Notes under the pieces: generated by a model | Databases searched by the model: none | What the model saw: the letters and a program-made list of their open reading frames with translations, nothing else | Told to the model about the DNA's origin: nothing | DNA from: Torpedo marmorata | Lineage: Eukaryota | Length of the DNA: 64,000 nt | Assembly (NCBI GenBank): GCA_977017645.1 | Contig: OZ360239.1 | Location: forward strand, 29,698,001-29,762,000 | Direction of reading: 5' to 3' | Made by a program: the position numbers and the translations under genes | Shown here: positions 1 through 64,000 of the stretch, piece after piece | How positions within the stretch are numbered: the first letter of the stretch is position 1 | How the letters are laid out: each line of letters opens with the position of its first letter

Positions 1-176
1 TTGGGAACTGAATTTAAACTCCTGAATATCCAACACTTGTGATCAGTTCATCAAATATCTCCCAGAATTAATGGTATTTACTTAAGCAACCCATTCTTGG
101 CACATACAATTTGTCACAATCAATGATGAAGAGAAAATTTCCAAAATTGTTAATTTGCTCCTCAGCAAAAAGGCCC

Positions 177-1523
177 TTGCAACCAGAGAAGAAAAAGCAA
201 TCACATGTTTTTGATTATTAGTAAGATCATGATTACTAGGATAATTTATACCAAATATTGCTATAAATGGATTTGGATCTAATTGAGTAGCTAAAACCAA
301 AGAAAGAGTGCAAAACATTTTGTACCAAAATCTAACTAACTTAGGGCACAACCAAAACATGTGAAATTATGTACCTTCATGAACATTACATCTATCACAC
401 ATAGATGATATATTTGATGAAAATTTAGCCAGTAAAGATTTTGAATAATGAGCTCTGTGAACGACTTTGAATTGAATTAAATTATGTCTTACACATAATG
501 AAAAGGTATGGATACGGTCCAAAATATTGGACCACACTGAAGGTGAAAAAACTTCAAAAAAATCTCTTTCCCAAGCCTCCTTTATTTTATCCACATGCTG
601 TATCACATTTTCGTTTAAAAGGTTATAAAATACTGACAATGGTTTTGGTATATCAGGAGTAATAGTAAAAACCTTTTCTATGATGACTAGCTTTAAATCT
701 GAAGGAAACTCCAATCTCAAAGAATTTATAAAATTTCTAACTTGAAAGTATCTAAAGTAATTGTTTCTAGATAAGTTATACTTATTAACCATCTGTTCAA
801 AAGTAATAAAATTAGAGTCTATAAACAAGTCTTTAAATGAACATACACCGTGATCTTGGCAAATCTGGAACCCTCTGTCCCCACTAGCTGGGGTAAAAAA
901 GGTATTGAAATTTATTGTACTATCAAGCAAAAAATTAAGGAAATTATTTGTTTTTCTGAATTGGAACCATATTTTTAACGTTTTAATATGATTGCTTTTT
1001 CTTCTCTGGTTGCAAGGCGACAGATCTTGCTAAAATGGAAGGATGGTAATCCTCCTATTTATGAAGATTATTAATGTCCTACTTAACATTAGAAAAAATT
1101 AGATGTTCAAATATTAAATTAAACCTAAAATTTACTAATATTTGGGGTTCCTTTATGGACTATTATCAGAGTTTATGATTCCTCATGATTTGAAGTTATA
1201 TTATCTCTACAGGTCAGTGCAATTCTGGGGTGGGGGTAGGTGGTAGGCTAGTATAGAGTGCTTTAGCTTTTATAAAAAAATGTATTACAATGAAATTACT
1301 GTTATTTTTTTTTGTGACTTGGTTCTTTTTATATCTATTGGTATTATAATACTAAATGGTAAAGAAAAAAAATTGATATATATCTGTAATGTATACTCTG
1401 TTATGGATGGATTAATGGAACATGTGATAATGTTTTTCTTTGCTTTTTCTTTGTAAACGTATATAGTGAATGAACTGTTATATCCATGATTTTATGCAAT
1501 TAATAAAGAGATTTAAAAAAGAA
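177..1523 (+). mobile_element. 5'-truncated, 5'-inverted L1-clade LINE (ORF2 C-terminal part + 3'UTR)
   Basis: Minus-strand ORFs 367..930 and 82..360 encode an L1 ORF2 C-terminal region (CDRC...GT..HMFWLCP). From ~986 the plus strand continues IAFSSLVARRQILLKWK, then 3'UTR, AATAAA and an A-rich tail. TSD AGCAAAAAGGCCC at 164-176 and 1524-1536. Confidence 0.85.
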
Positions 1524-4089
1524 AGCAAAAAGGCCCAATTGTTTCTCTCAAAATGGCAGCCATGTATCTGACTGGTTACTTTTTAAGCTTCAATAGAGAT
1601 CAATGACGCCATCTTGTGGGGCAATATGTGATTTTGAATTTGATCTGGGAAGGTTATATACTGCCTAACACATTACAGGGAAATAAATGACTGCACAGTT
1701 ATTTGAAACAAGTTGTAAGTAGTTATGTTTCTTTGCTTCAGCATTTAGAGATTTCCCATTTTTTTCATGTATTCTTAAAATATAGTTTTAAACTTACAAC
1801 TCTGTGACCTGGTGATAATAGTATTATTACAAACCTTGAATGGGGATGTCATGTCACACTCTGAACATTAGGTACTGCATTAAGGAGACACAGGTTTTAT
1901 TTCACATGCTGCTGAATTCTCATTTCACAGAATTATTGTCGAGAGAGGACTTATTACAGGCTGTGGGAAAATTGAAGCAAGTCTTGTTATTCAGCTACAC
2001 TGCTCTCGAAAATAAAGAGACATTTGTGACTTGACACCTGAGAGTAGATTTTTCATTCCCTCTGAGACAAATTGCCATAAAATGAAATGAGAAAGGGAAA
2101 ATAATGTAGTAGAGTTTCACAACATTCAGAATATAAATTGAAATTGTAATTCTGAAGGATTATTATTGGGCACTAACAGTAGTCATGATCATAACTTGAA
2201 ATCCATGCTCAGCCAAAGAACTCAGAGTAGAATTCTGAAATTCTCTTTAAAATATTTTACATAAATAATTTTCACACATGTTCAATGAGTTAATATTAAA
2301 TTGGGAAAATAAGATGTGGTGTGATATGATGCCTTCCCATCTTCACCATATCTCAATGATTAAATGAAAGATCAGAAAACAATCTCAGTTGCCTTCCAGA
2401 AATACTAATCAAATCATCTTTCCATATCCCATTACAGTATCTAGCTGCTATTAAATGAGTCTTGTAACGTAGCTTCAAGCAACCTTCCTGACAGCCCATT
2501 TCAGCCATTGGTCTTTTGTGGATAATTACTTCCCAATACCATCCCAAATTCACAACCATGAACCAATGTTCACTTGTCCTGCTGCACTGGCTTCTAAAAA
2601 GAAAAAATTCAACTGTGCCAATCACATCTGTATCTAATCGTCGCCAGGGTAATCCAAAATTAATCCCTCTGCCCTGTTCTTTCACCTTCGGCTTTTATCT
2701 TGCGTATTTTTAAGTACTTACCTATACTTCATTTAAGAGATCGAGTGGCCTATGCCTCAATCACTTCACATGCCAAAGCATTACTTCATACTCAGTTCAC
2801 ATTCACCACCACGTGAACATAACTCATTTTTAAAGGGCTGAAGAACCTGATAAAGTCACTTCTGGCAGTTCTTCCCCTTGTTAGAGATCACCTTAATTAA
2901 ACAGATGTCCCCTTCATACAGATCGTTTACTCTAATGAAAGTACACATTATCACATTCTAACTCAAATGATTTTGGAATATAACCATAAATACTTCTGAG
3001 TTTTGTTTAATAGGTTTATTGGTCCTAGGCAAGAAAGACTCCAGTCATAATAATGAAGTTGCTACTTTTCTTTTAGTGAGATCTAATCCACCCACACAAA
3101 GGATATTTATCATCTTTATTTCCCTGTATTTACATTGAAATTAAGTTCTCATTTATCACTCAAATATTCTCTTTTTAGAATCCTATTCACTTTTAGTCCA
3201 CAATGTCTTCTATCCTCAAGCTAGTATTTGTAGCACTTTTACCTCTGAATCTGTGGGCTGCAGATTCAAGATCCCTACCAGACAATGAAATAATAATACT
3301 TTGTTAAAGTTACATTCCTTCAGACGAGATGCTTCCTTAATAGATGATGGAAGTCCCAGGGCACTAAAGCAGAAAATGTTCATGGTATCTGACCAACATT
3401 ATTCTTCTCAAACCCAACAAAAAAAGTTTAACTGGTCCCTGATCTCATTTCTATTCATGGGACCTTGCTGTCTGAAAACAGTGCTGCCTTTACCTTCACA
3501 AGATTCAATGTACTTCAAAAGAATAATCGTGTACAAAGCACTTTCAGTAATAGTCTTAAAATAGGATATGAAACTTTTTTTCATTCTAACTCATATTGGT
3601 CTTATACTTTGTATTTGAACAGTGATTCCAATCATTTGTGTTCACCATGAATAGAAGAAATCAAACGGACTGAGGTGCATCACAAGATTCACCTCCTTTC
3701 TCCAATCCTCTTCATCCCAGTGTGGTCTAGCACGTCAACAAATCAAGAGGAAATAAATTACTTTTTGCCACAATCAGGATGTCCTAAGTGACTCTAAAGT
3801 TTTTCAGCACCAGCTAAGGGGAGGGTGGAACCTGTTTCGACAGATCCAAGCAAGAACTCTGGCTAAGGTTTTCCCTACTTTAGGTAGCTACAACTGGTTC
3901 AAAAAAATTGTGGAGAGCTTCATTACTGAGAGCAGGTAGGAACATTAGAGGCTTGGCCTAGTTGACTTGGGTAAGGAAGAATTGTGACAGAGGCATAAAA
4001 TTCATAATCCAGTCGATGAGAGATATTAATTCATTGACATCCAAAAAACTGGACACGTTGGGGGAGGAGTCTGAAAGGATATCATCCAT

Positions 4090-5215
4090 AATCTATCAAG
4101 ATCAAACAATGAGAAGGTGGAGGGACTCGGCAGGTCAAGCAGCATCATGGAGTAATGTTCAGTCAACCATTTAGGTTGGGGCTCTTTTTTGAGACTAAAG
4201 TGGGAAGGGGAGACAGCAAGCATAAAAAGGGTGGACGGTGGCTGGGGAGCGATCAAGAGGTGATACAATTCTGGATAAAAGGTGGGAGAGGTGGAGAGAG
4301 GAAACCACCACTGGAAGGCGAGTGGGGGGGGGGGGGTTGTGGGGAAGGTTGGAGAAAAATTGAGAACGGAAGTACATGAATGACAGTTAGAAATAATGGA
4401 ACCAGATGGTGGTGGGGGTTGGGAAAATCTCAGTGTTCACCTCCTGCCACATCTTCCCCACTTCTTTCCAGTTTTCACAGGGCTCATTCTCTCCAAGACT
4501 CCCTAGTTCGCTCTTCCCTTCCCACCCATCCTGCCACTTGCTTGAGCACTTCCCTCTCTAATCACAGTATGTAAAACTTGTCCCTACATCTTCTCCCTCA
4601 CCTCCAATCAAGGCCATGAACAGACCTTCCTCATCTATTACATTCAGTGCACTCAGTATGGCCTCCTCTATGTCAGTGAGACCAAATGGAGATTAGGTGA
4701 CCGCTTTGTCGAGCACCTGCGCTCTGTCCATTGGTGCAAGCTGGAACTCCCATTTGCCGGCCATTTTAATTCCCCTCATCATTCTCACACGGACACATCT
4801 GTCCTCAAACTCGTCCGTTGCCTGGAGGAGGCTAATCTCTTTGTACAACATACCATATTCCTTCTGGGTAACATAAAACCAAGCAGCAGGAATCTTGAAT
4901 CTTCCAATTTTAGGTAACCCCCACCTCAATCTAGTTCGGGTGGTTCTGTCTGTCCTTTACCAGCTTCCCTTTTCACATTTCACTTCAATCTTCTCTCCCC
5001 CAACCCCGCCCAGTGGTCTCCTCCCCATCTGTCTTTCCACCTTCTTTGCTCCAGTATCTTATCACTTGTTAGCCCCTCCCCCACTTTTCATTCTTGCTAT
5101 CTCCCCTTCCCACTTTAATCTAAAAAAAGTCCTGGTTCAAAACATTGACCGACCATTCCTCTCCATGGATGCTGCCTGACCTACTGAGTCTCTCCAGCAT
5201 AGCATTTGATGTGCT
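4090..5215 (+). mobile_element. Degenerate Penelope-like element (GIY-YIG region) with an inverted terminal piece
   Basis: 4630-4800 reads LIYYIQCTQYGLLYVSETKWRLGDRFVEHL (GIY-YIG-like). The 3' end resembles the other Penelope tails in the window; 4090-4400 is an inverted terminal copy. Boundaries approximate. Confidence 0.7.
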
Positions 5216-5433
5216 GGTTGGACAGAGAGTAGATGATCAGGCCCCAGAGGATATACTGGGTAGGAAGACTGGTATCAAAAAATAAAAATGCTGAAACACA
5301 TTGAAGTTGTTGCTCCTCAGGAAAATCATCTAAATTTTGTCATTAAAATCAATTATTAGGTCCTTGTAAAGTACTTTTAAAAATGTAGGCACCACTGCAA
5401 ACTCCCTACAAGTGTCCAAATATTATTAGAAAA

Positions 5434-5665
5434 GGGTGGCACAGTGAGCACCGCACTGACACTGCACCAGCGACCCGGTGTTGAATATGGCGCTGTACTG
5501 TACGTAATTTTGTACATTCGCCCCATGTCCGCGTGGATTTCCTCCGGGTGCTCTGGTTTCCTCCCATGTTCCAAGGACATACGGATTTGTACATTAATTG
5601 GTCACATGGGTGTATTTGGGCAGTGCGGGCTTGTGGGCCGGTAGGACTGTATCTCTAAATTAAAT
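5434..5665 (+). mobile_element. V-SINE (HE1/DANA-like) SINE
   Basis: tRNA-like head followed by the V-domain core GTGGATTTCCTCCGGGTGCTCTGGTTTCCTCCC and an AT-rich tail. Confidence 0.75.
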
Positions 5666-5899
5666 GAGTTTCAAATTTTAGTTTCAAATTATTTTTCATA
5701 TCCTTGAACCCAACTATTTCTAAATCCGAACAGAGATAATAAAATAATATGTGCAGAAGAGGTCCGAGATACAAAAAGTCTGAACCATGAAGGAAAACAA
5801 AAAAGAGAAATTCGGGATTTTCACCCTGAATACAAGGTGAAAGAAAGATGACCTTTAGACTTTGTTAATTAAAGGAACAGAAACAGTTGATATTCTTTT

Positions 5900-8655
5900 G
5901 AAAGTATGATGTTGTGGCCATCACGGAGTTGTGGATAAAGGATGGATGTCATTGGGAGCTTAATGTCCAAGGATACACAGTGTATCGAAAGGATAGGCAA
6001 GTAAGCAGAGGGGGTGGAGTGGCTCTGTTGGTAAGGAACAACATTAAATCATTAGAAAGTGACATAGGATCAGAAGATATAGAAAAATTGTGGATTGAAT
6101 AAAGAAATGGCAAGGGTAAAAAGACACTGTTGGCAGTTATATACAGATCTCCAAACAGTAGCCGGGATGTGGACAGCAAATTACAACAGCTAATAGAAAA
6201 GGCGTGTCAGAAGGTCAATATTATGGTAGTCATGGGGGATTTTAACATGCAAGTAGATTGGGAATACCAGGATGGGACTGGATCTCAAGAGAGAGAATTT
6301 GTAGAAAGCCTACAAGATGGCTTTTTAGAGCAGCTTGTTGATGAGCCCACGAGGGGATCAGCGGTACTGGATTCAGTGTTGCGTAATGCACCAGAGGTGA
6401 TTAGAGTGATTAGAGAGCTTAGAGTAAAGGAACAATTACAGGGCAGTGATCAGAATATGATATAGTTCAATTTGAGATTTAACCAGGAGAAACTAAAGTC
6501 AGATGTGACACTATTTCAGCGAAGCAAAGGGAATTACACTGGCATGAGAGAGGAATTGGCCAAAGTAGATTGGAAGTGGCACTAAGTAGGGAAGACGGCA
6601 GAGAAGCAATGGATGGAGTTTCTGCAAGAAATGAGGAATGTACAGGATAAATACGTACCAAAAAATAGGACATATTCGATTGGAAAAATATCACAACTGT
6701 GGCTGACAAGGGAAGTCAAAGCCAATGTAAAAGGAAAAGATAGGGCATACAAGGAAGCAAAAATTAGTGGGAAGATAGAGGATTGAGAAATTTTTTTAAA
6801 CATGCAGAAGGTAAAAGATGAAGTACGAAAGCAGGCTAGCAAATCATATCAAAGAGGATATGAAAAGCTTCAAGTATATAAAGAGTAAAGAGAGATGAGA
6901 GTAGGTATAGTACCACTAAAAAATGACGCTGGAGAAATAATAATGGGAAACAAGGAGATGGCATCTGTCTTCACTGTGGGAGACATTAGCAGTGTTCCAG
7001 ATGTCGAAGGGTAACAGGGAAGGGAAGTGAGTTAAGTTACGATTTCAAGGGAGAAGGTGCTCAGAAAATTAAATGGTCTAAGGTTGGACAAGTCTACCGG
7101 ACCAGATGGATTGCACCCTTGGGTTCCAAAAGAAGTAGCGGTAAAGGCATTAGAAATGATCTTTCAGGAATCAATAGATTCTGGCATAGTCCCTGAGAAC
7201 TGGAAAATCACAAATATCACCCTGCTATTCAAGAAGGGAGAGAGGCAGCAGAAAGGAAAATATAGGCCGGTTGGTCTGACGTCAGTAGTTGGGAAGATGT
7301 TGGAGTCGATTGTCAAGAATGAGGTTGCTGAGTACTTGGAGGCACATGACAAGATCAGCCAAAGCCAGCGTGATTTCCTTAAGGGAAAATCTTGCTTGAC
7401 AAACCTATTGGAATTCTGTGAAGAAGTGACAAGCAGGATGAATAAGGGAGATGCAGTGGATGTTGTGTGTTTGGATTTTTAGAAGGCCTTTGATAAGGCG
7501 CCACACGAGGCTACTTAACAAGATAAGAGCCCGTGGTATAACAGGAACCACATTCGAGTGGGTAGAGCATTGGCTGATTGATAGGAAGCAGAGATTTGGA
7601 ATAGACGGATCATATTCAGGTTGTCTGCCAGTTGCTAGTGGTGTTCAACAGAGTATTGGGGCCACTTCTTTTCATGTTGTATATTAATGATTCAGATTAT
7701 GGAATTAATGTCTTTTGTGGCCAGGTTTGCAGATAATACAAAGGCAGGTAGAGGAGCAGGTCATGTTGAGGAAGCGGGGAAGTTGCAGATGGACAGACAG
7801 ATTTGGAGAATGGGCAGAGAAGTGGCAAATGAAATATAATGACGGAAAGTGTACGGTCATGCACTTTGGTAGAAAAAAAATAAAAGGGCGGACTATTTTA
7901 TGAATGGGGAGGAAATTAGAAATACCAGGATGCGAATGGACCTGGGTGTCCTTATGCAGGATAACTTGCATGTTGAGTCAGTGGTGAAGAAGGCAAATGC
8001 AATGCTGGCATTCATTTCAAGAGGAATAGAATATAAGAGCAGGGATGTGATGTTGAGGCTTTATGATGCACTGGTTAGACCTCACGTGGAGTATTGTGAG
8101 CAGTTTTGGGCTCCTCATTTAAGAAAGGATGTGCTGACGTTGGAGAGGGTTCAGAGGAGGTTCACAAAGATGATTCTGGGAACGAAAGGGTTATCATATG
8201 AGGAGCGTTTGACAGCTCTTGGCCTGCACTCATTGCAATTTAGGAGAATGAGAGGGGATCTCATTGAAACATTTCGAAAGTTGAAAGGCATGGACAGAGC
8301 AGTTGTAGAAAGTTGTAGAAGGTTGTTTCCCATGGTGGAAGAGTCCAGGACAAGAGGGCACAACTTCAGGATTGAAGGGCATCCACTTGGAACAGAGATG
8401 CGTAGGAATTTGTTCAGCCAGAAGGTGGTAAATCTGTGGAATTTGTTGCCACAGGTGGTTGTGGAGGCCAGATGATTGGGTGTATTTAAGGCAGAGATTG
8501 ATAGATTCTTGATTAGCCAGGGCATCAAAAGGTTAAGGGGGAGAAGGCCGGGCAGTGGAGCTGAGTGGGAAAATAGATCAGCTCATGATTAAATGGCGGG
8601 GCAGACTCGATGGGCTGAATAGTCCATTCCTGCTCCTATGTCTTATGGTCTTATG
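5900..8655 (+). mobile_element. CR1 LINE, ORF2 pseudogene (APE + RT)
   Basis: Fragmented ORFs carry AITELW, RGGGVALLV, MGDFN, GPDGLHP, KSCLTNLLEF and LVRPHVEYC. 3' tail is TCCTATGTCTTATGGTCTTATG. Many stops and frameshifts. Confidence 0.92.
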
Positions 8656-10596
8656 TATAAAATTGAAGAGCAGATCAAAAGGTCACTCATTCAAATAATG
8701 AACAGCAATTTCAGGATTAGCATCAGGAAAATATTCTCTACAGAATAGTAACATGTAAAGATATCCAGATATATAGATGAGGGGTAGAGCAGAGAAGGGG
8801 AAAGCACTTAAATATTTAATAAGCATTTGGTATTGTAAGGAGGGATCTTGCTAACATTCAGAATGGGCAAAATAAGGGCACAGCCTTCCTTATCGATGAT
8901 TATCTTATGATGTTCCACAATCATTTGTACCTGATCGTTGATATAACTATTCAGATAATCAATGTTATTCCAGTAAGCCTAGTAATGTCAATCAAGAACT
9001 CATGAAATATATATTTTTTTAAATCTATATACATAAGAATGCATTCTAATTTTGCTTTTTATCTCAACTGTATAAGATAGATGTATTCAAGAAGTTACTT
9101 TGAAATACAAAGACATTATTTTTACATTTAAACATTAGATTTTAATAAAATTATTTCATTTAAATAAATAAACTTTAATAAAATGTTAATCAAAATTGAG
9201 CAGTCATCTCTTATTAAGAGACCAACAGGGACCAGCACTCCTCCACGGAACTGCATTTTCAAGTTGCAGCCAAATCTAATAATTCTCGCTCGTGACTACT
9301 GGGATTATTCTGTGTGGTTGCTTCACAGAATTCCACTCAGACAACACACTTTAGAGTGTCTACATTATGGTAAAAGTTCTTGCTGAAAGACTTTTAACTT
9401 TGCCATGGGACTTATCATCTGCCAGTCGGCAGCAGCATTGAATGGATTTCACTTATTACTGTACCTCATTGTTCAGTGAATGTTTTACCTAATGTTTTGT
9501 TTCCACAAGGCACAAATAAAACCTCTTTGTCTGATGGTTTCCACTATGAAGGTCTGTGAACTTGTCTTTCAAATAATTGAGAATGGACTGACAGGCCGAA
9601 TTGCTTGGAATGATTTTTGAGATAATCATCAGTGGTAGAACAGGCACATGTTACAAAAGCCTTGTTCTTCCCTTTGCTCTTTTCAAAAAGCTGCATTTGA
9701 AACCTGCCAAGAGGATCCCTATGTTAAAAATTACTCCACATATCAAAAAAGAAAATGCTGGAAATGTTCATCAGGTCAGAGAACATCCATGAAGGAGAGA
9801 AACAGAATTAATATTTCAGGTGATGATCTCTCATCAGAACTGGAAAAGCAAGGAAACAAACATTATAAATTGCAGAGCAGGAGAGGCAGAGAGAATAAAA
9901 GGGATGATTGTGATAGGGTAGGGGCCAAAATTGTAGAGATGACACGAATGGTGTTGATGTATTTGAGAGAGCACGATGACTGTTTGTTAATCATATCCAA
10001 TCCATGAGGAGAAATGTAACGTGCGAGTGTGTGCGTGAGAGAGAGAGAGATTTAATTTACAGCGAGATGAAGTCACATTAGAATTTGTTAGCTCTGACGC
10101 TAACAATAATCCAGTTATCTCAAACTGAGTCTTGAGGGTTGCACGGTGTCTACACTGCAGATGAGCTTCCACAATCTGACATACTCAAAGTCCAGATCAC
10201 ATATATCGCCATTATATTTTCTTATATTTATCTACCTCACTGGCAGGACAGACCTAGCAGAGATGGCAGGTCAGTGAGACAGAGGAGGGGGTGTCTTCCA
10301 CTGAATCCAGGTTGCATGATGATTCACAGCACCAAGTCAAATGTAGACAAGGAAACATCTTTCCAACTATCACCTTCCATGGTAAATTAGTTCTCCATAC
10401 TGAATAGCAAGAATAGAAAAGGTAGTGGTGCAGCTGCAATTCCTCCAATTCTCTGCATATTAATGAGGCAGACGTGGGTGCTCAAGGCAAAATTTCAAAA
10501 CTTGCAAAGAACACAAAAAGTATGGAAGGAAGCAAGGAAGGCAGTTGTAGATCAAGGTGGTCTTTGTCAGGGGGAATGGGTAAAAAAAAAGAACTA

Positions 10597-12377
10597 CCGT
10601 ATATTTCGGCGTATAAGTCGACTCGCAGATAAGTCAACCCCCTTTTTCAGCCTCATTTTAATGGTTTTATTGTATATCCGGCGTATAAGTCGACCCCCAA
10701 AAATCACAATGCCTGAGATGCTGGGCGTTGACCGGCGTATAGGTCGACCCACAACGATCACGCTGATTGAGGTGCTGGGCGTTGGCTGGAGGTGATTGTT
10801 ATCATGGAGGCTCAATTGAAACAACGAAAGTATGAGGAGAGTTTTAAATTAAAGGTGATAGAAATGGCCAAGAAAACCAACAACTGTGCTGCTGCAAGAA
10901 AATTTGATATATATGAGAAGTTGGTAAGAGATTGGAGGAAGAAAGAAGAGACTTTAAGAAAAATACCAAAAAGGCAATGTTCGATGAGAAGAGGAATCAC
11001 TCGTTGGCCAGAGTTGTAAAATCATGTCGCAGCATGGGTACGTGAACAGAGGCAAGATTGCTACATAGTCACCCGAAATGAAATAAGAACATTTGCACTG
11101 AAGTGGGCAAAGTCGCACCCAGAACTCAGTAATGATTTTGAAGCTACAGTAGGCTGGTGCAACCGTTTCATGAACAGGAAAAATCTGGTATTACGACATA
11201 AAACAAAAATTGCTCAGAAACTACCAAAAGATCTTGATCATAAAGTTGTAAGTTTTCACCTGTTTATTATACGTAACCAGCAGAAACACAAGTTTGCATT
11301 GGCAAATATTGGAAACATGGACGAAACCCCCATGAATTTTGACATGATAGGCAATAGAACAGTGGAATGGAAAAGTGTGAAAACTGTGCAAACCAGGAGT
11401 ACAGGCCATGAAAGGACCAGGTTTACGGTGGTGTTATCGTGCATGGCCGACGGGACAAAGTTAAGACCCACGGTAATCTTCAAATGCAAATTTAAACCTA
11501 AAATAAAATTCCCTGCGGGTATTTTTGTACATTTTCATGAAAAAGGATGGATGGATGAAAATGGTGTAAAACTATGGATAGACAACGTGTGGAACAGGCG
11601 GCCAGGCGGTTTACGCAAGGAACGGAGTTTGCTGGTCTGGGATATGTTTTGTAGCCACTTAACTGAGAAGACTAAAAGTAGATTAGCACAACATAATACT
11701 TACATGGCGGTTATCCCGGGTGGTTTGATGTCTATATTGCAACCTCTCGATGTCTGCTTAAAAAAGCCATTCAAAGACCATGTGCGTGAAGAGTGGAATG
11801 CATGGATGTCGAGTGCAGAAAAATCATTTACAAAAGGCGGGGCAATGCGTGCTGCATCGCTTGATGTGCTGTGTGGCTTCGTGCTCAAGGCATGGGACAA
11901 AGTGAAAATAGAGACTGTAATAAAATTGTTTAAAAAAATGCGGTATCTCTTATGCAATTGATGGTACGGAAGATGATTTATTGTGGGACACTGAAAACGA
12001 AGCTGAAGCCGCCTCATCAGATGCAGACTGGGGCCCGTATGATGACTGTTTAAACAGTGAGACCCCGGATGTGCTTGCCGAGATCTTTGCCTCAGATGAT
12101 GATAGCGAAAGTGATTTTGAAGGGTTCTAAATGTGTTGTTGTTTTCAATAAAAATGTCAATGAAAATTTGTTGCAGTCGGAGTTTTTTTTGGTTTTTCAA
12201 GGGTCGACTTATACGCCGAATCGGGTTTTCAAGGGTCGACTTATACGATGAATGGGCGTGGAGCAGTTTTTGAGCTTATTTTAAGATCTAAAAGTATATA
12301 CGGTATATAAGTCGACCCCCGTTTTTTGAGAGATTTTTGAGGGTTTCAAGACTCGACTTATACGCCAAAATATACGG
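10597..12377 (+). mobile_element. pogo-family (POGK/Passer-like) DNA transposon, full length
   Basis: TIRs CCGTATATTTCGGCGTATAAGTCGA / TCGACTTATACGCCAAAATATACGG, TA duplicated at 10595-6 and 12378-9, and subterminal GTATAAGTCGAC repeats. Confidence 0.92.
10804..12130 (+). pseudogene. pogo transposase (Brinker-like DBD, CENP-B HTH, DDE_1), disrupted
   Basis: Motifs FKLKVIEMAK..NCAAARKF, GWCNRFMNR, NMDETP, LLVWD and LQPLDVC. In-frame TAA at 11017-11019 and a frameshift in the A-run near 11935. Confidence 0.88.
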
Positions 12378-12456
12378 TAATAACGAGGAAATTGAAATTC
12401 TGTACTTAGGTGGGAAGAATGGGGACAGGATATGGAGATTAAACAGTAAAGTTCTT

Positions 12457-13016
12457 TTTTTTAAAAAATATTTTATTTTAAAAATTTTAATCACAAAATA
12501 CATTAAAATATGAAATTATCAAAATATTTGTGATACATTTTCACCCCCCCTCCCCTCCCCAACCCTCCCAACCCCACTAATCTAATAAAAATAAAAATAT
12601 AAAATAAAAATAGAAAAAGAAGAAAAAAAAAGAAAAAAATAGAGTAAGGAGAATGCCAATCTAAAAAAAAAACATACATCTATAAACTAATTCTATTATG
12701 GAGGTCAAGTATGCCAGTAGATCCGATACCCAGAGATCTTCAAATCCTTAAACCAACAACTTTCATATATGGGCTCCAAATTTTTAAGAAAAAAATGATA
12801 TTTGTTACGTAAACTATAAGTAATTTTTTCAAGTGGTATACACGAACGAAGTTCTGCATGCCATCTTTCTAATCCTAAATCTAAATCAGATTTCCAAGTA
12901 ATAGCAATACATTTCTTTGAAACAGCTAAAGCAATTCGCAAAAATTCTATTTGATACATGTTTAATTTCATCTTAATACTAAATTTTCTAATATCTCCGA
13001 ACAAAAATATCATGGG
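12457..13016 (-). mobile_element. 5'-truncated L1 3' end
   Basis: ORF fragment PMIFLFGDIRK..CIAITWKS..IPLEKITY, G-rich 3'UTR and poly(A). 16-bp TSD AAACAGTAAA(G/A)TTCTT at 12441 and 13017. Confidence 0.88.
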
Positions 13017-13039
13017 AAACAGTAAAATTCTTAAATCAG

Positions 13040-13640
13040 GAACAGAAAGACCTGGGTTTATGTGCATTAATAGTCGAAGGTGGTAGACCAAGGTGACAAC
13101 GTGGTCAATAAGATGGAATCCTGGCCTTCACAAATAGAGTCAAATTACAAAAGCAAGTGTTTTATATTGGCATGGTCAGAATTGGAGCAACATATCCAGT
13201 TTTGGTCATCACGCATTTGGAAGGTGATGAAAGCCCTGCTTGAGGTGTGGAAAAGATTTACTGGAACCATGGATGAAGAATTTGTTTAGAGTAGAGCAGC
13301 CAATGTGCTATTTTCTGTGGAGCAGGGGAGGAGATTTGAAACGATGTTCAAGATTATGATGGGTTTCGTCAAGATTTTTAAAAAGCTGTCCGTCTTTGAT
13401 GAGGACACCTACTGACAGGCAAAAGATCCAAGTATGATGCAAGGATTTTTTTAATACAAGTAGTTACCGGTATTTATGCTCTTGACTACGCAGCCAAAAA
13501 GTATAGTAAAATTCGATCGACTCAATGGTCGCTTTCAAAGGACAGTGGAAAAGCATTTACAAGTAAACAAAATCTTGCAAGGCCATTAGAAAAAAAAGGC
13601 ATCTGGGTCTGATTAGCCACAAAAAATGGTCATAGTTGAA
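13040..13640 (+). mobile_element. Old CR1 3' fragment
   Basis: Degenerate similarity to the CR1 ORF2 C-terminus (IESNYKSK..QFWS..LLEVWKRFT). Boundaries approximate. Confidence 0.55.
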
Positions 13641-13829
13641 TGGTCCAAATGGCCTCCTTTTACACTGTAATTATTCGATAAATCTGCATACAGTAAGTGG
13701 TTATCAGGATGGCCATTTTCAAAAGGAATCCATTAGGTGATTGACCTTCAACAAAAAATTGAATTTTCAGTATCACAATAGGTTTTCTTTCACCCAACAC
13801 ATTTATGACAATGTTTATAGAATCAGAGA

Positions 13830-14300
13830 GTAATGTAGTTGAACAGCACAAAAACAGGCCCTTCAGCCTACCTCGCCCCTGTCAATCTTTTAGCCCATTT
13901 ACATTTAGCCCATGTCTTTCTATGACTTGCCTATTTAAGTGCCAGCATATTAAATGCAGTTATTGCATCCAACTCCACTACCTCCTCCATCTGTGCAAAA
14001 ACTTTCCTCTCCAATCTCCTTTTGTCCTTGCATTAAATCTATCGCTTCCTGCTTTTGATAGCTTACCATGGGAAAAATATTCTATCTATCCTACTGTGCC
14101 TTTTACAATGTTGTGCAACTCCATCACATAAACCCCCCCAGCCTCCTTTTGGCCTGTGTAAACAAGACAGCTTATGCAAACTCTCCCCATAACTCAAGTC
14201 CTCCAGTCCTGATACATCCAAGGATTCACCTCGGCATTTTCTCCAGCATAACCATATCCTTCCTATAGTGTGGCAACCTGAATGCTCGACGTGATCTTCT
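13830..14300 (-). mobile_element. Old CR1 3' fragment
   Basis: Minus strand resembles the CR1 3' end (GLEDLSYGESL; ACAGGCCCTTCAGCC terminal motif). Boundaries approximate. Confidence 0.55.
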
Positions 14301-15192
14301 TTCCTCATTCACTTGATTTCATCAACATATTCTTCTGCACCTTTCCCTTTCATTTTCTTTTCTTAAATGCATTCATTTAGTCATGATGTGACAGAATTTC
14401 AAACTATTCAGCAGAAGTACTAGATTAAAATAACTTGAAATTAACTCCAAAAGGCACAAAATGCTGAATAAATTTTTCCTTGTACTACCCATATGGAGTT
14501 ACTCAGCCATCCGGCATCCAATAAGGGAAGGGGGATCCGGTTGCATGAATATGTCAGCTGCACAAGAATTGCTCAAAAACATCACATGTATAAACCTTTA
14601 AATAAATTGCTGAACTATCTATAATTTCCTTACATTTTTAAATAACAATGTTTATACAGCAATTCTATATTAAGGCTAAATAGTAATGATATAAACTAGA
14701 GCAAGAGTAAATCACATGCCAATACTCACTATCACATGGTGCCAAGTTCAAAGAAGATGGTGCTGCCTATCAGCTTACAACTGCACCGCTCTTATATACA
14801 GTATAAACACAAATGAATTAAAATGGCTTTTCACACTTATTTTGCACAACACAAAATAAAATTTACTGTTTGAGGTTATTTTCACAAAAACAAACATTTT
14901 TGCTGGTTGCGTGAAAATTCCGGATGCATGAATATGGACAGGATAAATCAGTGTTTACTGAACAAGGTTTTCATATGATTTTGATTATTCAGGGTGATTT
15001 CCGACCTAATGCCATATCTGGTTAACTGTAGCTAAAACAAATAATCTGATCAAATAATGGGGTAGGTGGCACGTTACATTTCCAGATCTGAAAAGAGATA
15101 CAAAACACATTAAAACCTTTGGAACACATTAATAATATATTATACAATTGTTCATTATAGTCACTGAGGTGTGGCTCTGGTTGAAAACATGT

Positions 15193-15934
15193 ATTTTTAT
15201 CTATTTATTTATTTTAAAAAAGTATTTTATTTAAAATTTTAAATCACATGTTTATAAAATACAAAATTATCAGAATATATGTGATATATTTTCACCCTCC
15301 CCTCCCTCCCTCCTCCCTAACCCACCCACCCCTACTACTATAATAATATAGAAAGAAAGAAAAAAAAAGAATAGTAATTGGAGAATGTCAATCTAAAAAA
15401 AACTATACATTAATTTTATCGTGGAACACAGGTTCACCATTCAGACCTGATATCGAGAGATCCTCAAATCTTTAAACCCACAGTCTTTATATAGGTTAGT
15501 GCAATACAACTTTTTGCATCAATTATATTTAACGCCTAAGAAACTAAAGAAATTTAATTCGAGACTATCAGATTTATGTTTTAGATGTAATAGAGAGGAA
15601 GGCTCCTTTTTACATTCTACGTGGCTTTGTCCAAGGATACATGCTTTTTGGATGAAAGTTAAAAAGTTTTTAGACAAAGTATTAAGAATTACACTCCCAG
15701 TGAATCCTATGATATTTTTGTTTGGAGATATTAAAAGAATTAGTATTAAAATGAGATTAAATATGTATCAAATAGAATTTTTGCAAATTGCTTGAGTTGT
15801 TTCAAAGAAATGCCTCGCTATTACATGGAAGTCTGATGTAGATTTAGGGTTAGAAAGATGGTATGCAGAACTTCGTTCAGCTATACCACTTGAAAAAATT
15901 ACTTATAATTTACAAAATAAATATCATTTATTTT
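15193..15934 (-). mobile_element. 5'-inverted L1 insertion
   Basis: Minus-strand 3'UTR and poly(A) at 15193-~15495, plus-strand ORF2 piece at ~15490-15934. 15-bp TSD TGGTTGAAAACATGT at 15178 and 15935. Confidence 0.88.
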
Positions 15935-18164
15935 TGGTTGAAAACATGTTTGCGTCAGGATATTATTTGCTAATGAATTGGAACAGTATTCATGAATACA
16001 GTACTGTGTAAAACATGGACAAATTACCCCAAAACAAACACATCTGCAAAACTAAACAGTGTATGTCAACAAGCAATACCGACACTCTGTCAAACTGCCT
16101 ACAATCGTCAATTTGTTGCCTGAAGATAAGCTGAGTGTTCTTGGATTCCTTCAGCTCAAACCATTTATCCTAGCTCACCCCACTTCTGCTGCCAGTCCAA
16201 GATACTATCAGCTCTGTTGTGCAGTGTATTCCAGTAAGTGTCAAAATCGACCCCGGAGGGTCACTACTTCACATATCACGGCTTTCTATCAGCAGCTAGG
16301 GGATAAGAGCAATTTGCAAATCTCACCTCTGCGGAAACCTGTTATCATTTCAGATCATTGAGGACCAAAGGTCCACACTAGTTTCAGGGAAGAGGACCCT
16401 GCTTGTCATCATGTGCAAGAACAAGCATTTTTTTTGCTCCTGGCTTTTCTCCAGCTTTCATTTTAGACATATCCAACACTGAATTCCTCTCCAAATGAAT
16501 AGTATGTACAGATCCAGGTTAGGATTGAGGCTTAAAAATAAATACGCCAAGCTAATGAAACTGTAAAGGGGATGCAATTCAAACTAGGGCATCAAAAGAA
16601 AAATATACTGATGCATGATAAAATATTGGTGACCAGGCATGCATTTTCTCACTTACTAATTTAAAGGCAGTCTTTCAGAACTCAAAGGGAAAATATGAAT
16701 TTACAAATGTTTTTGCTTTTATTTAAAAAAAGATAAAGAATGCATGTTAATTTAAGTCTAGTCTGAAGCTTTTTGGCATTCCTTTGTTTGTAACTAATGT
16801 ACAATAGGATCACACAGTTCACGTTTTTAATCAACAATCAAAAAAATGCACTCCTACCCCTGTAACACTGCAATTAGGTACCTTTGACCTTTGTAGATAA
16901 AAGCCCAAATACCCCTTTTTATCACCAATGAAAAGTAAAAATGTGGGGGTAAAATAATTAAATTTAGCATATTTTGGGCAGTTTTAAATGCAGGAAAAGA
17001 AATAATTATCATAATGGAAAACAAAATTATGCACTTCAGGTATTTGAAGTACTTAATTTTGCTATTTATGCTAAACAGTGTGAAGCAAATCATAGAAGCT
17101 TCAATGTTTTGGGACAAATTGTTTAATCCTTTTTTGTAGTCATGGGCTATCTTCTTACTGGTCAGGATTGTAAACTGTCAGTCCTTATCTTTATAATTAA
17201 AAACACAAGATTACAAGCACAATAAGCGTATCACCTTTGTTGTTCCCTTCCGTGTGTGGAAGCACTTATCAATATTTATTTTAGAAAATGAATACATGTG
17301 TCACATTTTTCAGAGAAATAATACTAAGAAATTCTATGTTCCACTATCCAAAATTTCTTGATCATTGCTCTGTATTTCAGACTTTACATGCTGTTTAACA
17401 TGTCCAATAAGTTTTGGTAAGTGCACCTCACTCAACAAATTTAATTAAACTTTTAATATACGGTAACTTACAAAAGTTATTTTCTCAACACAACATCCAA
17501 AAAAATTATTTGGTTACTTAGGATATCATTGATGTGAAAGGACACGAAATTAATGCAGGGGTCACCTGGTCAGTATCATCACTTATGGGAAATCTCTACT
17601 GACATCAAACAACAGCATTTGGTATTACACAAAGCTCAATGTTTTAGGTCTTACGAATACATGGACAAGAACTATTTTTTATTTCCAAACAAATATCCTG
17701 ATCCAGAATTTTACAACCATTTCTGATACAATTTGTAAGGATCCACCTTTCTCAAGTAATTTTAAAAACATGTTCATATGGATAGGGAAAACAACTAAAA
17801 CTGCAGATGCTGGAATTTGAAGCAAAAACAGAAATGCAGGAAGAACTCAAGTTGCCTCTGCAGAAAGAGAAACTAGTTAAATTTTCAGGTGAGTGACCCT
17901 TGGAAATGGGAGAAGTGTAGATGGGTGTCAGTTTTTAAAGTAGAGCTTGGGGGCAGGAATTGGGTGCAGATCGAAAGGTTATATAGAGATAAGTTAAAGC
18001 AGATGGGGTGACAAGAAACACAAGTACTAACCTTTCATGAGGCATTTAAAAAAACGTGAGAATGGAACAAAAGCACAACAATAGAACAGTACGGGCCCTT
18101 TGGCCCACGATGTTATGCCACCCTATATAAACTACTCCACTGTCAATTGAACCCTTCACTCTCT

Positions 18165-19520
18165 CACTGCCCATTACCCTCCATTTTTCTTACCTTCGCC
18201 TCTCCTCTCAGCTTTCCATAAGAATCGCCCTTTCTGCGACTTGCTTGTCCACTCATCTCTTCCCACTGATATTCCCCCAGCACTTATCACAGCAACTGCA
18301 CAAAATGCTACACCTGTACCTAAACCTCCTCCCTCAACACCATTCAGGGCCCCAAATAGTCCTTCCAAGTGCGGCAACACTTCACCTGTGAATCTGTGGG
18401 GATCATTTACTGCATCCGGTGCTCCTGGTGCAGCCTCCTCTACAAAGGAAGAGCAGATGCAGAGTGGGGAAAATCACTTTGTTCAGCACCTTGGCTCTGT
18501 CTGCTGCAACAGCCAGGATCTCCCAGTGGCCAACCACTTTAATTTCACTTCCCATTCCCATACTGTACAGCCAAGTTGAGGCCACGTGCAAATTGGAGGA
18601 ACAGCACCTTATTGGCAGTCTTTAACCAGACGGCATTAATATAGACCTCAAATTGCTAATACCTCCCCACCCTTGTTTTCTTCACCTCTGCTTGCTTTCA
18701 CCAATCTCTCTTGCTCCATTCCTCCTTCTCTCCCCTCTCCCATCCTCTCTATCTTCCATTCACCCACACCTTCCTTCCTTTAGCTCCACACCCTACTTTT
18801 TATTCCATGGCCTAATGTCCTCCTATCAGAGTGCATCTTCCTCAGCCCTATGCCTCTTCCTCCTTTCTGACTGTTGCATCACTGTCTGGTATGGAGGTGC
18901 CATTGCACAGAAAAAGACTACAGAGAGTTGTGAACTCAGCCAGCGCCATCATGGGCATTAACCTTCACTGCATCAAAGAGATCTACAGGAGGCGATGTCT
19001 CAATAAAGAAACCTCTATCCTCAAGGACCCTCACTACCCAGGCCATTCCCTCTGCACTCTGCTGTCATCAGGAAGCATGTACAGGAGCCTGAAGATGAAC
19101 ACAGAGCAGTACTAAAACAGCTTCTTCCCCTCAGATTTCTGAATGGACAATGAACCACAGATACTACCTCACTTTCACTTGTTTTGCACTTTTATTTATT
19201 TTTGAAATGTAATTTATAGCAATGTTTGCACCTGGAATGCTTAAGCAAAACAACAAAGTTCGTCACATGTTCATGACAATAAATTTGATTCTTCTTTTTC
19301 TGCCTTCTTACTTTTTTCCCCATTTCTTCCCACTCCCACTGCATTCGCCAATCAACTGCCAACCCATGCTCTCCACCTCCCCCTACCTCCTACCCTTTTA
19401 TTCGAGCTTCTACCCTTTTCTTGTTATTCCTGATGAAGGGTTACAGTCCAAGATGTTGACTATCTCTTGCCTTCCATAGATGCTGCCTGACCCACTGATT
19501 TCCTCCAGCACTTTGTGTGT
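18165..19520 (+). mobile_element. Degenerate Penelope element interrupted by a Rex1/Babar 3' fragment (~18868-19290)
   Basis: GIY-YIG-like remnant (HFVQHLGSV..DLPVANHFN) and a CCTGATGAAGGG terminal motif at ~19429. The Rex piece reads CITVWYGG..ILKDPHYPGH and ends in ACAATAAATTTGATTC. Confidence 0.7.
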
Positions 19521-19822
19521 TCCTAAAATTATTGTTCTTTTGTTACTGACATCTCTGCCAAGGAAATCATGTCTTTCTAATCTATTCTATCTAAACCCCT
19601 CATAATTTCATACAGCTCAGATTTCTCCAATCCAAAAATAAACTGCAGTTTTCTCCAGCTCTGGCAATATCTTCATAATTGTTTTCGAAATCCTCTTTTG
19701 AGCTATCACGTTTTTACTCTAAAGGGAACCAAAACTGTGAGAACTTTATTGTAGTCTAACAAGTATTTTATACAGCTCTTACACAATTTTCTTGGTTTCT
19801 TGTTCTATGATTTATTGTTGTA

Positions 19823-20422
19823 CAGGTGCCTAACCTTTTATCCGAAAACCAAACATTTTTTCCAGTATATTTTCAGGTGTTTAGCTTAGTTTGAGCCAGT
19901 TAATGTTTGAAGTTTTACTGTATGTTTTACTTAAAAATAAAAAGTACGCTAGTAATTTTATGGTCTATCTTTATCTCACTTAATTTACCACCCCTCCCTC
20001 CATCCAGCGCCGCTGCGAACACCCCCATCCAGCTCCGCCGCGAACACCCCCATCCAGCGCCGCCACCCCCCCGTCCAGCGCCGCCACCGCCCCTGTCCAG
20101 CGCCGCAAACACCCCCGCGAACACCCCCATCCAGCGCCGCCGCAACCCAGGGCCGCCGCGAACACCTCCGTCCAGCGCCGCCACCGCAAACACCCCTGTC
20201 CAGCGCCGCGAACACCCCCGTCCAGTGCCGCCGCGAACACCCCACCATCCATCGCCGCCATCCAGAAACCCTTCTCGATGGAGTGTGACTTTGTTTTGCA
20301 CGAATCTGAAGCAACGCAATTATTTAAAAGTACCGCCGTTAAAATAATTCTATAATCCGAAAAAATCCGAATTCCAAAAAGTGTCCGGTCCCAAGGTTTT
20401 TGGATAAAAGGTTAAGTACCTG
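19823..20422. mobile_element. Tc1/pogo-type MITE carrying a GC-rich minisatellite
   Basis: TIRs CAGGTGCCTAACCTTTTATCCGAAAACC / GGTTTTTGGATAAAAGGTTAAGTACCTG, flanked by TA. Internal CCAGCGCCGCC..CGAACACCCC repeats at ~19995-20265. Confidence 0.8.
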
Positions 20423-23103
20423 TAGTATATTTTCTAATATATAAATTGCAATGTATCAGCAAAGTTTACCATTGGCAAATTATTTTATTGCCAAATATTA
20501 AAACATCAGCTATAATTTCCTCAAATTGCAGGGTAAACAAATTTGGAAAGTTATACATGCCCTGTACATGGTCAGTCTTGTTTCCAATCAAAAATGGTGT
20601 CGTATTTTAAAACCATAGCCATACAGTTCCCACTAAAATGTCAAATTTAAATGAACATATTTTCGACAAAATGCATTAAAATTAAGTCTATCTATGCAAC
20701 TCTTACAAAATTTTTTTAAATGCACATATAAGAATGCAGGAAAGTGTGTGACACTTCCCACATCAAACTGGTATTTTTCTGAATCATACTGACCGCTCGT
20801 CGACATCAATATGCAGAAATGAACTGGATTCTTTCAGTTAGATTAAAGCAATCCTAATCAAATCTGATATCCTCCACAAACAGGGCATCCTCAAGAGAAA
20901 CTGTTCATTGCAACTCTGTAAAAAGTGCTATAATTGGCAGCAAACAGCAAAAGGTATTTTTAAAAGTATACACAGAATGCTTTTACATATTTAAGAATGA
21001 CAAAGTAAGCTATTAATTACCAGGAATCTCCTTGTTATCCTAACTCCTAATTACTTTAATCACAAATATTTTAACCTACATATACTGTACATCCACAGTG
21101 CAGAGAACAATTTCAATTTTCCTGTCAAAAAATGTATATTTTCCCCCATTGAAAAATGTGTTGCCCAAATGGGAATACATTTTACAGTAACTGATTTACT
21201 CTATTTTTTTCACCACAAGCTGAAATAGGAAGGTTCTGTTTTAGAAACTGTTTAAATAACATTTTTTTTTACTCTGCATTATTTAAAATGTTCACAATGT
21301 TTAATTCCAATTTTTCACAAATTGTTTATCATTACTTTAACACAATTGAAAAGGATTAAACCATACATCTGTTATGTTAAAAGCAACATTCTAAAGCAAA
21401 GTCAACTTTAATGATAAATGTGAATTTTAATTATTTTTCAATTACATTTTCACTGCAATTCGTTTACTGGATGATGTATTTGGAGATTTAAAAACCCTGA
21501 CAAGTAGAACAATACTGTGACATCTCCAACAAGGATAAAGAGTGCAAGATCAATAAAACACTCTGAATCATCTATTCTTCCATTCAAAAAGCATATACTG
21601 TCATAATTTATGCTTGTACAATCATACATTCATACAGATCAAGACAAGCAATATGAATTAAAATGTGTCCCTAACCCAAGTGCTTCACTCAATGCCATAT
21701 GCATAGTAACTAGATGTCTGGAATCCAGCCAAGGTTCAGCTGCCAGCAAAAACTTTGTCACCTGCTTTGAACATCTGAAGTATGTTTACCCAATAGATTT
21801 CATTAAATTACATTTCCATTAGGAAGCATACAATGTTGATACTTGTCTCAAAGATAAAAGGAATGGCTAAGAGGCATGTCATTTGTCTTCCAGCTGATTG
21901 CAGTTTCTAGGCCAATCAACAGAAACAGCCAGAACAATACTTCGTAAAGGCATATCCCCAAGAGCTCTAAGTTGGTACTGCAATAACATTAAATCGCCTA
22001 CATAATTAAAACATGCACACTTTATATCAATAAAATAAAATGTTAATATGCTTGAAACTACAAGATTAAATGGTTTATTTTAAAATTCGAGATGAATTTT
22101 TTCTATATTTAGGTTAAAGTACATTTGTCTTATTGTTTTTTCTATTTTTAGTATTTCCCCAAAGATGTTTCAATGCAATTGACTAATATTCTTCATTAGA
22201 ATATTAAAGATGATAAAATTTAAAACAGCTGCAAACTTTAATATAAATGATGAATACAAATCAAAAATGTTTCAAATTACCTGTTTCTCGATGAGAATTA
22301 TGTTTTTGTACAATGCTTACTGAGTTTAAGATGCTTTTCATTATAGTTTTGTGCATTTAAATTAACAGAGACACATTAAATTTTACCTTTTAAAAATGAG
22401 TTTGGTACTTTACAGTTTTAAATTTCCAGCAGATACCCAGATATTGTTTTTCTTGACAGTTGAGAAATAATAATCAGAGAACATTTCAACATACTGTACA
22501 AACATTTATTCCATTTAATGAATTTAATCTCAGGGGTCCATCAACATTTTTCTTTACACTGGGCCATTACTCAGATGCCGAACAGTGATCAAACAAGTTA
22601 GTTTGATTATAATTGGTTTGATTCATCAGCTGTGGGATTTCTACATTTTGTGTGCTGCAGTTTAGCACAAGTTGCACCATCCAACCCTCCCTCCACTATC
22701 AATCAAGAATGTAAATTACTTAAATGGTCACAAAAGAGAACAGATTTATAAAATTAACATTTTTTTCCCAGAGTATTTATTTGGATTCTTTTGGATTATT
22801 TCAAATTATCTAAAGGAGATAATTATTAAAATATTTAGATTTCGACTCTACCTGCAAGAAATTAAATACAGCAGCAATTCTATACTGGATTGCCATGGGA
22901 TGTTATAATTCAGGAATATGGGTTTATAATCATAATTCTTCAAATAATGGAAGAGGATTTTTTTTTTAAATGTCCATAGATTGTTATCAAACAAACAGTT
23001 TCTCACATGAGTATGAAGTAGGACTGGGTTTGTCAAGGATGAGAATGCTTTTATTTAAAAATTGTACTATTTGCATCTGTAAATGAAAAATAAGTGCAAT
23101 TTA

Positions 23104-23306
23104 CAGTAAAACCCCTGGAATTCGGCACCTATGGGGATTGGTAAATGCTGGATCAGTGAACTTTCCGGTTGCTTGAGGTTGCGTGTTGTGTGATTGGTAA
23201 ACTAATGGTGAGGCGTGCCAATTTTAAACTTCTGTATTTTTTACTATTTATTTTTAGCGATTTTTTTGGCCGGTTGCTTGAATGCTGGATAACAGTGGTT
23301 TTACTG
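23104..23306. mobile_element. Short TA-flanked MITE (Tc1/pogo type)
   Basis: TIRs CAGTAAAACC / GGTTTTACTG with TA on both sides. Confidence 0.75.
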
Positions 23307-23308
23307 TA

Positions 23309-24150
23309 CAGGTAGTCCTCAACGTACGACCTACGCGAGTTACGTCCACCTGCACATACGACCAAATTTTTTTTTGTATAAAAAGTATTGTATATATGTT
23401 GAGATTCTTTATTACAGTATTTACTTGAAGTTCATAAAATCACATCGCAAAAAAAGCGGCATCGCGCTAAATCGGGGTTTCAATAAAGCGTTGTAACAGT
23501 TGAAATTAAAACACAGATCAATGGCCGTCTTCGTTACCCATAATTCCCCACGCAGCTGGAACCGCTCTGCCAGTGCCAGGGAAACGCAGAGCGGTTCCAG
23601 CTGCGTGGGGGATTATGGGTAACGAAGGCAGCCATTGATCTGTATTTTAAATTCGAAGACAAGTTTGGGACGCTCACCGGAGCTCGGATGGACGGGCGGG
23701 CCAGGCAAGGATCCGCGGTCGGGGGCGTTGGGAGCTCCGGTGAGCGGGTGGCGAGGCGTCGGGAGCTCGCATGGGTGGGCGGTCAGGACGTATGGAGCTC
23801 CGATGAGCAGGTAGCTGGTGCGTCTGGAACTCGGATGGACGGGCGGCCCAGGCAAGGATCTGCGGTCAGGGGCTTCGGGAGCTCCGGTGGGCGGGTGGCT
23901 GGGGCGTTGGGAGCTCGGATGGGTGAGCTGTTCCATAAGGATGGGTTTCCCTTGAATTAGCTAGGACCAAAATCAAAGTAAATACACCAACTAGGGCTGG
24001 AAACAAGGCTTTAAACTGAAAATAATGTTGATGGTGGTGGTAGTGGGGATGGTAGCAGATATGCGCGGCAGAACTAATCCGACTTACGACCAATCCGAGT
24101 TACGACCACTCCTTCGGTCCCAATTACGGTCGTAAGTCGAGGACTACCTG
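23309..24150. mobile_element. Tigger-like non-autonomous DNA transposon with an internal hairpin and GC-rich repeats
   Basis: TIRs CAGGTAGTCCTCAACGTACGACC / GGTCGTAAGTCGAGGACTACCTG with TA TSD. It shares the TA at 23307-8 with the preceding MITE. Confidence 0.85.
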
Positions 24151-25425
24151 TATAGCAATGATTCTGTGCATTCATCTTCCAAAGGGCTGTCGGGATTTAA
24201 TATATTATCACTATTCTTAAAACAGTATGTTTGCTATGTTTAAATGAAAAATTGCAATTGAAATTGCAATTGAATATTGCAAAGTATTTTCAAAACAGGA
24301 TAGCTGTGTACAGTACAACCTTTCTACACCTGTTCCGTATGTCTTTAATGAAAGCTACTGCAAATAGATGAGTACAAAAACAACTTGTGTTTTTCCTACA
24401 TAGCATACTTGGTGATAATTTTCTCCTTAAGAACACCAAAAGATTCCAACAACATGCCACATTGATTCAAATTTTACCCAAAAAAAAATCACTATTTTAA
24501 GATTATGGCTCTCTGTCTCATTAAAACTGAAACACAATAGCTTCTTAATTTTTAATAACAGCATTCATGTCAATCATTTAAAATGTAAATGGTTGAGCAA
24601 TACAAACGTACTACTTTAAGGTTACAGCTTGCAAACCAGTAGTTATGTCAATAAAATATTATTTACACTTCAATCATTAAAATACACCTTTACAGGACGT
24701 TAGGTGTCTATGGTTAAAAGTCCACGCCAGTCCCATGTTCCATATGCTCAATGTAATAGCATATGTACATTTTACATTTACAGAACATAATTTCTGAACA
24801 GAACAATATACAGGCCTTATTTCATGAAAATGATGACAAATTCATACCCTAAGTTTTCATTAGATCATCAATTTCCTTTGATTATGCTGGAAAAGACTAC
24901 AAAGCACTGTTCTCTGTGGGGAGCAGGGGTTTCAGTGGCTGCATTTTCTGAATTCCCACATCTAACTGTGCATGTGTTCTCCAGAATTTGCTGTCAGTTT
25001 CATGACGTAATGGCAGTGAACATAGATGGCTCTGCCATCATGACAGCTATAAAACATGGGCCATAATCTTTATGACATAAAAATGAAGGTTTTCATGGCA
25101 AATGCAAAGGGAGAACTTGTCATAATACAACTTCAGATATATCAAATCACAAAAATAAAAACTGTCAAATATTACAACTTGTAACACACTAATAGATTTG
25201 AAAAAGTGGCATAATAAAAGATAAAGCTGATCCAAAAGTCTGGTCAAACTTGGTCTACTCTTTTCTTCATATACAGAATACAGATCAAGACAAATGTAGC
25301 AAGGAGAGTTTTAAGGTAAAGGATAAAGGCAAAGATACAGACACAAAAGTTGGGGGAGGGGGCACCCAGACAGCTGGAAGTACCAAAGCACATGGATGAA
25401 AATAACATAGTGTGTTAGATTGGGG

Positions 25426-26274
25426 TGCTACAAAATCAAACCAGCAACGACAGAAGACGTAATGCAAAAGGGGTAAAATTGAAATTATTATTTATTAAAC
25501 ACAAGTAAACATATAATTTCACAACAATTAACCCCACTATAAACGTCTATACTCTATTCTTATCTAAAAGGTGTATGTGTGTGTGTAAAGCCCAGACCAT
25601 TACAGTCTGTGCCCAACCCCTATGTAAAAATGGAAAAACTTTCCCCAAAAACCCCAGGTCAGTCATAAAAAAACAAGTCAGTCAAAAAAAGATAAACAGT
25701 CTACAAATTCACTCTCTAAGTTCAGGCTTCAATTCAGCTCTGGGTCTGGTAAAAGTACTTCTGAATGAACGTTGGAGAGAGACAATAACTGTTATGCTTA
25801 CAAATACTTGTTTTCTTCTCTGATGACGTCCCCTTCTTGTAGGTTCATAAGGATTGCAAGTTCCAGATCAGTATACCACTGATTTAGGCGTGTGCTTGAA
25901 TCTCACAGCTAGTCTCGCTGATCTCACGCCTGTTCTCCACAGAAGTTGCTTTTCTCAGAATTTCTCTGAGACAGGAGGCCATGTGCTATTCTTCCAGTTT
26001 TCTCTGACTGCACAAGCCTGCATCTGGCTGTGTTCGGTAGCCTTTGCAACTCACAACTGACTGTCTGCTTTGCAGAGATCTGCCCCTGCTTTTTGCAAAA
26101 GTGCAACAGTGTATCTTTTCCACAGTCTGTCTCTCTCTGCTCTCTCTCTCTCTGGGTACACCAAGTCCTGGGGAAGTTAACTTTTTCAGTACCTGGCCCC
26201 AGTGTGTACTCCAAAAGAATTCATCCTTCCTGCTGACCGTCCGCAGTCCAAATGGTCAGTCATGGTCCATAACA
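25426..26274 (-). mobile_element. Solo LTR of the Gmr1-like Gypsy family found at 49713-55686
   Basis: Reverse complement aligns along its whole length with LTR 49713-50612. TG...CA ends; TSD GGGG at 25422-25425 and 26275-26278. Confidence 0.92.
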
Positions 26275-26329
26275 GGGGAAAGAGAACAAATTTGTTTACA
26301 TTTTTTTCTTTGTTTACATTTCTCTCTTT

Positions 26330-26600
26330 TGTATGCATCTTTTCTAGAGTACAATTTTTTGCACTACCGATAAATAGAAATTCTGCGTGGCCTGCAGGAA
26401 AAAGAATTGCAGGGTTGTATGTGATTTCAGATTCAGATTTATTGTCAGAGTACATACATGACATCACATACAACACTGAGATTCTTTTTCCTGTGGGTGA
26501 GGCAGAATTACCACTTATTGGTAATATGCATGTACTCTCTGACAATAATGCATGTCATGCATGTAATTTCTGATAACAAAACTGAACTTTGAACTTTATG
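26330..26600. repeat. Nested short Rex-type 3' tails in opposite orientations
   Basis: Plus-strand AGAATTGCAGGGTTGTATGTGAT...GATAACAAAACTGAACTTTGAAC is interrupted by a minus copy TCAGATTCAGATTTATTGTCAGAGTACAT. Confidence 0.5.
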
Positions 26601-28537
26601 CAGATGTTACAGATTCAGGAAGGGCAGCAGAGGACATTTTAAGAACTTTTAAAGGTAAAGCATTTGTTATTCATGTGAGAGTATGAATTGTGTTGTGGAT
26701 AGCAAACTTTGGATGACATAAAGGAAGGTGGAAGGTGAGGCCAGTCAGGAGAAGAAAGGAATAATGGAGGCAACAAAGATGTGGACAATAATTTTACCCA
26801 GGAACTCAAGGTGGGGCAGGTTCAGTTGAATCTTTTATTAGAATCAGAATTTATTGTCATGAACAAGCAATGAAATTCGGTGTTTTGCGGCAGCATCATA
26901 GTGCAAACATTCATATTATAACCATCTTACGACATTACTATATAAAAAATATATATATAAATAAATAATAGTGCACGAAAAGTAAGGCAGTGTCTTTGGT
27001 TCATTGGTTATTCAGGAATCTGATGACAGCAGGGAAGAAGCTGTCCTTGTGCCATTGAGTGGTAGTCTTTAGGCTCCTGTACCTTTTTCCCCAATGGTAA
27101 CAGAGTGAAGAGGGCATGGCCTGGGTGATGGGGGTCTTTGAGGATAGAGGCTGCTTTTTTAAGACACCGCCTCATGTAGATGTCCTCGATGGAGTGAAGT
27201 CTGGTGCCTGTGATGAGAGTTGGCGCCTCCATACCAGGCAGTGATGCAACCAGCCAGAATGCTCTCCACGGTACACCTGAAGAAGTTTACGATTGACATA
27301 CCGAATCTCCTCAGACACCTCACAAGTATAGCCGCTGGCAAGCCTTCTTTGTGATTGCATCAACGTGGAGGCTCCAGACAGATTCTCGGAGATGTCGACA
27401 CCCAGGAATTTGAAGTTCTTGACCCTCTACTACTGAGCCCTCGATGAGGACTGGGTCGTGTTCCACTGACTTCCTCCTGGTTTCATTTCCTTGGTTTTGC
27501 TGACGTTGAGCGCAAGGTTGTTGTCGTTACACCATTCAACGAGCTTATCTATCTCCCTCCTGTACGCTTCCTCATTGTCGTTTGTAATTCTGCCGACAAC
27601 TGTGGTGTCATCGGCAAACTTGTAGATGGCATTGGAATTGTGCCTGGCCACACAGTCATGGGTGTATAACGAGTAGAGCATCCTTGGGGTGCGCCTGTGT
27701 TGATAATCAGTGAGGAGGAGACATTGTTCCCAATTCGTACTGACTGCGGTCTTCCGATGAGAAAGTCAAGGATCCATTTGCAGAGTGGGGTACAGAGGCC
27801 TAGAGTTTGTAGCTTCTTGACCAGCACTGAGGGAATAATGGTATTGAAGGCTGAGCTGTAGTCGATGAAGAGCAGCCGTATGTATGAATTGCTATTTTCG
27901 AGGAGATCCAGAGCTGAGTGGAGAGCCAGCGATATTGCATCTGCTGTGAATCGATTGTGACAATAGGCGAATTGCAGTGGGTCCAGATCTTTGCTTAGGT
28001 ACGTGTTAATTCTGGCCATGAACAGCCTCTCAAAGCATTTCATCACAGTAGAAGTTAGTGCTGCTGGGCGGTAGTCGTTGAGGCAGCTCACACTACTCTT
28101 CTTGGGTACCAGGATGATTGATGCCCTTTTGAAGCAGGTGGGAACCTCTGACTGCCGCAATGAGAGGTTGAAAATATCCGTGAACACTCCAGCTAGTTGG
28201 TTGGCGCAGATTTTCAGTACCCTGCAGGTACGCCATCAGGGCCTGACGCCTTGCGAGGGTTCACCCTCTTGAATGATGTTCTGACGTCGCCCTCAGAGAC
28301 AGGTATCACAGGGTCCTCAGCCTTTTCAGGGATTCTAGTAGGCACTGTTTGGTTCTTCTCAAAGTGGGCATAGAAGGTGTTCAGCTCATCGGGTAGTGAA
28401 GCATCACAGCCGTCCATAGTGTTCGCCCTCGCTTTGTCGGCTGTAATGGCCTGCACTCCCTGCCATAGCTGGCGTGTATCTGTCTGTCTTCCTCCAGAAT
28501 TGCCACTTTGCTTCAGAGATGGCCTTCCGCAGGTCAT

Positions 28538-29759
28538 AAGTAAAACACGAAAATCTGTAGACACCGTGGTTGAAGTAAAAAAACGCTGGAGAAACTCAGC
28601 AGGTCAAACAGTGTCTTTTATGTAGCAAAGGTAGAAACACACAACCGACGTTTCGGGCTTAAGCCCTTCATCAAAGTATGAGAAAATGCCGGCAGGCGTC
28701 CGAACAAAAGAGTGAGGGGGGGGGAAGGGGGGGGTGGCAAAGGCAGGAGATGATGGGTGGAGAAAGGAGGGAGGGGACAGCAGCAAAGAGGGGGAGGAGG
28801 GATGGCTGGGTGGGTGGAAAAAAACAGGGACAGGTGAGGGGGGAGAGGAAGGAAAAGACAAGCAGGTTTAGTGGAAAGCAGAAAAGTCAATGTTAATGCC
28901 ATCTGGCTGGAGAGTGCCCAGACGGAAAATGAGATGATGTTCCTCCAATTTGTGGGTAGTCTGGGTGGGATAGTATATAAGGCCATGGACAGACATGTGA
29001 GTGTGGGAGTGTGACTTGGAATTGAAATGGCTGGCTACTGGGAGGTCGCTGTTGTTGCGGACGGAGAGGAGGTGCTCAGCAAAGCGATCTCCCCATCTAC
29101 GACCGGTCTCTCCAATGTAGAGAAAGCCACAAAGGGAGCACCGGATGCAGTAAATAAGTTCTCTGGATGTACAAGTGAAGTGTAGTTTCACTTGAAAGGC
29201 CTGTTTGGGACTCAGACCGTGGTGAGGGGGGAGGTATGGGCGCAGGTGTTGTACCTCCTGCGGGCACAGGGGAAGGTGCCGGGGGTGCGATAGGTGGGGA
29301 GGGATGAGTGCACGAGGGAATCGCGGAGGGAGCGGTCCCTGCGGAAGGCCGAGAGGGGAGGAGAAGGAAAAATGTGTCTGGTGGTGGGATCCTGTAGTAA
29401 GTGCCGGAAGTTCCGGCGGATAATGTGTTGGATGCGGAGGCTGGTGGGTGGTAGGTGAGGATGAGGGGGGTTCTATGTTTGTTGCGTCTAGGGGCAGAGG
29501 GGGCCAGGGCAGATGAGGGAGAAATGGAGGAGATGCGGGTGAGGGCTGAGTTGATGGTGGTGGAGGGGAAGCCACGTTTGTGGAAGAAGGCAGACTTGCC
29601 ACCCCCCCTTCCCCCCTCACTCTTTTGTTCGGACGCCTGCCGACATTTTCTCATACTTTGATGAAGGGCTCAAGCCCGAAACGTCGGTTATGTATTTCTT
29701 CTTTTGCTACATAAAAGACACTTTGACCTGCTGAGTTTCTCCAGCATTTGTATTTTTTA
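28538..29759 (-). mobile_element. Penelope-like element (GIY-YIG 3' part) with inverted pLTR
   Basis: LIYCIRCSLCGFLYIGETGRRWGDRFAEHL GIY-YIG motif. 29595-29759 is an inverted copy of ~28575-28740. 14-bp TSD CTTCCGCAGGTCAT at 28524 and 29760. Confidence 0.9.
29652..29692 (+). ncRNA. Minimal type I hammerhead-ribozyme-like motif in Penelope pLTR (second copy at 28640-28680, minus strand)
   Basis: CATACT-TTGATGA-A-GGGC-TCAA-GCCC-GAAAC-GTC-GGTTATG: variant core (UUGAUGA for CUGAUGA), stem II, GAAA, palindromic ACGT stem III and a GUC triplet. Confidence 0.55.
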
Positions 29760-30738
29760 CTTCCGCAGGTCATGCCTGGACTTTTTGTAAAGATCCCGAT
29801 CCCTGGCCTTAAATGCCCTTGTTCTTGCCCTCAGCAGGTTGTGAACTCTCTGATTCATCCAGGGCTTCTAGTTGGGGAACACCTGGTATTTGCACGTGGG
29901 CACACACTCATCCACGCAGGTCTTGATGAAGTCGGTGACACCTGTTGCATATTCATTCAGGTCTATGGATGTTCTTGAATATGTTCTAGTCCACCGATTC
30001 AAAGCAGTCCTGCAGACGCTCCTCCGTCTCCCTCGACCATACCTTCGCCATCCTCACCACTGGTGCTGTGGTGTTCAGTCTCTGCTTGTACGCCGGGAGT
30101 AGAAGTGCAGCCAGGTGATCAAACTTGCCAAAGTGCGGTCATGGTATGGCTCGGTATGCGTTCTTCATGGTCGTGTAGCAGCGGTCGGGTGTGTTGGTTC
30201 CTCTGGTTTCGCATGTGACATGTTGGTGGTAGTTTGTCAGAGACTTCTTCAGGTTGGCCTGATTGATGTCTCCCACGATGATCGGGAAGGCATCAGGATG
30301 TGCTGTCTCATGGCTGTTTATCACAGTGCTCAGTCCCTCCAATGCCAGCCTGACGTTAGCCTGGGGCGGAATGTGCACTGCGACCAGGATGATGGCGGTG
30401 AACTCCCTCGGCAGGTAGAATGGGCGACACTTGATCGCCAGATGTTCCAGGTCGGGGGAGCAGGACTGGGACATGACCGTCACATCTGTGCACCACGATG
30501 AATTGATGATGATAACGGATTCAATTAAAACCACACGACATGTTGTCACAGCAATGCCGGATTTGTTGAAGGGCTGGTGCAGAAAGGCAATTGATTTGAT
30601 TTCTAGCAAAATTTACAGTCAAAGACATTTGATAAATGAAAATAAAATTAGTTGTACGACCTTCAATGCAGAAATAGGCCCAGCAGCCCATGTCAACCAA
30701 GTTGCTACCTGAACCACACCCATTTGCCTGGGCATGGC

Positions 30739-31698
30739 TGTTACATCATACGCCAGCAGCAATAGAAATTCACCAAGACAATGGTATCTTCAAAAACAAT
30801 AATTTTTATTAATAACTATTAATAATATATCTTACTTAACTCTAAAACTTAACCCCAACTATGTGCAAATGTATATATGTGTGTGTGTGTGGCAGATCCC
30901 AAACCATTTCAGCTCAGGCACGATTCTGAAAAGTAAAATTCAAATTTCAGTCTTAAACATCTTGTGTTGAAAATCAAAACCTTTAAATTGATGTTCAGAA
31001 GTAATTACGAAGTATTTGAGACACCTAGTCATCAGACTTCTCAAAACGAACTAATTCTTGTCGAATTGCTTTCAGAGAAATATTTCTTCATACGAATGAT
31101 TTCTCACAATTCCCCTCTCTTGCGTAGAGGTTACAGAACTTGTGATTTCCACGATGCTTTCACAAACCCAGGTAAGGGTTAAACGGAATAACCACCAAAA
31201 TGGTTACGATCCAAATGCAAGAATGATCTTGCTTTCTTTACCCAGATATGGGTCAGTCAAAAGTGACCATTACAATGGCCACAGTATCACTGCTCTCTCT
31301 TGACAAAGAGAAACAGCCGGTGACCATCTTCTCCGAAGGCACTTTAATTCTGTCTCCAGATGATTCTCTGATGATACTAAAATGCTGCTTTTCAAGTGTC
31401 TTTAATCACATGACTTGTTTGATTAAATACTGGTTCTAAGTTTCAATTTTCAAAAAAACACGAGTCAACAAGCAGATGGTCTTTTGTTTGACCAGGTGTC
31501 TCTCTGAGCAAACATTCCATTGTTTCAGGTTTTCAATGGAACAATAATAAGGCTTTTATGGCTCTGAACTTTGATGCCTTGGCGCCTGCTTCAAAATGGT
31601 GTTCTGTGTGTCTTTCCCTTGTTTCCAAACCCCCACAGTAACTCTCTAAAATATAATATATAAAAATACAGATAAAAAAATAACATAAGCCTGTAACA
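30739..31698 (-). mobile_element. Solo LTR (960 bp, probably Gypsy), inserted into a CR1 3' remnant
   Basis: TGTTACA...TGTAACA termini, 5-bp TSD ATGGC at 30734 and 31699, and AATAAA on the minus strand near 30810. Confidence 0.8.
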
Positions 31699-31849
31699 AT
31701 GGCCCAAACCTTTTTCAACCTTTCCTGTCCATGTACCTATCTACATATTATTTAAATTTCATAATTGTTCAAATAATGGTCAGATAGAATGTGTTTAAAT
31801 GAGTAATTTAGTAAGGAGAAATGACTTATGGTGAAATGAGTTATGGCAT

Positions 31850-32205
31850 TTTGGGACAAAAAAAGTAATAAATAGAAGTTTGCACTGGGTTTTGCAAAAG
31901 CAAACAGAGACCTTGGACAACAACTTAAGGCGAGAGTGAGGAAGTTTTAGGGGGATGTGCAGGGCAAATATTTTTACACAGAGAGTAGTAGGTGCCTTGA
32001 ACAGACTGCCAGGAGTAGTGGTGGAACCAGATTCAATAGTAGCATTTAAGAGGCTTCAAGATATACACATGAATATGAAGGAGAGGGAGGGATATCTATC
32101 AGGTATAAGCAGCAGATTTTTCATTTGATTTGAACATCATGTTTGGCACAGACGCTTGGCTTGAAGGGCCTGCTCTTGTGCTGTATTGCACTATGCTGTT
32201 CTAAC
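31850..32205 (+). mobile_element. Old CR1 3' fragment
   Basis: TTTTACACAGAGAGTAGTAGGTGCC...GAAGGGCCTGCTCTTGTGCTGTA resembles a CR1 3' end. Boundaries approximate. Confidence 0.6.
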
Positions 32206-32406
32206 AAGCAGAAATTCTTTAAAATGCAAGAGCAGAGAATTAACAGCAGAAAAAAACAGATAGAAACATCTTGAGTTTTATACTTTTGAACAAATCTAAA
32301 TGGAAAGGCAAAAAATAAATTATGTACAAGGATAATGACAGATCACAGTTTGGATAGTATGCAATGTACCCCACTGCAGACATGACAATAAAATTATTAT
32401 ATGCAG

Positions 32407-32838
32407 TGTAGCGACTACTATCCATAAAAAAGCCGCTCAGAGGCTAAGTGGGCTCTTTACTGTGACGCATTAGAACAAAATCATATCGAAGTCCAGATGC
32501 GTTTTAAAACTCTTTATTAGTGAACCCAAAAGGACTCATAACGTGGTAACGATCATGAACCTAGTAACGATAACGTCTAACGATAACGTTCCTGATAATA
32601 TCGTAACGTCCTTGCTAACGTGACTAACGTCCGTGTAACGGTCAACAGAAAATATCAGAGCCTGACTCACCCACTGTCTGTCCCGCCATACCAGTCAACG
32701 TGGGCTAACTGAAATCCAAACGCGCAAAACCCACGCGCGTGCGCACCCGGCAGCAACAGAACGCGCGCAGCCTCCGGACCGCCGCCGATGCCCGCAGCCA
32801 AACCATCAACCACAAACAATGCACTTTTGGCTCCTACA
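32407..32838 (-). repeat. 3' LTR of the BEL/Pao element
   Basis: Direct repeat of 39256-39699. AATAAA on the minus strand at ~32513-32518. Confidence 0.92.
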
Positions 32839-33301
32839 ATACCGGCCCCTAATTATTATGTCTCAAATAATAATTACACAATTATAAATAACAATCAAAC
32901 ACAGTAAATTCCAATATTATGCAGATCTTCATTCTTCATAAGGCCAGAGGTTACTAGCACGTCGCCTTGAAAAAGAGTGATCTTTACCACCACTCTGGAC
33001 CAGTAAAGTTTGTAGTCTGTGTAGTGGGCAAGGTCCAAAAAACAACAAAATAAAGTCAGTTTTGGGTGTATAATTTTGCTTTCTATAATAGTATAGTAGC
33101 AGGCTTTAAGTATTGTAGCAAGGCTTCTCTAATGCCCAGATATCATTTTTTTTGCCTTTCACCTACATTCTATACTATCATATTCACCCAGGTTTCCCCC
33201 CAAAGCAGCACATCTGTAAATAGTATCCACACACCACCTATGTGCATTATTACAGGTTCAATGAGGCTAACTCCTTGGGTCTGCAGTATAAGCACTGATT
33301 G

Positions 33302-33820
33302 TTAACTGATTATTTTGCTCACAGATTGTAAGGTGGGAAACTCGTCATCTCAAAATGCAAAGTCTTGTGGGTAACAAAGTCTTTCTGGGCCAGCACCTGA
33401 TGGCACATTGGACACACCTGGCAGTCGAGCTCCAAGTTAACAGAAGTTTGCCATGCATTTTTCTTGTTCTTTTTTGATTTATTTGACACTTGTTTCTCCT
33501 GCATTATCAAGTGTTTGTGAGCAGAGAGAAGCTCCTGCTGCTTGGCTGTATCCGGCAGCTAAACAAGCGGTTCATTGAATATTTTCAGGAAATTTTCTCC
33601 CAGAATTCCTCTGCAATTCTTGTCATACTCTGAGCAGAAATCAGACCCTGTCTGAACTGTCCAGATTGAGTCCGAAATTTGTTGAATTTTGCTTCATCAT
33701 TGTGCAAAAATGTATTTATGGATTGAATTAGCTCAAAATTCCTCTGCTGAAAGTTCTCTGGAATGAGGTAAATGCTGGATGATGGTAGAGACTGTTTTGG
33801 TGCTGGAATCATAGGCTCGC
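33302..33820 (-). pseudogene. ZNF598: ZNF598 processed fragment, C-terminal part, followed by presumptive 3'UTR
   Basis: YLIPENFQQRNFELIQSI..FRQGLISA, LPDTAKQQELLSAH, KSKKNKKNAWQ, CQVCPMCHQVL and FPTLQSVSKIIS* match the ZNF598 C-terminus as I recall it. Intronless, with frameshifts. Confidence 0.9.
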
Positions 33821-34030
33821 TGACTAAAATGTAGCGACTACTATCCATAAAAAAGCCGCTCAGAGGCTGTGGGCTCTTTCCTGTGACGTGTTAGAACAAA
33901 TCATAGCTAAGTCCAGATGCGTTTTAAACTGTTTATTAATGAACACAAAAGGACTAGTAACGTCCATACAGCGTGGTAACGTCTATCGTATGTGGTAACG
34001 GTCAACAGAAAATATCGGAGCCCTACTCAC
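33821..34030 (-). repeat. Internal partial LTR (putative R-U5) plus 9 nt of leader
   Basis: Homologous to the LTR 3' half (TGTAGCGACTACTATCC at 33830). It includes TGACTAAAA, otherwise seen only just inside the 5' LTR (39247-39255). Confidence 0.88.
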
Positions 34031-35102
34031 CCTCCTTGTCTCTATTCCGCCACACCTTGCCCCTTGCTGATATAGATGCTCGAACAGCTGCGGCAACCTC
34101 TCTATCTTCTTCCTCCCTGCTATATTTCCATCTGCCTTGACGGTTTTGTCCTCTATTCTGGCCTCTTCTATTAAATCGATCCACTTCTTCATAATCTTCT
34201 CCACCCAAAATACGTTTGTTTCTCCTTTGATGCCGAGGAGCATAATTGAACTGTAGGTCAATCTGTCTATTCTGCCGGGCCTCTGCTCTGCTTTTGCTGT
34301 GGGAGGCAGCTTTATGTGCTTTGTAATCAATCTCAGAGCGAAAAGCATGAGTAAACTGTTCAGTGTTACAATGCTCTTCCTCACACAGATAATGCTTCTC
34401 ATGGAAATGATCACGAAGATAGTCATAATCACTATAATATTCTTGAGCACCATCAGAATCGCAGAAATGGCAAAAATAATGATCCCGCCTCAAATGTTTA
34501 AGTACCGGTAATTCATCATTATCCAGATAATGGTCATCACAGAATTTGCACAAAGGATGGCCACGATGGGAAGTATCATCTGGGTCACCATGTATTCGAT
34601 GCCGTGCAAGGTCCTTCCGACTGTACCATTTTCGTTCATAGCTAAAATCTGGAGGTGTCTTACACACAGCTTACAGCTAAACATCTCATGTTGCTTCCTC
34701 ATGTGATGCTCCAGTTCTTCAAAAGTATTAAAGGGTCTTGACTCAAGACATACTGAGCAGTCATGCTGCAGGAGTTTCCTGAATTGGGTATGATTCCTTC
34801 CATCTGCAATATAAATGTCATATTTCTTTTAATGGTAGAATTGATGAGTTGCTATTGTTGAAAATGGAGCAATTTTTTTCACATACACAACCTTGTCGAG
34901 CTCCAAGTGGCAGATGGCGCAGTACCTCTGGCCGCACAGGGCCCTCATCTTGGTGGAGCAGCGGTAGCAGACCGGGTGATCGCACTTGCCCACGGCGTAA
35001 ATCTCCAGCTCCTGGCAGCACAGGACACAGCTCATCAGCCCCGGCCGGGGCTGCGTGACCTTTCGCTCCGTCCCTCGAAGCAGCCCGACATTTGGAAGCC
35101 AT
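34031..35102 (-). pseudogene. ZNF598: ZNF598 processed fragment, N-terminal part (RING + C2H2 fingers)
   Basis: SCVLCCQELEIYAVGKCDHPVCYRCSTKMRALC..YCAIC RING, ERKWYSRKDLARHRIHGDPDDTSHRGHPLCKFCD, HYFCHFCD and HAFRSEIDYKAH. No introns. Frameshifts at ~35030 and ~34650 and a stop at ~34829. Confidence 0.93.
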
Positions 35103-35159
35103 GCTGGACGCAGCTCTCTCCAGAGGCCCCTCTTCAACCGGCTCACCCTTCCCCTCCCT

Positions 35160-38100
35160 GGCCTTGACTTGTACAGACACTATTGAGAGTTTGCAGTTAT
35201 CTTCACCGGCCCCAGTAAGACCACTTGTCTGAACAGAGGCTACAGCACTGTTTTCAGCTGCTTCCTTTATTTCTGCTTGCTCCTTTTCCATTTCCTTCTT
35301 TCTTTGGTGGATATGCAACATTCTGGGATGCTTTAAACCGCATATGTTGCAGCTAAGTCGCTTCCTGCAGTTTTTGCTGATGTGTCCTTTACACAGACAG
35401 CCAAAACATACTCCATTTTCTTTTAGGAAAGCGATTTTCTCACTATGCGCCCTCTTTTCCAACTGTGGACACATCTCCAAAGCATGTCCACCTCCACAGA
35501 GCAAACAGCTCTTCACAGCAGGAAAACTCTCCTTTTCCTTAGTTCCTTTATCATTTTCCTTATCTGCAACTGTCACAGTGGTGGCAAAGGTACTTCCTTT
35601 TATTCTTGAATGAGGCTGTGACTTGGACCTCCTTACATCTTTGCTCAATGTTGGAGTGTCTTTGACATCTCCAAATACTGGATCTTTTGCAATCTGCACT
35701 TGCCATTCAAAGAAATCCACCATATCTTTAAAGGGAGCTCTCTGATTGTGTTTTGCCTGGAACTTACAGGCCACAGTTCTCCATATATCCCTCAGCCGGT
35801 AGGGCAACTTCCTTATGATGACTAGCATATTAGCAGGCATGTCAAGCTCATGCATGTAGTTGATATCTTCCATGGCATTTCAACATCCTCTTAGAAAGAG
35901 GGCGTGTGCCTGTAGAGCCTTTGTGTCATCCGGTTTTATTGACGACCATGAAAGAGCCTTCTCCATATAAGCTGTAGCAATTTTATGCTCGTTGCCAAAA
36001 TGCTCCTGTAGTAAAGACTTAGTCTTCCCGAATCCTCTGTCCGAGGCCATATGTTGGCAACTCCTTACAAGTTCCCTTGGCTGTCCTTTTGTGTACTGTT
36101 CCAGATAATAGAGACAATCTCTGGGGTTTTTGTTCTTGCTTTCAATACTGTGTTCAAAGGATTTAATGAACACTTGGTACTGAAGTGGGTCACCATCAAA
36201 AACTTGAATCTCTTTTTTGGGCATGGAAGAGAGACACTGTAGCTGGATTAATAATGCAGTGATTTCATTTAGCCTTTCCATGACTGAGAGTACGTTGCTC
36301 TGTTCACCGTTGCTTGTAGCAGGTAATGTAGCCGGAGATGTCACATGTGCATGTTCACCCGGATTTCTGATGCTTGACTGGAGTGTCAAGGGAGCTGTGG
36401 TGAGCTTGGAAAGATCGAGGGTGATTTACTTAGATGGAAAAGCCTGTCCATCATATTCGTGGGCAGGGTAAACTGTATCAAAATGGTGGTGATGCCAAAA
36501 CTCCAATATCTCTTTCAATCTTTAACTATACCTTTGCCACAAACCTTTTTTAAAACACTCAATGGATGTGTAAGACAGTTTATTTGTAATGGCAAAGTTT
36601 CTAGAATCTCCATGGAAAAGATGATGTGGGATTATAAACTGGGGGGGTTTACGATTACCGGATTTTAAGAAATACTATTATTTAGCAGACCAGTCAAGGT
36701 TTCTTCTAACTTTTTTTTTTTGAGGAGGTTGATACCCCTCCATGGGTCCAAATTGGACTGAACGCTACAGGGGAGAAAATAGCTAAAGATTTTGTTTACA
36801 AATGGAATACTGATAATATCCAAAAGAACGGATAATCCCATTCTGAAGCATATGGTTAAAATCTGGCAAGAACTTAATGACTGTATTGGAGAAAAAGTTG
36901 GAATATCTCCCAATACACCTGTTTCAAAACGAACTTATACCCATGAATCTGGGCAACAAAATATGGGAAAATTGGTACCAAAAGGGGATTCGTTATATTG
37001 AGGATTGCTATCACAATGAAAAACTCATGTCCTTCGAACAACTTAGAGATAAATATGATTTGTCTTATAGAACCTTTCACTGTTTTCTCCAATTAAGATC
37101 CTTTTTGTGAGAAAGGTGGGGGCCTACAATGACCCCACCTATTAGCAACGAGGTGCAGCAGATACTTCGACTGGGAAACTCACTCAAATTTACATCCAGA
37201 ATGTACTTTGTTTTACAAAGTGAAAGCCCTAAACCAGGTATAGATAGGTCGAGGGAGAGGTGGGAGTCAGATCTGGGTACAACAATTCACGAACGTTACT
37301 GGTCAGACTGGTGTAGGCATAGTGTGACGGCGGTTATTAATGCCAGATAAAAACTGATCCAGTATAATTTCTTTCACCAATTATATCTTACACCGCAAAA
37401 ACTACACAAATCTAAACCTGAAATATCGGAGATGTGTTTTGGATGTGGTGTAGAAACTGGAACTTTTCTGCACTCCACTTGGTCCTGTGTAAAGGTACGC
37501 CCCTTTTGGCATGACATATCTAATACACTAACCAGAATTACAGGGGTAAACTTTCCACTGCACCCGGAGTTGTATCTTTTAGGAAATTTAATGGACATAA
37601 GCTACAAATTATCTAAATTTCAAATTCAATTTGTAACGGTTGCTTTGTCCGTGGTAAAGAAATGTATAGCAATAACTTGGAAGTCCGACTCCCCCCTTCT
37701 AATCACTCGATGGTCAACAGAAATGCGCAGCTGTATTCCCATGGAGAAAATTACATATAGTATCAGGAATAAATACGATACATTTGTTAAGGTGTGGCAA
37801 CCATACCTGGAGTATATTGGGGTCCAGTTATAACTCAAACTTCAAGGTACAGCAAAATGTAATGTATAACAAATTAATGGTGCGACATCTCCAAAAAGAT
37901 GGGAAAAGCAATGTCAGCACTGACGGTACGTTTAATTTTCTTTTATTTTATTTGTAATTTCTGTTTTTTAGGTTTTGTTTTTTCCTCTTTAGTTGGGGGG
38001 AGGGAAGGGAAATTTTAAAATAATGTTGTATATAATTGGAAATGGTACAATTATGTTTAAATTGCTAATCTTTTTGTGAAAAATGAAAAAATAAAATATT

Positions 38101-38808
38101 CAAAAAAAAGGGAGCTGTGGTGAGAGATTGGATTTGAGCTACAGCTCTGTCTGCAGTTGTTATTATTGGTGTTTGTGGATTGGTAACACTGTGCTTTGGG
38201 AGGATTCGTCCACGTGCATGCATGTCTTGTAACTGTGGTACAAAAGGGTTTGCCTTAACATTAAGTGTTTTCTTTTCCTGTTGTCCTTTCTCAAAATATG
38301 AGTCCATACCATCAGACACTTCAGATAAGTTACTTCGAACACCAGATCCCTTTGAGGCTCCAAGAACCTTCACTTTGGCCATAGTAGCAGCAATGTTTGC
38401 TTCCAGCTCAAGCTGCTCTTCCAAGGCATATTTACCTTTAAGCAATTTTTGTCATACAACAAGAGCAGCCACTTCAGCCTCAGCCTTTATACGTGCAGAT
38501 GTAATACTGGAAACTCTGGAGCTTGATCCAGAAGAACTTAGATTGCTTCTCCTGCTTCCAACATTTGACACACTGTCACCTGGTTGTATTTCATCCTGCA
38601 TGTCAGATGTTGCCTTAATATTTAACTCTTTCTCCAGTTTGAATTGCACATCCTTTGCATTTTCATCCTCTTCACCACCATTTTGTGACACACCTTCAGC
38701 TATTTCCAAGTTGTTGACTTTAAATTCAGTCAATGTCTTCTGCAGTGGTTTTAATCGCGCCTCAGCGGCGACGCCAGTAGCAGCGGCAGCCATTTTACGC
38801 GTCTCCAT
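35160..38808 (-). pseudogene. BEL/Pao gag, interrupted by an L1 and two nonsense codons
   Basis: EIQPGDSVSNV, FDGDPLQY..F, LYYLEQYTKG, and knuckles CLLCGGGHALEMC / CFGCLCKGHISKNC / CNICGLKHPRMLH. Ends at LSIVSVQVKA, just before the expected protease. One reading frame once the L1 is removed. Confidence 0.9.
36405..38107 (+). mobile_element. 5'-truncated L1 inserted in BEL gag
   Basis: GRVNCIKMVVMPKLQYLFQ...CFGCGVETGTFLHSTWSC..IPMEKITY plus poly(A). 17-bp TSD AAGGGAGCTGTGGTGAG at 36388 and 38108. Confidence 0.92.
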
Positions 38809-39255
38809 CCAACCGTCCGCCAAGCTCGAGCACCAAGCACGCACAACACAAGCCCAAAATCAACAGTCTCCAATGGACAAGCGGCAGCTCAACCAAACTT
38901 CGTTCAAACCAAATAAATACAGAAGGAATCCACCAATGTAATCCTACCGCTTCTGATGGCTGTGACGTGCTGCTGTCAACGAGCGAGTTTCCACCACAGC
39001 AGAGTCAATGATATCGCTGTGATTCTCGGCAAATGACTCTGCCAGCGTGTACATAAGTCATTCTGCTCTAGGATCAGAAGCCCTGGACCCCTCTGTGACC
39101 GATGCTCAGACCGATGGAGGCGGATTGCTGTCAGCGGCCTGCACTCGGCATTTCCAACATGGCCGCCATATTGTTTTCAGTGTCGCTCCAAACCAAAGAG
39201 GGATGTTCCAACAATGTCCAATTCAATCCTGTTCAATATTTTCTGTTGACTAAAA

Positions 39256-39699
39256 TGTAGCGACTACTATCCATAAAAAAAAGCCACTCGGAGGCTAAGT
39301 GGGCACTTTACTGTGACACGTTAGAACAAATTCATATCGAAGTCCAGTTGCGTTTAAAACTGTTTATTGGTGAATCCAAAAGGACTCATAACGTGGTAAC
39401 GATCATGAACTGGGTAACGATAACGTCTAACGATAACGTTCCTGATAATATCGTAACGTCCTTGCTAATGGTCAACGGAAAATATCGGAACCCGACGCAC
39501 CCACCGTCTATCCCGCCATACCAGTCAACTCGGGCTAATTAAAATCCAACCGCGCGAAACCCACACGCATGCGCCAACCATCCGCTGTGAATAGCGCGTG
39601 CGCACCGGCAGCGACAGAACGCGCGCAGCCTCCGGACCCCGGAACACCGCCGATGCCCGCAGCCAAACCATCACAAACAATACACTTTTGGCTCCTACA
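39256..39699 (-). repeat. 5' LTR of the BEL/Pao element
   Basis: Direct repeat of 32407-32838 with several substitutions and indels. TG..CA ends. Confidence 0.92.
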
Positions 39700-39850
39700 T
39701 GCAGCATTGGTTCACCAGGATATTAACTTTAGGCGTGGATGATAAAATCTAAATATTGGAACAGAGAATGCCTGATCAATATAGATTCAGGAGTTACTGC
39801 ACATAGAAAATTAGAATACAGAACATTTTGCTTCAAAGAGTACTTGGGAT

Positions 39851-41825
39851 AAAAATTTTTAAAGATTTAAAGTTTATTATTAGGAAATTTTTATGGAAAG
39901 GGAAGTTAGCAAGAGTGAGTATGGATAAGTTAACATGGAATTATGAGATGGGAGGATTGCAACTTCCCAATTTTCAATATTATTATAAAGCAGCTCAATT
40001 AAAATTTGTTAATGAATTTTTTGATTTAACTAAAACTTCTGCCTGGGTTAATATAGAATTGAATAATATAGGAGAAAATTATAAAGAGGATATTATCTAT
40101 AAGTGGAATTCTAAATTATTATTAGTAAGAAAGAAAAATTCACCGATTATTAAACATTTGTTGGAAATATGGACACAGGTAGATAAAGAAATAGGTGGGA
40201 AAGGGTTAATTTCTTTAAATATGCCATTATATCAAAATCCACTTTTACCATTTACTATGAATAATCAGTTACTGAAAGTATGGTTTCAAAAAGGAATTAA
40301 GAATTTTAAAGATTGTTTTGAGGCTGGAAGATTTGTTACGTTTCAAAGATTGAAGGAAAAATTTAATGTACTAGATAATACATGGTTAGCTTATTATCAA
40401 GTTAAAGCTTTTTTGATTGAGAAATTAGGAGATGATTTGATTGCTCCAAGACAAAATGAGTTAGAACTATTAATAACTAAAGCAAATGTTAATAAGTTTA
40501 TTTCTCAAATGTATAAATTATTTCAGAGAAAAATGCCTAAAGTAGGATTACATAAATCAAGATTAAAATGGGAATTAGATTTAAATGTTAATATAGCTGA
40601 ACATCATTGGAAAGATTTATGTAAATTAAGTATGACTAAAGTTTATCATTTCTTTTTGAAAATTTGGAGCCCATATATGAGAATTATGGGTATGAATTAA
40701 TTCTCTAGAAGTTGGTACCGCTGGCAAAAATAACCTCCAATATATAAATAGATTTAGCTTGTAATTTGTTTTCTCCTCACTTTAACTCTAATTCTTTATT
40801 ATTCAACTCTTTTCTTTTTTTTTCTTTATAACTAACATTCTTTTTTTTTTCTTCTTTCTTTTTTTTTAGAATAGTGCTAGGGGGGTTGGGGAGGGGAGGG
40901 TGGGAGGGGGGGAGGTAATATATCACATGTATTTTAAATGATATACTATTTTTGATTCATGTATTTTGTGATTTAAAATTTAAATAAAATTATAAAAATA
41001 AAAAAAAAGTATGACTAAAGTTATTAATGTTAGATACAGATTAGTACAATATAATTTTTTCCATCAATTATATTTAAAACCAAAAAAATTAAAGAAATTT
41101 AATCCGACATTATCGGATTTGTGTTTTAGATGTAAGAGTGAAGTAGGTTCTTTTGTTCACTCTACATGGTTATGTCCAAAAATTCAAGATTTTTGGTTGA
41201 AAGTTAAGAATTTTTCAGATAGAGTTTTTAATGTTATGTTTCCAATGGATCCTATGTTATTTTTATTTGGAGATATTAGAAAATTTAGTACTAGGAATAG
41301 ATTGAATATGTATCAGGTAGAATTTTTACGAATTGCTTTAGCTGTCTCAAAAAAATGTATTGCTATTACTTGGAAATCAGATTTAGATTTAAGTTTAGAC
41401 AGGTGGCATGCAGAACTTTGTTCGTGTATTCCTCTGGAAAAGATTACTTATAATTTACGCAATAAGTATCATTCTTTTTTAAAAATTTGGAGCCCATATA
41501 TGAGAGTTATGGGTTTAAGGATTTGAAATCTCTAGATATCAGGTCTATTGGCGAGTTTAACCTCCATGATAAAATTAGTTTGTAGATAGTTCTCCCCTTA
41601 CTATTAATCTATTTTTCTTTTTCTTTCTTTTTTTTTTTTACTATGTATTTTTTATTATTCTCTTTTTTTTTTAGAATAGTGGGGATGGAGGGGTTAGGGA
41701 AGGGAGGGAGGGTGTGGGGGGAGGAAATATATATCACCTGTATTTTGGAAACTACATATTTTGATTTATGTATTGTGTGATTTAAAAATTTAAATAAAAT
41801 AATAAAAATTTTAAAAAAAAAATAA
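39851..41825 (+). mobile_element. 5'-truncated L1 containing a nested L1 3' end
   Basis: ORF2 pieces 39828..40700 and 41011..41526 plus poly(A). TSD AAAGAGTACTTGGGAT at 39835 and 41826. Confidence 0.9.
40644..41006 (+). mobile_element. Short L1 3' end nested in L1
   Basis: Near-identical to 57942-58300. 16-bp TSD AAGTATGACTAAAGTT at 40628 and 41007. Confidence 0.9.
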
Positions 41826-44714
41826 AAAGAGTACTTGGGATCAAATCATTCGAAAATTATATGGAAACTTGAATCATTGGAAAATGCAGGGCCAGGAAGA
41901 AAATGATGCTGTGGATTAGTCCAAACTGCTCCAGTAAAGAGCATACCCAGTTAAACAGAATGGTAAACATTTGTGACATATGCAACTTTGCTTCTTAAAA
42001 AGTTTCAAGTCATCAAAAAAAAACTTACTACTTCAAATTTGTGGGCATTTTTTGGTGGAATACATTGTTCATCCTCTGATCTGATTGGTGTTTAGTTCTA
42101 ACAAAAAACTGAAATGATACATATTGATCAGCTCCAGACTCTATTTAAAAATGATCTTTCTTGACAAAAAGTTATGACAGGACACTGGGTTAATAAAAAA
42201 GAGCTTGTATACATTAATGTAAACCAAGTATATGCTAATCATGGAAACATGAGAGCCTGCAGATGTTGGAATCTCGAGCAAAAAACAATCTGCTGGAAGA
42301 ACTCAGTGGGTCGAGCAACATCAGTGGAGGAAAGAGGAATATGTTAACGAATGCTATTTCCAGTAATTAAGAGTAAATAGTTCATGAATTCCACATTGAC
42401 TTACAATTGAATTACCAATTAGGATGCTACAGTTAAGGTAAGTTTCTAAATTCTGTTTTACTCCACATTTAAATCTTAATCTGGTTTTCCACAATTTTAG
42501 TTAAAATCAAGTATTAATTACTGCACTAGAGAATGGTATCAATGAATAAAAAGTGTAAAATAATTTGCTAGAAACTAGATTCGAAGAATTTCCACAAAAT
42601 TAAGTGATCATATGTCTGCAAATAAAAGAAATAACCTCTTTTAAAGCGCATTAAGTTGGCACATGGAAAGAAAATAAGTTGCAAAGAAAATAAGAAAATA
42701 TTATATAAATGGACAACTATCCTTAAATTCCTTCCACTGCACCATAATTAAACTGCATGATTTAAAATGGTCATTTGCACTGAAATTGAAACAGTATTAT
42801 TAGCTTAAATTCATCCGAGAGAATGAACTGTTGAATGTTTTTAAATTCAATCATTAATGGAAGAGTTCTACTTCCAGTTAACACTGCGATATTATAGTGT
42901 TATAAGCTCTATTACAACAGTGATCTCACATAAATCACTCCCAGTTTATAATGATTTTAACAGGTTTCCAAAAACATGCTGTAAAGTAGCTACTGTAGTT
43001 TCACATAAACCATGCACCCAATTGTTAAATACACTATGTATGATAAATAGCCGCATCAGGTTCACTGATAATCACTTAGAATGGCATCTAAAATACCAGG
43101 CATTCAAATTCCCACCAACCTTTGATGCACATCAAAAACATCAATTTCACCAAGTTGTTGACATGCATTAGTTTATGCTGTGGCTTCACGGAGAAAGCAG
43201 AGCATCACTCGTCACCATCACAAGCAGCATTTTTAATGAAAGGGGCATAAAGATGTCAACTCCTCAATCAAATTCTTCCATATTTCCGTCATGGTTCAAT
43301 TTATTACTCTCCTTCCAAGAGCCACTATCATTGCAACACACCTTGGCACATTTGAGCAGCTACAGTAGGTGCAAACACATTTTCATTAATTGGATCTCAA
43401 TGTGCCTGGCAAGGTACAGTGTTCAAATTTCATTGATACCTACCATTTTATAATTTAGAGAATCAACATGAGGTTAGAACTACTGGCAAAAAAAAATTAT
43501 CTTTGTATTTTCATTTCATCTCTCTTCAGATAAAATGCAGCACATGTCTGAAGAACTTAAACAAGCTTTTCAGAATTTTTAACAACTTACAGTCAAAATA
43601 ACATTTCATTAACATATCTGACCAAAGGATAGTTTGCTGTGAATGACAACAGTCACAAAATATTCATAATATTAAAATGTTACTAAAAATGCAATTGAAG
43701 AGTAAAGAGAAATTAGGAGTGAAAACTCTAATTCCAACGAGATTGAGAATTAGCAAACATTTTGCAGCAAGCAGCTTTGAGTGACATTAGTTTTTTAAAA
43801 TTTAACTAGTTTGCACAGTATCATTAAGAGTATCTTTGCTGAGAGAAAACTTCGCAGTCTGTGCAGTGTGCTACATTTTCAATGAAAAATTAGCTGCAAG
43901 AATGCTTCATGTCAGCCATGTTTCTGACCATTGTTAATGTTTTCAAACACAAGTAGTGAGGGAAGAATTTCAAGTAAACTCTAAGTGGATGTATATTTGA
44001 AACAAAAGAAAGGTCGTCAAAAAGGGAAAAGAGTCAGCATGTACAACAGATTAATGATTACTGCGATGGCTATTGATCATACAAAGTGTAACATTAATCT
44101 TCATCTTATAAAACAGCGCAACAATGGAAGTCCAATTACATTAGTTAATTACACTCCCTTTCCATCCCGCAGCATCTTCAAATGCAAGTGCTAAAGAAGC
44201 AACATCTATCTGTGAACCTTCTCCCTTCCAACTACCCTGGATCCAAAGCAATTAGATGAAACATTTTACTTCAAATGACCACAAGCATCCAGGCACCTGT
44301 CACTTTAATTATCTACCAACCCTTGCTCTGCCTGTCCATCCTTAACTTCCCAGGAAGTTCTCATTAAAGTTAGCGCAAGTTTGCAATACAGACTATCTCT
44401 TGTTAGGAACATACAGCTTGTACCATTTATAACTTGCCAAGACAATTTTAAAATTACTTAAATCACCATTCCCAATGTCATTACACAATCATCTCATTCA
44501 ATGCCTCTCATCACCTCCTGATCTTTCATAAATATTCCCTTTTACAGTTTCTTCCACTTCCCATTTCTACAGCTGCACCTGATCAAATATTGATTTGTTT
44601 CTTCAGATTCTCTAGCTTGGATAAAGGTTCTGAGATCTTAACAGTCTTCCTATCTATAGATATTCTCTGACCTGCTGAGAAATTCCTACAGTGTTTTTTA
44701 TATTTCAGATAAAA

Positions 44715-46564
44715 GTGGATGCTGAGGGTGAGAACAAGGGTGTTTAAGGCCGAGGATCGGGACCTTTACAAGAAGTCCAGGCACGACCTGCGGAAGGCCA
44801 TCTCTGAAGCAAGGTGGCAATTCCGGAGGAAGCTAGAGACAGAGACAGATACACGCCAGCTATGGCAGGGAGTGCAGGCCATTACAGCCTACAAAGCGAG
44901 GGCGAACAATATAGACGGCTGTGATGCTTCACTACCCGATGAGCTGAACACCTTCTATGCCTGCTTTGAAAACAAGAACCTAACAGTGCCTACTAGAATC
45001 CCTGAAAAGGCTGAGGACCCTGTGATATCTGTCACTGAGGGCGACGTCAAAACATCGTTCAAGAGGGTGAACTCTCGCAAGGTGTCAGGCCCTGACGGCG
45101 TACCTGGCAGGGTACTGAAAATCCGCACCAACCAACGAGCCGGAGTGTTCACGGACATTTTCAACCTCTCATTGCGGCAGTCAGAGGTTCCCACCTGCTT
45201 CAAAAGGGCATCAATCATCCCGGTACCCAAGAAGAGTAGTGTGGGCTGCCTCAACGACTACCGCTCAGTAGCACTAACTTCTACTGTGATGAAATGCTTT
45301 GAGAAGCTGTTCATGGCCAGAATTAACATGTACCTCAGCAAAAATCTGGACCCACTGCAATTCACTTATCGTCACAATCGCTCCACAGCAGATGCAATAT
45401 CGCTGGCTCTCCACTCAGCTCTGGATCACCTCGAAAACAGCAATTCATACATACGGCTGCTCTTCATCGACTACAGCTCGGCCTTCAATACCATTATTCC
45501 CTCAGTGCTGGTCAAGAAACTACAAACTCTAGGCATCTGTACCCCCCTCTGCAAATGGATCCTTGACTTTCTCATCGGAAGACCACAGTCAGTACGAATT
45601 GGAAACAATGTCTCCTCCTCACTGATTATCAACACAGGCACACCCCAAGGATGCGTGCTTAGTCCACTGCTCTACTCGTTATACACCCATGACTGTGTGG
45701 CCAGGCACAATTCCAATGCCATCTACAAGTTTGCCGATGACACCACAGTTGTCGGCAGAATCACAAACGGCAATGAGGAAGCATACAGGAGGGAGATAGA
45801 TCAGCTCGTTGAATGGTGTAACGACAACAATCTTGCGCTCAATGTCAGCAAAACCAAGGAGATGATTGTGGACTTCAGGAGGAAGTCAGGGGAACACGAC
45901 CCAGTCCTCATCGAGGGCTCAGTAGTGGAGAGGGTCAAGAACTTCAAATTCCTGGGTTTCAACATCTCCGAAGATCTGTCCTGGAGCCTCCACGTTGATG
46001 TAATCACAAAGAAGGCTCGCCAGCGGCTATACTTTGTGAGGTGTCTGAGGAGATTAGGTATGTCACCAAAGACTCAAAAACTTCTGCAGGTGTACCATGG
46101 AGAGCATTCTGGCTGGTTGCATCACTGCCTGGTATGGAGGCGCCAACTCTCAGGACAAGAATAAACTCCAGAGGGTTGTTAACTCGGCCTGTGACATCAC
46201 GGGCACCAGTGTTCACTCCATTGAGGACATCTACATGAGGCGGTGTCTTAAAAAAGCAGCCTTTATCCTCAAAGACCCCCACCACCCAGGCCATGCCCTC
46301 TTCACTCTGCTACCATCAGGAAAAAGGTACAGGAGCCTAAAGACGAGCACTCAACGGCACAAGGGCATCTTCTTCCCCGCTGCCATCAGATTCCTAAATA
46401 ATCAATGAACCAAAGACACTGCCTTACTTTTCGTGCACTATTATTTATATATATTTTTTATAGTAATGTCATAAGATGGTTATAATATGAATGTTTGCAC
46501 TATGATGCTGCCGCAAAACATCGAATTTCATGGCTTGTTCATGACAATAAATTCTGATTCTGAT
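44715..46564 (+). mobile_element. 5'-truncated Rex1/Babar LINE with largely open RT
   Basis: 481-aa ORF with [30 protein letters not shown] and KFADDT. Tail CAATAAATTCTGATTCTGAT. Confidence 0.93.
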
Positions 46565-49500
46565 GTACACATGACAATAAACAATTCAATTCTAGATATC
46601 TCACATCTGGAGTATTTTGTGCTATGTTAATCTTAGGCACACTGCTACATCTCTTCCAGGAATACTTACCTTGAAGTTGTTTTACTCTTCTCTATCATAG
46701 GATTTCCATTTGCTTCTTACTTGTCTCAGCTCCATTGGTTTCAGTTTCCTTCTAGGCATTGGCCAGACTTTCACCAATGTTCACTTTGAAAGCTACATCT
46801 TTTTCCTCAGCAATAATCATTATCTCAGATTTAAATCCACTGAAATGGCTTTAGATATCCCCATGATTACAGATGTCCCCAGCACTGCTCTTGTCTCACA
46901 CTGTGATCCATGCAGCATGGTCTCACCCTTTCAACTCAGCACCACTGACTTGCTCAGTATGATCTTGATCCACTGTTCAATTTCTTATTTAACCTCATCC
47001 AGAATTTTAACTCAAAACTTTTCTTTTTATTGGGTTTAAAAGATCACAAACTTTCACATACCTTTGATACCAATACCAATTTAGACCTTTCTTCCTCTTC
47101 ACTTTCCTGACCCCATTCTTCATATCCCATGTATTTTTACTATTCCTTCTCACCCACCACCCCTCTTTAAACTCTAGTAAATAACACTTTCTCAGAGTGA
47201 TCTTATTTCATACCCTCACACCATCCATATCTATGACTGTAGCTCAAATCACCTTTCCACTCGAATCCTTTCTCCCATCTTCAGAATTCTCAATCTACTG
47301 AGATGCATCTATTTTTTTCTCCAGACCTTTGTTATCACCATGCTGCCACTTTGCACTGGCCGTCACAATTTTTCTTCTCCACTCACTTAATCTCACCTAT
47401 TAATTCAAGAGGGTGATCCCTCGCAAGGCGTCAGGCCCTGACGGCATACCTGGCAGGGTACTGAAAATCTGCGCCAACCAACTAGCCGGAGTGTTCACGG
47501 ACATTTTCAACCTCTCATTGCGGCAGTCAGAGGTTCCCACCTGCTTCAAAAGGGCATCAATCATCCCGGTACCCAAGCAGAGTAGTGTGGGCTGCCTCAA
47601 CGACTACCGCCCAGTAGCACTAACTTCTACTGTGATGAAATGCTTTGAGAGGCTGGTCATGGCCAGAATTAACACGTACCTAAGCAAAGATCTGGACCCA
47701 CTGCAATTCGCCTATCGTCACAATCGCTCCACAGCAGATGCAATATCGCTGGCTCTCCACTCAGCTCTGGATCACCTCGAAAACAGCGATTCATACATAC
47801 GGATGCTCTTCATCGACTACAGCTCAGCCTTCAATACCATTATTCCCTCAGTGCTGGTCAAGAAGCTACAAACTCTAGGCCTCTGTACCCCACTCTGCAA
47901 CTGGATCCTTGACTTTCTCATCGGAAGACCACAGTCAGTACGAATTGGAAACAACGTCTCCTCCTCCTCACTGATTATCAACACAGGCGCACCCCAAGTA
48001 TGCGTGCTTAGCCCACTGCTCTACTCGTTATACACCCATGACTGTGTAGCCAGGCACAATTCCAATGCCATCTACAAGTTTGCCGATGACACCACAGTTG
48101 TCGGCAGAATCACAAACGGCAATGAGGAAGCGTACAGGAGGGAGATAGATCAGCTCGTTGAATGGTGTAATGACAACAACCTTGCGCTCAACGTCAGAAA
48201 AACCAAGGAGATGATTGTGGACTTCAGGAGGAAGTCAGGGGAACACGACCCAGTCCTCATCGAGGGCTCAGTAGTGGAGAGGGTCAAGAACTTCAAATTT
48301 CAAAAAACTTTGGCACATATTAAAAAATTGAAAGTAGATATAGCTTTTTTACAGGAAACACATTTGACTGATAAGGAACATCAAAAGTTAAAGAGAGAAT
48401 GGGTGGGACATGTAGTAGCTTCATCTTTTAATTCTAAAGCGAGAGGTGTAGCGATTTTAGTTAATAAAAAATTACCATTTAAAATACAATCAGTAGTGAC
48501 CGATATAGCTGGTAGATATGTTTTAGTACATTGTCAAATTTATTCAGAAACATGGACTTTTTTTAATCTATATGTTACAAATCCAGATGATGAACAATTT
48601 ATTCAAGATACTTTTTTACATTTATCTGAGGCTAAGGAAAATATTTTAATTGGTGGAGATTTTAATTGTTGTCTTAATGCAAATGTGGACAAAACTACTA
48701 GAACATCTGTTAGACCTAAAATAGTTAAAAGAATTATTAATTTAATGGATGACCTGAATTTGGTAGATATCTGGAGGAAGTTAAACCCTAGAGAAAAAGA
48801 TTATTCATTTTATTCTTTTAGACATAATTCATTTTCAAGGATTGATTTGTTTTTGATATCTTCACAAGTTCAGGACAGAGTAACTCAAATATCTTATAAA
48901 GCAAGAATAATCTCAGATCATTCACCTTTGTTAATGACATGTATAATTCCAGAGAAAGAAAAAACTGTATATAATTGGAGATTAGATTCTTCTTTATTAA
49001 ATAGAAAAGACTTTTGTGAATATATAAGAAAAGAAATTCAGGAATTTTTAAGAATTAATAATAATTCAGTTAATGATAGATTTATAATTTGGGAATCTTT
49101 AAAAGCATATTTAAGAGGTTTGATAATAAGTTTCTCGGCAAAAATTAGAAAAGATTATTTGAATGAAGAAGAAAAATTGGAAGGGGAGATTGAACTTATG
49201 GAAAAAGATTTTCAAAGAAATAAAACAATTTTTAAGAGACAACGTTTAATTAGGAAAAAACTGCATTATAATATATTACAAACACGAAAAATAGAAAAAT
49301 TAATTGGTAGAACAAAACAAAGATATTATGAATTGGGAGAAAGAGCACATAAAGTTCTAGCATGGCAATTAAAAAAAGAACAAGTTTCTAAAATTATAAA
49401 TGCTATAAGAAAAAAAAGTACTGGTGAAATAACTGATAAACCTCAAGAAATAAACGATTCCTTTAGAGAATATTATCAGAATTTATACACTTCACAGATT

Positions 49501-50615
49501 GATCAAGATGTTACAAAAATTGATAATTTTTTATCTAAAATTACATTGCCTAAATTAAATAATTTTAATAGAGATTTGTTAGATTTACCTATTACAATGA
49601 GAGAAGTAGTTGAAGCTTTATCGACATTGAAAAGTGGTAAATCTCCTGGTGATGATGGATTTCCGATAGAGTTTTATAAGAAGTTTAAAGATTTACTGAT
49701 ACCTATATATATTGTTATGGACCATGACTGACCATTTGGACTGCGGACAGTTAGCAGGAAGGATGAATTCTTTTGGAGTATACACTGGGGCCAGGAACTG
49801 AAAGAGTTAACTTCCCCAGCTACTTGGTGTACCCAGACAAGATACATTGTTGCACACTTTTGATGTACCCAGACAGAGAGAGACAGAGAGAGACCAGAGA
49901 GAGCCTGGACAAGATACATTTGTTTCACTTCTGCAAAAAGCAGGGGCAGATCTCTGCAAAGCAGACAGTTGTGAGTTGCAAGGCTACAGAAGAGCCAGAT
50001 CCAGGTTTGTGTGCAAAAGTCAGAGAAGGACTGACAGAATAGCACATGGCCTCCTGTCTCAGAGAAAAATTCTGAGAATAGCAACTTCTGTGGAGAACAG
50101 GCGTGAGATCAGCGAGACAAGCTGTGAGATTCAAGCATACGCCTAAATCAGTGGTATACTGATCTGGAACTTGCAATCCTTATGAACCTACAAGAAGGGG
50201 ACGTCATCAGAGAAGGAAACAAGTATTTGTAAGCATAACAGTCATTGTCTCTCTCCAACGTTCATTCAGAAGTACTTCTACCAGACCCAGAGTTGAAGTG
50301 AAGCCTGAACTTAGAGAGTGAATCTTGTGGACTGTTTATCTTTTTTTTTGACTGACTTGTTGTTTTATGACTGACCTGGAGTTTTTGGGGAAAGTTTTTC
50401 CATTTTTTCATAAGGGTTGGGCACAGACTGTAATGGTCTGGGCTTTACACACACACACATACACCTTTTAGATAAGAATAGAGTTTATAGACGTTTATAG
50501 TGGGGTTAATTGTTGTGAAATTATATGTTTACTTGTGTTTAATAAATAATAATTTCAATTTTTACCCCTTTTGCATTGCGTCTTCTGTCGTTGCTGGTTT
50601 GATTCAGTAACAAAT

Positions 50616-50638
50616 TGGGGGCTCGTCCGGGATTTGAA
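50616..50638 (+). promoter_or_regulatory. Primer binding site, tRNA-Pro
   Basis: TGGGGGCTCGTCCGGGATTTGAA is complementary to the 3' end of vertebrate tRNA-Pro. Confidence 0.92.
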
Positions 50639-50743
50639 TCAAAATCCATCTTGGTAATTGAAGGAATCCCAGTTTGGTTTAAGGCATTCCTTTTGGTAAA
50701 GCTAATTAAAAGCTAGTGTGTGTGTAACAAAAAACCAGCAACA

Positions 50744-53700
50744 ATGGATGTAGAACATTTTTTGGAATCACCTGAACCTGATACTTTAAAAAAGGCGAAA
50801 AAGGAACAGTTAGTGGCTATAGCAAAAGAGTTGGGCATTGCTTCTGTAAAACCATCTATGAAAAAGGCAGAGATTGGGAGAAAAATAGTCAAATACTATA
50901 TAAAAGAAAAAAAAATTTGAGGAGAGCATGTTAGAGCAGTTTCCCAAGGGTAAACCTTCTGAAAACATACAATTGGAAATAAAGAAATTGGAATTGGAAC
51001 AAAAGAACAGGGAATTGGAGGCAGACAGGGAACAAAAGAACAGGGAATTGGAACAAAAGAACAGGGAATTGGAGGCAGACAGGGAACAAAAGAACAGGGA
51101 ATTGGAACAAAAGAAATTAGAAATGGAGATAGACAGAGAACAAAAGAGATATGAGAACGAGGAGAAAAATAGGAAATATGAGCTGGAAAAGATGAGGTTG
51201 GAAAATGAGAGGAGACAAGAAGAGCACCAAAATCAAATTCGTCATCCTGCTGAGGGGTTTTTGGCTAGTAGAGAAGTTAGGTTGGTTCCTCCATTTGAGG
51301 AGGCAGAAATAGATAAGTACTTCCAACATTTTGAGAAAGTGGCTGTGAAATTGAAATGGCCACAAGACCAATGGTCTCTTATGTTACAAAGTGTAATTAA
51401 AGGAAAAGCTCAGCAAGCTTATTCTACTCTTACCACAGAACAAGCTGCTGATTATGAAATGGTGAAGAAGGCTATACTCCAGGCTTATGAGTTAGTTCCA
51501 GAGGCTTATAGACAGAAGTTTAGAAATCTAAAAAGATCAGCAACCCAATCTTATACAGAGTTTGCCTATGAAAAAGTTGTGTGTTTTGACAGGTGGTGCA
51601 CATCTAAGGAAGTAAACAATGATTACAATCAATTGAGAGAATTGATAATAATCGAGGAGATAAAAAGGTGTGTTCCTGAGGATATTAAGGCCTACTTAGA
51701 TGAAAAGGAGGTGAAAACTTGGCAAAATTCAGCTAAGTTAGCAGATGAATATGCTTTAACCCACAAGCCTAAGTGGACGTCAGGTAGAATTTTCCAAAAG
51801 GTCACGGTGGATAATCAGAAGCAAGTGGAAAGTAAATTTGGAAGCGGTGTTAAGGAAAGGGATGAAGGAAAGTGGAAAAGGGAAAACAATTCAGGTCCCA
51901 TTTGCCACTACTGTAGAAAGGAAGGTCATATAATAGCAAGCTGTCCAGTGTTGAAAAAGAAGAGAGAAAAGGATGCAACACCTAATGCTTGTATTCAGAG
52001 TGAGAAGAGGCATAACACCCAGGAAGGAGATAAATTTACTGACCAAGTTAAAGATGTATTTAAACCTTTTGTGACTGATGGTTTTGTTTCAGTTAAGGTA
52101 GGATCAAAACAAGTGCCAGTGAAAATCTTGCGAGATACTGGAGCTGCTCAGTCACTTGTGTTAGATAGTGTCTTGGAATTTTGTGAAGCTACTGACACCG
52201 GTGACATAAATTTAATAAAAGGAATTGGTGGTGAAGTTGAGTCCATTCCTTTGCACAAAATAGTATTGAACTCAGACTTGGTGGAAGGACCAGTTATAAT
52301 AGGAGTGAGATCAGAGTTGCCAGTAGAAGGAGTCTCACTGTTGTTAGGCAATGACTTGGCCAAGGGTAAAGTAGTTCCTGCAGTGCGAATGACCACTAAG
52401 CCAGTCATTGATAAGTCAGAGAAAGACTCTGATATTTATCCGGCATGTGCCATAACCAGGGCCATGTCTAAGAAAAATGTCACTGTAGAGAAGGCAGTGG
52501 AAAATAACTTGGAAAAAGAAAAAGAAACTGATAATCAAGAAAACCTGGAAAAGGTTGAGCAATCTCCTATGTTACACCCATCCACTGATAAGACACCTAA
52601 AGGCACAGATTTGTCACTATCCCGACAGGAGTTAATAGCAAGGCAAAAGGACGATCCGGATCTTGCTGAGGTGAGGGATAAGGTTCTCTCTGAAGAGGAG
52701 ATTAAAAAGGTGCCAGTAGGGTATTATGAAAAAGATGGGGTGTTGATGAGAAAGTGGAGACCACGTGATGTTCCTGCCAATGAAGAATGGGCAGTAGTGC
52801 AGCAGGTTGTGATCCCTAAAGTATATTGGGATGAAATAATAACTTTGGCTCATAGTACACCCTTAGGTGGTCATCTTGGGGTGAAGAAAACTATAAGTAA
52901 GATAATGAAACAGTTTTATTGGCCCAGTTTAAGAAGGGAGGTTGTAAGCTTTTGCCGGGCCTGTCACACTTGTCAGGTGGTGGGTAAACCTAATCAGGGT
53001 CCCCCGGTGGCACCCTTGCAACCTATCCCTGCGTTTAGTGAGCCTTTCTCGAGAGTAATTGTGGACTGTGTTGGCCCATTGCCCAAAACCAAGGCGGGGA
53101 ATGAGTATTTGTTAACAATTATGTGTGCAGCCACCAGATTTCCAGAGGCCATTCCTCTGAGAAACATAAAAGCAAAGTCAATTGTAAAGGCTATGGTAAA
53201 GTTTTTCACCTTGGTAGGTTTGCCAAGGGAAATTCAATCAGATCAGGGCAGTAATTTCATGTCAGGCGTTTTCCAACAAGTGGTTGATGGACTAGGAGTT
53301 AAACAGATTGTATCCTCTGCGTACCATCCAGAAAGTCAAGGGGCCTTGGAGAGGTTCCATTCGACTTTGAAAACCATGATTAGAACCTATTGTTGTGAGA
53401 AGGAAAAGGATTGGGATGAGGGGGTTCATTTGTTGTTATTTGCAGCGAGGGAGTCTGTCCAAAATTCGCTTGGTTTTAGTCCATTTGAGTTAGTTTTCGG
53501 ACATGAGGTGAGAGGTCCTTTAAGATTATTAAAAGAACAGTGGATTAATCGTGATGTGCATTTAAATCTGTTAGATTATGTTTCCAAATTTAAGGATCGG
53601 TTACATAGGGCTTGTGAGATGGGAAAGGAGAATTTAAAGGCCACTCAACAGAAAATGAAGGTTTGGTATGATCGAAAGGCGAAGATAAGAACTTTTAAAC

Positions 53701-54653
53701 CTGGTGAGAACGTATTAGTTCTGTTTCCCATCCATTCAAATCATCTTAGGGCTAGATTTTCAGGACCCTATAGAGTTAAGTCAAAAATTAATGATGTCAC
53801 CTATGTCATAGAGACACCTAATCACAGACGAGACACACAGGTCTGTCATGTGAATATGATTAAGCCGTATTTTGAACAGGTGCCACACAAAGGGACTGAA
53901 AATTTACCTGAGGTACTGGTTATTGACAGGGGTAAGGAGGAGACAGATAGAACCAGTTTTAGAGAGGGTCATGGGACTGTTAATTCTCGGAGTTATGTTG
54001 TAGGACAGGGGAAGTTGGCGCCAGTAGAGGAAAAGGTTGTCGCTATTTCCGAGTTCCCTGTTCCAACTGGTAAGAAAACTCTGAGGAGGTTCCTGGGAAT
54101 GATTGGCTACTACCGCAAGTTCTGTAAAAACTTTGCTGATCTTGCGCTCCCTCTCACAAATTTGCTTAGAAAGAAAGAGAAATTTGTATGGTCTACAGGT
54201 TGTCAGGAAGCATTTGTCAAATTGAAAGCCATGTTATGCCACCAACCTGTGCTTAAGTCACCTAATTTAGAACAGTCGTTTTCTTTAGCCGTGGATGCGA
54301 GCGATGAAGCTGTGGGTGCGGTGCTGTTACAGAAGAAGAACGAAGAGGACATTGACCATCCGGTATCCTACTTCTCGAAGAAGTTCAATGATCATCAAAG
54401 GAATTATTCAACTATAGAGAAAGAGTTGTTGGCTCTTGTGTTGGCTCTACAACATTTTGATGTGTATATCTGTACAGCTCAAAAACCACTCATAGTGTAT
54501 ACTGACCATAATCCATTGGTTTTTCTTTGTAAAATGAAAAATAAGAATCGACGGTTGTTGAATTGGAGTCTAATTTTACAAGAATATAATTTGGTAATCA
54601 CTCATATAAAAGGGAGAGATAATGTAATTGCTGATTGTCTTTCTAGATGTTAA
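50744..54653 (+). CDS. Gag-Pol polyprotein (coiled coil, SCAN-like capsid, CCHC, protease, integrase, RT thumb, RNase H); frameshift in the A-run near 50915
   Basis: CHYCRKEGHIIASC, LRDTGA, H..GH..C..C, VDCVGP/SDQG/ERF integrase triad, GPY motif, RRFLGMIGYYRKF, AVDAS and ADCLSR. No YxDD motif. Confidence 0.88.
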
Positions 54654-57600
54654 ACTTTATCAATGAAAATAGTTCATATTTTGTATTTGTGGATGAACAT
54701 TGTAGATTTTGTTTATATTCTGACACCTCACTTACTTTCCTAAATTTTGTTCTTGCAGACCAAAATTTCCTTTGAGGGTGGGAGGTGTTATGGACCATGA
54801 CTGACCATTTGGACTGCGGACAGTTAGCAGGAAGGATGAATTCTTTTGGAGTATACACTGGGGCCAGGTACTGAAAGAGTTAACTTCCCCAGCTACTTGG
54901 TGTACCCAGACAAGATACATTGTTGCACACTTTTGATGTACCCAGACAGAGAGAGACAGAGAGAGACCAGAGAGAGCCTGGACAAGATACATTTGTTTCA
55001 CTTCTGCAAAAAGCAGGGGCAGATCTCTGCAAAGCAGACAGTTGTGAGTTCCAAGGCTACAGAAGAGCCAGATCCAGGTTTGTGTGCAAAAGTCAGAGAA
55101 GGACTGACAGAATAGCACATGGCCTCCTGTCTCAGAGAAAAATTCTGAGAAAAGCAACTTCTGTGGAGAACAGGCGTGAGATCAGCGAGACGAGCTGTGA
55201 GATTCAAGCATACGCCTAAATCAGTGGTATACTGATCTGGAACTTGCAATCCTTATGAACCTACAAGAAGGGGACGTCATCAGAGAAGAAAACAAGTATT
55301 TGTAAGCATAAACAGTCATTGTCTCTCTCCAACGTTCATTCAGAAGTACTTCTACCAGACCCAGAGCTGAAGTGAAGCCTGAACTTAGAGAGTGAATCTT
55401 GTGGACTGTTTATCTTTTTTTTTGACTGACTTGTTGTTTTATGACTGACCTGGAGTTTTTGGGGAAAGTTTTTCCATTTTTTCATAAGGGTTGGGCACAG
55501 ACTGTAATGGTCTGGGCTTTACACACACACACATACACCTTTTAGATAAGAATAGAGTTTATAGACGTTTATAGTGGGGTTAATTGTTGTGAAATTATAT
55601 GTTTACTTGTGTTTAATAAATAATAATTTCAATTTTTACCCCTTTTGCATTGCGTCTTCTGTCGTTGCTGGTTTGATTCTGTAACAATATGGAAGTATTG
55701 ACTCAAATAAAGGAAACTCATTTATTACCGAAAACATTTTTAAATGCTGTTATTACAGTTATACCAAAGAAAGATAGAGATGTATTAAAAACTGAGTCAT
55801 ACAGACCTATATCACTGTTGAATGTAGATTATAAATTAATGGCAAAAATTTTGACAAACAGATTAGCTAAGTTTTTACCGTTTTTAATACATCCAAATCA
55901 AGCAGGATTTATTAAAAATAGATATTCGAAGGATAATATAGCAAGATTAATAAGTTTAATTAATTTGCAAAAAAGGAAACAGGATTTACCGTTGGTGATA
56001 ACATTAGATGCAGAAAAAGCATTTGAAAGATTTGAATGGAATTTTTTATTTAAGGTTTTAGAGAAATATGGGTTTGGAAATACTTTTATAAATTGGATTA
56101 AGACTATATATAAGGAACCTACAGCTAGAGTAATTACAAATGGTCAGATATCATCTAAATTTTCCTTGACGCGATCAGCAAGACAAGGATGTCCTTTATC
56201 ACCTGCTTTATTTGTATTGGCAATAGAACCGCTGGCTGAAATGATTAGGAAAGATATCAATATAAATGGGATTAAGGTAGGTGCAGAAGAGCATAAAATT
56301 AGTTTATTTGCAGATGATGTATTAATATATATGACAAAATCTATTGGATCGCTTCAACAATTAGCTAAGATACTGAGGGAGTATGGTGAGATATCTGGTT
56401 ATAAAATAAATTCAGATAAGAGTGAAATAATGGCTTTATCTCAAGGAGATTATACTAAATGTAAAGAGGTTACAGGATTTAAATGGGCTAAAGAAGCAAT
56501 TAAATATTTGGGAGTTAAAGTAGATACAAAATTGGAAAATTTATATAAATTAAATTATATACCTCTATTTCAGAAAATAAAGAAAGATTTGGAAAATTGG
56601 AAAGATTTATCTATAACCCTAATGGGAAGAGTGAATTGTATTAAAATGAATATCTTTCCAAGAGTTCAATACCTTTTTCAATCTATACCTTTTGGAATTC
56701 CTCAAAAATTTTTTAAAGATTTAAAAATCATTGTTAGAAAATTTTTATGGAAAGGAAAATTAGCAAGGGTAAGTATGGATAAATTAACTTGGGAATATGA
56801 GATGGGTGGATTACAACTCCCCAATTTTCAATATTATTATAAGGCAGCACAATTAAAGTTTATTAATGAATTTTTTGATTTAACTAAATCTACTGCTTGG
56901 ATTAATATAGAATTGAATAATATAGGGGAAAGATATAAGGAAGATATTATTTATAAATGGAATTCTAAATTATTATTAGTTAAAAAGAAAAAATCACCGA
57001 TTATTAAACATTTACTGGAAATCTGGACTCAGTTAGACAATGAGATAGGACGAAAAGGGTCATTATCTTTGAATATGCCATTGTATCAGAATTTATTGTT
57101 ACCTTTTTCTATTGATAATCAATTTTTAAAATTATGGTTTCAAAAAGGAATTAAGAAGATTAAAGATTGTTTTGAGGCTGGAAGATTTGTTACATTTTCT
57201 AGGTTGAAAGAAAAATTTGGAATAATGGATAATACGATTTTGGCTTATTATCAGGTTTAAGGATTTTTAGTTGAGAAATTGGGGAATCAATTAATAACTC
57301 CTAGACAGGATGGATTAGAATTATTAATTACTAATGGAAATGTTAACAAGTTTATATCACAAATGTATAGATTACTTCAGAGAAAGATGCTTAAGGTAGG
57401 ATTGCATAAATCAAGATTAAATTGGGAATCAGATTTAAATATTAATATAGATGAAAAACATTGGAAAGAATTATGTAAATTGAGTATGACCAAAATTATT
57501 AATGTTAGATATAGATTAGTACAATATAATTTTTTTCATCAATTATATTTAACACCTAAAAAATTAAAGAAATTTAATCCGGCACTATCAGATATGTGTT

Positions 57601-59329
57601 TTAGATGTAGGGATGAAATAGGTTCTTTTGTACACTGTACATGGTCATGTTTAAAAATTCAAAATTTTTGGTCTAAAGTTAAGGATTTTTTGGATAGAAT
57701 TTTTAATATTACGGTTCCAATGGACCCTATGTTATTTTTATTTGGAGATATTAAAAAATTTAGTATTAGAAATAGATTGAATATGTATCAAATAGAATTT
57801 TTACGAATTGTTTTAGCGGTTTCAAAAAAATGTATCGCTATTACTTGGAAATCAGATTTAGATTTGAGTTTAGATAGATTACATGCAGAATTACATTCTT
57901 GTATACCATTGGAAAAAATTACATATAATTTACGTGATAAATATCATTTCTTTTTGAAAATTTGGAGCCCATATATGAGAATTATGGGTATGAATTAATT
58001 CTCTAGAAGTTGGTACCGCTGGCAAAAATAACCTCCAATATATAAATAGAATTAGCTTGTAATTTGTTTTCTCCTCACTTTAACTGTTTAATTCTTTATT
58101 ATTCAACTCTTTTCTTTTCTTTTCTTTATAACTAACATTCTTTTTGTTTTTTTCTTCTTTTAGAATAGTGCTGGGGGGGTTGGGGAGGGAAGGGTGGGAG
58201 GGGGGGGAGGTAATATATCACATGTATTTTAAATGATATACTATTTTTGATTCATGTATTTTGTGATTTTAAAATTTAAATAAAATTATAAAAAAAAAAA
58301 AAGAAAAAAAAAAGAACTTCAAATTCCTGGGTGTCAACATCTCCGAGGATCTGTCCTGGAGCCTCCACGTTGATGCAATCACAAAGAAGGCTCGCCAGCG
58401 GCTATACTTTGTGAGGTGTCTGAGGAGATTCGGTATGTCACCAAAGACTCTCGTAAACTTCGAAAGGTGTACCGTGGAGAGCATTTATGGCTGGTTGCAT
58501 CACTGCCTGGTTTGGAAGCGCCAACTCTCAGGACAAGAGTAAACTCCAGAGGGTTGTTAACTCGGCCTGTGACATCACAGGCACCAAACTTCACTCCATC
58601 GAGGACATCTACATGAGGCGGTGTCTTAAAAAAGCAGCCTCTATCCTCAAAGACCCCCACCACCCTCTTCACTCTGCTACCATCGGGAAAAAGGTACAGG
58701 AGCCTAAAGACGAGCACTCAATGGCACAAGGACAGCTTCTTCCCCGCTGCCATCAGATTCCTGAATAACCAATGAACCAAAGACACTGCCTTACTTTTCG
58801 TGCACTATTATTTATAATTTTTTACAGTAATGTCGTAAGATGGTTATAATATGAATGTTAATTGCACTATGGTGCTGCTGCAAAACACTGAATTTCATGA
58901 CTTGTTCATGACAATAAATTCTGATTCTGATTCACTCCTTTATTTCATGCCCATCTCAAACCATGTCTTTAAATCTGCTTACAAAGGCAATGCGTATTTG
59001 TCCAACATCATCCTTGAAAAAGCTGACTAGCTCTCAAAAACTCAGTTTAACTTAACTTGGACTATGACAATCATCAGGCGAGGAGGTGGAAGGGAGGAGG
59101 CAAGGAGGGAGGATGGAGGAGGAGCACAGGCTAACAGGCAAGAGGTAATAGGTGGATCCAGGTAGATGAAAAAGAAGCTGAGAAGTAATGGGGGAGAGAC
59201 AGAGGGCTCAGAAGGGTAGTTTTCTGAAAGGAGAAGGAAGTGAAGTGGGTGGAGAGCTTGCTTGCCCAATGTCTGACTCCAAGGTAGCCAAATTCGTGCA
59301 TCATACACTAAAGTCATCGATAATGAAGA

Positions 59330-59700
59330 ACATAACAGCAGGGAAAAACTGTCCTTGAATCTGGAGTTTGTGCTCTCAAACATACATATTTTCTGACCAA
59401 TGGAAGGGGGGGTGGGGGGGGGGTGGGGCAGAGGAGAGAAGAGAATATAACCAGGGTGAGATGAGTCCTTTAATATTTTGTCAGCTATCTCGTGATAGTG
59501 AGAGGTATGGACAGAGTCAATTGGTGGGAAGTTGGTTTTGGTGATGGCCTGACCTGTGTTTGCCACTCTCTACAGTTTCTTGCAGTTTTGGGAGAGTAGT
59601 TACTGTACCATGATGTGATACATCCAGACAGGATACTTTCTATGATGTGCCTATAAAAGCTGGAAAGAGACCTCAGGGACATGTTAAATTTCCTCAGGCG
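59330..59700 (-). mobile_element. Old Rex1/Babar 3' fragment (Penelope remnant adjacent at ~59070-59260)
   Basis: MSLRSLSSFYRHIIESILSGCITSWY..ILKDSSHPGY. Boundaries approximate. Confidence 0.7.
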
Positions 59701-60369
59701 ATTGGGCTAATCAATGAAAAATAGACAGATCTAGCAGTTCAAAACTGGGTATCCACAAGACAACTCTGGACATCAGTAGCATAACATTGCACCAAAATCC
59801 TTAAGTTTATTCCCCAGTTTGTTTTTCACTCAGCCACAACCATTTGGTTAAAAAACAATTGCACAATAGAACAGGCATGGAACAGTTCTAAATATATCCA
59901 GAAAAATAAGTTGCTGAATTTATAAAGCTAAAGCACTGGATCATATGCATTATGAATAGTCAAAAATCATACTGAAGGTGGGGTCAAACAAACCCACAAA
60001 TAACAAATCAGATAAGCAGTTTTGTCCCATCCAATCACATATGGTAGGAGACAATAGAACACAGAAATTCCATGAAGATCCCTGTCAAGAGACAAGATAC
60101 AACCACTTTTCATCCAAATTAACTGTAGATGATCTATTTCTGCGTTCCCTGCATCACACCCAACCATGTGAACCACACCATCGTAGAATCTGGTTTACAG
60201 GCAACTCGATTCACCATTTAAATTTAGAAATTGCCAAACATGTTAGGCATAGAAATCCTCCGACTCCTGAACACATTTGTTCCAGATAATTCATAAATGG
60301 GATTAGTGTGGAAGCGCAAAAATATCAGTAGGGATATGGTAGCCAAGGACCTGTTCCTTGGCTGTAGGA

Positions 60370-61490
60370 ACATCGCTGGCTCTTCACTCAGCTCTGGATC
60401 ACCTCGAAAACAGCAACTCATACATACGGCTGCTCTTCATAGACTACAGCTCAGACTTCAACACCATTATTCCCTCAGTGCTGGTCAAGAAGCTCCAAAC
60501 CCTGAGCCTCTGCAACTGGATCCTTGATTTCCTCATCGGAAGACCACAGTCAGTACAAATTGGAAACAACGTCTCCTCCTCACTAACTGTCAACACAGGC
60601 GCACCTCAGGATGCGGGCTTAGCCCACTGCTCGACTCACAATACGCCCATGATTGTGTGGCCAGGCACAATTCCAATGCTATCTACAAATTTGCCGATGA
60701 CACCACAGTTGTCAGCAGAATCACAAATGGCAATGAGGAAGCGTACAGAAGGGAGATAGCTCAGCTCTTTGAGTGGTGTCACAACAACAACCTTGCGCTC
60801 AACGTTAGCAAAACCAAGGAGATGATTGTGGACTTCAGGAGGAAGTCAGGGGAACATGACCCAGTCCTCATCGAGGGCTCAGTAGTGGAGAGGGTCAAGA
60901 ACTTCAAATTCCTGGGTGTCAACATCTCCGAGGATCTGTCCTGGAGCATCCACGTTGATGCAATCACAAAGAAGGCTTTCCAGCGGCTATACTTTGAGGT
61001 GTTTGAGGAGATTCGGTATGTCATCGAAGACACTCGTGGATTCTCACTGGTTGAATCAATGTCTGGTACGGAGGTGCCAACGGTCAAGCAAGAAAAAACT
61101 CCAGAGAGTTGTTAACTCGGCCTGCGACATCACAGGCACCAAATTTCACTCCATCGATGACATCTACAAGAGGCGATGTCTTAAGAAAGCAGCCTCTATC
61201 CTCAAGGACCCCCACCACCCAGGCCATGCCCTCTTCACTCTGCTTCCATCGGGAAAAAGGTACAGGAGCCTAAAGACGAGCACTCAGCGGCACAAGGACA
61301 GCTTCTTCCCCGCTGCCATCAGATTCCTGAATGATCAATCAACCAAAGACACTGCCTTACTTTGACTTTTCGTGCACTATTTTTTATTTATTGTTGTAAG
61401 GTGGTTCATATGAATGTTTGCACTGTGATGCTGCCGCAAAACAACGAATTTCGTGACTTGTTCATGACAATAAATTCTGATTCTGACTCT
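60370..61490 (+). mobile_element. 5'-truncated Rex1/Babar LINE
   Basis: [28 protein letters not shown] with frameshifts. Tail CAATAAATTCTGATTCTGA. Confidence 0.9.
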
Positions 61491-61884
61491 ATTACTCAAT
61501 CTAACCTGTTGTTGTACAGCTACAACGACAACTGCTCATCAAAACTGAAATTTTCTAAAGTGTGCTTTAGAAACGCAGGATAAATCATAATTCAGGCCAA
61601 TTAATACCTCCATCAGTCAATTTTTAAATTGAAGGCAATCATAAAATGGTACTTACTCATAAATGCTCAGTTTGGATTCCATAAGGACTAATTCGTCCAC
61701 GACCTCATTCCAATATTTGTCCAAACATTCACAGAAAGAGTTGAATTCCAGATGACATCAAGACAGTGTATGACATTGAGGTAGCATTTACTTCTCATGT
61801 AATAACAAAGAATCCAATAAAATTGAAATCTGTTGGAATTCGGGTAAAATATTCCACTGACTATCATCGAGGGAGCGGTCATCG

Positions 61885-64000
61885 TCGGAGCGGTCAGAGT
61901 GGATAATTTGGAGAGGGAGATTGAATGTTTGGAGAAGGATTTGCAAAAAAAGAGATCAGAAGAAAAAAAGGAATAATTTAGTTGGAAAAAAATTGCATTA
62001 TAATTTGTTACAAACATATTAAATGGAAAAATTAATTGAAAGAACTAAACAAAGATATTATGAATTGGGAGAAAGAGCACATAAAGTGTTGACGTGGCAA
62101 TTAAAGAAAGATCAAACTTCTAGAACTATAGATGCTATAAAAAAGGACTCTAAGAAAATAACGTATAAACCTCGAGAAATAAATTACTCTTTTAAAGATT
62201 ATTATTTGAATTTATATAAATCTCAGATTAATCAAGATGATTCTAAAATTAATAGATTTTTATCTAAAATTAAGTTACCTAGATTAAATACTCAAAGTAA
62301 AGAATTTTTGGACTCGTCTTTTTCAATGAGGGAAGTTAATGAGGTTCTTACTTCTTTAACGAGTGGTAAATCTCATGGGGAAGATGGTTTTCCATCAGAA
62401 TTTTACAAAGAGTTTAAAGATTTATTGATACCTCCATATATGGATGTGTTGAAACAAATAACGGAAACTCATTCGTTACCGGATATATTTTCAAATGCAA
62501 TAATTACAGTTATACCTAAAAAAGATAGAGATGTGTTGAAAACAGAATCATATAGACCAATTTCATTGTTAAATGTGGATTATAAGATAATGGCAAAAAT
62601 TTTAGCAAATATAGTGGCTAATTATCTACCAGATTTAATCCATGTAGATCAAGCTGGTTTTATTAAAAATAGATATTCAAAGGATAATATAGCTAGATTA
62701 ATTAGTTTAATTAATGTGCATAAAAATAAGGATGATTTAGCATTAGTATTAACGTTAGATGCTGAAAAGGCTTTTGGTAGATTAGAGTGGAATTTTTTAT
62801 TTAAAGTATTGGAGAAATTTGGTTTTGGAACTATATTTATTAATTGGATTAAAACTATATATAAAGAACCATCTGCTAAAGTGGTTACAAATGGACAAAT
62901 TTCTTCAAGATTTCTTTTGACCAGGTCAACTAGACAAGGATGTCCTTTGTCACCAGCATTGTTTACTTTAGCAATAGAACCTTTGGCAGAATTAATTAGA
63001 CAAGACGTTAAGATTGCAGGTATTCAAGTTGGAAGAGAAGAGCATAAAATTAGTTTATTTGCAGACGATGTATTGATATATATGACAAAACCTATTACTT
63101 CTTCAATACAATTGACTGCTTTCTTGAGAGAATACGGGGAAATATCTGGTTATAAGATTAATTCTGATAAAAGTGAAATTATGGCATTAACACAAGGGGA
63201 TTATAGTAAATGTAAAGAAATTACACAATTTAAATGGTCAAAAGAAGGAATTAAATATTTGGGAATAAAGATTGATACAAAATTAGTTAATTTGTATAAA
63301 TTAAATTATTTACCATTATTTATGAAAATTAAAAAAGATTTAGAGAGTTGGAAGGATTTACCTATAACTTTAATCGAAGGGTAAATTGTATTAAAATGAA
63401 TGTTTTTCCAAGAATTCAATATCTTTTTCAATCAATTCCTTATGAAATTCCTCAAAACATTTTTAAAGATTTAAACTTAATTATTAGGAAGTTTTTGTGG
63501 AAAGGAAAGTTGGCTAGAGTAGGTATAGAGAAATTAACTTGGAATTATGAAATGGGTGGTTTACAACTTCCTAATTTTCAAAATTATTATAAAGCAGCTC
63601 AACTAAAATTTGTTAATGAACTCTTTGATTTAACTAAGTCTTCTGCTTGGATTAGAATAGAATTAAATAATATAGGAGAAAATTCCAAAGAAGTTATTTA
63701 TAAATGGAATTTGAAATTAATATTAACAAGAAGGAAGAATTCTCCTATCTTTAAACATTTGTTAGAAATATGGAACAGAGTGGATAGGGAAATAGGAGGA
63801 AAAGGGTTGATTTCTCCAAAAATGCCTTTATATCAAAATGAACTTATTCCATTTACTGTTAATAATCAATTATTTAAAATTTGGTTTCAAAAAGGAATTA
63901 AGAAAATAAATGATTGTTTTGAAGCTGGTAAATTTATTACTTTCCAAAGAATGAAAGATAAATTTAATATATTGGATAATACACGTTTTGCTTATTATCA
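61885..64000 (+). mobile_element. 5'-truncated L1 ORF2 (RT), running off the window
   Basis: 453-aa ORF with YRPISLLNVDYK, LDAEKAF, RQGCPLSP and FADD. Frameshifts near 62020 and 63378. Same family as 48300-58311. Confidence 0.92.

Follow-up and report, generated by a model that had tools for sequence, protein, structure and literature searches.

A decayed BEL/Pao retrotransposon in Torpedo marmorata with spliced ZNF598 pieces in place of pol

How did pieces of a spliced host mRNA come to lie between the LTRs of a retrotransposon, where pol belongs? The question is raised by a 64,000-nucleotide stretch of the Torpedo marmorata genome, here called the window (C52:29698001-29762000 of the 6.2-Gb assembly). 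Positions 32407-39699 of the window are a decayed, non-autonomous BEL/Pao element on the minus strand, in which spliced ZNF598 pieces replace pol. We give a probability of roughly 0.7 to the reading that this chimera arose by template switching of reverse transcriptase (RT) within a particle, integrated as one unit, and that the chimeric RNA was then copied again. The parts of the element, whose internal junctions are numbered J1 to J4 in element direction, are as follows.

32402-32406, no strand: left copy of the target site duplication (TSD) TGCAG, adjoining the 3' LTR
32407-32838, minus: 3' LTR, TG...CA, from LTR alignment
32839-33066, minus: BEL 3' internal end, with the last integrase-region codons, the 3' untranslated part and a PPT-like word
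33060-33823, minus: ZNF598 3' piece, with the end of exon 10 (33 nt), exons 11-12 in spliced form and some 240 nt of 3'UTR
33302-33304, minus: ZNF598 stop codon in the 3' piece
33821-33829, minus: first 9 nt of the primer-binding region that follows an LTR, 3 nt in common with ZNF598 (J3)
33830-34056, minus: third, partial LTR (3' 227 nt), of a subtype that differs from the outer pair
34057-35158, minus: ZNF598 5' piece, with 5'UTR and, spliced together, exons 1-6 and the beginning of exon 7
35100-35102, minus: ZNF598 ATG in the 5' piece
35159-36404, minus: 3' part of gag (DUF1759, zinc knuckles) and the first protease codons
36405-38107, plus: 5'-truncated L1-type insertion with a short A tail and a 17-nt TSD
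36388-36404 and 38108-38124: the two copies of the 17-nt L1 TSD
38108-39255, minus: 5' part of gag (start near 38800), leader and primer-binding region
39236-39255, minus: primer-binding region, without TGG
39256-39699, minus: 5' LTR, with a 15-mer at 39471-39485
39700-39704, no strand: right copy of the TSD TGCAG, adjoining the 5' LTR

The two LTRs, the TGCAG duplication, the PPT-like word before the 3' LTR and the BEL gag had been recognised in an earlier note on this DNA, and all were confirmed by alignment and by a domain search (PF03564, E 9e-10); Cys/His motifs lie in the 34818-35879 frame. The outer LTRs are identical at 377 of 405 aligned sites, with 65 gap columns and a K2P distance of 0.073. 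A comparison of 31 LTR rows (28 from family loci, one LTR being represented twice) pairs the two outer LTRs most closely with one another and puts the middle LTR closer to other copies. A derivation of the outer LTRs from two different elements was rejected on the basis of these mutual nearest matches. The TSD lies outside this matched pair, and 5-bp TSDs also border other copies of both BEL families considered here. On the element strand, the primer-site bases that come after the middle LTR (start coordinate 33830) match those that come after the 5' LTR.

RT, RNase H and integrase domains were not found in the window element, as the earlier note had stated. Its further claim that protease is missing needs qualification, as the first few protease codons are retained before J1 and the catalytic motif is missing. 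Relatives that are 93-95% identical over gag encode RT, Peptidase_A17, integrase and DUF5641, and the approximately 3,950 nt of pol that lie between the positions of J1 and J4 in an autonomous copy are missing from the window element. A genome search with the family 3' end gave 2,144 first-look candidates, of which 40 were scored; integrase lies upstream of that 3' end in several of the 18 family loci examined.

Two components had been overlooked, namely the third, partial LTR with its 9 nt of primer site and the L1 within gag (36405-38107). The L1 site is empty in a second chimeric copy, on C62, and in contigs of all four public runs compared (joint 36387-38108), and the L1 would have entered gag later. 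L1-type elements are abundant and active in this genome.

The parent ZNF598 gene lies at C56:16406734-16480622, where tblastn finds 12 coding blocks over 74 kb. The window sequence is about 96% identical to it, with a divergence of 3.6-4.0% and private indels (39 differences over 1,095 sites in the 5' piece, 29 over 763 in the 3' piece). Alignment with this multi-exon gene mapped the breakpoints and demonstrated the loss of introns at six exon joins in the 5' piece and two in the 3' piece, eight in all, which coincide with the parent's GT-AG boundaries. RING and C2H2 regions are present in the 5' piece and PAH in the 3' piece. The best protein matches of the ZNF598 piece are from rays (Narcine 95%, Hypanus 93%, Pristis 93%).

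An intronless ZNF598 running from 5'UTR to stop codon and 3'UTR had been proposed. Intronless it is, but it is not continuous, since about 1.08 kb of the middle of the coding sequence has been replaced. The missing middle takes in exons 8-9 and the greater part of both exon 7 and exon 10 (approximately residues 352-699 of the 874-aa Hypanus protein), and amounts to 1,081 nt when measured against an RNA-like contig from a related organism that is collinear with both pieces. This contig represents a parent-type ZNF598 mRNA. Among the public records listed, none of RNA type contained the element's sequence, which speaks neither for nor against its expression. The 3'UTR is present as proposed, but only to about 240 nt; the related mRNA extends 2,446 nt past the window's 3' end, and the capture therefore never reached poly(A). 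Neither poly(A) nor a separate TSD was found at the ZNF598 borders in the window, in agreement with the earlier observation.

The four junctions are short overlaps. J1, from protease to ZNF598 (35158/35159), and J2, from exon 7 to the middle LTR, each have 1 nt in common; J3, from primer site to exon 10, has 3 nt and falls within the putative self-priming site; J4, from the 3'UTR to the BEL 3' end, has 4 nt, or 7 with one mismatch. Microhomology amounts to 5 nt at the second junction of the C62 copy and 2 nt at a ZNF598/TIMP junction on C43. In random pairs, the chance of such an overlap sum is 0.01 for the four junctions and 0.0003 for all six, the overlaps having been read by eye against the modern parent and family copies. 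The BEL sequence displaced at J1 agrees in register with the beginning of the captured sequence at 9 of 11 positions (0.00028 per random pair). A count by eye places J1 among roughly the three sites of the 8.9-kb element that best fit the first 11 nt of the mRNA. It is likely a hot spot for switching. The gag frame runs across J1 into the ZNF598 ATG in all three copies that carry it, for which the chance is one in three.

These three copies emerged from a search with the J1 pattern, which gave 254 matches with at most two mismatches; only those on C43, C52 (the window) and C62 have no mismatch, and 97 other rows among the matches listed are the native family word. A search with the ZNF598 5' piece agrees, all ten scored candidates being the window, the parent, C62 or C43. 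The three copies lie on three contigs in different surroundings. The C62 copy has gag without the L1, then ZNF598 to the middle of exon 5, then BEL integrase, the PPT and its own 3' LTR. Its flank differs from that of the window element; its 5' LTR was not found in the 60 kb examined, and hence there is no second TSD to check there. On C43, a 660-nt block inside a broken LINE holds 82 nt of BEL, 110 nt of ZNF598 and spliced TIMP, the last running from an apparent 5' end to exon 3. A TIMP retrocopy on C22 was considered as another BEL capture and rejected, as it lies outside any LTR pair.

J1 thus recurs, at three loci in all, but the genome search found J2-J4 in no other copy; nor did it find a full-length founder. 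All four scored candidates for the ZNF598 3' piece are the window or the parent. No copy with the missing ZNF598 middle was found, exon 9 occurring only in the parent (the single candidate). Since the 3' piece is confined to window and parent, and exon 9 likewise was not found elsewhere, the window's exact structure is single-copy.

The earlier note had proposed capture by template switching and integration as one unit. Intron loss, the replaced pol, microhomology and a TSD outside matched LTRs uphold this, but four switches rather than two are needed, together with a second BEL template. In the sequence of events that we favour, ZNF598 mRNA would have been co-packaged with BEL RNA, and RT would have left the BEL RNA 217 nt before the 3' LTR for the ZNF598 mRNA. 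After copying as far as roughly the 5' end of the mRNA, it would have returned to BEL RNA at the 9-of-11 match, at the start of protease. The chimeric RNA would then have been transcribed and copied again, and such re-copying after capture is likely. In the window daughter, an LTR end and primer site from a second BEL subtype would have taken the place of the middle of ZNF598; in the C62 daughter, RT would have switched back into integrase; and the C43 fragment would have been joined to a spliced TIMP mRNA. The enzymes likely came from autonomous relatives, and the L1 would have been inserted into the window's gag later. A counterpoint is that the middle LTR begins 41 nt upstream of the putative self-primer site, which fits badly with the 5' end of a genomic RNA.

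Within this capture model, a single origin of the three J1 copies with subsequent re-copying is probable, favoured by the same base-exact J1, by 5'UTR deletions in common and by parsimony. The contrary view, that the mRNA was captured three times independently at one hot spot and that the window's four junctions date from one round of reverse transcription, is improbable. It draws support from the fact that no shared derived letters join the copies, from the rank of J1 among the best sites for the start of the mRNA, and from the recurrent switch sites described for BLASTOPIA (PMC5131818). Against it, the same mRNA must be caught three times at the same base, and all three copies have two small 5'UTR deletions and 5' substitutions in common relative to the parent, although these are unpolarised. 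Two further lines of evidence were set aside as proof of one origin. The gag tree (15 rows) is an uninformative star in which the C52 and C62 copies are not joined, and rare letters common to both number 0 and 2 in two gag segments (21 and 18 rows). Two shared amino-acid differences were rejected because outgroup proteins identify them as the ancestral state; these changes therefore arose in the parent. Just as unlikely as independent capture is a history in which a two-switch capture was followed by the nested insertion of another BEL in the same direction and by two DNA deletions. The middle LTR does belong to another subtype and extends upstream beyond the putative RNA start, and nested insertions are common in family loci. 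This history nevertheless needs three events, one of the deletions would have to end inside the primer-binding site, and traces of a second internal region or of another 3' LTR were not found.

An L1-made ZNF598 retrocopy landing in a resident BEL, followed by deletion of pol, is largely refuted and very improbable. The activity of L1-type elements here and the TIMP retrocopy outside any LTR pair would suit it, but it is opposed by the missing poly(A) and TSD, a 3' end 2.4 kb short of the related mRNA's end, the microhomology at the junctions, and the recurrence of J1 at further loci where the 3' ends differ. Least credible of all is misassembly or contaminating cDNA. J1-J4 are bridged by no public run contig among the matches listed, and runs X3 and X4, which had small shares, likewise gave none. 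On the other side stand the divergence of 3.6-4.0% with private indels, the presence at three loci, the TSD, and a public run, X1, with window-type exon joins and an LTR/flank boundary. In X1, one contig extends 47 and 129 letters to the two sides of the exon 4/5 join (one difference, no gap), another crosses both the exon 1/2 and the 2/3 join, and a third covers the boundary between 5' LTR and flank by 58 and 155 letters; a further contig reaches only 27 letters into the 3' LTR, below the bridging threshold. X1 is presumably DNA, and its independence from the assembly is uncertain.

After capture, the ZNF598 frames of the window and C62 copies decayed neutrally. The window copy has frameshifts near codons 24 (before RING) and 154 and a stop at codon 92, the frame of its 3' piece is also broken, and the C62 copy has deletions of 21, 38 and 11 nt. 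Private coding changes number 34 non-synonymous or stop to 14 synonymous in total (17:11 for C52, 17:3 for C62), against 0.73-0.80 expected under neutrality (p 0.75 and 0.15). Neither the open frame nor the purifying selection of a functional retrogene or a gag-onc-like fusion was found, and the window's ZNF598 copy is functionless now. Gag-onc fusions of acutely transforming retroviruses, such as v-Cbl with its piece of an E3 ligase, resemble the chimera in having host sequence in frame with gag, pol lost and a helper needed. Unlike them, the ZNF598 element has no env and no signs of selection, and the window frame is broken before RING. The copies differ from the family's commonest letters at approximately 3-5% of gag columns; as this is about the distance of the captured sequence from its parent, the capture dates to the family's burst.

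A separate result concerns the primer-binding region, which has no TGG. No tRNA gene was found in the 64-kb window. The 15-mer in the window's 5' LTR is complementary to this region at 14 of 15 positions. In family A, the longest perfect pairing is 13-15 nt in 6 of 15 rows and at least 10 nt in 9 of 15, compared with shuffle maxima of 7-10; the site was not found in the slice for two rows. In the sister family B, both sides differ at 4 of 15 positions yet still pair, and pairing extends over 10-14 nt in 9 of 10 5' LTR rows versus 5-9 nt in 21 other rows. Judged from these compensatory changes of LTR and primer site, Tf1-like self-priming in this BEL lineage is probable. The criterion and the named systems, Tf1/Sushi, Tcn1 and TAR, are taken from PMC6317226. 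As in those systems, there is no tRNA-type primer site, and a stretch within the LTR is complementary to at least 10 nt that begin 0-5 nt after the 5' LTR; unlike them, the present elements belong to the BEL/Pao lineage. No report of self-priming in BEL/Pao was found in the literature covered, including the available portion of PMC3601003.

BEL/Pao comprises the named superfamilies Suzu, Sinbad, Dan, BEL, Pao, Tas and Flow. Superfamilies are given in PMC3118150, and no mention of shark was found in the portion of that paper available here. LTR-mediated capture of host mRNA is known from flies and fish, with multiple switches and re-transposition, and includes Pao/BEL examples, namely CG4799_CG11924_r in the Pao element BATUMI and ENSANGG00000011308 in BEL18_AG (Tan et al. 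2016, PMC5131818). The ZNF598 chimera is therefore real in outline but of a kind already published, and the earlier suggestion of novelty holds for the gene involved, not for the type of event. Among the papers listed in the mostly open-access literature covered, none reported a ZNF598, MIPOL1 or ray case of retrotransposon capture.

As in the retrocopies that Tan et al. describe, some of the element's ORF has given way to an incomplete spliced mRNA, the switch points have more microsimilarity than chance would give, poly(A) and TSD are missing around the insert, both LTRs are kept, more than two switches occur and two genes are joined. One switch event can give copies at several sites in their account, and here J1 is found at three loci. 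The ray case differs from those in the same text in its cartilaginous-fish host, which lies outside that survey's coverage, in the partial LTR and primer site of another subtype that interrupt the captured gene, and in daughters that have one junction in common but unlike opposite ends. Maize Bs1 and human FAM8A1_r in HERV-K, as presented in the same source, are likewise non-autonomous LTR elements with pieces of host mRNA, but they belong to other element groups; Bs1 joins several genes, whereas the ZNF598 copies are few and neutral. The ray case adds the recurrence of one junction at three loci and a sister family that bears part of a second host gene.

That sister family B is a closer parallel to Bs1 than are the ZNF598 copies. 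Its LTR pairs lie 3.9-5.5 kb apart, with clear 5-bp TSDs in three of four copies, and gag and protease are followed by a frame that stands where RT and integrase would be expected. This frame matches MIPOL1 (58% over 132 residues to Pristis, E 1.8e-32), and a Pfam search with it gave nothing clear. One exon of a MIPOL1 parent was located, at C40:64507874-64507993. A DNA search yielded 5,557 first-look candidates, which are not copy numbers, and the 40 that were scored are all 95-100% identical over nearly the full query. The MIPOL1-bearing family thus appears to have spread to thousands of copies. When the commonest codon at each position is taken across 30 copies, the stretch from protease to the end of the frame has no stop. 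Rare variants look neutral, and variants present in at least three copies are without clear constraint in the MIPOL1-like part (10 N : 4 S).

A wider interpretation, for which we consider the odds to be even, is that ray BEL/Pao elements prime themselves without tRNA and repeatedly exchange pol for host mRNA that continues the gag-protease frame. ZNF598 and TIMP would then be failed trials, and a MIPOL1-derived coiled-coil frame would have been kept open in the sister family's master element, with thousands of copies. If this is true, the genome would hold a vertebrate Bs1-like family on a very large scale, together with self-priming in a group without such a report. The ZNF598 chimera, for its part, extends LTR-mediated retroposition to cartilaginous fishes, and with its relatives it retains a clear succession of recombination products that probably stem from a single capture, among them a shuffle of two genes. 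The putative self-priming and the MIPOL1-bearing family may outweigh the ZNF598 chimera itself in importance: that family may occupy tens of megabases of the 6.2-Gb genome, and it would be mis-annotated as thousands of MIPOL1 paralogs.

A sister non-autonomous BEL family, which we call family B, carries gag and protease with a MIPOL1-derived coiled-coil frame replacing RT and integrase. A first look returned 5,557 candidates, a figure that is not a copy number, and the 40 that were scored were 95–100% identical. Loci of this family are as follows.

L140:4469-5581 (G000:C51:21788268-21789380), copy of the MIPOL1-type BEL family
L141-L143 and L146-L175, further loci of the MIPOL1-type BEL family

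Intronless TIMP sequence also occurs outside the window. At G000:C43:11683628-11684290 (L014, L100), a block without an LTR joins BEL gag/protease, the 5' end of ZNF598, and spliced TIMP exons 1–3. It sits within a broken LINE, from which approximately 80 nt are missing at that point. A second intronless TIMP copy, at about 27188600-27189520 of G000:C22 (L101), has the same 5' start position as the TIMP in this block, and adjoins a family B element yet lies outside it.

In the parent ZNF598 gene, intron 6 contains a 53-nt piece resembling exon 5 (85%; G000:C56:16438544-16438596), and intron 3 holds an L1-type copy (G000:C56:16414947-16416412) that is 81% like the L1 in the window's gag. The presence of related L1-type copies in both is probably coincidental, the genome being repeat-rich. 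Elsewhere in the window, direct repeats at 49713-50536 and 54786-55610, 99–100% identical and ~5.07 kb apart, probably represent a young LTR element; between them lies a 54-nt tandem coding-like repeat (50975-51147). A G+C-rich array of about ten units of 21–34 nt occupies 19997-20260.

In a comparison covering loci L080-L099 and L110-L139, a 15-mer within the LTR (window 39471-39485) pairs with sequence following the 5' LTR (window 39236-39255), and in the sister BEL family the pairing is kept despite four changes on both sides. This pairing, together with the two-sided changes, points to putative self-priming in this BEL/Pao lineage, similar to that of Tf1.

Follow-up and report, generated by a model that had tools for sequence, protein, structure and literature searches.

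Priming is the first replication step of LTR elements, and the reference description of the Belpaoviridae by the ICTV requires a host tRNA for it, together with an 18-nt site complementary to tRNA-Arg or tRNA-Gly (PMC8742986). A different solution is known from Tf1, where the RNA's initial 11 bases anneal to the primer site and RNase H cleaves between bases 11 and 12, as described in the available text of three reports (PMC7175516, PMC4600332, PMC5341516). Self-priming has also been predicted for the plant elements Tcn1 (gypsy) and TAR, including Houba and Osr-1 (copia), and the available part of that survey gives as a rule that a complement of at least 10 nt to the LTR starts 0-5 nt past the 5' LTR (PMC6317226). 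The available sections of a paper on LTR structure bring up self-priming for chromoviruses and a hypothetical ancestor only (PMC3601003). For BEL/Pao elements, no report of self-priming was found in the literature searched, the scope of which excluded Repbase Reports, where a mention could exist, and searches for primer-site terms returned nothing from the available text of the Sinbad paper and of BEL/Pao, zebrafish and pufferfish surveys. This agrees with an earlier note on the DNA described here, whose author had not seen a fold-back primer described for Belpaoviridae. The mechanism considered in the following is a known one, in a superfamily in which no description of it was found.

The window, meaning the whole 64,000-nt stretch that was analysed (Torpedo marmorata, assembly GCA_977017645.1, contig OZ360239.1, positions 29,698,001 to 29,762,000), contains a degraded BEL/Pao copy with the following parts:

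39699-32407, minus strand: the BEL/Pao copy, with a 5-bp target duplication on both sides
39700..39704, minus strand: left 5-bp target-site duplication, the same 5 bp as the right one at 32402-32406
39256..39699, minus strand: 5' LTR, 444 nt, TG...CA ends
39471..39485, minus strand: LTR motif, candidate self-primer (LTR nt 215-229), conserved core 39471-39481, one mismatch to its own primer site
39483, minus strand: predicted transcription start, at the A of the YA step that lies 13 nt from the motif 3' end, deduced from YA positions
39363..39368, minus strand: AATAAA in the 5' LTR, downstream of the motif, role putative
39251..39255, minus strand: 5-nt spacer from the LTR end to the duplex
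39236..39250, minus strand: primer-site position, complement of the LTR motif, conserved core 39240-39250, without TGG
35160..38859, minus strand: broken BEL/Pao gag with stops, DUF1759 in 35883-36425 (E 9e-10), boundaries approximate
36404..38109, plus strand: later insertion inside gag, missing from the sibling copy L122, without Pfam match
34056..35160, minus strand: processed ZNF598 copy, 5' part, exons joined, at the place of pol, boundaries approximate
33821..34056, minus strand: internal LTR piece of another subfamily, with U3 end, motif (34001-34015), R-U5 with deletions, spacer and first primer-site bases
33070..33823, minus strand: processed ZNF598 copy, 3' part, PAH_ZNF598 (E 3e-10), lower boundary approximate
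32842..32850, minus strand: polypurine tract; the same tract precedes the 3' LTR in relatives
32407..32838, minus strand: 3' LTR, exact motif at 32641-32655, identical to the 5' LTR in 376 of 470 aligned columns, 64 of the columns being gaps

The assignment to BEL/Pao made in the earlier note is correct. DUF1759, a BEL/Pao-type Gag domain, lies above its cut-off in the window, and the copy possesses the TG...CA LTRs, the polypurine tract and the 5-bp target duplication of this superfamily. The copy has no pol, and the domain set was read from an unbroken relative, L126 of family D, whose Pol contains Peptidase_A17 (6e-47), DUF5641 (3e-29), an integrase zinc finger and RVT_1. No chromodomain, the criterion for a Ty3/gypsy chromovirus, was found in the L126 Pol. 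The 18-nt tRNA-Arg/tRNA-Gly primer site that the ICTV gives as a descriptive trait is absent, and the element is classed with BEL/Pao by its proteins. Its nearest named protein relatives come from teleosts and one hemichordate, and the Gag family has about 24,000 first-look candidates in the 6.2-Gb genome. The family D polyprotein (L126:1724-7849) opens with a SAP domain (E 7e-9). An Rfam scan of the window element gave one match, at chance level, and the insertion at 36404..38109 presumably corresponds to a LINE 3' fragment, which it resembles. The two LTRs of the window copy, although they lie under one target duplication, are several indels and about 7% substitutions apart, whereas most pairs seen are closer (85-100%); they may originate from different templates. 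Elsewhere in the window, positions 39807-63993 and 19997-20260 hold nested and repeated elements, a G+C-rich tandem repeat and long frames, the longest with 1249 aa (50904-54653).

In place of pol the window copy carries ZNF598 exons that correspond to an intron-containing gene of the same genome (G000:C56, about 16.43-16.46 Mb). The second insertion L122 shows the same junction of gag and ZNF598 and then leads back into BEL pol sequence; the chimera was therefore propagated at least twice. LTR-mediated retroposition of host mRNA is a known process according to the available text on it (PMC5131818), and the window copy resembles its products in having a processed host gene between its LTRs. 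We regard this as a side feature of the copy that has no bearing on the priming question.

The 15-mer at 39236-39250 (minus strand) starts 5 nt past the CA end of the 5' LTR. The earlier note had reported that it is complementary to the LTR and that no TGG follows the 5' LTR, and at the window junction both observations are borne out. The reverse complement occurs exactly at 32641-32655 and 34001-34015 and with one mismatch at 39471-39485, this single mismatch sitting in the 5' LTR, i.e. the LTR copy that would supply the primer. With up to two mismatches allowed, the 15-mer has four matches against 0.38 expected, a number that none of 100 shuffles reached. Likewise, a perfect 15-nt complement to the 3' LTR is contained in the first 30 leader bases; in 147 further 30-nt windows of the internal region the complement does not exceed 9 nt. 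The element thus conforms to the rule of at least 10 nt at a distance of 0-5 nt, with one family D copy lying at 6 nt.

Five families of this genome were compared, namely A, to which the window copy belongs, B and C, with gag identities to A of about 80% and about 70%, respectively, and D and E, which were reached via long-frame copies. For each family, 30 LTR-plus-leader loci were taken as the best matches to one query copy, so that they represent related copies rather than a random sample. Homology was the only criterion by which the two sites were anchored, and 144 of the 150 loci passed (five C loci and one E locus were dropped). Positions 1-10 of the duplex are paired in 1400 of 1440 cells, and at least nine of these ten pairs are kept in 139 of the 144 copies. 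Towards the LTR side the pairing has a sharp edge, with 47/576 at positions -4 to -1, and at positions 16-21 it amounts to 186/864. The complement noticed in the window is therefore real, but its conserved length is 11 nt (10 in D), the 15 nt of the window copy not being general. Between families, two-sided changes are found at eight of the 11 positions (1, 3, 4, 6, 8, 9, 10 and 11), while positions 2, 5 and 7 are constant, and the matches persist while the flanks diverge past alignment. A leader pairs with 10.1-10.7 of 11 bases of its own LTR, as compared to 4.1-9.1 with the LTR of another family. Even within family B position 9 co-varies, with 15 A-T pairs, 11 G-C pairs and four discordant copies (Fisher p 9e-5, calculated on copies that are not independent). 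Co-variation across subfamilies had been suggested as a check, and indeed the complementarity is maintained via compensatory changes in the five families and in distant relatives. The complementarity is real, functionally constrained and lineage-wide.

A canonical tRNA primer site, for which relatives were to be inspected according to the same note, is lacking in the full-length relatives. A TGG within 8 nt of the duplex start occurs in one of the 144 copies, and no junction starts with TGG. When compared to 33 host tRNA genes of nine anticodon types, an incomplete set, the site showed a 3'-anchored complement of at most 2 nt and a longest internal complement of 5-9 nt. We rejected tRNA priming in the five families on the absent TGG and the co-variation, the direct comparison covering these 33 genes of nine anticodon types.

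More distant relatives were retrieved from metagenome contigs, where an alignment of 27 polyproteins led to 79 loci with 37-57% identity to the query protein; none were found in the viral contigs searched. Eleven of the 79 loci were dropped (eight without a gag match, three without upstream sequence). A self-complement of at least 10 nt at an LTR-end-like junction is present in 39 of the 68 remaining loci and in 1 of 340 shuffles, under a rule that was fixed after inspection of some loci and with many loci near-identical (about nine split families). In 18 of the 39 positives the motif is contiguous, and in 21 a GT-AG intron of 73-426 nt within the LTR interrupts it. These 21 loci fall into about nine distinct families (L325; L326; L328; L329/L331/L333; L332/L344-L346/L349/L350; L338/L340; L352-L355; L356/L358; L360). 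L357 has the contiguous, intron-less form, yet it is a member of a split family, and in a midpoint-rooted RT tree it is the exception to an otherwise consistent grouping of the contiguous type with the genome's own families. The other 29 of the 68 loci are without such pairing, many of the contigs lacking the LTR. A loose CA-TGGT string lies upstream at 13 loci, and some metagenome relatives may use tRNA priming. In the window's own family a splice-junction primer was considered and rejected, the motif being contiguous and without an acceptor before it.

A YA step lies 13 nt from the motif 3' end in families A (29/30), B (24/30) and E (29/29), but only in 4/25 copies of C, while family D has YA steps at 12 and 14 nt in 30/30. 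On the basis of these steps the predicted start in the window is 39483. As the AATAAA lies downstream of the LTR motif, the motif would lie 5' of the end of R. For the predicted start, which gives a short 5' end, the calculated duplex probabilities are 0.90 (A), 0.80 (B), 0.40 (C), 0.16 (D) and 0.71 (E), whereas a start 43 nt further upstream results in 0.19, 0.56, 0.21, 0.00 and 0.00; the short 5' end thus yields the higher value in all five families. Support for the duplex from folding is nevertheless weak in C and D, and in family D the duplex is part of the minimum-energy fold in 7/30 copies. Folding of the R-U5-leader of the window copy, another check that had been proposed, gave a structure no better than shuffles (z -0.27), and the duplex is missing from its centroid. 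Members of the Tf1 group reportedly have an additional U5-leader stem beside the duplex, to judge from the title of a paper. Four of the five families have a splice-donor-like GTRAG, 26-30 nt 5' of where the motif ends, with 27/30 copies of A, 25/25 of C, 30/30 of D and 28/29 of E showing it and 0/30 of B; if it were used as a donor, transcripts would start upstream of the motif. The window has GTRAG at 34030 and 32670, and the string is degenerate in its 5' LTR. For the relatives with an intron-split motif, a start as in Tf1 would require the first exon to be shorter than 10 nt.

The internal LTR piece was also considered as a marker of the RNA start. The earlier note had placed the motif about 15 nt from the RNA 5' end, which is not established, since this piece has its start at about 34056, midway through a ZNF598 exon and 41 nt upstream of the 15-mer. 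Its other end, at a 3-nt microhomology, falls within the primer site. The piece is therefore no clean marker of transcription start and was rejected as such.

Integrated copies provide information on the distance between LTR and duplex. Spacers were determined with the help of target duplications, which was tried at 19 loci (four of them, L068, L075, L130 and L135, are unreliable, and L080 and L124 gave no resolved spacer). The integrated right end lies 5 nt before the duplex in the window copy and in three copies of B and C, and 4 nt before it in one copy of E. In family D the distance is 0 nt in four copies and 2 nt in three, with 1 and 6 nt also occurring. An LTR end that is flush with the duplex fits DNA synthesis beginning at the duplex edge, and in these four young copies it leaves no space for another primer site. 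The right ends of family D (L123-L137) vary between insertions and end in TA instead of CA, which suggests a flexible end processing by the integrase.

At the leader base that directly follows the duplex on its 3' side, families A, B, D and E each show 3-4 alleles. On trees built from downstream sequence, which may be poorly resolved, it changed 10, 10, 8 and 7 times, respectively, compared to 9.5, 9.3, 7.6 and 7.8 times after shuffling. Background columns that are as changeable amount to 5/550, 7/705, 1/996 and 4/972 in these families, i.e. about 1% or fewer. This hot spot was not seen in family C, where an A-run occupies the site. We take it to reflect errors at the end of plus-strand strong-stop DNA once the primer has been copied; template ends are said to be error-prone from work on Ty1. 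A corresponding hot spot at the motif 3' end, as expected from the minus-strand jump, was also looked for, and with insertions in 11/25 copies of C and weak or ambiguous signals elsewhere it was left unused.

A further type of product became apparent with a natural 29-nt junction from L021, which was used as a pattern and matched seven places. At six of these (L367-L371 and L373) the primer site runs on as inverted LTR for 58-236 nt, a proportion that is not a frequency, as the pattern was picked for finding such extensions. In L369 and L370 the inverted LTR reaches the LTR start and 5-bp target duplications flank the whole, so that they constitute palindromic mini-elements, and L367 shows more than one fold-back. 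The six loci are fossils of extended pairing, of the kind expected when a plus-strand end folds back onto its own motif, and their template switches lie in exactly the duplex register. They demonstrate pairing at the DNA stage only and not RNA priming. L021 and L144, with complements of 19-20 nt, were tried as longer primers and rejected; most such junctions are fold-back products, and the two loci therefore do not map the RNA start.

We think that this BEL/Pao lineage primes reverse transcription with its own RNA in a Tf1-like manner, and we assign a probability of roughly 85% to this reading. The fold-back self-primer put forward in the earlier note thereby gains support from the missing tRNA-type site and from a compensated complementarity in five families and distant relatives. 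The pairing exists at a conserved position, has left DNA by-products and is oriented such that it would point a 3' end into U5. In the proposed course of events, a 10-11-nt LTR motif, located at or near the RNA 5' end with a start about 13 nt from its 3' end, would pair with the sequence 0-6 nt past the 5' LTR in the element RNA. By analogy with Tf1, the RNA would then be cut at the motif 3' end, probably by the element's RNase H, and the freed RNA piece would serve as primer for minus-strand DNA that runs across the spacer and U5. In plus-strand strong-stop synthesis the retained primer would itself be copied; this would maintain the match of the two sites and render the next base error-prone, and sometimes the plus-strand DNA end might fold back onto its own LTR. 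Being without pol, the window copy would have been copied in trans. Taken further, it is likely that a large BEL/Pao branch in vertebrates and other animals swapped tRNA priming for self-priming, as a third LTR superfamily to do so, that in one part of it the primer is formed only after splicing of an LTR intron, and that in the contiguous part seen here primer copying on the plus strand keeps the sites matched, with palindromic mini-elements as by-products.

Co-variation alone proves pairing and not priming, and the fold-back copies record a DNA-stage event. The helix of LTR and leader could accordingly be structural, for packaging, dimerisation, suppression of the 5' poly(A) signal or as an aid for strand transfer at the DNA stage, while something else acts as primer, and the donor-like GTRAG with its hint at upstream-starting transcripts would be in line with this. 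Against this, the helix begins exactly at the required start of minus-strand DNA, flush with the integrated end in four copies, and it has the same length of 10-11 nt in five families and in relatives that share 37-57% identity with the query protein. Moreover, no other primer site is evident, neither as a TGG nor as a 3'-anchored complement of more than 2 nt to the 33 tRNA genes. We consider a purely structural helix unlikely.

A host tRNA half, a tRNA fragment or another small RNA could instead be the primer, in which case the LTR motif would pair with the site as a decoy or a switch. Priming by half-tRNAs is known from Ty1/copia lineages, according to the available text of the plant survey (PMC6317226), and the comparison covered 33 tRNA genes, an incomplete set. 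On the other hand, 8 of the 11 site positions vary from family to family, and the site also differs among dozens of relatives, always tracking its own LTR, so that each version would need a separate host RNA, and the longest complement to any of the 33 tRNA genes is the 5-9 nt given above. This makes a host small RNA very improbable. Least credible of all is an old fold-back accident that was passively inherited without function. Fold-back rearrangements do happen in this family, but passive inheritance cannot yield matched two-sided changes while the flanks diverge past alignment, nor matches that are split exactly by a GT-AG intron. Self-priming by the element RNA is the reading that we follow here.

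If a widespread branch primes itself, the description of the Belpaoviridae is wrong for many animal elements, and self-priming would have arisen in all three retrotransposon superfamilies. Such elements would presumably be beyond silencing by tRNA fragments that target primer sites, and tRNA-based annotation would overlook their primer sites. The self-priming model predicts RNA ends to within a few bases and is therefore directly testable.

With the described Belpaoviridae the lineage shares the order of Gag, protease, RT, RNase H and integrase in one frame, the LTRs and the polypurine tract, whereas the tRNA site described for them is absent (PMC8742986). Tcn1 and TAR belong to other superfamilies and hosts, and the available text of the survey that covers them does not include BEL/Pao (PMC6317226). 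The RNA start and the cleavage have been demonstrated for Tf1, according to the available text, and are predicted here. Tf1 and its sushi relatives are Ty3/gypsy chromoviruses, in contrast to the elements described here, which have a Pao peptidase, DUF1759 and DUF5641 and no chromodomain. Also unlike Tf1, the spacer here comprises 0-6 nt and some relatives have a motif that is split by an LTR intron. What the lineage has in common with Tf1 and Tf2 of Schizosaccharomyces pombe and Tj1 of S. japonicus, as far as the available text on these describes them, is the lack of a tRNA site and a post-LTR site that is complementary to the element's own LTR, this site being 11 nt long in the Tf1 group.
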